A stretch of 64,000 bases of DNA from positions 23,373,504 through 23,437,503 of the forward strand of contig OZ037765.1 in NCBI GenBank assembly GCA_964035545.1. Reading direction: 5' to 3'. Source of the stretch: Bugula neritina (taxonomy: Eukaryota; Animalia; Bryozoa). The notes below the pieces were generated by a model. That model did not search any database. It was given only the letters and a program-made list of their open reading frames with translations, and had not been told where the DNA came from. Each line of letters begins with the position of its first letter. Position 1 is the first letter of the stretch. Shown here piece by piece: positions 1 to 64,000 of this stretch. Both the position numbers and the translations under genes were made by a program.

Positions 1-124
1 ATCATTTTCTTATGAAAAGTAATTTTTCATCAAACAAAATAAACAGTAACTTACTTTGTGAAAAGACTCATATACAGGCCATCCCAGTGAGAACCCAAGG
101 ACTTTTTTCAACTATTTTGGCATT

Positions 125-225
125 AAGGAGCCTTTCCTAACATCACTCCTAGCCTTCACTGGGAGTTGCACCACTGGACTAATGTTACTTAGCCAGTCCT
201 CTAACCTCTAAACCACAGCTGCTCT
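125..225 (-). mobile_element. Degenerate tRNA-derived SINE-like fragment
   Basis: The minus strand reads GCAGCTGTGGTTTAGAGGTTAGAGGACTGG...AGTGGTGCAACTCCCA, an A-box-like and a B-box-like Pol III motif at tRNA spacing. A non-tRNA body follows (GGAGTGATGTTAGGAAAGGCTCC). No intact cloverleaf is seen. Confidence 0.4.
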
Positions 226-335
226 CTACAATTTGTATATATATTTAAATATTTTTTGCTTTAAATTTTTTAATTAATTTGTATAAATGACATGTTAGCT
301 GCCAAAAGGCATTTCTCACTTTCAATGTGTTGTAG

Positions 336-1309
336 GTGTTTCAAAGAAGATTGAATGGTTCAGTTGATTTCTACAAAAGGTGGGACCACTACGAACAAGG
401 ATTTGGTATTCTGAGTTGAGAGTTTTGGCAACAATGTGTTGAGGGTTGACCTTGAAAGTTTTAGTGCATGGTGAAACAAGCTATGCTAAGTTCAGCAGCT
501 TCAATGTTGGTGATGAATCAACAAAATATTATTTTCTTGGTGTCTGGCTATACTGGGTTAGCAGGTTGGCATCTATTAAAAGTATAAATCTTGCCAATAA
601 CTGCTACCAACTCAACAAATGTGTCCAATAGTTGCTGATTATATTCAAACTAATGCAATATCTCATAATTTTCTAGTAATGCCCATTAATGCTTCAAATT
701 AACTTTGCAAGTTTTTGGTTATGAATTTCCAAAATTCAGTTAAAAAAAATTTTCTTGTTCTATAGCCAATGATTTGAAAAATTTATAACAATCCATTAAG
801 TGACATACACTATCAGATCAGGGGTGCCACCAATCTATCTTCCTATATTAATCCAATTCTTTTACAAAATTCTTTTGAAATCTGCCTAATATTAGTGTAT
901 ATTATAGAGCAGGTGAAGTTTATTTTCAGTCTATTGACTATAAGATTTTTGTTGTATGGCTAACTAAATATTTGGCCAACATTTTGGGTCTATAAGCCCT
1001 CAAGATATATTTTGTGGTTCCAGTTGATAATATAAAACATCGATTTTTTCTGGAGACAGCCTTCTATGTAACAATGGATGTAAATTTTCCACAAGAGATC
1101 ATGACAACGATGTTGACAATGAACACTGTGCAATTGAATTTGATGGTGCTTGGTGGTATAGAGCTTGCCATAGTTCTAACTTGAATGGCAAGTACTTGAA
1201 TGGTACTCGCAGCTTCTTTGCTGATGGTGTGGAATGGGAGGCCTGGAAGGGATACTATGATTCTCTGAAGACAACAGAAATGAAGTTCCAAGAAAGTTTT
1301 CAAAGTTGA
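336..1309 (+). pseudogene. Fibrinogen C-terminal domain (FReD; ficolin/tenascin/MFAP4-like) pseudogene, last two exons
   Basis: Exon 336-564 reads [30 protein letters not shown] / NNVLRVDLESF / GETSYAKFSSFNVGDESTKY / LVSGYTGLAG. It has an in-frame TGA at 417-419, a deletion after EFW and frameshifts. Exon 1053-1309 reads GDSLLCNNGCKFSTRDHDND...CAIEFDGAWWYRACHSSNLNGKY...GVEWEAWKGYYDSLKTTEMK and is preceded by TTTTTTCTG instead of TTTTTTCAG. Confidence 0.85.
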
Positions 1310-2475
1310 GGCTTTTACAAGTGCAAATTGTGAAATTCAGTACACATACTTTAATTGGGTAATTTTTTGAAAAAGTCAAACACCAAAGTTTTGTTCATGT
1401 TTTACGTTTGAGTGAGCTGCTACAATATTAGACAAGAAACTTGACAGACATGCAATCTATTACGTAATGTAACAATGTCTGAGAAATAAATCAAAAGAGA
1501 GTGTTACTAATTAAGCAACTCTTGGTGTGAAAGAAGTGAAGCTATTAAATTTGCTTGCTAATAATTTTGCATTCTTGATTTTTGTAGCATAGTTATCTTA
1601 TAAATCTTGTACATGTTCTTTTGTATACATTATGGTTACACTTTTTACAAGCACATCTGGTTAAGCACTTGAGGTTTTACAGCCATGTTGTAACATATAT
1701 ATACGAATCTAAGCGTTACATCAATTCAAACATTTTGTGTGGTGTTTTAGAGAGTCCCTTACATATTTCATAATTGACATTTTCAAAAGTTAACTTTTCA
1801 GTGGAAGTTCAAAGTTTTGCTATAGTGACTTGATATTCCTAAAACACAAATAATGATTTTAGATGGCTGATGTCTTATCAAATTCTTTTTTTGGTTTCTA
1901 AAATTTAACTTTTTGTAAATACCATTGACTTAAATCAATTTTCCTGGCTTATTATTGCTTTTTTCACAATTTTATGAGAAACCTATTTAGGATATGCATC
2001 AAATTTTGAATAATCCAACTTGGCTTTTATAGCAAATTCATATAATTTGAAAATTTTCTAGCTTAATATTCATGATGAATGGTGCAGTACATTGGTGAAT
2101 AAAATACAGTTTGCACTCACTACTCAGTAGTCAGTATAGCATTAACACTTTTGTATACTAGTAATGAAATTCTCATTCCATTGAGTTATATTTTCAAGTA
2201 TCTCAACTGATAGTAAGATGAAAGCTAAAGCAGGCACTGCCTATAATTTCAACAATGAATTGAATACAGTTATATTAATTATTGATAATTTTATTTATGA
2301 TGAAGTTACAATGAAAAACTAATATTTTACATCCTTATAGGGAACTTAAAATCTGACGAACTGAATATGTAGAAACAATCTAAAAGCATTAAGCTGTTGT
2401 TGACAGCAATAACACAATGCAGAGCATCTTTTAGTCTATGAAGCATATTCGATTTTAAAAATGTCAGAGAAAGAG

Positions 2476-4849
2476 TTAATGACTTTCACCAGCTTTTCCA
2501 GCTACTCTCTTAAAGTCGTTCATGTTGGTAGTGCTAACAGGTGTTCCTATGAAAGCTAAATGATCAATTTGGGTGGTCTCTTCTCCCCCTTGGTTGTCCT
2601 TCACAAACATGGTTACAGACTGAACGCTCTGAAACTTGACATACTTCAGATTGATCACACTGCCCTCCTTCATATCTTCTTCCGTCAAGGTGAGCTCCTG
2701 GACAGCTACCATACTTTCTGCAGAATCAAAGTCTGGAGCATTTGGCAGATTCAGGAAAAGCCTTACAGTCTTTGGAGCCTTTGGACCATCAGCAAGTATT
2801 CGTAGTGAATGCAGCTTCATCTGCTGGTTGAATGCAACAGTAATAATAAGTTGCTCATCTACATCTGACTCCAGAAACCCACCACCAGTTCCCCAAGCAT
2901 GTTCTAGTTTATGATCATCAGATTCATTAAGGCACTCTGATCCTGTTGCATCCATAAAGGAGTGCAGGTTCATCTGCCCTTTGGGTAGTGACTGACTGGC
3001 ACCATCACCAGCTTCATCAGCACCTGAAGATCCAGCTTCCGGCACAACAGTACTAGCCCACTTTCTTACCATGGCTGTAAGAGCTTCTGGGTTTGCACCT
3101 GAGTGAATAATTGAATAAGTTATTTGTATAATTTATCAGGATGGTTAATTACAGGAATAGTACTTGAATGTTGCTTGTTCGTAAAATGAGTCTAAAAATA
3201 TTGCAAGCAAGAGCAGTGTAACAGACATAATAGAGCATCATACAAAAAGGGAAGATAACTCTGAAAAGCTAGAATCTGAGTATAAAGACTATTTGGCATA
3301 AAGCTGGCCACCATAATAATATCTACACAGCCCAACTTTTAAGATATGATTGCCCAACTACAATATACTTGTGACAGACTATAAGAGAACTAGTGAATAT
3401 AATAAGTTGTAATCTACAATTTATCTCAATCAGATACAAAATGTATACATACAAAACAAGAAATGATCAAATGGTGGCAAAATGCCTCAGATAGGTAGAC
3501 ATTAAAGATATTTCAGGAAACAAATAAGATGAGAACAGTGCACTCTGCCAAAATACTAACACCATAAATTAATTGACTAAAACACAGTCAGGTTACTATA
3601 TCTCAGAAAAATCTTAGCATATGTACTGATAGAGCATATCAATATTGAGTAAAATACTCAGCCAGCAAGTTGCTGGCCCAGACTAAGCTAAGGAATTATG
3701 TCTAAAGTAAATCATAATTTCAAAAAACAGGATGCACAGTGGTTATTAGTCTAGACTCTAGACCAAAAGCAAAGCAAGACATCATAAAAACAAAAAGTCA
3801 GCTTTACAATATGTGAAGTATTACCTATTGTATATATTACTAGGCTAAGCATCAAAACGGTGGTTGTAGTAATTTGGATTATAATTTTGGAAGATTCTGA
3901 AAAAACTCAATGAATAGAAATTGGCACTATTAAATATTCTAGAAAAAGGTAGATCACCAATATTTTCAGCTTGCTATTTGGTTAGATGACAACAAAGTTT
4001 TCATTATAAGTTTCAATAATTGTTACTGGTTCAGTGTCACCGGCTGTGCTGAAAAAAACCTGTCAGACCTGATAGAAATTAGATAATGAACAAATCAATA
4101 CTAAGAATATTAACAAGAGAAAGAAACTCCCAATAACATTTGCTACATGTTAACGGTTACAATATGAATATTAGCTACATGGTTACTTTATATACTTATA
4201 ATATTTACTCTATAACATATATTTAATTTTATACTATTTTATTAATATTAGTATTACAACTACTATTGTCTATTAGTATCACTATTAATTATTATTTATT
4301 AGACTTAGTACTAATCACTATTACTATTAGTACTACCACTAGTATTAATATTATTATTAGTTTTATTTCAATTGGTATTGTCAATCATTACTGATTAACT
4401 TTAAGGTTGCCATTACAAATAATCAATTTACCTAAACTTGAACTCAAAGGTTAATAAACAGTCAAAAACTAAGATATTTGAAAGTTACTACTTACTAACA
4501 GTAACAGTAAGACTTAGACTAAGTCAAAGTGTAACAGTAACACTGGTTTAAATTTCAATTTGTGCCCACCTCTTATCTCATCTTGCTTTAAACGATTCTT
4601 GAAACACATAAACGTTGGCATCGCCGTCACAGTGTATCCTTGAGCAGTATCTTCTAATTTATCAACATCAACTTTCAAAAAGACTGCTTGACTAGAATAC
4701 TGATTGCTCAGCTGCTCAAACACAGGGGCTATGACTCTACATGGACCACACCATGTAGCAAAAAAGTCTACAAATACAGGCTTTGATGGACCAGCTTGCT
4801 GCAGCTTTTCAAGAAATTCTCTATCCTCTTCTAATTCTATGACTACCAT
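2476..4849 (-). CDS. TXNL1: Thioredoxin-like protein 1 (thioredoxin + PITH domain), 2 exons: 4849-4570, 3098-2476
   Basis: N-terminal thioredoxin with WCGPC. C-terminal PITH domain (ECLNESDDH, LESDVDEQLII, YVKFQSVQSVTMFVKDNQ, TNMNDFKRVAGKAGESH). A phase-1 GT-AG intron joins EIRG/ANPEAL in frame. Confidence 0.95.
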
Positions 4850-7800
4850 GTTGAACTGTATGTGAATCGATATAACTTTAAATTAAAATTTAAACTACAA
4901 CTTGAAGTTCGTGTTGATACTGGTAATGAACTGATACTGAAGAGTCAGAGTGAGACTGTTCACTTTCAGTATTCTTGTTATACGATAACGTTCTATTGAT
5001 TTTGGTTAGGTAGGTAAACTATTACAAACACGATATTTGAATTAATGTCCCTTTGGCTACAACTACAAGAGCTTACAAGTTACAGGGCTTTATCAATTTC
5101 GATTATTCATATTGAATGAATCAACAAAAAAGAAAAACTGTATCTCTAAAGTTTTAAAACGTCAAAGGGCCTGAGAGTTATTTGTTTAAATGCCGTCGTA
5201 CTCGTTGTACCACCCTACCTTCCACAACTAAAATTATGGAACTGATAATAATGTTTCCTACCCACAATTCTAGTTTCTTTATGCAAATTAATAGAGTTAT
5301 CTACCTACGTTAAATAAAATAGTTGAGAAAACAACTTCAATACCGGGCAAGTCAAAACTATTAGTTGTTGAAAGGAATAATAAAATTCTATAAACTATAT
5401 ATATTTTATTGTATTAGTTTTAAGTAATAATATACTTATAATAGCCATTATATCATTCATCTTCGCACTACTATTAAATTTCAATTAAGATAACAACAAA
5501 GTTCTGCTAACACTCATAGCTCTTACAAGTAGTGTTGTTTCAAGTATTAAAATCTGATATCAGTTAGGAAGCAACTAATAAGTTTTGTGATGGGAATGAT
5601 ATTTTGACCAAATGTTGTCATAAAATTAAAAAACCACAGCCGTGAGCTAAAATCAGTTTATGGGCAATATTTGGTTTGACAGATTTCTACAACTCTTACA
5701 CCCAAGTAATTTGTTTAGAGCTCTTTTCTAGCAAGGATCTCACTATTCCCTCTAATTATGATGACTAATACAAATCTTATGTCATATGATATTTATATTC
5801 GAAAAAGAGCTCAAATCAGAAGCTGACTTATTGTAAGTGCTTTTCAAGTAGCAGTCAATAAAGGTTCCTCTCAGCATATTCAAATAAAACTTACAGTTCA
5901 GTATTTATGATATTGCTGTCTCTTTAGTATATATATAAACAGTTTTCCTCAGCTACTATAAATAATGAGAAAACATTTGCTCATGCTGATGATGTAGTCA
6001 CTCTTATTAAACTTTCAAGAGCTACAGAAGTAACTTCATAAGGTAATTAACTGAGTGAAAACTTGACAATTTAAATTTATAATTTCAGCAAATTTGCTCT
6101 TCAGTAGCTATAATATATTTGTCCTGCTACTAATTACATCAGACCTATAATTATAGAAATACTTCCCTGGCAAAAAATGAATCATTTAAACTTACCTTTG
6201 TGGTGGTTTTCTAACTATTTAATTAAACTATGTTTTAAACAAAGCTAAAACCATTCTATATTATACAAGCTTAATTACACCAATTCTCACAAGAAAGTTA
6301 TATTTACGTATTTCACCAGCTTTTTAAAGTGAATTTAGAGTCTTGGATCATATAACATTTTTATTATTGGTTTTGAGGATGCACATAAACTGAAGAGCTT
6401 TTATGTGAATATATATGTGTTGTTTAAAACAAATTACAATAGCAAAAACTATGATGTATAGTGAAACTAAATAAAAGCAGTTTCTAGCATCAACAAGAAA
6501 TTCTTCAAAGATTGTACTATGCATGCAAAATTTTATAATCTTGCTGGGTTTAATATCAAGCAATGTAAGCTCAAAATTATTAGCCTAGAGCCCATTTTAC
6601 CAAGCCATGCATAGTTGGAAAATGTGTACCTTAATATTATATTCATTGATCAAGCTGTTGATAATTATTATTTACCAGAGTTAGTATAAGAGTTTTAACA
6701 GCACATGTATGATTTATCAGTATGTGTTTTATATAAAAGTGGTTGTTGCTAAGCATGTGTACCTACTCTGTGTTAGTATTATATTATGCTCATAACGAAT
6801 ATATTTTGTTAGTTTTAAAAAGTTGAAAAAATAAATAGTTGCGTTGTGTTATTATTGTTTCATCGCATGCATCACATTTTCTTTCATTGAGGTATCACCA
6901 GGCTTCTGCAATACTTATAGTTATAAAAAACACTCATATCTTTATCAAACTTTTTAAAAAAATTTAAAATAATTACTGTAACTTCATATAATTCATATTC
7001 AGTATAATATATTTTATTAATTTAGATTTATACCTATTATAAATAGAGCAAAGGTATGGAGTAACAAAAGTAGAAGTATGCACTATGTTTCTAAAACTCC
7101 AGTAACAAAAATTAACAGCTAGCCCAGGTGTTTGCAAAATAAACACTGTTTAAAGAAGAATCATGTGCTAATAACTGTTCATTGCAAAAGCTACCAATGA
7201 CCAATCATAATTTAAATTTCGTTAAGGTATAACAATCTTAAAATTTTGTTTTGGTTCCCAAGGTTGCTAATTTAGTTTTTGCTTGCTTTTATTTAGTCTA
7301 GCAAATCGAAATTCATCCGATCACCATAAGTTATTAAGTTAAGTGTATCAAATTTATTAAAGTTTTTAATTTAAAAGCCATGATTATGAAACAATAATTC
7401 TAAATTTTTCTTGATGTGTCTACGGATCTCCTGAGGTCCCAATATTTACTTGTAAAGTATGGATCGTAGATCATCTGCATTTTTATTGGCATAAAAACAA
7501 TATAATCTATGTTCATAGGTGATAATCACACTACAGCCACCTAACAAGTGACATACTTGTAAATTATATCAATATAAGTGGCACACAATTACAGCCTCAC
7601 ATCATAATTGCTTAAGATTGATGACCAGCAGGTGCATCATAAGTACAGACAATTCAATTTCATTGTTGATTGTAATAACATTGAAGGCAATTTGATATTA
7701 CATAATATTGATTGTATAATACTTAATCTTACCCTTAGAAGTTCTTTATAGTGCAGCTGGCAACTATCTGTTTATTATAGCTGCTAATCTCTGTGATCAA

Positions 7801-8371
7801 TTGTGTCGTTGAATTTACATCCAAACAACACTTATAGGGTTTAATAGAGCTACAGGTGCATGCTTCTGTATGAATGATGGTAGAAAGAAAATGATAATTT
7901 TGCTTATAGAAACTGGATGCTACCATAAGTGCAATAATTCCCCCCTCTCCCCCTAAAAATAAATAAAACTATGTAGCTTATAAAAGTAGGTACTTTTATT
8001 GCGATGAAAGATTGCGAACTAAATAATATAACTAAAAATAAACTTCGCATCTCACAGAGCATGAACACACACATTATATAATAAGAAAATAAATAAAAAA
8101 AAAATATTTGCATGCTATATAATAATAGTAAATAGGCAAGTTCAAGCGCATAAAACCAATTTTGAATTAGTTGTATATTATTCTATTGTATCATACTAAA
8201 CTGAAACTTGTGTGTCTATTTGTTTATGGTTACAGTAAATAAATGCTCAATCAATAATTAAGATAAATGTAAACTGCACATGCATGTAAACAAATTAATT
8301 AAATTAGTTTTACAATTCGATAAAAAGGGATGCATATTATAGTAGGTTGAGTATTTTGAGTAAAAAAATTT

Positions 8372-11300
8372 TCACTTGACATTTGTTGCTTTCAAACACT
8401 TTTTTGATGATCTGAGATGCTTAACTCTTTTCCCGCTACGACTTGATTGATCATGATCTTCTTTGCTTTGTTGATGCCGAATAGACAAATCTTTTGCTTC
8501 AAGTATTGGCGATGTCTTGGCAATATCGTTAGAATTATCTTTGTACGCGCCATTGCCAAAATTTTGAAGTGAATCTCCTGCTTCACCACCAATCGCTTTA
8601 CGTATTCCATTAGTTATTGTAGCATTCTCATTTTTAGATAAATCTATGAATTTAGCATTGCCAGCTACATCTTCTACTTTGACATTTGCAGGTGGCACAG
8701 TAACTCTACCAGTAGAGCGGCTGTTGTTTGTTTGGTAGGTGCTATAATCTCCACAGTTGGGCTGACTCATTTCTGAAGAACCTCTGTGAGAATTTTGACT
8801 AAGATCTGCTGGAGATGGAAATTCATTGCTTTGCAGTGAAATAATTGGAAATGAGGCTGGTGGTTCTCCTTGAATTGGTAACTCAAGTTGTTCATGAAAT
8901 ACCTATATAAGAGCATAATAATACCATACAGAAGATAATGAATTATTAATCTGTGAAATATAGGAAAATAAGTGAAACTACTTGTGTCCGTTTTAACTTT
9001 ACCTAATGATTTAATAAATGTATCTGATATTTATAATTCTTATTTTAATAATCACAAACTGTGATAACAAATACCAATTAGCAATGGTTATATGAGTCAT
9101 AATCTAAAACTTGATTATACAGTAAGTTAGCAATCTAATTTATTATTATGAAGAATATAAATCACCAATTATGTAGTGTTGACATTTTTGGGCTATTCAA
9201 CTGAAGATTTAAAGTGAATATAAAACTATAAAAACGTTCCATAAATTTATTTGGTCTACAATTAGTTTGCATACAAAATAATAATAATGTGCTGATGATA
9301 TTTTTAGTTTTTCACCCTATAACCAATTCATATAAACAAATGAAAAAAGAATAAAAGAAGTCTTACATCAGTTGCAGAGCCTTTGACAGTAGAAGCATAC
9401 ACTGATTCACAAGACCCTGTTGACGATGTTCTGAGCTCACTGCTTGACGCTTGTGTACCATTAGTAGGAGATGTTTGGTCGGTTTCTTCATCGCCTGAAA
9501 AATTGCCACACTCGAAAGGTTATTTTTATTATTAAATGAAAATTACACTATAGGTAGCAACAACCCAGTTAGTAGGCCAACACTATGTTCCCATGCTTCA
9601 AATAAACATTCTATTTAACAAAGCATGACCACGTAGTGTGAGAAACAATTGTTTATACCTGTTATTTTAAAAAGGAAACTAAGATCATAATTAAATTGTG
9701 TCTGTGGATATACATGTTAGCCTATATACATTTATGATTCATCAATGTGAGGCAATTTTCAATTATTCTTGAGTAACTTGAATTAAGAAACAAGAAACTA
9801 ATCGCTATGTGCATGTTCATATTTGTGAACTATGTTTTGTGAATAGCAAAATAATTTAAAAACTTGTGAAGAAAGTCACCTTTGATTCACAACTTCAAAA
9901 TTCCAGAATCATTTACAACTTTTTATCAAAAATGCAGAAAGAAAAAAAAGCTGGACATAGTATCATAAAGGATTGGTGCTAAAAATTGGGCATACTACTT
10001 TAATATATTATATATGGGTTGACATGTGAAGACAACCTTCTTGACTCCATGATGGATAGAAGAACGGTGAGTCAATTTTTTCTCCATTGGTAGGTAGGGC
10101 CCAGGAGGTAGGAGATGTCAAAGCAACTGAAGTTGGCATTGGAGAATAAGCTGGCAATATCCTGTAAGGATGAAAGCCATAGACATGAGCTGGTATGGCA
10201 GTGGTATTAGTTGGTGCCAATTGTTCAGCTACAAAATATAAACATGCAATTGATTTTTATTGTGCATGTGATTTAAATAAGCCGAATATTTTAGTTGAAC
10301 AAATTGTGACTTAAAATTTTAAAAAGTAGGAATAAAAAGTCCAAGCAGAAGAAAAAAAAATTATCTTATAACTGACAAACTATTTGACCAACAGCTTCAT
10401 AAATTAGTTTTTTGATAGCTTAATTCTGAGTGTAAAAGGACCTTGTGTGGTAACTGGTATTAAATGTAAAGCAAGTTGTAAGGCTATAAATCAACTTTCC
10501 CAAGCAATCTAGGTGCAATGGAATGAAATTTCGTGATAAACTTGTTGAGCAATTCTACGTGGTTTTAAGTCATAATCTTATAACTATATCACCTAAAATA
10601 TCATGTCTAGTTTAGTGCATCAAGCGATATTTTTAGTTTCATTGAATTTTTGACAGCACACGCCCTGCATTTAAACTGAAAAGGTACGTCGACTCAACAG
10701 ATGCCTTTAGTATTATGCTTGTAAGGGTAGCATATATAATGCATTTGAGTAAAGTCAGCCAGGCATTCTACTAGATGTATTATAATATAGATGTCCAATA
10801 AAACTAATACATTATATTAAATCTAATTTTTAATTTAAAAACCTGTTTAACAAAAGCTACTAAGAGTTAGTATTTCAATGATAACTAAGGCAAAGGTTGT
10901 TTATAATAACACACTAGTTTATACAGTCTAAGTTAACTAAAATGTTGTATTGAGCTAGAAATTTTGTGTCATCAGTGTAAAAAATTCTTTGATTTGTGAT
11001 TACCATACCATGATGATGGTGGTGGTGGTGATGGAAATGACGTGCATCGGATTGATTATGCTGTATTGTACCAATTGCTTGTTCAATTTCAGGCGAGGAT
11101 CTAGTGTTAATTTCTGGTTCAAATTGCTCAAAACCTTCACTATGCTCATGATTGTGTGCTATTACCGGAGCATACATTTTAGTTCCAGGGGCCGAGTTTT
11201 GATGATGAAAATGGCCATCCCCTCTAAAAAAGGGTAGGTATGGATGATGAGTGCCAGCTTTCATAGCTTTTCTTTTAGTTTTTACACCATTGAGTAATTC

Positions 11301-12011
11301 TGGTCGATCTTTCTTCATATGGCTATGACTGAACTCAAAGAATCCGTTATCTCGGATGCTCCATGAAAATCCATACTCTCTAAGAAGCCGGCGAAGATTT
11401 GCAAATGAATTAATTTGCACAAAACCAGGATATTTAGTCATTATACCATCTTCGTATTTTTTATCATCTACAACTATTGTATCGCCATTTTCTCCCCAAT
11501 ATAGCATATCATTAGTGTCATTTACAACTGCCCAAAACTTTTCTGGAAAACGAAGCAAGGTGTCAACTCTCAAATTTACTTTTCCATACGGAACAGGTTG
11601 TATCCAAGCTTTGCTTTGATTTGGAGAATTCTGTGCATGCCTAGAACTTCTTCTTCTAGGCTTAACAGGTTGCCCTATTGCCACTTGAATTGACTTTCTT
11701 TTTGTTCTTATGTCAAAAATTTGATTACGCTCACCCTTTTGAAATGAAGGATGAGAAAATTGAAATTCTCCAGTATCATTGTTTTGCCAATCAAAACTAT
11801 ACTCCCTGAGTAACCGTCGTAAATTTGCAAAGCTCGAAATCTGAACAAAGCCTGGATACTTTTCCATAATTTCTTGCTCATATTTATTGTCATCGACGAA
11901 AAATGATCGCCCATCTGAACTCCATCGAAATATGTCGCAATCATTATCGTTTACAACATCCCAAAGTTTGACTGGAAAGTGAGTGACATGCTCAAAATCG
12001 CGGTCTGTCAT
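8372..12011 (-). CDS. HSF-like transcription factor with two tandem HSF DNA-binding domains, about 617 aa. Exons 12011-11009, 10228-10037, 9494-9367, 8902-8372
   Basis: Two repeats of F-P-x-K-L/F-W-x-V-V-N-D...W...G..F/I.V.D...YPGFVQI.SFANLRRLLREY.F.W.....F.FSH......R......TKRK match the HSF winged-helix layout. Four GT-AG exons (1003+192+128+531 nt) join in frame. The start is assigned to the ATG at 12011; the ORF-track extension to 12170 looks non-coding. Confidence 0.85.
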
Positions 12012-15000
12012 ACTGCCAGCAAAACTTAATGGTGTGAGCAGCGACCATTTAAACGCAGCGTCGTACAATAGTAGCGTCTGCAAAGATAGCCTCGTTATCA
12101 GTAATTCTGCCGTTCTCAGTATTAATTCAATTTTTGAATTTATTTCTAAAGAAGTTATTTTAAATAACATTAATTAAAATTATTATTTCTAAAAATAAAA
12201 AATATATTTTGTGTAAGATTGTTATCGTCTTTCAGCTCTGTTTAAAAAGATGCGGCACAAGATTTACTATTGAGCAGAAAAAACAACTCCGTTTAAATAC
12301 CTGCATGGCTATCCTCAAGGCAGTATTATGAATCGGAGCAAAGGGCTATTTATGAAAAATTCCTCTCGATAAACTGTGGGAAGTTGTACTTCAGTTAAAC
12401 TTTAAAAAAAAACCGTTTTCATCACAACGTAAAATAAAAGGAGGTCATTCTTTAATGGCTACATTATCGTGCGAGTGGTTTTTCTTACGGAGAAAATAAC
12501 TCTAGCCAAGTACGTTCGGGATCAATTATTTTCGTCGCCAAAATTAATCTAGGGTGTTAGCATGCTATCTCCATGGGGCCAGCATTCATCTTTTTCTTGA
12601 TAAAGACTGATAACGTTCGCCAAGCGCTCACATAAATCGTCACTATCATATGACCAGCGCTAAGCTCGTTTTTGTCACACTAAGTCAATGTCAATGACTC
12701 AATCTGACTCTTTATCTCATAAATTTTAAGTTATACTATTATTTATGCTTGTAGACTTATTAATTTTAAGTCAATCTAATCCTATTAGTATGACTTATAA
12801 TTAGTTAAAGTCAAACATAATGATAATCACATTTTTGCAGATTTGTACTTGTAGACATAATTTAACTAATAACTTAACTCTTAAGTTGATGACAATGTTC
12901 ATTTTGATTATCATTATTTATATTATTTCATATTCGTTATGATTATTCATTATTATTAATATTATAATTATTCATTATTGTCATTTCGTATACTAAATCT
13001 AATAGCAATACTTAATCTTATAGTTGATATTATTGTCTATTGAGTTATACTAATACTTACAGCTACTCTTAGAGTTATTCTTATACTCTAGTTTAAGTTT
13101 AAGTTAATGTTATACAGTATAACTTATAGTTATAGTTACTCATACGCATACTATTGGTGTTATAATTATACTTATTAGTATAAATCATTAAATTTAATCT
13201 AATCATAATTATGGTAATAGCAAATTTGATATTAAATTTATTATTATAGTTTAAATTATTATTATATCTACACTTGTATTTTGGTCAAATGATTTATTTA
13301 TTATTTTATAGTTGTTGCTTAACAAATAATGTAATTTATTGTCATCTATAAGATCTATTTTCATTGCCATTATCATTATGATCATGTTGATGAGTGATGG
13401 TAAGAACCCACAAGTCGTTTCGTATACAAAATGGTCGTTTTTAACTAAAACTGCTGCCCATTTTGTACACAAAATGAATAGTGAATTTATCCACTAGATA
13501 ACTACTTGAATGATGCTAGTTTACTTATTTATTGCATGCCAGCATGCATGTTTCAGTGATTCACACCTTCCATTAATCAATATTTCAGATTATTCTATTA
13601 TGATAAGCGCGTTAATATTTTTATATAATTATTGAACATGCTACTACTTTTTGGTTTTATTTTATGGGCAGTACTGTATGGCCCATACATCAAGTAATAA
13701 ATAGATATAAAATATATGTGTTTTAATGTTTAGTTAATTTATATTGATGTGTATTAAAACGGCCTAACAAATGTGTCTCAAATGACTCGTGTACGGAATA
13801 ATCTAAACCCAGCCGAACCTAGTGGAACTTTGCACATATTAATATACGGCAAATATTATAATTTTAGTTCATTTATTTACTCTGGAATACTCATGTTTGG
13901 TTTTGTTACTTATAATAATACAAGCTATTCGCGTTGCTCTCACTCACCTATATAATTAATAATGTCCTTACATGTTAATGTAGTTAATATAACATTAATA
14001 TGGCTTTTCACTAGCAAATATATGGTAAATAATATATTTGCATGTAGTTCAAGAAAAATTATTGTGATATTTTTTTTATAAAGCTGCATACATTTTTCCT
14101 TCAAAAGTTGGATTTAGTAGCTCTAGCTCTAATTGCATTTACCTATCAATATCATCATTAAATAGTAGCATGTGTATTAAGTTTCAGGGAATGATTTTGG
14201 TATTTACAAACATAAAAGTAAGATATATTGATGGATCAGTTCAGCATTTTAGTTAATGGTTATTTTTATTACTTGAAAAAAGTCAGGTTGTCAGGAGTCT
14301 GTAAAAATTGTAATTGAGCTCATGGATCAATACATTAAATTGAAATAGCTGCTGAAGCAAATTTAATGTTTTAATAATGATAGTTGAATTATAATAAATA
14401 GCTTCAATCACCCTATGGTTTATTTAAGGCTAAAAATTGAAATGTAGCATTTGTTCAGTCTAATTTTTCAGTTCAGCCTTTATTTGATCATTGAAACTTA
14501 GGCAGTGTCAAAATTAAGTTTACAAATTTACTTACGTGAAATGATTGTACTAGAGTTTGTCTGAATGAAAATTTTATATGCCTTCAGCTGACAGATAGGC
14601 AATCAGAATTTTCACATTACTTTGACAAAAACAACAAGCCAATAATTTAACAAATCTATTTAAATGGGAAATTTTAGTGCACAAGCCACTAGTTGCTGGC
14701 AAGTAAATTTGTCAACATGACTGGGTGCCAGCTGTAATTATTATGAATACTTTTGTTTTCGATAAGAATCCTGACGAGAATGCTATTAAAGTTTTGAGTT
14801 CACTCACTTGTAAATGCTAGATTTGGTTAAAATAAGTATTGCATGTCACTAATGTTTAAATAAAAGCTTCTCATAACAATAAATTTCATGTAAACACATA
14901 AAAATTCACTTAAACTGTTTAATCTATTGTATAGAGCACGTAACCTTTTTTTGCACCAAGTTCCCATTATTTTGCATTATGCAAATAGATTTTTCATTCA

Positions 15001-15189
15001 GATGTTCTGGAACAGTTGCATGGAATGAAACCACAAAGATAATTTAATGCAAACTAAAACTGCAAATTCATCCGTATGAGCATTGAATGGCAGTTCAGCA
15101 TCTAATTTAAGAATATGCATTGCCATTGAATATATTGAGTGATCTTTAAAAATTACTATTTTCGCAGATAGCATTACATCAGCTGAAAC

Positions 15190-16044
15190 ATGGCTAAAGC
15201 AAGTGCCCCTACTGATTATGGTTATGACCAACCTCCTCCAAATTATGAATCATTACAACAAAATGCAGGTAGGTCTAGCTGATTGCTCAATTATAAATTT
15301 TACCAATGAAAATAAATAAGTTGTGAAAAACATCGATGTTAGTGCTATTATTGATCTTAATTTTAAGGATGCTTATGCTTGTTTAAATGACAAATGCAAA
15401 AACAAATAATCAAAGTAACAATTGCACTTACATCTGTGAGTTCAATTTGAAAATCATATTGTACACTAGCAAATACACAATGCTTTACATGTAGCTATAC
15501 GTCAAAGTATTGTGACTGCCATAGATGGTTATGTACAATCGTGGCCATTACAATTGTGAAATGTGTTGTCAAATGAAAATTGTTAAATAAATTTGATAAA
15601 CCTTATAAAATAACCATTGCTCTTTACTAACAGCTGAACACTAATACACCATATAACTTTTCAATTTTCAAAATGTAAATCACTTCTATTTTTATTTTAG
15701 GACCACAGTCTAGTTATGGTTCTGTGCCCACTCCGCCTCAGGGGTATGCCAATCCGCCCATCATAACAGTGCAGCCGGTTGCAGCTCCTCAGGTTATACT
15801 CGTGGGAGGCTGTCCAGCGTGTCGGGTATGCCTCAACCTATACTGCTTCAGAATACCCACACCATATGCATAATGTGTTTTATGTACTGCTTAATCTAGT
15901 TGAATGTTGTAGGTGGGCATCTTACAGGATGATTTTACTGCATGTGGAGTGCTCTGCGCTATCTTACTTTTCCCACTCGGAATATTATGTTGTCTAGCTA
16001 TGAAGCAGCGCAGGTGCTCTAACTGCGGTGCCATATTTGGTTAG
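15190..16044 (+). CDS. BRI3: Brain protein I3-like small Cys-rich membrane protein. Exons 15190-15268, 15701-15825, 15913-16044
   Basis: The spliced product [21 protein letters not shown]...[54 protein letters not shown] matches the BRI3 signature, with an N-terminal PPxY motif. The ORF track misses it. Confidence 0.92.
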
Positions 16045-16507
16045 CTCAATATTTTTATTTGTGAAATAAAATAATCAGCACCTTTTTCTGTGCTGATATT
16101 GTTCAAAGCAATTTTTAATCCGATTCCTTATTTTTCTGTTTATTACATGCGCTGGCTATGTTACCTATTATTTGGTAACATATTACATGTCAAATAATTT
16201 GTCATAAAATATATTTTTGAAAGTTATATTTATTTCCAATCAGCAAATGATATTTGTCTCTTTATTATACTAGTGTACTTTATTTGTTTTATGTATAAAT
16301 TTCAAGACTTGTTATGGTGCTACTAGATATAACTTGTCCCATAACATTGAAAATTTAAAATATACTGTATATATACAATATTCTAAAAAAATTGTGTGCA
16401 GCTATAAAAAAAGTAATAATAAAGCGACATCTCGTATCTTCTGATGATACTGTCGTAATTTACTAGTTTTTAAATTAGGTCAGTTTGAAGACTTGTATGC
16501 CGCTAAT

Positions 16508-19500
16508 TCAAGAGTCAATAAAAGCAATGCTTGTAACAGCTTTTGAATGTCCAGCATATTCCCTCTCGACTTTTCCACTGTCTATGTTCCATAACCTGGC
16601 AAAGTTATCTGATGAACCTGAAACATGTACATACCGCTTCTACAGATGCTGCCCTGTAATAATTTATCACCAAACTAATCATAAGTAACATGGTTAGTTA
16701 TTACATTTCACCCGACATCCTAACCTGATATTATATACTGAGAATCATCACTGAAAGCGCAATCCCACACCCATCTCTGTGTGTTCTCTGCTCCTAAACT
16801 TAGTTCAGCCATCATACTAAAGTCTATTGTCTTCCATATTCTAATTGTTGCATCAGCGGACGTAGTAGCCAACAAACTGTTATAGAGACATCAAAACTAT
16901 AATTGATTTGTTCTGACACCAAACATGTAAATAGATCAAACCATTGTTTTATGTGCAGTCACAGTTCCAAGTAATTTTATAAGACAATTCAAAGAAAAAA
17001 GTGAAGATATTAGGTGCTTACGTAGAATCGGGGCTGAATAAACATTTTAAAGCATATTTTCTGTGAGCTGTAAGCTTTTCCTTGGGATGAGGCTGAGTGA
17101 GCTCCCCTGAACTGCGGCCTTGTGTAAGAGTCCAGATAAAACACACTCCCTATAGAAGTTCCGACACAGCTCATATATAGCACAACTTTCATCACTATTG
17201 AAAGGTATAACAAAAACCTGATTGCATAATCAACAACTTATGATGGTCAGGGTGACTATTTGGAACATATATTCACATAAGCAATTTAATAAAAACAACT
17301 GATTTCAAAGTTAGCTACATTTAATTAGGATGAAGTTTGACTCCTGTAAACTAGCTTACCTTGTCTGTCACCGCTGCCATATGCGTACCTTCGGCATCTA
17401 CTGATATGGACTGTATTCCAGATGCTGCATCTGGTAACTGCAACAAATAGTTACACTACTTAATGCGATTGAGTCAAATTTTGTTTAAATGAAATGAAAA
17501 GAATTTTCAATCATTATATAAACCATTTTGCAAACAGAGAGACTACATTAAAATGTACGAGTATTTGATTAGGACTTAAAGCCAATTTTTCAGTAGAGAG
17601 CCATTTAATATCCAATAGTATCAACACTAATACAGAGCATATACATATTTCTACTTCTTCTCAATACATACATACTGTTCTGTCTGATCAGTCTTCAAAT
17701 CCCAAATGTGAATAGCACCACTTTGATCTCCAACAAACAACTCAGCCTAATCAAACCAAATAAAAGCTTAAGTAAGCTGCATGCAGTAAGTTGCACATAA
17801 TAATATATACCATATCATATAGCGATATACACAACTATAAGTATAGGGCAAAGTTTAAAACTAATTTCCTCTAACTAAAACATACTTACTTGGTTGGGAT
17901 GAAGACAGGCACAATTAATTGGTGCTTTAGCTTGAAAAGTTCTTTGGCAATTGTTGCTTCGGGTTCTAAGAAACAATATTTTGTGCTATTAATCAACATG
18001 TAGATCATTGCAAGTTTTGTTATCATGTGACTGAGTTTTCCCTGACAAAGTTTCGTTTTAGGTTTTTGCTAAATGGCGTGACAATCAACACAACACACAT
18101 AGAGTTTTCACAGAGTATGGCTTTATGGCAATAAACCTCCCACATTTAAGTCTAAAATAATAAAGATTGAAACTATGATTCACTAATAAAGTTAATGATA
18201 ACATGCATTTTAGAATGAACTAAAACTAGCTCATCACAAGATAACCTAATAGAGGTTGTACTCCATTTACTATAAGCATTGCATGTATATTATCAGATAT
18301 CTTTATCAGCACTACAAAACCAATGTCCAAGTTTGAGTGGCATACGATTGAAGGGTTATTAGGCATATATAAACTAATAGCATTGAGTCAGAAGTTGTTC
18401 ACACATATTAAATTCCAGTTGTAAAGAGAGAAGCTACAGGAGTAAAATAAAATTCATGAGCTTGACTTCGTAACAGTTATTGGGAGTTGTCTTTTTCAGA
18501 ACAAAGTTGCAGCTAAAGCCAGACACAAAAATACTTTATCATCATAAAATTGAACAATGTTGAAAAATAGCTTAGGCAATTATATATCTGTTATTATTTA
18601 TCTATTATTATTATAAAGGTTTACAGGAAATCAAGTCTTTTCAGTTTAGAGCAACAGCAAAATTTTTCCCAAAGATCAGATAACTCCAGATTAAACATTT
18701 CTAGTTTCTAATTAGTAACAGTTGTCTGTCTGAAAAGGACAAATTTAAACCAATGATTTTCTGTAAACAACTGGTGTAAGTTTTCCATCTAAATACATAT
18801 ATATGGTATTCATCCCACGACTCACCTACGGTCCCAAATTCTTGCATTATGATCTTCCCCAGATGAGTACATCCACGTACCTTCTTCATTGAACCCTATT
18901 GCTGTCACATTTTTTGAAATGTCTTCATATTTAGTGATTGCATTGGGGTTATTTGAGTTTATGTCATATATACGAATATGCTGATAGCCTATAATAAAAT
19001 ATCATTACAGTACATTTTTATAAATTATGATATTCAAAATTGTTATAGTTAAAATTATACAAGAATTAAATTATTATTACATTTGTCATTTTTCATTTAA
19101 TAAATGTCGCCCATTACAACATGCTGCAAGCTACAAAATAAAATGTTAAGTTTTACAGAAATTTTGAATACACTTACCAGCAGCTGCAATGTTCTGCTTG
19201 TCAGGCGTGATGGCTAAGTCATTGACTTGCTGTAAATACAGTAGAAATACATGACACAAGCATATATTTTTCAGTAGTCAGTTCATTAGAATAATCAACT
19301 CATCATCAATGTCATTTCCAATTAATGAAAGTGCTGGTCACTACATAATCTATGAATTGACAAGTTGAAAATAAGAATTCATACACTTATAACAATGGTG
19401 ATTTAGACTATAATATATGGCTAGAATGCAGCAACGGGTTGAGGTCTCACATTTGAACAAACCAACAACTAACTAGCTAAAGCAGGCTAAAATAATGTAA

Positions 19501-20488
19501 CTACATCAGTATTGCTGCTTTAATGACCTAAATAATTTATATGCATAAATTGGTATATAGAGAGCTAAAAGGTAGCATGGAAATATTTCTTCATTTTTCC
19601 TACCTTGAATAACACAAACACAAACAAAGAGCATAAAAATGAGGCACTATTCTGAGCAGGTATTGCAAGTAACATTGAATTTGGTGATCTCAATAAAGCT
19701 TTTTCAAATGATTTTATCAAATAACTAACAAGTAAGTTGATAAGTCGAGAAAAAATACTTAAAACATATAGAATACTTGTAAAAAACTTTTAATTTGAGT
19801 GAAATGAGGGGGTGCTGTGTATAAAGTTATCATATAACATTTCTGATGATACAATTATTTGCTTATTAGATACTTCTAGTCACCCAGTTTGCTATTTCAT
19901 GCATAATATCTTTTTGTAACTTTACATGATTGCTTTTTTTGTAAGCTTAATTTTATAAAGAAATAAGGGGCAATGAGTGATAATCAGCGAGTGATACTAT
20001 GCCATGGGGTGATGATCTCGGTGTCTGTTCAGGTAATATCTAGGCAGATTACAAAGAAGGTGAGTGAATTTAGTGACTAATGTAACATAAACATATGGAG
20101 AAAAATAGAATGTATTCTTATGTATGAAGAAGAGCCTAATTTTTGATTGTTTCTTATCTAGCTACTACTAGTACTATTTATTTACAGCTATAAATTCAGG
20201 CCCCTTACAGATAAAATCAAACCACTTTATTATTACTATTAACATTAGTATTACTATTAGTATTGCACTATCAGTATCCCTATGACTATGAGTATTACTA
20301 TTATTATTAAGCTTAGCATTGCTATTACTATTACTATTAGTATTAGTATTACATTTACTTTTACTTTTAGTTTTACTTACAGAGTCAGCATGCGGAACTG
20401 TTTTAGTACAAATACCAGTGTGTGGCTGCCAAAACTTTATAGTGTGGTCATAACCAGCAGTAGCTAAAATTATGCTATCGCCAATCAT
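16508..20488 (-). CDS. MLST8: TOR complex subunit LST8 (WD40), 9 exons: 20488-20381, 19229-19178, 18988-18826, 17965-17890, 17746-17672, 17437-17360, 17149-17022, 16876-16725, 16617-16508
   Basis: Motifs [104 protein letters not shown] and [14 protein letters not shown]. All introns are GT-AG and in phase. Confidence 0.95.
20225..20380. repeat. 6-nt-periodic cryptic simple sequence in MLST8 intron 1 (clearest example of the promoter-proximal tract)
   Basis: The sense strand from the donor reads GTAAGT AAAACT AAAAGT AAAAGT AAATGT AATACT AATACT AATAGT AATAGT AATAGC AATGCT AAGCTT AATAAT AATAGT AATACT CATAGT CATAGG GATACT GATAGT. Confidence 0.85.
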
Positions 20489-20907
20489 TTTTAGACTAAA
20501 GTATAATTATTCTTTGGTAAATTATAAAAATTCATAAAGTTGAACATAATAATCGAATGACTTGGCTGAACTTCTCTTTTAATTAAACATACAACTTTAA
20601 ACAGAGGAAACGGAAGTTTCGAGGCTTTTGATTGTCTAAAGTCAATTCAAGTTAAAACATTTTAATCTATATAAGAATGCTTATGATTGCGTTTTAAATG
20701 TAAACTGTAGCCAATAACATAAAGTATCAAAAACAGTGAGTGATTTGTGAGTTCGAAGCTGAGACTGATGAAAATTATTTGCTGTTAAAAATTATTATAA
20801 GTGTAATTATTATAAAAGGCAAAAAGCAACAGAGCGAAAGAAGCCATCCCAGTATCCAGAAGTTTTCTGTTTTGTAGCTGCGTCATAACAGACACCTATA
20901 ATTTAAA
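20489..20907. promoter_or_regulatory. Probable bidirectional promoter, MLST8 / PSMD4
   Basis: Divergent start codons are only about 420 nt apart. There is an ETS-type CGGAAGT at 20611-20617 and a forkhead-like AAATGTAAACTGT at 20696-20708. Confidence 0.65.
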
Positions 20908-23900
20908 ATGGGACTCGAAAGCACTATAGTGTGGTAATTGTTTTCATTTTGTATTTATTTTTAAGTTAAAGTTATCAATAATTATAATATAAAATTAAAT
21001 ATTATTATTAATAATTATAATAATAAATAATATTATAATCATAATGATAATCATAATAATTTCTGTCTCAATCATTCACTTTCAGTCAGTCGTCCACCAA
21101 TTTCAAATAAGTAAAACTAAATGTAGCTACATATTAGTTTTGCATTTAGTCGTAACTATCTCAGCTTTACTTTAGAGTTTAGAGTTTGGACAAAGAAAAT
21201 CACAACACTCCAAGTTCAACTCTCTTCAAGTTCAACTTCAATTTCATTCTAATATCACTTTGACTTTCACTTTGTCATTTGACTTTGTAATACAAAGTTT
21301 ATATTTATATTGATAGTCATAATCATAATGTTCTAAATCTAACTGTTCATGTTGTTTTTATTTGTATTGTTATAATAATAATAACAATAATATTAATATT
21401 AATTATAAATATTGTAGTCTATACTAATGAGTAATGACTAATATAAGTATATTATAAGTTAAGTATTGTCATATATGCTCATATTAATATTCTGTCCTTC
21501 CCTCAGAATGGTAATAGTCACTCACTAATACTGATTGCCATCAGTAACCTTACTGGAATTTAATTTTTTTATTCGTTTTTAAATTTGTTATTGAAATTAA
21601 ATGAACATTTTAAGTGAAAATCAGGTCAGTTTTTTTTTCAGTGTGCTAAAAAAAAAATTGAATTGACTCGGAGGCATCTGAATATATGAAGGATTATATA
21701 CAGTTACTAGAAAATCGGGTGTAATTGCATGCATTTACTTCTAGCAGCCTACATAAAAAGAAAAAGTTTGCAATAAGATTTAATATTATTATTATGTCTA
21801 CTGTTACAGCTAACTTGAACCCTGTAGCTTGGTGAAAAAGTAATAGTTTTAAGATAATATACCCAAAAGGTAATTAAAATAAAGTAACACAAGTTATATT
21901 TTAACATACGCAAAATTTTATTGTATTATTTTATAGTGTTGACAACAGTGATTACATGAGAAATGGCGACTATCTTCCCACAAGACTTCAAGCTCAGCAG
22001 GATGCAGTCAACCTTGTTTGCCATGCTAAAATCAGGCAACATCCTGAAAACAATATTGGCTTAGTAACATTAGGAGGGTAAATAAATATGGAAAACTAAT
22101 AAATGGTGGTACCTGGCATACAATAATATATTTGTAGCCTTTCCCAAGGACTAATCATTTACAAATAAGCAACACAATTCTGTTTATTGTGTGTTGCCAT
22201 TTTCTGTGTTCTTTGAGATTCATACTATTGTTTCAAACATGTAAATTTCAGTGGCAGAGTGTTGTTAACTTTAACCGGAGATGTTGGTCGTGTTCTTTCA
22301 AAGCTGCATGAAGTTCAACCTTCTGGGAATATCAACTTTTTGAGCTCAGTTCGCATCGCTCAGGTGAGCTGTTAGTGTAATTATAAGTTTGCAATAGTTG
22401 TAAGAAGTTGTATGATACTTCAATTCTCAGTGTGAATATCTCTCATGATAACTTATTTTATAAACTTGCTATGACATAGTTTAATGCTGTCATCATAAGT
22501 CAACTTTTATGTCGTCTTTATTATTTTACATCATTTTAGTACGTTATAGTGATGTATGGTTAATACTTCTTGCTGTAAATACAGTAATTTTATAAAATTC
22601 GCTATCATGGGGAACTCTGAGTTATATTGAAGTGCATAGAAGCAAGCTTATTATTATAATAGAGCAGGCTTCTAAAAGTTTATTCAAACATTTGCATTAT
22701 AAGCTAAACGCTCTTTCTGTATTTGTTAATTTGATTAAGTGATTTAGTTTTCCATTTTAAAGACATTTTCACATATTAACTGAAACATTTGATATGCGAA
22801 TTTATAAATTATGTGGTCATTTTCATTGTAGATTGTTTTTGGAAAAATTTCAGTTGTAATTTATCCTTACATGTTAAAACATTATAACTTCTACTAGTCT
22901 GTAACTTTACTAAATACATACTGTTTTATTACCATGTTTATACTAAATTATTTTGAAATGATTTTATGTTTAGCTGGCATTAAAGCATAGGCAAGGCAAA
23001 AATCATGCTCAAAGAATAGTAGCTTTCGTTGGAAGTCCTATAGAGAGTGGAGAAAAGGATATGATAAAGCTAGCCAAGAGATTGAAAAAGGAGAAAGTGA
23101 ATGTTGATGTGGTTAACTTTGGAGAAGAGGTAATTGGCCAATTATTCTGCTTATGTTCTATTCCACATTGTGTCATTGATTATTTTAAAATTTGTAAATG
23201 TTTGGAATGACATCACTGTATAATCTAAGATGTGGTATTGCATTAAGTATAAAACAGATTACATGAAAAGTTGTTTGTATGACATTGATGTAAACGATTT
23301 CAAACAGTTTCTAGCTTTCACTGTTTGCCTTAGGGTGAAAATGATGGCAAGCTGACAAAGTTCATAGATACAATTAATGGAAAAGAAGGAACATCGTCTC
23401 ATTTGGTCAGCGTGCCACCTGGTCCCATGTTGTCTGAAGCCTTGGTTCATTCGCCAGTGGTAGTTGGTGAAGATGGTCAGCCTTCTGTGGCCTCCAGTGG
23501 CATGGGAGGCGGCGGATTTGGATTTGATTTTGATCCAAATGAAGATCCTGAGTTGGCCTTAGTATGTTTATATATAAGTGTTTATGTATGCAAATTGCAT
23601 TTTATACTAAAATCAATTTGCATCAAATCTTGATTGCATATCTCTGGTAACACAAGATGTGTTGTGTTTTTCAGTGACATTCACATTTATTTCTGTTCAA
23701 AGTTATTTTTTCCTGAAAGATTAATTTTTTTCTAAAATACAAACTACACAATGTGTGATTTGAAATTATAAATTATGCTGTTAGAACAATGCTACAGCAA
23801 CATATGTTAACTTTACTTCAATTTTTCACCTTCTAACCAGACAATGGCTGTGAAGTTTTAACGCTATAAGGCTCTATTTTTGTTAGGCTTTGAGAGTTTC

Positions 23901-24616
23901 TATGGAAGAACAAAGAGCACGGCAGGAAGCCGAAATAAAAACTGCGGAATCAGAAACTCCTGCAACTGGGAACACTGAAGTTCAGGCTGGTTCGTCCTTA
24001 TACTATATTTTGTATTTGCATTTCATGAATATATGTTTAGTTTGTTTGCTGCTATTGTGGGCTATTCTATGGTAAATTTAGCTACAAATGAAGAGGAAAT
24101 GTTGAGAAATGCTCTGGCAATGTCTGTTGAACAACCCCCAAGTTCTGGTGGCTCATACACCCCTCATTTTGATGCCATGACCGAAGAACAGCAGATAGCC
24201 CTGGCTATGCAGATGTCTCTTGCTGATGATGCAATGGATGTGGAGCCAACACCAGCAACTGCTGGTCTTGTGACCGATTCCCTACCTGAGCAGGTAAATG
24301 ATAGAACCTTAAATGTTATCAGTACTTATATAGCCTATGTTGAGTATCATTTAAAAGTTTAATCATTTTAGTTTAGAAAGCAGCACTACAAATTTGGCAC
24401 TAATGGTAATAGAGTATGGTGTGCATATGTTACTATTATTTGCAGGCAAATGCAGATGACTACGCTGAGGAAATGGATGACCCAGAATTCCTGCAAGGCG
24501 TGTTAGCTAATCTACCTGGAGTAGATCCCAATAGTCAAGAAATACGGTCAGCTATGAGCCAACTCACAAAAAATCAAGATAAAAAAGATGATGGCAATGA
24601 CGGCAAAAGCACATAA
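20908..24616 (+). CDS. PSMD4: 26S proteasome ubiquitin receptor Rpn10 (vWA + UIMs), 8 exons: 20908-20933, 21937-22077, 22252-22363, 22974-23129, 23334-23561, 23887-23989, 24082-24293, 24446-24616
   Basis: Motifs [102 protein letters not shown] and [23 protein letters not shown] at 24713. Confidence 0.97.
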
Positions 24617-25199
24617 TCATTATATCATATAATCTCGCATAAGTGCATTGTAAGTTTAATTTACAGCTTCTAAAATATCCAATTTGTGAATTTATACCAT
24701 TTCTTGTGACTCAATAAAGTAATATGCTTATAGTAATAAAATTTCATAATCTTAAAGAAAACTGCTGATATAAATAAAATTGAGAAATGAATACAGATGT
24801 TACTAGCCAATCATAAACATTTCCAAGCATGTACTGGCACATTCATCAAATCCTTGATTACATTAAATACAAGCAATATTTCGTAAAGCACCCATAATCA
24901 AGGTACAATATTGGTTGAGTTTATGACACATATTCAATATTCATAATAATAATCTAATATAAAATGAGTATATTCAAAAGGAATGACGTCACTCTAAGTC
25001 TATAGAGTGTAAATATATAGGCCACCAATAAAACTTGTGCATATACTAGCATCTTATTTAAGAATTTCATAAAAACTGCTAGAATTTTCAAAAAGTAAGT
25101 AATTTTTATATTACAAAGTGAACTATCACATCAGCATACTAGGATAATAATAAAAAAACTAGAATAATTAAATGTTTTTAAATATTGAGCAGTCCCTCT

Positions 25200-28100
25200 C
25201 TATCTCTTAATCTCTGTATAACAATTATCACATACTCTGGAAGGTTTGGAGCTAGTGGGCAGCATAAGCTGTTTGCTTGAGCAATCATGGCAAAATATAT
25301 TTCCGCAATTTCTGCAGTGGTGCTACAAAATAATACGTTGATAAAATAAATCAATCTGCAGTCTAGTAAATTAACTAAAATTAAAGTATCTATTACTTAT
25401 ATAATTTGATCGAGTTAAAAACTAGTACTTGAATTTGATTCCGGCCCTAAATATTATGTACAATTCTTAAAGCAGATCCAATCTTTAAAAAATTAGCAGC
25501 TAAAACTGCACAATAGTATTCTGAATTTACACATAATTAACTGAAAAACATGAGCTATGAAAAAGCCATTCAAAATTAAACATCACCCATGAAATATTGC
25601 ATGCTATGTAGTAGTACCTTTCGAACTCGAACATTGAAACTTTTGGCGCAATTTGTACAATCTGAAACATCATCATCTTCAACCCATCGCCTACTTTGAG
25701 CCTTCGTTGTTTTAATCTAAAGGAAAATTTTATGACCAATCAAAATATAAGTAATAAGCCCCAAATCATGAATAGGATTTCATATATAAACACACATTTT
25801 ATTAGTAGAAGTTAACCTTAAAATTTAAGGATCAAAGCATAATACACTTGCTACAAGTGAAATAAAAAAGAAAAGATGTAAAAAAATCCAAAAAAGAATC
25901 ACCTGCAAAGACTGATTTTCCCTGCCAAGTTCATGTAGAGCTGAGTTTAGATTTTCTATCTGCAACCGTAACTCTTCTCTCTCGTCTCTTAGAGACTTTG
26001 TTTCAGTCTCACTGGATACACACCTTAATTACCCAAAAGTTAGATTCATGTTAGCAATTTGTACATTTGTATTCACTATAGATATGGCACAGGGGAGTGT
26101 CGCATTTTAAGCAAAATTAATGAAAATGCTTTCAGCTCAACTTTTAACATTATACAACAGATAATACTAAACAGAGAGAAAAATGATATATAATTATTTT
26201 TATTGAATAATAAAATATAATGAGAAACTGCTATACTCATTATGTTGGGTTTCTATTTATGAGGTAATTCAATAATGCCTTTTGTAAATAATTTATATTT
26301 TCTGCATAAGAAAATATAATACGTTGGCAGCATAAAAACATCATGTTAGGTAGCATCAGTAAGCCTTGAGTATTTCAATACTAAAAAGTGTCAGGTGGCA
26401 GAATAATTTTAAATTTATGTTTGAGACCCCAAGATTCACAGTTTCGAGACACTAGCTTTGCATAAATATACTAGATACTTGTACTTGAAATACATAGAGA
26501 TCACAGTTTACCTGTTCCACAGCATTGTCCTTTCATCATTACTTGATTCAAGTTTAGTTTCCAACTCTACAAAGTACCTTCCAGAGTAATGAAAATGTCA
26601 ACTCGATAATAATTGCACACTGCTGAATCCTATAACTAATACCAAAATTTGTTCAGCTAAAAAGCAAATTTTAAGAATTTAATATTTTAGACACTAATTC
26701 CATAACATAGCAGATTTGGCCTGTTAACATCATTCACTATCACTACAAAATAATTGTATTAGAAACCTAGATTAATTCCCCGAAGCTCATCATTGTGTTT
26801 CACCACATCCATAAGTTTCTCCTGTGTAGCAGTCAGATCAGCTTTGTTCAGAGACAGATTCTCACTAAGACTGACAAGCTGCATGTTGAATTTCGCCTCC
26901 AGTTCTTCCATCTTGGCTTTTTCAGCAGAAAGACTGGTTTCCATCGTAACCAAATTATCTTCAGCCTGTAACTCCGCTAACTCTTTCGCTTTAGTGGCTG
27001 CCGCTAATTCATTTTCCAACTAAAGCAACGTAAAAATCCCACACTAGAACACAATTTGTATACCCAATTTATATGCATTGAAAGTTGGTGGTACCACACT
27101 GTAAGCATGTAGTATGGCTGTGTAATCAAACCTTCAATTTCTCTGCCTCTAGTAACTCCAGCTTATTCTGGGATTCTAATCGGTGTGAAATCAACAACTG
27201 TTTTGTTTCCTCGGAAGTTGTTTTCTCCTACAATAAATATAAATAACCTTGAATGGTGTGCTTTCATGACAAAATCAACATGTGAAAAGGCTAAACCTAA
27301 AAAGTTTACCATACATTTACAAGAAAACTTATAGAGTTACAAAAACATTGCATAACAAACTCTGATACAAAACTTAATGTAAGAACATGTTCATGAGGAA
27401 AAAATCAAATAGATCTCCATTTTATTACAGAAGCAATGACCTACCTGAGTTAAGGCGATTTCCAAAGTATTCAAGTCATCTTGCAACAATCTATGTTTAG
27501 ATTGCCACTCATCAGTATGTTTTTGAGTTGTTTGAAGTTGCTCTTCCATCACAGTTACTTCTGCTTTTGCTTCAGTCTAATCAGAGAAAATCATTATCTA
27601 AATTTGACTAGTAGTTTTAACAGTCAGCTGCATTATTAAGTTCTGGCATTTCAAATTCTACTCTACTCATAAGTATGCAACTACTACTACTACTGCTGCT
27701 GCTACTGTTGCTGCTGCTACTGCTGCTGCTACTACTACTACTGCTGCTACTGCTGCTACTACTGCTGCTACTGCTGCTACTGCTGCTACTACTACTACTG
27801 CTGCTACTACTGCTGCTGCTGTTGCTGCTGTTACTAAAAGAAGTTCAAAATTTTGTAATTACAAGACATGTACAAGACATGGCCATGTTAATAGAGAGCA
27901 TATCAACCATGTGCTAAGCTAATATGAATTAACTAGAAGATTATTATTAAGGCAATGATTGTTTCTTATCACAATAATTAGTACTTTGGACAGAGAAATT
28001 ACAAACTATAGAGACAATGTCAGTAACTACAACAGCACTTAAATATGTCAAATCAAAACCAGGTAACAAAATACCCTGATTTACAGTTTGATAACAAGTA

Positions 28101-31100
28101 TATCAGCTCACCAGAGCTCTATTTAAAGCTTCATTCTCGTCACTGGTACGCTGCAAAATGTCCGTTGTTTCTTGAAGGACATGAGTATGGTCCTCAGTCT
28201 TTCTTGTCAAGTCTTCCTGAAGTGCGCTGACTTCCTGCCTACTCGCATCGAGTGTTGTCTGCACTTCGCCCAGTTGCTGATCTGCAGATGCCAAGCTTTC
28301 TGTGAGAGAAGCTTTCTCCTTGGTTAGATCAGCATTAGTATTGCCTAAGCTCTGTTAAATGAACCATAAAAATATATAAGATATAAGTACAAAAAAGTTA
28401 AACTCATGTCTCACTAATCACTAAATCTTAATTATCTGCTGTTATTATGGGTAGTTTATATTTAGAATTAAAAAAAACTATAGAAGTACATATAGTTCAA
28501 AAGGTGCAGTGTGGAGTGAACCCTTAGCGCGTTCTAAATCGAGCATTCCATTTTTAAGGTTGGTCTAGTAGCACAAAGTATAAGGGCACTACACAAAATA
28601 AATTTTAAAAAGTGAAATGATTCATCAAGAAATTCATCATAAGTCAACATACTAACTTTTAGTTCACTCTGGAGGTTTTCAATATCGGCCTTGAATTTGC
28701 TAATTTCGGTTTGCTTTGTCTAAAGAAATAAAATAAATACAACAATATAACATATAACACACATACACACACATGTATAATATATATAATATATATAGCG
28801 TCATAATATTATAGCCCTAGCAGTGTGTCATAGGCATACACAGTTACCTCCTCGGCCAACTTGGCAGCTGATTGCATCAAATCAATTTGTTCTAATAAAG
28901 AGCTCTGCAAGTTCTCGCTCTCTTTGACCTAAAGTAAAGAACACTGGGTTAATAAAGCCCAAATAATCTGGAAATAATGCTACCAACATATTAAAGTGAT
29001 ATTACTGACTTTACAGTCAAGTCAAGCACCTTAGCTTCCATTTGCTGTTGTAGTTGGAGGAGGGTTGCATCCCTCTCGGAAACAAGTTTTCTAGAATCTT
29101 CTAACTCTCTAAAAGTGCCATTGAGCTGTGAAAGCTGATTGTTGGATTGTCCCTGCAGTTTTTCTGTTTCTTTTCCCAACATCACCTTTTCTTCCTCTAA
29201 GTTTCTAGCCTACAATAATGCACATAATATATTATTATAAAGCAAGAAAACATGAGTAATAAATTACATACAACATGTACCTAATAACTTGAATGCTCAT
29301 ATAATAAAGCAGAGTTATCTGCTCGTACCTAGTTCACAAAACTTAACCATCTAACAAACTTACATGTAAACATATTGATAATCTTTTATAGTATTTGACA
29401 AATATATTTTTAAGATACTAAATACCAAGTAATTATCCTGGGTTTATCTTCTATAACACACACAACTAAATCAAGTAGCTATCAATTCAACATTTCAATT
29501 TTTTTCAATAGAACTCAAAAAAAGACTCTAACATTGATTGATTGTAAGAGCATCTTAGCGTGAGCATTGCATGCTACCTACCACTAACTGCAGATCATTG
29601 TTTTCAGACTGTAACTGTGTATTATCAGCCACAGACTTAGAAAGCTGCTCCTTTACTGCTAGCAGCTGCTCGTTCAGCACAGCAGAATCATCTTGCAGCT
29701 GGGCAAGTGCAGACAACTTCTCTTGTAGCAATTCTTCAGAAGCCTTGAGATCTGACTCTAAGCCATTACACCTCTCCAACCAGCTTGCCTTGCTTCGCCC
29801 GTGTTCCTCAGTCTAAAATTAACAAATATTTATAGTTGAATACTTTCATTACAAAAGTCTAACACAATTTCCAGGAAAATAATATTCAATGATATTAAAA
29901 CCATCAGTCAAGCTTACAGCTTTCAAACTAAAACGAAACTCAAAGCAGGGTGCAGATTAATAGTAACATCTTACAAATGTTGACCACAATTCAAGCGCTT
30001 ATTTTATACACAAATTGACATACAACCCAAACTTCTAAACCATAAACTGCTCAACACTTAATCCTGCCTACACAAACACATGCTAGATATCGAGCATATT
30101 TATTTCAGACTCTTGTTGAACGAATATTAAATTCAACTGCAATAACCTCAGAAAGCAGAGATTGTTGGACAGTCACAAGCTCTGCCGTCTTCAACTCAGC
30201 CATGGCAGACATTTTAGTAAGTTGTTCCTTTAGACTGGAGACCTCATCACTTTTATCTGACAACTCCTCACTCATCTTCTTGTTGGTTTCCATAAGTTTG
30301 GAAACTTCAGAGCCTTTTTCTTCTAACTAAACAACAGAATGTTAAAACATAATTTATATTGCTATAATTTACTGTATCAAACAATGAACAATAACTGTGC
30401 CTTTCACAGGCTCACAATATAACACGCAAAAATATTGTGAAACGTTTACTACAAAACACTGTCGAGTATTTCTATACTAACTTGAGAGGAAAGCTGAGTT
30501 TTAGATTCATTTAAAGCTTGCAAATCCTGTATGTGTTGGGAGAGTTGAGTTTGAAGAGATGACAACTCTTGAGCTTGGTCATCAGCTTTCATAGAGGATT
30601 GAGTTAGTTCTGCTTGTTTGGCAGCAATGTCAGCATGCAGGCTGCGAATTGTATCTTCTTTCAACAATAAACTGGAATGCAACTGACTAACTGCTTCTTT
30701 GTGCTCATCACTCTATAAAATATACACTTTGTAAAAAGATATGTGTTAAATATGACTAAACATTCACAGCATAGCATTAAATATGACTACTAGAGTATAA
30801 AGTATAATGAAACAAATATTTATACAAAATATTTTAACTTTATGCAGTCAAGAAAAAGTCATCTTTTTATTTCATTCATTTTAAAACACATATTGGGAGA
30901 GATATTACTTGCGCTTCAAAGTAAATCTATAGACCTAAAACCAAGGTACTGCATTATTGTAGGCCGCAGTTTACTTTACTTATTATACAATATTTACTGA
31001 CATTAAAAGTAGGATCCTTGGCAATATTGACTGAGTTAACATACATAAACTTTACTAGTCACTATATACTGCATGTACTGTAACTCATTGACTTTACTAT

Positions 31101-34100
31101 ACATGAAGAAACTCTCACCAGCGCTTCAGTCTGCTTCCTATGCTCTTCCTGGAGATCTGATATTCGCGTCTCTAGCTGTGATACATTCGCACACAGTTCT
31201 TGTTTCTCTGCTGTCAACTTGGCAGTAATTTGATTAGATTCCTTGTGCAGTGCTTCCACAGCTTTCAATTTCTGGTAATTTTCTTCTTTCTCAGATATTG
31301 CCTTTTCTTCAGCATGTTTCAATTTCTCTTGTATTCTAGCCTGAAGGTAGACCATAAACAATTACTGCAATGAACAACAGAGCAATTAGAAAAGGTAGAG
31401 CACAGCACAGCCTTGCTCTAGTGCAAAGTAATGCTATTTTTCCTCAATTAAAGATAGATATAAGTAAGTTTTAGCTAAAAGCAAAAGTAATTAACTAATT
31501 GCTTCGAAAATGATGGTCAAAATAAAGACCATATTGAAGATGCTACTTAATATATCCAGATAGTTTACAAATTTTCAACGAGAACAAAAAGGTTTTATAA
31601 ACTTACATTGTCTTCTTTAAGTTGAGTGACAATTACATTAGCTCCTTCGCCTGCATCAATCTTAAAAAAATATGAGCACAATACATTAATACAAACAACA
31701 TACATGTGAGAAATGTGGCACCATCAGGTGTAAAGAAAACATTGCAGCAACTAATTATAGCCCAGAGTAGAGCACAGTTATACTAGTTTTCACCTTTTAT
31801 GTTAGTTCTCAGGCTTATTCTATACTGGCTGTTTTAATTTGGCATTCTAAATTACCAAGTTCACAGCTAAAAAACTAGTACAGCGCATGTGCGTTTAACA
31901 GTATAAAATTATAATCCGTAGCAGCCTACTTTTTGCACAAAATTTTGATGAAGCTCGTCATATTTTTTGGTAGATTCAGTTAACTCAGTTTGAATAGCAC
32001 TTAGACGACTTTCTAAGGTCTGTGTTTTGTGCTGCAGCTGTTCATTCTCGCTTAGAATTCTGTCTAAGGAAGTTGTTTTCTCTTGTATGAGAGCTTCCAT
32101 GGATTGTACCTTTGACTCCATAGCATTCTTCATCTCATTATGCATAGCAGAGGCTCTAAAGGAATAAAATACCAGTCAAACATTTACATAGATTGAGTTA
32201 ACATTAACTGTAGAGTCAAACATTTAAAACGTATAACTACAACCAAAAAAGCAAGGTTTAAACAAGTTCAAACATTAGACATTTATTAAAGAGAAAATAT
32301 GAAACAATTCTGTAGATATGAGTTTCATCCATAAAACTATTCAACCTCGCTACAGTGTCATCTTTAGCATCTAGTGACTTCTTTAATTGTGAAATCTCGC
32401 TGTCATATTTGATTGAATTCTGTTTCAAGTCAATTATTTGTTGTTCAAGGCTTCGGCACAGTTCTTCTTTTCCAGACAACTTTGCTTGCATTTCATCTGC
32501 TCGGCCGGCACTTGATTTCTGCAATGATCATAAGCAAAAAATTCATAAACTCGATCAAAAATAAAAACATAGCACTGACAAGGTGTATAAACATAAACTC
32601 TGGAATTATAAAACTATTTGCTGAGAAGCAGAATTAAAAAATCACTACTGCAACCATTAAATTAAAGAAAAATATATTTGAAAATATAATGATTAAGCAA
32701 TGGTACAGTATAAAAACAAAAAAGGACCAATCAAATTGTAATACAATAAGAAAATAAAGAACATGAATCAACTGTGAAAAGTGGTAAGTATACCAATTGC
32801 TCAAAGGCCACTTCTGTTTTCCTCAATTGTCCAGATGTCTGCTTGAATTCATCTTGTAGAGTGCTATTTCTGGTCTTTTCTTGAGCTAACTGCTCAGCAA
32901 TAAGTTTATATTTTTCTTGTTCCTTAACAAAAAATAGAATTATTTGCAATATTATACTAAATAACCAACAATGAAGAGAAATATATTTTCTTACAAACAT
33001 TACTAGTTGTGATGTTTACAAAAACTTTCAATTCATTTGTCATAAAATTGTCACATATCTACTGCTTGAAAGAAAGTTAAATGATGAACTCCTTACCGCT
33101 GCTATAGTGTTGGCAAAAGTCTTCTGCTCTTGAATGCTCAATTTCAGACTTTCCTGTACTGCTTGTACAGAGTTTTCAGCAAGTTGTAGCTTTTCATGTG
33201 TCTCAGTGTTTTCGATCTGCAGTAACTGAATCTGTGTATTTAGCCGATTTACTTCGACAGTTTGATCAGGGGCAGGATCTGGTCTAGAACAATACGAATT
33301 ACGAGTTGGCTTCTAGCTTATATATCACAGAACTGCTAGATCGCAAAATATCTGTGATTTGGAATTTAAAACTATTTATAGAAGGATCATTATAAAAGAA
33401 ACAAAATACAGAGGATAGAAACAAAGTGCATTCATTTAAGATATTTTTGTGAAGCATTGGAATCAGATATTATTAAATCAAATGACCATGTCATGTTACT
33501 ACATACTGATTAAGAGCCATCTCTTGCATTTGTCTTTGCATATTCATCAGTTCGGAACTTACTAAAATAAAGAATAACAAATAACATCATAAACAATAAA
33601 TATAAAATCAAATAGTCTATGTTTTATCAATATTTATAATACTTATAAAAACAATAGCATGCAGTGAATAAATAGCATTTTATGACGTCTAAAGTAAGCT
33701 TCTGAAAGCATAAAAGTTTTCAGAAAATTTTTTATCTGCTGCTAAATGCCAAAAAGCTGTTATTATGACCAAGTATTTATAGGCAAACAATAGGAACTCT
33801 CTAGTAATGACATATAAAGACCAAAGTAAAAATAGCTCCAGTAAATAGAAAAATTCTATTGTTTTTGAACTACAGAATTAGAAATATTATATTATAATCA
33901 TGAATCGGCTGTTCTTATACATAAATTGTTTAAAAGCTCCAAGAAAAATCTTCTAGACATTACATCACAACAGCAAGAAAATTATCATAAGAATTCGAAT
34001 ATATTTCTTGTATGGAGAAACAGAAAAATTCCTTCAAGAAAAAAATAAGTTTTACTCAGTTTAGAAAATATGTTTAAATTGAGTCCAGTATGATATGGTG

Positions 34101-35649
34101 GTGCAGTCAACCAGGTGCTCAGTAGCTTCATGGGACAACTCTGTACACAATTCTTAAACAGCAGATAATAGAAAAGCCTTCAACTGTTTTTCAAGACAAA
34201 ATTTAAACATTTAGAATAAATAATGAAGGAAAGTAATTTGAAAAATACAAATAATAGAATCGACTGTAAATATTTTAAGACTCACGCAATGTCCGGCTTT
34301 CTTCTGAAGCTGTCAACTGCATTTTAAGCAACTCAAGTTCTCGGTCAGCAGTAGCCTACAGAGTACAGACGATACAAGTGTGAGCGCCCACTCTTGTTTA
34401 TTAATAGAAATGGCCTATCAACAGGTACTAAAAATACCTTTATACTGTGCCATAGTCAAAAAATATTCAAATAAACAATGTCATTAAAATTGCCAAATTA
34501 AGAGATAATATCTGACATCTATACAATATCCACCCCTGCTATTTTTACACGCAAGTTATTAAAAGCTAGATGATGTTACATAGAATAATGTGCAACCTAC
34601 CTGGGGAATAGGCTCTGCATGAGCAGTGGTAAAATGCTGCTGTAATAACTCAGCATCACTGAATGATTGCATGCATGTTGGACACAGGAAACCCTAGAAA
34701 GAAAAGTAGCATCATAAATAGCAAAGGGGCAGATAACTCTTATATCACTTATATCACTAGCTAACAATACACCAAATCTACTGTAGGCCTATATGTAATA
34801 TTTTCTACTCATTAGCTTATGAAAAACAATCATACATAAAAAAAACATGAATGATGGTCTCTGAATTTCTTATTGATATTCGTTATTTAACCACAAATGA
34901 CTTCCAAAATAAAAATAGTAGAAAAAAGCTAACCTCAGCATCAGACTGCTTGTCTATGCTAGTAGAGTTGTTAGAATCTTTTGAAGGGGAGTAGCCGTTG
35001 GTGGCAGAATTTGACGAAGAGCTAGTAGATCCCTAAACAAATATGCACAGCAATAACATCATAAAACGGAAATATCAACTAGCAAGACCAATATTCTACT
35101 TATTACAACACTATATTAAAATACAAAGGCAATAAAAGAGCATTTGGAAAATAAAAACTCAAACATTAGAAACAAATCATATTAATTGAACCATACGAAG
35201 CTGTCAACCCAACTTTTCTTACAACATGTTTCAGGGAAAAACGTCGAAAAAGGAGTTACGTTTTGGTTAAAATTGCCTTGGCAATGCACTTTTATATAAA
35301 ACTTAAAAGAATTTTTATCAAGTGCCTTTTAGCATTCTGAAATTTAGCTGTTACTGAATGAGAACATATAATTTTAGGTTGCAAAAATCAATAAAATTGA
35401 GTGACTCATATTCAAAATTATTCAGCTCTCACAATAAATAGAAAAATAATAAAAAGCATTTTATCATAATGTGTATTACCTGCAAATAAAGACAATTTTT
35501 AAACAAAGTTATCAGCCTTATATGTTTAATATCCTGGCCTTGTTGTTTTATATTGAGCACATACTGCCTAGTGTTATAGTGACACAAGTACTTACAGATT
35601 GGGAAGCTGATGATGAATCTCTGCCAAATATCTTTATTTTCTTGAACAT
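25200..35649 (-). CDS. EEA1: Early endosome antigen 1 (C2H2 zinc finger, long coiled coil, C-terminal FYVE), about 25 exons, not all boundaries resolved
   Basis: First coding exon 35649-35596 ([10 protein letters not shown]). C2H2 finger [25 protein letters not shown] near 34601-34693. Many coiled-coil exons at 25900-34360. [29 protein letters not shown] (25717-25618) / [16 protein letters not shown]...RVCDNCY (25322-25200). Confidence 0.92.
27681..27836. repeat. Compound (CTA/CTG)n trinucleotide microsatellite, about 52 units, in an EEA1 intron
   Basis: Direct reading. It produces the spurious poly-Leu ORF 27675..27917. Confidence 0.95.
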
Positions 35650-37309
35650 GATGACGACTTGACTAGTAAATCATGTGAGGATTACAGTGTCAGTCATCTG
35701 ATACTAACAGAATGTCGTGAATTGAGTTTTGTTTGCAGCTTTGAATTACTGAGCAGTCTTCGTCTACAAGTGATAAATCATAAATACTTAAGGTTATCAC
35801 AAAGTCTTGAGCCATAGTATTTTTTTTCTCTGCATGACTTGCAATATTTAGCCAGATGCCTGTGTAAATTATTATAACATTGTAAAATAAAGTTCTAATA
35901 AACAAATTGAATGAAATAAAAAAATTATTCACTTTACTATTCAGGTTACATATACTGATACTAGTGGAGACCGGTATCACTTATTGACAACAATGTTAAT
36001 GTAATCACATTAGCACACCATTCAAATATAAAAAACAATATTTAATATTAAATTAGTTGTAGCTTATTACATTTTTAGAGATCTGCTTATTTTCTAGCAA
36101 CCACTATGACTATTAATGCCAGTGTGTTAGTAAGTTAGTAACCGCAGCTACATATTTCAAATGCCAAATCTTAATCAGGTAAATCAAATGGCAACACTTA
36201 TACACTTGAGGCTTACAGTTACTGCTTTGGGAGTAAAGCTCAACGTTAAACTTGATGGAAAGTTAAAATCGTTATTACTGGAATCTAAATTGCCATTATT
36301 CAAACAGCAAACACAATTAAAATTACCAGCTGCATTTACTATAGTAGAATTAGTCAAATAGTTAATTACTTTGATATGAATATCATTATATTATTATTTA
36401 TAATTATATTAACCTGAAGTTTAACTTGAAGATTTAATCTTAACTCCTTCTATACCATTACTTTATACTTTGGTCTTGATCTTATAAGTTAAATTTAAAG
36501 TCACAGACTTTGATTTCAGCATTAGCATTTTCAACTTAAAATAAAATTTATGGTCACCTTGATCTTCAGTTTAAAAAAAATTCATAGTAAAATAGAAATT
36601 AAAATAAAAATGCTTCAGCATTCAAGCTTAAGTTTGAGAATTAGTATTGTAAATAGTATTACTGTTGCTATTAGCATTACATTTACTAATAGTAATACTA
36701 AGTCTAATAGTAATACTATTAGGACTAATCAGTATCACCAATAGTAATTACAGTAATTAGATTTACTTTTAGTTTTACTTTTAAAGTAATTTATTAGACT
36801 TACTGTTACTGTTAGTGGTACTGTTAGTCATTACTCATTAGTCATTACAGATTTACTCATTAATAATTTAAATTAGTTATTACTCAGTCACATTTACACT
36901 ATGATTAGTGATTACTGCTTGGTGATCATATTCATTGACATTAGTGATTGGTCATGAGTTCATTTAAAAACGATAATTATCATTATAATTAAAATTGTAT
37001 CAAAATATCAAATTCAATCACAACGTTTTGAATGCCGATGGTGATACTGATAGTGATAATGATTCACTGATACTCATACTCATAGTCAGCTTTGCATAGA
37101 TGTGTCATAAGAATGATAGTGATAGTCATACTGATACGGATAGTCATAGTGATAAACACCAAATTTCTATACCAAGGAGAGGTCCAAAATATAAATTTAA
37201 ATCCTCCAAAGCTCACGTCAAGTTAGATATCATTACTAATATGATTATTATGATACTCATCTGTTTTATTTTTGTTTCAGTATAAAAACTAAAAGTAAAA
37301 CGTAAACTG

Positions 37310-37611
37310 AAATTCAGAAGCAGAGACGCACTCCCATTTACTACTTCCTGTAGAATAGCGAGTACATTTTATGACCTATTATTAGCTGAAAACATAGCAC
37401 AACAGGCTTAGACGCCGGACAGAATTCTTAGCTTAAAATGTACGTTAGTAAGACAATAATTATAGCACTATTGCAAGTTTTAGATATTCCAAATGTAAAC
37501 TGTTGTATTTTACTTTTAGTTCCATAAGACTTTGAGCCGGCATTGTCACTTACTTTGCTTTTTACTTTTTAGCTACCAAAGAGACTTCGTTCTTCAACTA
37601 TTACACCAGTC
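37310..37611. promoter_or_regulatory. Probable bidirectional promoter, EEA1 / DLD
   Basis: A CpG-containing interval flanked on both sides by the periodic promoter-proximal tract. ETS-like ACTTCCTG near 37343 and AAATGTAAACTGT at 37491-37503. Confidence 0.55.
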
Positions 37612-41785
<4,174 letters not shown>

Positions 41786-42208
41786 ATAAGAGAACTTATG
41801 AGTTGAAAGAAACGAGACCTTCTTCTTCTATCTGAAGCTTTGTTGGAGATGGTGCATAATATATAAGATGGTTTATGGCACAAGATCTGTATAGGAGATT
41901 TGAGTTTACAGACTTTGTATTTTTGTGTATTTATTAATGCTGCTGCAACTATCTAGTTGTTCAGCGTAGCAATAATATTTTCTGTTGTTTAAGGTGCATT
42001 CTATAGATCTGCACACTACTATTATTGCACTGTTTCAAAAGATGGGTCTCTTGACTTGTCATATCTTTTTTCGCTATGTGTCGTATTTTTGTGAAACCTA
42101 ATATAATGTACTAAATAAAACTCATAAGTTCTGTTTGCCATGGTGAAAGATATATATTATTTACAAAGAATTCCGTACAAAATTAACTCATCCTAAATAA
42201 GTTTAACA

Positions 42209-45200
42209 CTACCGCCGCCTTTTCCGCTTTTTCCGTTTTCTCTTTTTACTTCTACCTGAAGAACCTAAATAAAAAAGCAATGAAATTTTAACAACAGCAT
42301 ATTTATTGCCCCTTGGATCTAGGCAGGTTTTACTGCTAACTTATAATACAAAAACTGGAACTAAAACCACCCACTTTAAACAGTTGATAGTTAAACTTAG
42401 TCATTGCAAATTTTACCTGAATCAAAATTTTTTGAGATTTTATTCAATACTACGTTCACAAAAAATATATACCTGAAAAAATTGCTAAAAGCGGCCCTGA
42501 GTTGGGGTGGCTGGGTGCAGTAGTTCGAGGTTCTTAAAGCTGGAACTTTGAATCCCCAACTCGAGACTCCCGAACTACTACACTCAGTCACCCCAACTCA
42601 AGCTGCTTGTAGAAAATTTCATATGACTGAGAGTATAATGTAGCTTAACTTTCAGTAATTCATCCTTTGCCATTTCAAATAATAAGTAAAGCGTAGCAAA
42701 ACAATGCCCCCTATATGATTTGCAAAACTTACTATGTGTTGAATCAAACGTAGGTTGATATGCTGCATCTTCAGCTACATCCCAATATTGTGGCTCAGCG
42801 TATGTTGGGTCGTATGCACTGCTGTCATATGTACTCGATGCATTCACTCCATACACAGCTTCTTGTTCATGAGCCTGCATCAAACTCCACTCTTCTGTTG
42901 TTGGATAAGTTCCAAGTTTGAAAGCAAAGAATACAGTAACCAGCTGCAAAATATACACTCTGGTGTATGTACATTCATTAAGGCAACACATACTAGCTGC
43001 GCATGCTTACTACCATTCTAAATAGTAACATATATTCTGTTATATTACAACAGTTATTAGAAATTAATAAACATTGTCATGTTAATGTGACTATGAAACT
43101 TACCAGAACAAAGACTCCAGCTGACCCTCCACCTATCACACCATAAATATTTCTGTCATACAAAGTCTTGAATTCATTGTAACAACCCTGAAATTCTATT
43201 ACAGTGTTAGAATACTAATACTATATATGTATGTATATGTATGCTAAGATGATATTTAGCATACTTGCCATTTTTATTAGTAATATTTTACTATGTGCTA
43301 TTTAGATCTTATCAAATCATATTTTCCTCTAAAATTAATTCTATTCTATTCTACTCTAGTTAAATGCAAATGTGAAACATTAGTAGCTAAACTCTGCCAA
43401 GCATGATGTTTATTTTGTAAAACCCTTAATTTACTGCTTATGCTATAATAGTGTGCTGCATGTATGTTATCCTAAACACGATACCTGTTGTGAATTCGAC
43501 ACGTCTCCAGTATGTGGGCAGCTGTAGTCTACCAATTCCAATTTAGAAAAGTTAGAAGGGAGATAAGCTGTTTGAACTTCCTGATTGGCTGGTGAATTCT
43601 CTTTTAACACGCAACACGTTGGTGGTAAGATTTGAGAAAGGGCAATTAAGTCAATTCTGCCTACAAAATGATATGTTACTTGCAATACTAAGCAACACTA
43701 AGCTAAGAATTTTTTTATTAGTTTTGCATTCTTTTATAATTTGTGCAGTTATATTTTGACGCAAATCTTCTCATCTTCAAATTCCATCAGCTTTTAATAG
43801 AAATGAATATAATTGTATCATATATTCAATTTTCACACCTGGAGAGAATGTCGTATGATTGTTTCTGCCTGTTGCAGTCAGCAGATGAACTCTGTTGTTC
43901 AAAGTCAGCATTCTATTCGCTCTGGCTGGATCAAATCTTGATATGTTAAATACTTTTATACTTTTTTTCCATATGGCAGCTTTTGTAAAGTCATCTCCAT
44001 CATCAAATCCGCAACAGTTGAGCTATATGTTCGATATAAACTTATTAGTATAGCTTTAAGAATGGTCAACTAACAATGATGCACATATAAGTATCATTAT
44101 GTACACATTGTAGATGCAATTGAAATAAATCTTTCTATAACTCATATATTTATAGTTGATATAGTTACATATATTCAATAATTTTAATAGTTTTGTTTTT
44201 GATTATATGTATATCCATTTAGTCAGTATTGCAAATTTTGATTTTATGCTTGACCATAGTAGTTATAAAATAATTATAAGAAATTGGTAACCTAAAGCTT
44301 AACCTAAACTACATACATCATGATAAAATGTAGAATATTGAGCTAATAAACAAGCGATTTAAAATTGTATACCTTAATGTGTGTCCATTGCCACATGTAG
44401 GTAATTACTGCTCCAGGTTTGGTATCATCTTTACCTCCAGATATACCTGTGAAACCTCTTTTCAAAGAAACTCTCCCAAAGTCTTCTAATTTTTTTGTGA
44501 CCTGACATATAGAAAAATGCATGTTTGCAATACACATTTATTTCAATGTAAGACTATGCAGGATAACAATAATTTGCTAATAACATACTCTAGTAAAACT
44601 GACTCCTCATAAAAACTCATTCGAGCCCATCATGCATAGCTTTTGTTTCAGAACAAAATATTATGATGCTGAATATGCCGAAAAGGCTAAAACTAGTGGA
44701 TGGTGTAAAAAATAAATTATTAATAAAGCAGATTGTTAGATTTGGATTTTTCTTTAATTAAGAAACGTTCTTTTCAACCAATCATAATCTCATAACTGCG
44801 TATATAGTTGTCATTCCTGTGAGAATCCTTGACAGCAATCCTTGTAAGTGCATTTCACCAAGTAGTTTGCAAATATTTTGCGTGAAACATGCTTTGTTAG
44901 CTTTCAAAACAACAAAAGAGTAATTCTGACTGAACATTCTCCATGTCATTACCCATGTTGTAATAAGGTTTGGACTGTGACATGCTAGGCCAAAGCTCTA
45001 ACTATCACACCATGACTGTTTTTTCATTTCAACCATGATTCAAACTATCAAATTTTTACCAATATGATTGTGAGCATTATAATATATGGTATACATTTTA
45101 TGTCACTATTTTTAATAGAAGATTAGTAATTTCAAATGTTCATAAAATGCAAGCTATTTCCCAACTTTTTCATGTCAGAAATTGAAAATGTTAAGTTTAC

Positions 45201-46778
45201 AATAGCCAGAGGGAGTTGAAATTAAGTTTGTTTTTCACTTGTAAAATTGTGATGCAAAATTTTGAAACCTCAATCATTTATTATAAGTTGAAAACAGATT
45301 GTTTTTTATTACTAGACCCTGTAATACTTCGGCTTTTAATGCCCTTGTGTTTTTGCATGTAACTACACCATAATAATATAAAATACCTGATCCCTGTTGA
45401 CACCAATATACAGGGCTGCAGCAACCATTGCTATCGAAAATATTCCGATGGTCAGTGAGTACTAAAAAGAAAACACATGTTTATCAGCAAACAATTAGAA
45501 AGTCATAAAACTTTTTTACAATTTCATTAACTTATTATGCGTGTTAGAAGCAAGTAAATGGTTTTATGAAAAAGAACGCTCAGCTTCATTTATAAATTTA
45601 ATTAGATGGTTTCATCAATTGATTAATGTTGAAATTGATTAAAGCAAATTTGCAGCTTATTTTAAGATCAATAGCAGTAGTGCTGTTTCTAACCTCCCCC
45701 CCCCCCCCCCCGAACATTTTTCATATCAACAAACATCTGAATGATTATGGTAAATATCATATATATACTTATTATAGCAGTTCTTGCAAACTATTGGGCA
45801 TACTGTATATTGTTTGCAACTCGTAAGGTTTGGCCTTTATGGCACCAAATTGTTAAGCCAGCGTGAAATTCAGAAAGTCTGATCATTAGCTTGTTAGGTG
45901 TTTAATTTACATTCATTTTTGTAAACAACTTTTTGCAACATACTATTAGTGCACTGTGTAGATATTTTTACAAGTCTATAGTACTTACAAATTGAACTGC
46001 AGGTCTTTTATGAACTGCTGCACCAATGAAGCCAATGATGGAGCACAAAGAGACACCCCCTAGCAGTGCTAGGATGACATATACAAGTTTGTCGACTAAA
46101 GCAGCATCTTCAATCTCTAATATTTTTGGATCCTCATCGCTGGCATAACTGAGTGCTACAGTTATAAGTCTCCACGGGACTGCCTTTCGATATTTTAAAC
46201 ACAAGGCTAAAGCAGCCAGCGACCCACCCTAAAGTATTCACAGATAATGCTGTAAAAAATAAATCTATCTTAACCCAGTATCATATAATGCAAAATGAGT
46301 AAAGGGTGATTTTTCAATTTTGAACACAATATTTTAGAAACAACTGCTTTTAAAACATCTTTTTGTAAGCTAACCCGAAAAGTTTGGTCTTTACTCAAGA
46401 TTACCATTCTACACAATCTATTGATGCTATTAGCTCACTTTACTGTCAGGACAAGCTGAGCATAATGCTGCTTTAACATTAACTGACAAGTGAGAAAAAC
46501 TAATTATATAATTCTTTACATAATTTTCAGTCTTGAAACTGTATGAAGATATAGTCATAGTGTCCGGATGCTTATAAAATATAACTCCACATTTCTCCAC
46601 CTCAAACTTGATGGCATTGACGTATCTTCTGTTTTAGCCCGTTACAGCACAAATGGTTGAATATAAAGACTGTAAAGCTTATGTACTTACTATTACTTAC
46701 AGCACACACAACAGTAATTATACATATGATAAGTCTAAATATTGTCCGAAGAGGCTCATGGTGATCTCTATTCTCCAT
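42209..46778 (-). CDS. Divergent tetraspanin, about 410 aa. Exons 46778-46701, 46228-45989, 45461-45387, 44501-44373, 44022-43839, 43660-43485, 43187-43104, 42943-42733, 42264-42209
   Basis: Four hydrophobic segments and IIGFIGA at the end of TM2. The large extracellular loop has LNCCG, PPTCC, a further C and GC before TM4. Nine GT-AG exons total 1233 nt in frame. Confidence 0.85.
42485..42611. repeat. Imperfect inverted repeat (hairpin or MITE-like) in the last tetraspanin intron
   Basis: 42496-42529 CCTGAGTTGGGGTGGCTGGGTGCAGTAGTTCGAG matches the reverse complement of 42569-42602 (CTTGAGTTGGGGTGACTGAGTGTAGTAGTTCGGG) at 29 of 34 positions. Weaker pairing extends about 10 nt outward. Confidence 0.8.
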
Positions 46779-48009
46779 AAGATTACTTTATAAGTTTAGA
46801 AATAGCGTTTGTCCAAAAACTTTTTTTAATTAATGTTATTATTGTTAAAATATCTAGAATTCCTAAAACAACTACAGTTAAGTGCTATAATCATATAAAA
46901 CAATATTATAGTAACACCATGGTTATAAAAAAATTATTCGACTTGAGGGCAAAAGTAACTAAAAGTCAATGAACTTTTCTTCACAAAAAGAAGTATAATT
47001 GAAATAGATTAGATAATTTGAGAAAAAGTTTAATGATTTCTGTTTTTATCAACACTCTATAAGCTTTTACATATATAAAATATATGAATTGCTCCATTAG
47101 ACAAGCTTCCACATGTTTATCTAAAGATATGCCAGGTATTCTCGTGCATACTGTCACTTGACATGTTTTAAAATCATTTACTGAATCTATACTTAGCATA
47201 CACAGCTGACATCAGAAAAGTAACATCATGAAAGAAGGCAAAAGTGTTTTACAAAAGCAATATGCCATGTTAAATTATACGTTAATGAAACTATTATGAC
47301 TTATAAACATCAATTGTTTGAGTACATAAAACACTATGCTGGCAAAAATCAGTAAGTCCTACTTTTTATGATAAAACAATATACCCATTAAATGGCAATA
47401 ACTTGAAAAATTAGAAATTGTAGCCTATATCTCAAATTACAATTAAGCATTCACCAATTATTATTGCCTGCCCACAAATGAATGGTACAGAGTTTTATCC
47501 ATAGCTGCATTCGTTTTCTCCAAAAAACATCCAGATATTTTACTATACTTTATATAGGTTACAAAAATAATTAAAATAAATATTAACCCTTTTTGAAAAT
47601 AGGTTGTTAATTAACTTATATTATTGACTTGATTTATGGATCAGAAATGCAATATGATGAGTATATCTATGCAATCTACGCAATAAAAAATATAAGTTTG
47701 ATTAGTTCGTTTTAACAAGTATATTATCATATTCTGATGTTTTATTGAAACATGCCCTACTTTATTTACACACATTACTTTTCAATTACAAGCAATGTAG
47801 CATCACTGCCAAAACAATCACATGCACCCAGTTTTGCAACGTTTTGTTTCTGTTTTATAAGCTTTGTGACAATTTTTGATAATAAATAAGTGGTAACTGG
47901 TAGTAATGCTAGCAAGTGGTGAAATTCTACAAAGGCACACGTCGACATTATTGACGATTTGTTGGTTTGCAACAGTTATGTTCTCTTTTTGTATTGAAAG
48001 CGAACATAG

Positions 48010-48029
48010 TTTTGGTCACATGACCAAAA
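48010..48029. promoter_or_regulatory. Palindrome TTTTGGTCA-CA-TGACCAAAA containing an E-box/M-box (GTCACATGAC)
   Basis: Perfect 9-bp inverted repeat with a 2-nt spacer, immediately before ATG 48031. Confidence 0.45.
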
Positions 48030-48030
48030 A

Positions 48031-50697
48031 ATGGCGAATTATGCAACTGTGACTAAGGAAGACTCGGCAACTACCGAAAATAAAAATGATGAGGAAGCCG
48101 AAGCTATATATCACCAACAAAACCCTTGCTTGGTAAAGTATAAAAACACTTTGTACAAACTGAATATAATATTTATTCAAGATGCCGTCACTGTCATGTA
48201 TTAACGGTACATTTGAATCTTAAAATAACCAGTATGAGTATGAGTATTACATTCTGATTCACTGAATGTTACATTGACTTTGAGTTTGACATTCACTATC
48301 ATACTCTATGACTATCACTTATAACTATCCTTTCTCATACTGATAATTATGATGATAGATTTGCCAGTAATGTAGCTGTAATACACTTTTAGCGATACTG
48401 ATGGTGATACTCATTGAGTTTGACTTTCATGCAATCATGCTGATGTGAGTGCTACTGTTATTAATCTCATAGTCAAAGTCAATTTCTATTTTGTAGATAA
48501 GTTAAATTTATAGTTATAATACTAATAGTTCATAATTGAAAGAAATTAATAGTGATAATATTGGTAATTTAGTAATGTGTACTAATAGTAATGCTATCAA
48601 GTAATAAAAATGGACATTTATTATTATTCTACAGTAAATTTAAATATATTTTTTTATTTTAGTTGAATTTACTATATTGCAGTGAAGTCCATATTCTGAA
48701 ACTGCTTGATGCGGTTGAATTATATTGTCACTTGGGTGATCATATGATCAAATAAATTCCGAATTAGTAAAATACTTCAAAGCCATGTTTGCAAATTTAA
48801 CTTTCTTTTGCAACAATTTCATTATATTGAAATTTTGCTGCAAAAGTGTTAATTCTATTTTAATAGGTGCATATTTTTGTGCTATTTTATTTGGCTAAAA
48901 TTGTTATTCAATATTATTAATGTATCAATTGTTAAAAAGTTAAATACTGTATGATATCCATGTTTTCATTTATCAACAAATTTTACGAATCATGTAAACA
49001 TTTTTATGTACAGCTATAAAGTTATATCAACTAATTGCTGACAAAACTATTCAATAATTGACAGGCAAAATTTAACAAAGTTTTGGGTGTGGTGACCGTG
49101 CTCGTGGTGCTAACCAGTCTGGTAATCTGTGCTATACAAGGCTCACATCAACATAATGACTTCTTATTACTTGCCAATATATTACGTGAGTACTTTTATT
49201 TTTCGAATTTTGTAACTGTGAAATTGATATCTGCAGATTTTTTAAATTTTGTGTATTTGCTTTCAAAATAACTTTGAAACTATCAAACTATTTATATTAT
49301 AAAACTAAATTTCATTGACTCTAATAGTTGTTATATATTTTGCCAATCCACAACTTTTTCAAAGATAGTTTTCTTTTCATTTTCGTATGATGAGTACTTG
49401 CTAGAAAAAAAGGTGTTTTGTCACAAGCCTAACAATGGTTTGAATAGCACCTAGAATCTTTAGACTTGTCAACTCGCAGCTAAATCTTTTGAATTGTCTA
49501 AAGTTTCAATATTTAATTTTAAGCTTCAGCAGATCAAAGGGTGTTAGATTACATTATACTTGACAGATGTTATTTTAATCAAACATTATTTATACGCAAT
49601 CATATTCAAATGTCATGACATTTATTTCATTTGATTTTGTAATGGCTTATATCTGTAAAATTTTATCTTATTTTGTAGTATCAAGTTTTATTGCTGTTGT
49701 ACATGTAAGTATACAAAGTTGTAAGTATATAAAGTACTTTTGTTTCTTATGCTGATTTTCTTTTCTACAGAGAGAAGCTCATTCTGTGACAAACAGATTT
49801 AGGCTTGTATGTTCTGGCCACTGCCCAGTGGATATAACTAGAACTTTTGAGGGTTAAAGTCGCTTTAATTGCAGTAAATATGGCCATATAACAGTTTTGT
49901 ATTATTTCTTGCGATTGACAAGTAAGTTTGGGTAAGTTAGTTTAAAATTGCTGCAACACTGAGCTCATTATCTTCAAGATAAGTACGTAAGGATAGATGC
50001 TTCCTTTTGATAAAGTTAATTATATTAAGTCACTGTTACAAAAGCTTATGACAACTTGCAGTATTTGCAGCATTTTCCAGTTCACTAGCGATTTGTATTC
50101 ACTTCAATATTACAGTAGTCTCAAGTGATTAGTAACCTAACAATGCAAACTCTTGAAACAGTGATTGTAGCCATCTCATTCCTATTTTTGAAACTATGAT
50201 GTAATATAAGTGTTTTTCCTACAAGCCAAGGTTGCAGCATCTACTGGTTTTATAAGGTGTTTTCTTCAGAATTTTCTACTTAATGTTAAGTTTTTCTTTT
50301 TCAGTTGTCAGATATATTTGCTCTGCTCAGTTGCTTTCTCTTTTGCTTCTTGGTTGAACAATGTTTTGTAACTGCGGATAAGTTTGTTGTGTGCCCTCAG
50401 CAGCATCTGGAGTTGAATATTGCTTCTATCTTTTGTTGACAGTGTAACTTGGTAGATGATGCATTTATTTGAACTGTATTAAGGGCAACAAATTGCATCA
50501 ACTGTGCATCATGAATATAAAGTTATGTTGCGCATAAATACTTGAATGATTTCTGTTAACAGGCATGGTGGTATAGAAGATCTCATTTGGCTGAGGGAAA
50601 GGTCTGGTTTTTAATATTAATTTATTTCATCATATTGATACAGTGTACAACCAGTGACATTTACGTATTTGCAAGAGATATCAAACCTAAAACTTGA
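48031..50697 (+). CDS. TMEM243: TMEM243-like small three-TM protein, about 127 aa. Exons 48031-48132, 49065-49185, 49679-49704, 50563-50697
   Basis: Spliced product ...KVLGVVTVLVVLTSLVICAIQG...FLLLANILLSSFIAVVHAWWYRRSHLAEGKVWFLILIYFIILIQCTTSDIYVF.... The LSS-x8-WYR spacing and three-TM layout resemble TMEM243 as recalled. Exons total 384 nt in frame. Confidence 0.6.
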
Positions 50698-52554
50698 TAT
50701 AAATTATCCACGATATACATACTATTTTTATGTTTCACTATTGAACGCACATGTATATACATATAATTATTTCATCAACTACTAATTTAGTCAGTTATAG
50801 ACTATAAGTTTTCACAAGAATATTTGGTTTATCTTTTACATAAATATATTACTATATCTATTTTTATGGATAAGTACATTGGTGTTATTGACAATAAACA
50901 CATATCTTTGTTTTTGCAGCAAACGTCTCTAAAAATTTGCCTGATAATTTGTACAACACCCAGCTTTTATCAACAGACTGAAAAATCTTCTAGACTAAAG
51001 TTGCAGGTGCATCATAATTATATGCAATTGTGGAGTTGTTCCACCATATATGTTAGTCATTAGCGGCATTAACATGGAGCATTTGTAACTACTTCAACAA
51101 AAAACCACTCGGGTTTTTTTAAAATAAATTACAGAAGAAAATTGTAAGCAAGTCAATAAGATTGAATTCTACTTGCCCCATGCCCCATTGGTTTTGGGCA
51201 TAGAATATGAGCCTGCCTGCCCCCACACCTGCAGGCCATTCATAAATTCTATTCCAGAGTCTGGTTTATTGGGAAGTTTTTCAACAAACTTTATTATGTG
51301 AAAATATAATCTCTTTATGTGGAAGCAAAGTAAAAATAACATACAACTGTAGCATAAATGTAACAAACTCCTCCACAAATTTCAACGTAAATGTATTTCA
51401 TTAAAAAATATAGCACTTTTATTTGTATCACCCATAGTTATGGCTAGGTAAAGTTAGATTACATATTTGGATAGTCAAAATTATGTACTTACAGTTATAA
51501 TTCGTAGCAGTTATTATAGCGTAGGATTGTAAGAAAAAGCAGTCTGCAGCAAATATTTACATATTTTAAAATTTCTAAATCAATGCATTGTTGGCTAGCC
51601 AGCACCATATCACAGAGCTGCGTGGTGTAAGTATTATAACACTCTAATTTAGCACAACTGTGTTTTGATACAGGAAATGAATGATAAGGGCGTGTCTGTG
51701 ACGAGTACTGGCTGACCAACACTGCAGAAAGTAGAATGTAGTATTAGTAAGAACTATAAAAATATGCAGTGTGAAGGCAGTGGAATCCCTGAGTTCTCCG
51801 ATACAACTTAATTTAAAATAGTTGTATTCCTTCAAAACTCTGCATTCAATTTCAAGCCAACAGAATGAAATTATTGACCAAGTAACTTTGTCAGCAGCAC
51901 ATTGCTGCACAATATCTAATATATGTATCTAGTAAATATCGTATACATATGTGCATAGCACTAAATACACATAACTCACTACAAAAATAATATTGTGATT
52001 TGTCCTATGAACAAAAAGTTATGTAAACCCAGATAAAGTCGATTCAAATCCGGTCAATAGTAAGGAATCATGACAATTTAAAAAGTCTACGTAAATTATA
52101 CATCATAATATACATCAAACAAAATATAAAAAACTATTTAAAAAAATACTTGCAAACCATCATAATTGTGTAACAATGAAAATCGTCATGTTGCTAAAAT
52201 ATAATAAAAGCTTAATTGATAGGGAGTTACTTACTCTCACAAAATCACAATTCTTCAATGAAGCACCCTAATTGCATACTATTGCACACACTAAGTGAGC
52301 TAATAACACTAAATATACGCATAATATGTATGATGTGTAGATACAACCTGTATATACACAAACTAGTTCGTGTTTAAACCATAATCATATAACTTATAAC
52401 TGCTGTTACTGACACGGTCATATATTGTTTTCAGCCTGTTCACCTTACTAATGCTAATTTAGACGTCGTGCGTTATGAACTCAAATGGGTAGTCTATTAG
52501 CATTGTGCAGAGCCAGTGTACGAGGTACAAATGTTGTGATGGCAGTCACAACAG

Positions 52555-55500
52555 TTAATCTCTGGACTCATGTCGTGCTCTTGAAATATTAGCAGGCGAT
52601 GAAGATCTTGAAGCTGACGCTGCAGCAAGTTGCTCCATGTAATGCAATTGTAAAAATCTCTCTGTAACAACATATAGCTGACCAGTCACTAAACATAACG
52701 TTCTGCAGTACAAGCATAATTACAGTCTATAGCAGTATAATAAGCCATAAGGTATTTATTTGGAGTTGCCCATCCTACCACATATTGTGTCCTACCCAAG
52801 GTACTATTTTTAATATTTCAAATATATATTAAAAATAAGTTTAATTTTGTAAACAAATTTGAAAGCAATAAAACAATACAAAAATAATCTTATAAAGTGT
52901 ATACATGTAACCAAACAATGAAACCTCGAAGCAATACTGGAAGATATTGTATTTTCATATGCATACATTTGGATAATAAATATACATAATTAACATATTA
53001 TCGTTTTCTAACAATGAATTGATTAAGGGCGTCTACTGACGCATATGCAATATTTCTAATTATTTAGTTTATTCTATACGTCCCAACAAACCAAAAATTA
53101 TTAAATTTTATCAAAAAGACAGATTAAGATTATGGGAAAGTTATTTCAATGGTAGTTTCATGTTAATACATATAACAGAGGTAAGAAAACTTGATGTCTC
53201 GCTAAAAAAAGTTTAAAACCAGCAAGAAAACCTAGCGTAAAAATGTGTGCACCAAAGAAATATATTCCATGATATAAAAGTGTCCCATTAAATGCATGAT
53301 GAAAGTACATTGAAGGTATTCTTGCAGTGTACAAAGCAATATATTCATTCTCAATTAGACAGAAAATAAAGTCACAGAAGACCTTGAAAAATTTTAATTT
53401 TCTCAAAAATCAAGTTATACTTAATTAATTCCATAACTACAACTTTAGTTAAATTTCAAATTTACAAAACTTCATTAGTTGCATTATTGAACATACTTTC
53501 TCTGCACCACCATTGATGATTACAAATGAAGCAAGTTAATTTATGAGCACAAGATGAATTGAATTTAATAAGTATCTATTGGTTCAAAAAATTTTTTATT
53601 AAAAATTTATCTAATAGGTCAAATATTCACTAATATTAAAAAAACGCAATAATAAATTATTCATATATTTGAATATAGACTAATCTATTCAACCGAAAAT
53701 GTTTGATTTATTTTTCAAGGCTTGTTTTAGTTTTATAGCCAAATTATTGACCTGTGGCAACATTTAAGAAGCTATACTTGTATATATAGACTTGTATTAA
53801 TAGCATAAGTTGGGTCACTTTAATTTTTTTAGTACACATTGGATTTTTTCATGTTTGCTCATTTGATAAAATTCTAGCTGCTACGACACTTGTTTTTGCG
53901 TAAAACTAATAAAGAGTGAACAAATAAAACCAAATACTTGAATACTTTTTTAACTTTTACCTTATTCTCTGATTGCTTGCTCAATTCTTGGTAAAAAGAC
54001 AGGTTGTTTGATGATTTTTATATTATGGTAAATGAACAGCATTCATTTGTAAAAAAAACTCCAGTTAGTAAAATTTTGTGAATTTCATTTAATAATTTAC
54101 AAATTATACAGCTTTCAATCTTTCAAATAAAAATACAAACTATGCCAATGTTTTCATATAATAGTAACCATAATATAAACCAAATATCTTTCAAGAATAT
54201 TTTGTCATCAAATTGGATTTGACAATATGGCAATGACACTTCAGTGTTACAGGACCTCCCTCCCAACCTTTTTTCCTATACATATTTGAAATCAGCATAT
54301 AAAAATACCACCAATTGTTAAACTTTCATAAATTTTGAAGAAGTTTTAATTTTTGATTTTAATTTGCTAGTGTTTACTAAAGAAAGTAAAATTACATAAG
54401 CATATTTAAAAAAGTAGTGTTACAAAACTACCAGAAATACCAGAAAGTGTGCACTGCTTTTATTTTTGATGAACAAATAATTTATTCCAGCAAGAAAATA
54501 TTTTGCAACTGATAGAGTCCATCACTGTAACTGCTGATGGACAATAATGGCATTGATATTTCAATAAATGGTATTATGAATGCATTAGTTTTCCTAAGCC
54601 ATTGCAGCCAGCCTGGCATGTGAAGATGATTACAAAATAAAAGCATATGACCTATTGTAGTGGATAAACACATTTGAACACACTTCAATGTAATAATATA
54701 ACAAGTAGAATTTTTAGTGCCTATATGAACAACTGTCCTATATTTTTCATTATCATAACCTATGCTCATTATTATAAGTGATAAGTGACTGGCTAGTATA
54801 ATTAGTTACAACGTATTAGTATATTGTATTCATGTTACCAATATTTGAGGCAATAATAAAATCAAAGAGTCAAATATTTTTAACTGCCACAATTTAAGTA
54901 AAATCAAAACTTACAACTAGTATGTAATTTAAAGCAATCTGCATTGTGAGACATTTCTGCCCTGCTGTTAGATACTTAGAGATTGACTTCGGCCATTTTA
55001 AGTGAAATGAAAACTTATATTTTTTAGATAAATACCATCAGACTAGGATAAAACTTTCAGACTAGCAGCTGTTTGTGGCATTATAAACTATATAATGCAA
55101 AATAATTAACTACCAAAAAAGCATTAAACAGACATTCATCAAGGTAAATTAATATTTGATAACTTTGGCAACATTCTGAATCTACCTTTCAACTTGACAA
55201 TTACGACTCACAGAATATATATAAAAATTACTTATTGCATTCAACATATTGCGCAAATTTGGACAAAATTATATTTTTGGCTTGGTAATTAAATTTTTTA
55301 AGACGGCCTTTACACAATAATTCACATTTAAAAGGTTACTTGAATTATTTACCATGTATAGGCAATAGGTGTGCTGCAATTAGAAATTGATAGAAAGTAT
55401 ACTATTTTTGCATAAAACAAGCTTTATATTTCTGTAAGATCATTTAAAGTTCTCCATTACCAAGCACATTGTGTACTATTGTAAGGTTTTGAAACTATTA

Positions 55501-58500
55501 TTTCATTAAATACAATAAGTTTTACCATGTAAACATATATTCTATACTTTGAGAGAGTATAATGCTCAAAAAGGCACCCTTGAGGTACTCTTTATCCCAA
55601 CACAATGAGACTATTGCTGCTGTACACCATACATATTATTGTAAGAGCACACGTATGTTTATGCTAATTGCTTTCTAGCAACACAAAAAGTGTTGGGTAA
55701 AAGGAGACCATTAAAAATAAATTTTGTTTGAAACATTTTTTTCAAAACATTAAACAACTGAAGTTCAGCTTGATGATATTTTCAAGTCAATTTTTTGCCA
55801 CATTTAAAAGTAGAACGCAATTTCCTTGTACAATGAAGGCCCCAACCCCCCTCTCGGCTAATAATATGAGCTCAGCAATCCCGCATTTCTCAATAGTCAG
55901 TGACTGGAGATATAAGTATAAATTTGCTGGTACAGTCATGAAAAACACTTCCATCAACATTTTTTCTTTGTTCACCAATTACCAATTTGTCCATCAAATA
56001 GGAAACTAAGTAAACTTCAAAATTCTGTACAAGAAAAAGCAGCTCTACAAAAAATTTACTTATTAAATGAAGCTTTATATGTTGTCCATTAATTTCAGTT
56101 GTCAGCTAAAATAACAAATGGCCTGTCATTTATACCTTCCTCAACAGCTGGCTTCTCTTTTACAACAAGTATGACACTAAGTCTCACAGTTGCTTCACAT
56201 TTATCCGTTGGATACAATGCCAACTCTTTACGTCACATGAATTCATAATAAAGGGTGGGCAACTCCGAGTATACTGCTACATTTACACCTATTCCTAGAT
56301 CCTACCACGCTATTTATATATATATATGGTGGTGATCATAACAGATAGATGGTAATTGATACAAATGAAATAATAAGGCACATATTCATTTTAAGGCAAA
56401 GCTTCTACTACACATAGCAAAGTGATTATTCCAACTTGAGTTTCTCGCTACAGTCTGGTACAGTAGTAGCAATACTGTTAGGCTGGACAAAACAAAATTA
56501 ATATAAGAGCAAAGTCACCACCTCCACCATCAATATTGTTCAAGCTGCCTCTGCCTCGCTGTTGTCATGGCAAGCTGCTGACTCTAATTACAAGTGTAGT
56601 TTATAGAAGTAAATTAGTTGGTAACTGGTTATGGATGGCCGGTTCCTTTACATACAACGCATACCCCCTGCCCCCTCACCCTTATTACAACTAGCCTATA
56701 ATACTCAGCTACCACATCCTTCTGAGGAGTAAAGAGGTGCCGCATGGTGAAGTTGAAACTGATTTGAAAACAAGCATTGCACATACACGATTTACTGTGA
56801 CCTACGGAATACATTGTAAATGTTCAGTACTTGTGGGTAACGTATGCTCACACAGCAAGTAATGGCTGGCTTCCCATATCTCATTTGGCAGGGCCATTCG
56901 ACCTACTCATGGATTTAAATTCAACTATTTAAATTTAAATAAATGAGTGAAGTGCGATGACATCTTAACTTGATTATTGTTTCCTCGCATTGAATTTCTT
57001 TGCTACACACGTCTTACATATATTCACTTGTCCCTTTTGCCCCCCCCCCTGGTGAACGCAGACCCTTGATTTCTGCAGTTTGTCAGCTCACTGATGTCTG
57101 ATTGCATACAGAATAATTACAGCACATTGCATACTGTCTAAATATTCTTGGGTGCATTTTTTCTGTCAAGAGCCACTATCAGGGAGTGTATATAACTGCA
57201 TTTTGTAGCTCCCGGTTTACATATCAGAATAATATTAGCATAATTAGCCGTGATGGTTGATCATGCTGCTGTAGACTTCACGTAACATGTTATACAGTTC
57301 CTATGCCACCATTCAAACACCCATTGATATGATGACAGGATTTCCATCTAACCAGTTACCATACTACTACACATTGTAAGTAGAGTCTTAGAGCTTACAC
57401 AAAAATAAGCAGTTTAACGCGCTACGGATCTCTCGCACCTACTCTGTGTTATTGAAACTGAAACTTTGTGCCATCAGTATGTGACGTACAGGAGTTAACT
57501 CCCCTTGTCTACAGCAGACTTGCGACACAAGATTCAGTCAACTACCCAATGCAGGAGAGAAATTATTGCTTCACATGGACGTCCCAAACCGAGTCACCAG
57601 AGTTGACTGATCATGCAGGCAGTATTAAGTAAAGCTTGAGCAATAGTGATGGCTGCCTATTAGCAACATGCATTTAGTTTAAGTAAGCGATCTTGCTTGA
57701 GCAAAGAGCGTGGCTCGAAAGATACTACTATGCATGTTCCTTAGTCAGGTACACGGATGTGAGGCGGGTGACCTAGCTCTTACCTATTACAGCCAACCAG
57801 CCAACGCTTGTAGACCAAGTAGTGTGTGATATTACATGGCCGTACCTCCACTAAGATCATCGTTATGATTGCCAGCAGCCAGGTTCGCTACCATGGTCTG
57901 ATAGTCTGGATTGTCATCAAAGTGCAGCAAACCAGGCGGCCATCTTGGGATGGGGGTTGAGCGAGGTGTTGTCCTGGGGGTTGGCACAGGAGAGGCGAGC
58001 AGGCTGAATGTGGTAGGGGAAATAACTCCACTGAAAGGACTAATGGTAGGATAGTTGAACAGCTGCAAGTAAATACACAAATATATTCAGTTCTTGGCAG
58101 AAAATATTGCGTGAAATCTTTACATCTACTGAAGAGAGATACAGAGAAGAACATGTCTAGAGATGCTGCCAATAGTTGATGTATTCTACAGTAGAGACAT
58201 GGCAAGGCAGCACCATTCTTAGGTGGATGACCTTAGCTCTAACAACTCTACATTTTATCAACAAATTGGGAGTTGCCCCAACATGAGAGTTCATGTGTCC
58301 GCAGAGTTCATGCTTAGAGGCAAGTCAGTTCTAATTGTTGCCAAGTAGTAATAATTTTACAAAAACTTGAGGGAACATAATGGAGCGGTTGTCTACAGCA
58401 ATGTCAGTTTTACATACTTAATAGACTTGGTATTTTTTTTTATTGAAAAATGATTGAAAGGAGAATAAAATTTTATAAAGGTTGGGGAGCATTTATTTAA

Positions 58501-61500
58501 AAGCGGCACAAAATTTTCTGAATTGCTATGACATGGATGGCTTTGCGTGCCGGCAATGCCATCGAGATACAGAAGTGGCCACACTCGAGAGGTGGAAGCA
58601 AGGTCAACTATACTCAATAGCTAGTTATTTCACAACTACAAAGACTAGGCTTTGTGCCAACTTTTCAAAATATGGCATGGCTACCTACTTACAGATTTTC
58701 GCGGGCATTGAAAATGGATTTCCAAGCATTTCATAGCAGAGGGTGCTTCTGTCCTACTATTGCTGTGGCTGATAGTAGTACTCAACTTGACTATCTATAT
58801 TTAGGGGTTGTTTATTTCTGATTCACGTTATTAACTTCTAGTTCAAACCACAAAATGTGATATCATCTAATATAATTGTTTTGTTTACCTATAATATACT
58901 ACATGTATGGATCCTTACAACCACTGATGGCAGATAACTAAAACATTGTATCAAAAATAGTTCAGTAATCGCCCTGATATATCATTGTAACGTGGCACAT
59001 ATCTTTATGCTCTGATTTTGATTATTAGATCTGATGAGTTGACAGAAACAACTCCGAGACAAGTGGAAGTTTAATGCCATATTTTATTCTCAACTGATTG
59101 GGATAGCTAGTTGTTACCAAAGTTTAGTAAGTGAAAGATCCACAGTTGAAAAGCTCTCAGTTTAGCAATATTTGTACACTATATGTTTAGAACATTCTGA
59201 GGCAACTAATATGCAAATAAATGGTCATCATTACATAACCATGTTTATTGATTGAGAAATGACAACTTCCCTTGATCTCTCTTCTGTGCATTTCCTAGTT
59301 AGAGCTCAACTTAAAACAACATACCAACTATAAAGAAAACTGACAAACATTTTTACTGATTACCAGATTATTGTTTTAGTAGACTCTATTCTGTTTTAAC
59401 TATACATAGTGTTTATGAAGACAACATATTATATGCTATTTACAAAGACCTGACATATTCTTATATCTTGATCTTCAAATATCAAGTACTGATGTGGCAG
59501 AGGAGCAGTAGATAGAAAATGATGGGCTATAACTTTCGATAATGGAATTTAAAATCATTCTCTAAATTCAAACAATGATTTTATTTGATAATCAAACCTG
59601 AACAGTAAAATAAGCAAGTAGGTAGACATATCACCTACAGATAGGAGGCTTTTTCACAAATTAGTTTGAATTTTAAATATTCTTTTGGGGGCAAAATCAA
59701 CCAATAAATACGAAACACATGAGCTTTATACATACTTGTGAAGGCTGGGGGTGAATATGAGCGAATCCGTGGTCCCCTCGAAGGTTGAATGGACTTGTTA
59801 CTATACTTCTGGTGGCCGAAATGCTGTCAGACATCGAAGCTGATGAAGAGGCTTTAAAACAATGACTACACATAAGCAACATAGACAGGAGAATCTATTC
59901 TGCATATACCTTAGACTTTAGATTAACTAATAGCTGCTATGAGGTAGTTACTACTGACAATGACTCAAGTATCTCTCCCAGCAAGTTTACTGCCTACATA
60001 ACTTTTTGTTAGCAGTTTTCTTTTATTATATTGAACTTTTTAAAACCTATAACAAAAATTGCTCCTACTTTGCCTGTAAAAATGACAGGTTTAAATACAA
60101 CTTACAATGACGTGTTATGGACATTTGGTAATTTGCAACTTTTGGAAAGTTATTAAAACGCATATGTTGCAAACCACTATGTACTGTATCTTACTTGAAG
60201 CAGTGGTAGTAGTAGTAGTCGAGTTCTGGCCAATGAGTGCCACAGGGCGAACCGGTGGACCTGGAGGCGGTGGTGGCACAAACACAGGGTTGAACAATCC
60301 TAACTTTGAATTACACCTAGCAGTTGGCGTGCTGGCATTAGACTAAAACAACCATAAATAATTATGACTGCAGCAAAAGATATGGAAAGTTTGCCATGTA
60401 AAGTTAAGTCACTTGAAGTTGAAAAAAAGATGGCTGGGAAAAGATGAGGCAGGAAGGGTGTAATTAATGAAACATTATAGTTTGGAGGTCATATAACAAG
60501 GTGTTAATCTGCAAGGTAAATGCATTAACAAAGTACAACATTTTGCTATAATTCTATGTTAATTAACGCTGTATCTGCAGCTATGTAGAGGGATTTTAAG
60601 TAGGTCTAGCTTCATTAAAACCCAGGTGTTCAATCATTTTAATATTTGCTGATCACAAGCTGTTCAATGGAGTTGAACTGAGAGGCACTTTACTGATATT
60701 ACAAGTGAGGAACATCAATCAATACGTTTGACAGCACTGCAATATCTCTCTCTCACGGTTGAAATTTGGTGATTGATCACCAGAATTCAAAATTGCTTTG
60801 TCAATATCTAATGATTTATGTTGCAGTTGATATAATACAATAATTCTTTGTAGCGATATGCTGGGATGGTGACACACTTGATTGATCTATATATAGAAAG
60901 AGTAGAGAATTTCAAGTTGGTAGGTTGTTAAAAGGCAGGGGTAAGGAATGAGTAAGTTAGAAACCAGCATAATAATTATCATGCGTGATTAAAGTGACAG
61001 TAGGTAAGAAATTGCCATGATAACATTTTAGCTAGAACATGACAAATGATGTGAAAAGGTTATGGTATATATGTACATAATATCATGGCGGTCAAACTAC
61101 ATACCAAGCAAGCATAGTGTAGAAGTAGTAGGGCAGGTAACAGTAGTCTATTAATCGTATTGTGCACATTCCTCAGAGAATACAAAGGAAATGACTAAAT
61201 ACAACTAATATTTTCTGTCCTAAACTTATATAACCCTTAAAAGTGGAATCATTTAATGAACCACATTCAAATCAGTGGAGCATTGCAATATTGAGGAAAT
61301 TTTCACAACAATATATCAAGTATTTTATAGTTGCTTTTATGTTGTCAATATAATTTGAAATATTCAATATTGAGCAAGTCAATGGTCATTATTGAAGTAC
61401 GACTGCATTAAAATTAATCATATAAATGGAACAATAAAAATAAATGGTGTATAGGCCACTGCAGTATACCTTCATTAGTATGACACATAGTTAGCAGTGC

Positions 61501-63122
61501 TAAACACTTTTGTAAAATCAAATTTAGAGTATTGCAATCGCGTATAATTAATCCTAGGAAGAATTGCCTAAAAGTATTAAAATAGAATAGTCAATGAATC
61601 TGAATAAAGTGGTACAAAAACTTTCGCCAGTTTGCCAATAATTAAGTTAACAAGTTTAATGAGTTCGCCGTGATATATATATATATTTTTTACTTGGAAT
61701 AAGTTTTTAATGTTCGGCTTGGAATGGTTTGCTCAAAATCAAGGGTAAGCCACCTCTTGCATTATAACTACCCACCAGAACTAAGGCTATATAATACTAG
61801 GAAATATTATGGACCCAGCTTGTTAGAATTTACCTGGTTGGGGTCCTGCTGCGCCTGGCACGCTATATTAGCTAGATCTGTGAGAGCGGACGACTCACCG
61901 GTGTGCTGAGACTGCTGCTGCGACGATGGGATTGTCATGGCTGCAGAAACACATATGGATATTAGAGAGAAAATGAATAAAACATTTGGAAAGAATTGCT
62001 TGGTTGCAGCACCTATCTCAGTAAGCTTTAGATCAGCTCACACCAACCGGAAAGTGAAATCTTAGTTCTGTTATCTACAGAAATGTAAATTTCCAAGTTT
62101 GCAGCAAAAATTAGAGCAATAAAAATTCGAATGTTATTAAGTTAATGAGACAAAATAAAACCAGCATAGTTATTGACCATAAAACATCTGGGATGAGATA
62201 TTTTCCAGTTCAGTATAGCTAGTAGTGATTTGAGTTACTATACAAAAGCAATGTAGTTTTTGAAAATTATGATGGTCATTATTAATTGCATCACGCTGGT
62301 CTTGTACATGACTCATCCTCTTTTAATCTTAAACTTGCAAGCTCTAAAATATAAAAAGCTGGTAGAGTGTAGGAGAATGAAGACGCCATAAAAACCCTCC
62401 AACACTTGAAAAGGTTTTTAGAAGTTATTCTGTAAATGAGTGTATAGTTGACATATAAATTCCTGTCTCTAGCATTAAAATTTCACAAAATTTTGTATGT
62501 CAACTTTTTAATGAATAAGAAAAACTATCAAGGTGTTTATTTAAATAACAGTTGCACTAGAGTGGAAGTTATCTGGGCTATTCTTAACATTTCTATTCTT
62601 CAGATGGTGCTCCATTTAAAACTATTGGCTGTCTTTAGCTGCTAAAACTTCAAACGTTTTTTTAAAATGCTGCAAATGGGAAGTAATATATATGCAGGCA
62701 GATGCTTGAAACAATGAGACACTTCAATATAAATGTATTGGTCCTGGCATATTTTTGGCTCCACTCACAGCACTTGAATATTTAGATTAAAATCATGTTC
62801 CAACACTTGTAATTATGTCCTGCAGTCACTTTTATTAGAACTGGCTAAATGAACTAAGAACACCTGAAAAATTTGTAATTACTCAAACTAAAAATACACA
62901 ATATTGCAATATAGTGTAACAAAAGCTTTGAATATTTAAATACTGAACAAGTCTAAATTTTAAGAATCGTACATGTAGCTTCACCATCCATAGATCCTGA
63001 GGAGCTACGCTGCTGTGAACAGGCCACAGAGACAAACACTCCTCGGTCAGTCTTAATCTTATCCGGGTGGATGAGAGGATGAGCACCAGGAGAGGTGAGT
63101 TGCACCGGGCTATGAACCATGC
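52555..63122 (-). CDS. NFI: Nuclear factor I (CTF/NFI) family, 3' part. Exons 63122-62985, 61940-61834, 60342-60195, 59851-59736, 58062-57846, 52661-52555. The DNA-binding domain lies outside the window
   Basis: PPPPPGPPVRPVAL resembles the NFI PPPPPPMARPVP motif. ISPTTFSLLASPVPTPRTTPRSTPIPRW resembles the invertebrate NFI C-terminus as recalled. Exon phases chain consistently (1-1, 1-0, 0-1, 1-0, 0-1, 1-stop). Confidence 0.75.
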
Positions 63123-63138
63123 CTAAAAATTATATTCT

Positions 63139-63390
63139 TCACTATATTATATGTAAATATTGCTATTTACTATATAGTAGGACAATAACACTATGCACTA
63201 TATTATATGTGAATATTGCTATTTAATACATTATATGACAATAATACTATTTACTATAATATTATATGTGAATATTAATACTCACTACATAATATGTGAA
63301 TAATGTGAATATTACTATTTACTATATACTATGTGAAAATGTGAATAGCACTATGTACTATATTACATTGATACATTATATGCATACTGT
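63139..63390. repeat. Degenerate AT-rich minisatellite, unit about 28 nt (ACTATATTATATGTGAATATTGCTATTT)
   Basis: Recurrent CACTATATTATATGTRAATATTGCTATTTA copies start just inside the intron next to the NFI acceptor at 63123. Confidence 0.75.
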
Positions 63391-64000
63391 ATGAAATAAG
63401 CAGCTCAATATATCAACTAGTAAAGCTGGTAATAAGAAATATAAAATTCCAGTAAAAGGGCGTTACAGAAAAATCACAGTCTGGATAAATATTTTATTTT
63501 TATATTTAGTCAAATAATATTTATAACTACCTAGATGCAACCAAAAATAATAAAATATAACACAATATGAAAACTTCAACCAGGAAATATCTCTTTACAT
63601 AATAAGAAGCTACGCCTCAGCAGATTTGTACTAGTCTGGGATTTATGCTTATTTCTTACTCAAACAGATATTTTAAACACATAAAAGCAATGAGGCGGAA
63701 TCAATACTGCACTTTATTTGTACCAAATTTAAATTATCGGGATAAGCAAAACTATTTATTTATCCTAGAGATTATTTTTATAGGCCTACATCCTTTTAAA
63801 ACAATTCCCACATCCTATACCTTGAAGCAAAATGCAATCCTTTGCAAATAAAATTGATAAAGGAGAGAGTTATCCTAAAGTTGACCCTTACCTAAATGAT
63901 ATAAATAACCAAAGTTGAGTGCCAAATGAATTTCAGGATACACGTGCTACCTCACCTCTGCCCAGAAATGACACAGAAAGAGATATAATATGCTAATACT

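Follow-up and report, generated by a model that had tools for sequence, protein, structure and literature searches.

HSFs are the textbook case in which DNA affinity and site choice derive from trimerisation. A gene on the minus strand of the 64,000-nucleotide stretch of Bugula neritina DNA analysed here (the window; contig OZ037765.1, positions 23,373,504 to 23,437,503) encodes two HSF-type DNA-binding domains (DBD1 and DBD2) in a row, and raises the question of how such a layout arose and how its product may bind DNA. The initial annotation had read it as a lineage-specific HSF class, in which a covalent tandem of DBDs replaces trimerisation and a rewritten recognition helix probably reads a non-HSE motif.

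Gene structure, transcription and constraint

The gene comprises four coding exons with a total of 617 codons, defined by a spliced RNA-library contig (Table 1), and all three introns (3/3) are of the GT..AG type. Spliced contigs come from RNA-seq libraries of at least two studies; the case for transcription rests on these intron-less contigs, the RNA label of the runs being a tool's guess. A contig piece running unbroken from 12091 to 11043 places both domains within exon 1, as initially claimed, and the extent of this exon is also backed by orthologue alignments and by a GT donor at 11008-11007. The RNA contig continues for 80 nt 5' of the ATG at 12011 without a joint. A longer ORF with a start at 12170 was rejected, since the orthologues all begin at the position of ATG 12011.

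At its other end, the ORF runs past the His tract for 32 aa (MVITNQ...CIN, 10914-11008) that represent intron read-through, and the gene-caller proteins of the orthologues part ways exactly at this exon 1/intron 1 boundary. The low-complexity tail described in the initial annotation is thus present, although its last 32 aa are intron and the real tail is longer, Pro/Ser/Thr/Asn-rich and spread over three more exons. Exon 2, which terminates in a conserved SPFFYPSWSQE-like motif, is 100% conserved in L005, a DNA contig of a close relative, and weakly conserved in L001-L004; conservation in L005 is also 100% for exon 3 and reaches 92.6% for exon 4, with the introns kept and collinearity over 5.9 kb. 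The acceptor AG of exon 4 lies at 8904-8903, the RNA contig has a loose end that matches 8870-8899, and the exon product ends in the basic C-terminus KRVKHLRSSKK.

Table 1 Features of the two-domain gene of Bugula neritina (positions within the window)
Feature	Position	Strand	Description and basis
Start codon ATG	12009..12011	minus	Start of all seven orthologues, 11 aa ahead of DBD1
Exon 1, coding part	11009..12011	minus	334 codons + 1 base
Exon 1 content		minus	N-terminus, DBD1, linker, DBD2, conserved tail motifs, His tract
DBD1, HSF-type, residues 12-103	11703..11978	minus	Pfam PF00447, AF2, Foldseek
DBD1 recognition helix FANLRRLLREY, residues 61-71	11799..11831	minus	AF2 helix 61-70, L-INS-i alignment
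Basic linker, 47 aa, residues 107-153	11553..11693	minus	Sequence, AF2, orthologues
DBD2, HSF-type, residues 155-246	11274..11549	minus	Pfam PF00447, AF2, tree
DBD2 recognition helix FANLRRLLREY, residues 203-213	11373..11405	minus	AF2 helix 203-212, alignment
Exon-1 tail	11009..11267	minus	HHPYLP and RSSPEI.QAIGTIQ motifs, then His tract up to splice donor
Intron 1 (GT..AG)	10229..11008	minus	RNA contigs X7, X9, X10/X11 join about 11010 to 10229
Exon 2	10037..10228	minus	Pro/Thr/Ser-rich; RNA contig pieces, joint 9493/10036
Exon 3	9367..9494	minus	Ser/Thr-rich, acidic; RNA contig pieces 9364-9493
Exon 4, coding part	8372..8902	minus	176 codons, Ser/Asn-rich; TGA stop 8374-8372

The gene is single-copy in the B. 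neritina genome. Seven orthologues with two DBDs were found, at 55-98% identity. When 1.84 billion representative proteins were searched, only two full-length matches and none besides these orthologues came back, after which the scores fall from 510 to 125 bits. Over the 334 codons compared with a close relative, 34 synonymous differences stand against 1 nonsynonymous difference. The resulting dN/dS of 0.006, far from neutral, together with the spliced transcript contigs, settles the checks on selection and transcription proposed with the initial annotation. Relative to L001, dN was 0.13-0.17 for the two DBDs, compared with 0.53-0.61 for linker plus tail (linker 0.53), the DBD1 branch being slightly faster than that of DBD2 (dN 0.165 vs 0.132). 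This is a functional, transcribed and spliced gene under strong purifying selection. Pseudogene, fusion of neighbouring genes and TE-borne domain were rejected as explanations, because the gene is single-copy, spliced and strongly constrained. The GC content failed to separate stop-containing small contigs from the host.

Two HSF-type domains and their linker

Searches, folds and coil screens were run exon by exon. The search with the Pfam profile HSF_DNA-bind (PF00447) gave the two matches that had been anticipated, with 48.9 bits for DBD1 and 43.4 bits for DBD2 (gathering cut-off 22), each spanning profile positions 1-99/100; no significant match was obtained for exons 2-4 or the exon-1 tail in a Pfam search. 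The repeats share 52% identity over 100 aa (BLASTP, E 2e-36) and the core motif YPGFVQI[SN]SFANLRRLLREY[SG]F[DS]W (translation of 11268-11981, minus strand). Outside the helix there are consistent differences between the two, for example the wing regions NNDTGEFQFSHPSF and IRDNGFFEFSHSHM and KLWDVV vs KFWAVV. Sequence matches in the PDB were the DBDs of HSF2, HSF1 and HSF4.

The proposed HSF fold was borne out by modelling: AF2 predicts the topology H-E-E-H-H-E-E for DBD1 and DBD2 (pLDDT of the DBD1 block 74-92), which in both domains corresponds to the winged helix-turn-helix order alpha1-beta1-beta2-alpha2-alpha3-beta3-beta4. The best Foldseek matches were the DBDs of HSF2, HSF1, HSF4, HSF5 and Skn7 (TM by target 0.8-0.86, rmsd about 2 A). 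According to these models, DBD1 and DBD2 fold as HSF winged helices; the AF2 model has a pTM of 0.49 and is unreliable on the relative placement of the two. A look-alike search of the ESM Atlas returned generic HSF-domain clusters of protists and plants only.

The basic linker, initially estimated at about 45 aa, measures 47 aa and keeps its length within 1-2 aa across the orthologues. It carries a bipartite-NLS-like KRK-x10-KPRRR followed by the conserved motifs SKAW.QP and VNLRVDTL, and its residues 113-150 have a pLDDT <50 in the AF2 model. Within the exon-1 tail, H256-L259, E308, Q311, A312 and I316 are invariant among the orthologues, and the motifs HHPYLP and QAIGTIQ are confined to the tandem orthologues.

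Recognition helix, coil and origin of the tandem

The helix differs from the canonical SFVRQLNxYGF by the changes S->N, F->L, V->R, Q->L, N->R and M->E, and retains its Arg as well as L, Y and F. Both L-INS-i and HMMER alignments place R66 and R208 on the invariant R of SFVRQLN, the helix-3 Arg that in HSF1 and HSF2 reads the G of GAA (PMC8379338). The canonical Asn, here N->R, contacts the base 5' of GAA (PMC8379338). Residues N63-F73 of the DBD1 helix are invariant among the orthologues and the DBD2 helix is near-invariant. In basal members of the subfamily described below, the helix reads NFRRQLREYGF, just 4/11 positions off canonical. Judged from these alignments, the helix is modified and not rewritten as originally thought, its variant form being shared by a whole subfamily of single-DBD proteins. 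The preferred DNA unit could nevertheless differ from that of canonical HSFs, because the changes V->R, Q->L and N->R include the base-contacting Asn; from the one conserved Arg we infer a GAA-like core motif. A search for canonical HSEs across the window gave a sole match, at 29089, at chance level.

The core YPGFVQI..F.N[LF]RR[LQ][LFM]REY.F.W is also found in single-DBD proteins from gastropod, bivalve and cephalopod molluscs and from an annelid. Phylogenetically, the domains with the variant helix form a clade of 104 domains (SH-aLRT 100, stem 1.2) in which DBD1 and DBD2 are nested, and the subfamily amounts to at least 90 clusters, with molluscs and one annelid represented. The gene thus belongs to a large unnamed lophotrochozoan HSF-like subfamily. 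A word search from the basal member P0088 returned four matches, and no paper on a tandem or two-DBD HSF architecture or on the mollusc loci was found in the open-access literature.

No heptad run was found in any exon (run 0) by a simple heptad screen, which gave runs of 80-83 in canonical HSFs and of 41 in a plant HSF; outside the DBDs, no stretch free of Pro and Gly is longer than 24 aa. The lack of a heptad coil reported initially therefore stands, but it is equally a trait of 77 of the 80 single-DBD subfamily members screened. Since the variant helix and the absence of a coil are common to at least 90 single-DBD clusters, both traits predate the duplication of the DBD. The identity of the two helices, first taken as a sign of selection on a new specificity, is better explained by subfamily-wide constraint.

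One DBD is present in 90/90 of the other subfamily representatives and two in this gene and its seven orthologues, which suggests that the tandem layout is confined to one narrow lineage, a single orthogroup. DBD1 and DBD2 sequences form one clade each (support 98 in both cases) and the two clades are mutual sisters with a support of only 80-84, a grouping that shows just one shared derived residue. These data point towards duplication of the DBD within the gene, in the lineage of this animal and before the seven orthologues diverged. Of the lineage-specific class initially proposed, the restricted tandem layout holds, whereas the variant helix and the coil-less state are subfamily-wide and extend to molluscs and an annelid. 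Likewise, the suggested homologue search recovered this tandem in one orthogroup but revealed other tandem HSF DBDs in catfish, diatoms, a brown alga and oomycetes.

Comparison with known HSF-type systems and proposed mode of action

The protein shares with the canonical HSFs (HSF1, HSF2 and HSF4, and those of yeast and plants) the DBD fold and Pfam family, the invariant helix-3 Arg, the Y-G/S-F that follows this helix and the basic KRK with which the domain ends. In canonical HSFs, however, a single DBD is directly followed by a trimer-forming HR-A/B of 40-80 residues, whereas here two DBDs are found and no coil; the helix, NLRRLLREY[SG]F vs SF[VI]RQLNxYGF, and the short wing loop also set the protein apart from this group. 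The single-DBD 'HSF-type DNA-binding domain-containing' proteins of molluscs and annelids (e.g. Pomacea PVD30299.1, Crassostrea virginica XP_022326943.1 and Ridgeia KAK2182127.1) belong to the same subfamily: they have the same core motif, lack HR-A/B, carry their DBD N-terminally and end in a low-complexity tail, and differ in having one DBD and in lacking the HHPYLP and QAIGTIQ tail motifs.

Vertebrate HSF5 resembles the B. neritina protein in having no HR-A/B (PMC11059408) and in a DBD that starts N-terminally with FP.KLW. Its role lies outside the heat-shock response, it has a preference for a single GAA triplet and its binding motif is unlike the typical HSE (PMC11059408), and it oligomerises as dimers/trimers and higher oligomers via a non-DBD region and acts in meiosis (PMC11059408). 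Nevertheless, HSF5-type domains have a canonical SF[IV]RQLN helix and a long insert before it, which is here of 3-4 aa; fish HSF5-like DBDs fall outside the variant-helix clade (stem support 100), and a PDB chain of HSF5 matches residues 1-40 only (E 0.0014), more weakly than HSF1/2/4, so that the gene is not placed within HSF5. HSF5-like proteins of catfish also have two DBDs, which are nearly identical and thus indicate an independent, recent duplication. In stramenopiles, Thraustotheca clavata OQR91341.1 has 6 HSF-type domains and proteins of Aphanomyces, Nitzschia and Choristocarpus have 2; these differ from the bryozoan protein by canonical-type helices (SFQRQLN, SFRRQL) and longer spacers, and their domains pair within their own protein in the tree, which argues in favor of independent origins. 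Proteins with two to six HSF domains have arisen independently in catfish, diatoms, brown algae and oomycetes.

Outside the family, a possible mechanistic analogy is offered by bipartite DNA binders such as Myb R2R3, POU and paired domains, which consist of two linked HTH-type units with which a monomer reads two adjacent sub-sites. Their folds are unrelated, and their units read different sub-sites, whereas the two helices are here identical.

Our preferred reading, which we hold to be probable but far from certain, is that the gene encodes a nuclear, sequence-specific and coil-less protein of the HSF superfamily that reads two GAA-like half-sites as a monomer with its two domains. We infer the monomeric two-site binding, the GAA-like core and the nuclear import from the features above; TTC/GAA units are recognised by HSF-type domains of different kingdoms, the main difference lying in their arrangement (PMC11267843). 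The monomer would bind DNA with each domain putting its helix into a major groove, where the retained Arg (R66/R208) would read the guanine of a GAA-like unit, and joint reading of two units would provide the avidity that canonical HSFs gain by trimerising. The disordered part of the basic linker, of roughly 35 residues, would constrain spacing and orientation only loosely. The extra helix arginines, at the canonical V and N positions, probably alter the flank preference or the backbone affinity, KRK-x10-KPRRR is a probable nuclear localisation signal, and exons 2-4, with their low complexity, probably form a regulatory or activation part. The monomeric state is not assured, because HSF5 still oligomerises through another region despite having no HR-A/B.

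Several other readings have to be weighed against this one. That the tandem evolved to replace trimerisation, in a lineage-specific HSF class whose newly rewritten helix reads a non-HSE motif, fits its restriction to one narrow orthogroup, the absence of a coil, the three non-canonical helix positions, including the Asn contacting the base 5' of GAA, and the fact that the coil-less HSF5 binds a motif unlike the typical HSE; we nonetheless consider it unlikely, given that at least 90 single-DBD clusters of molluscs and annelids have the same variant helix and are likewise coil-less, that the GAA-reading Arg is kept and that tandem HSF DBDs with canonical helices occur elsewhere. The replacement itself is doubtful in this gene, because the subfamily and HSF5 are coil-less and the B. 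neritina genome separately keeps a canonical HSF that does have a heptad region. Somewhat less likely still is an oligomer, held together by low-complexity or His-rich regions, that places at least four DBDs on long repeat arrays (e.g. satellite-like GAA) and has a role in chromatin or germline instead of binding promoters in the classical way. The meiotic role of HSF5 and its oligomerisation without heptad repeats, the His tract and the conserved tail motifs speak for it, as would the mollusc 'HSFY'-annotated HSF-like genes that are testis hubs (PMC9716669) if the Mulinia gene of that paper belongs to the subfamily, high-confidence HSFY/HSFX orthologues being limited to mammals according to a review; on the other hand, no oligomerisation motif was detected, and Pro, Gly and Ser abound in exons 2-4.

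It is quite improbable that one domain binds DNA while the other serves as a protein-interaction or autoinhibitory module. Their consistent differences outside the helix and the slightly faster DBD1 branch would accord with such a division, but both domains keep the recognition helix, the invariant Arg and a C-terminal TKRK, and constraint on them is equally strong in all orthologues. As for an artefact, whether a single ORF misread from neighbouring genes or from a decaying duplicate, or a pseudogene evolving neutrally, its probability is negligible: the misreading of the 3' end through the intron by gene callers is all that suggests it, against an uninterrupted frame, an RNA contig that spans both domains and splices onward, the low dN/dS and a layout that all seven orthologues keep, even at 55% identity.

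Going beyond the monomeric reading preferred above, it is tempting to speculate, although we regard this as rather less likely than otherwise, that the variant-helix proteins form an undescribed class of coil-less animal HSF-like proteins, whose extra arginines confer a non-HSE half-site or spacing rule, and that the bryozoan tandem is a natural single-chain dimer of this class, on a bipartite site not occupied by any trimeric HSF. If this is true, covalent chaining would be, together with the other multi-domain HSFs, a recurrent alternative to coiled-coil oligomerisation in the HSF family. Established knowledge on HSFs is not overturned and the practical value of the finding is modest for the time being. 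Altogether, the analysis brings out a large subfamily of HSF-like proteins with a modified helix in molluscs, annelids and bryozoans, whose members are annotated only as 'hypothetical', and shows several separate origins of multi-DBD HSF proteins; with a conserved, strongly constrained, natural and coil-less chain of two DBDs, the influence of domain number and tethering on the architecture of binding sites can be addressed in a simple manner.

Two HSF-type domains in one spliced gene

At 418 aa, the longest ORF in the window (10914-12170, minus strand) encodes within 11268-11981 two repeats, each with the core YPGFVQI[SN]SFANLRRLLREY[SG]F[DS]W, which are 52% identical to one another over 100 aa (E 2e-36). 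Each repeat alone matched the full Pfam HSF_DNA-bind profile (48.9 and 43.4 bits; cut-off 22), and the best sequence matches in the PDB were the DNA-binding domains (DBDs) of HSF2, HSF1 and HSF4. The AlphaFold2 model, for which ten orthologues served as input, contained two domains (D1 and D2), each with the HSF element order alpha1-beta1-beta2-alpha2-alpha3-beta3-beta4 (block pLDDT mainly 69-92), and a disordered linker at residues 113-150 (pLDDT <50). Foldseek matched the DBDs of HSF2, HSF1, HSF4, HSF5 and Skn7 (TM by target 0.8-0.86, rmsd ~2 A). Since the HSF fold is found in the model and by Foldseek, in agreement with the translation, Pfam and PDB results, the two tandem HSF-like domains described in the initial annotation are confirmed.

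Contigs assembled from RNA-seq libraries were aligned to window 9000-14000. The 2,086-nt contig of run X7 aligned unbroken to 12091-11043, then to 10229-10036, 9493-9364 and further, with its loose end placed at 8870-8899; identical joints were present in contigs of runs X9 and X10/X11, from studies separate from that of X7. Although the RNA status of the runs is labelled a guess, these contigs are RNA-derived, since they lack introns that are present in L005, a DNA contig from a close relative that aligns collinearly for 5.9 kb (90.9% identity). All three introns of the resulting 617-codon model are GT..AG, and the frame is intact across the gene. According to this model, both DBDs lie in one exon, as initially proposed, whereas the final 32 residues of the ORF are intron read-through and the true C-terminal half is Pro/Ser/Thr/Asn-rich, with no Pfam match. 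Searches, heptad screen and fold prediction were each run on single exons.

Gene model of the tandem HSF-like gene (window coordinates)
Feature	Position	Strand	Basis or remark
Start ATG	12011	-	Sequence at RNA-contig joints
Exon 1	12011-11009	-	GT donor right behind His tract
Exon 2	10228-10037	-	RNA-contig joints and sequence
Exon 3	9494-9367	-	RNA-contig joints and sequence
Exon 4	8902-8375	-	TGA stop at 8374-8372

An 18-codon uORF in another frame, with its minus-strand ATG at window 12046-12048, lies in the 5' leader within the RNA contig, spans the main start codon and ends shortly beyond it. Upstream of the gene, window 12841-13842 was matched by very many contigs 90-95% alike, with a summed depth of at most 354 and many joints and loose ends, and looks like a dispersed repeat family.

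Exon 1 differs from that of L005 by 34 synonymous and one nonsynonymous differences in 334 codons (dN/dS 0.006), in line with which 29 of the 31 differences listed in the RNA-contig alignment fall at third codon positions. Against the distant orthologue L001, for which dS is saturated, dN was lower in D1 (0.165) and D2 (0.132) than in the linker (0.53) and tail (0.61). The gene is thus expressed, spliced, conserved and constrained, and the observation is firmer than could be known from the window alone. A word search retrieved seven two-DBD orthologues (55-98% identity), all from metagenome or run assemblies, and in all seven the start site lies 11 aa ahead of D1. Downstream of the orthologue, L001 (10145-10330) and the corresponding places in L002 and L003 hold a fragment with a weak amine-oxidase match. 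A tblastx comparison covering the window's first 22 kb detected no conserved block matching this fragment, so the synteny seen with the distant orthologue is that of the gene itself.

Origin of the variant helix and of the tandem

Among 1.84 billion representative proteins, the profile search returned only two full-length matches (~510 bits), after which scores fell to 125 bits, for proteins with one domain. Next after the tandem proteins ranked single-DBD proteins from gastropods (Nucella, Littorina, Pomacea), bivalves (Pinctada, Crassostrea virginica), cephalopods (Octopus, Argonauta) and the annelid Ridgeia; all carry the annotation hypothetical, uncharacterised or "HSF-type DNA-binding domain-containing". 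They share with the tandem gene the core YPGFVQI..F.N[LF]RR[LQ][LF]REY.F.W, and a maximum-likelihood tree built from 118 domains placed the 90 single-domain representatives and all D1 and D2 in one clade (SH-aLRT 100, stem 1.2). The helix, proposed to be a novelty of this gene, is therefore not its own; both the variant helix and the coil-less state are, on these comparisons, traits of an older unnamed subfamily. D1 and D2 were each monophyletic (support 98) and sisters within the clade (support 80, and 84 in a second run), with one derived residue in common. A fusion of two paralogues is possible, but the best reading of the tree is a single internal duplication preceding the divergence of the seven orthologues.

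Nor is a covalent tandem unique. The same exhaustive search recovered, with confirmation by Pfam, six HSF domains in Thraustotheca clavata (P0120), five in an MMETSP protist transcript, three, four and six in metagenome proteins, and two each in Aphanomyces (P0164), Nitzschia (P0174/P0181), Choristocarpus (P0205), RefSeq models from catfish annotated "heat shock factor protein 5-like" (P0168, P0247, P0248) and one UniParc protein, so that the arrangement recurs in catfish, diatom, brown alga and oomycete. All have canonical-type helices, and the domains of each protein group together in the tree, which points to independent duplications; the proteins of fish and stramenopiles thus appear to have arisen independently, although some could be gene-model fusions. 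We found no description of these proteins in the open literature searched.

Within the window's own genome assembly (G000), the variant helix occurs at this locus only. Its small contigs C142, C173, C35, C178, C305, C33 and C306 (L006-L015) carry canonical-helix HSF DBDs with in-frame TAA/TAG in otherwise continuous domains, which suggests a ciliate-type genetic code and possible epibiont or contaminant contigs; GC (0.27-0.33) fails to set them apart from the host.

Recognition helix, coiled coil and proposed mode of binding

In the L-INS-i alignment, N-L-R-R-L-L-R-E-Y-[SG]-F pairs with S-F-V-R-Q-L-N-x-Y-G-F of canonical DBDs, preceded by a 3-4-aa insert (PGF). The modelled helix (61-70) stops just short of Y71, consistent with this register, and HMMER gave the same register for D2 and a different one, of low posterior probability, for D1. 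HSF specificity depends chiefly on an invariant Arg (HSF1 R71, HSF2 R63) making bidentate hydrogen bonds to the G of GAA, while an Asn (N74/N66) reaches the preceding base via water (PMC8379338). The Arg is kept in every sequence compared, and the Asn position is Arg here. The helix does differ from the canonical one; nevertheless, "rewritten" is too strong, because the key Arg is retained and basal subfamily members (NFRRQLREYGF) are only four changes away. The most economical prediction would be a GAA-like core with an altered flank preference.

The heptad screen (28-residue Pro-free windows, hydrophobic a/d positions) gave runs of 80-83 residues immediately after the DBD in canonical HSFs, 41 in one plant HSF, and 0 in every exon of the tandem gene and in fish HSF5-like proteins; vertebrate HSF5 also lacks HR-A/B (PMC11059408). 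Of 80 subfamily members with a single DBD, only 3 had runs of at least 35 residues, all three distant from the DBD. A canonical HSF lies on the same chromosome as the tandem gene (G000:C1, about 6243600-6245550; L017:1114-1197, 1519-1623, 2895-3059), its exons encoding SVPAFLKKL..., ...KYFKHNNLASFVRQLNM (an intron splits the helix) and a heptad segment aligning to canonical HR-A/B. The reported lack of a coil therefore holds, but not the replacement of trimerisation by the tandem: as single-DBD members are likewise coil-less, the coil was already missing when the duplication took place, and the genome still encodes a trimeric HSF.

Both DBDs of the protein are intact and under equal constraint, and their helices are identical; there is no coil, and the linker is disordered, basic and constant in length. 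The protein probably acts as a monomer that reads two GAA-like units simultaneously, with tethering of the domains supplying avidity. This fits the pattern across kingdoms, where the TTC/GAA unit of HSF-type domains is constant and its arrangement variable (PMC11267843). The Arg at the Asn position could alternatively go with a truly new DNA motif, which has to be set against the conserved contact Arg; one of the two domains could be silent, a reading to be weighed against their equal constraint; and oligomerisation might proceed via other regions, as in the likewise coil-less HSF5. For the two-unit monomer, the KRK-x10-KPRRR stretch would be a bipartite nuclear signal, and the tail motifs HHPYLP and RSSPEI.QAIGTIQ, the His tract and exons 2-4 putative regulatory parts.

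The initial interpretation needs trimming, since the helix and the coil-less state are older, the helix retains the key Arg, and HSF domains in tandem are found in other proteins too.
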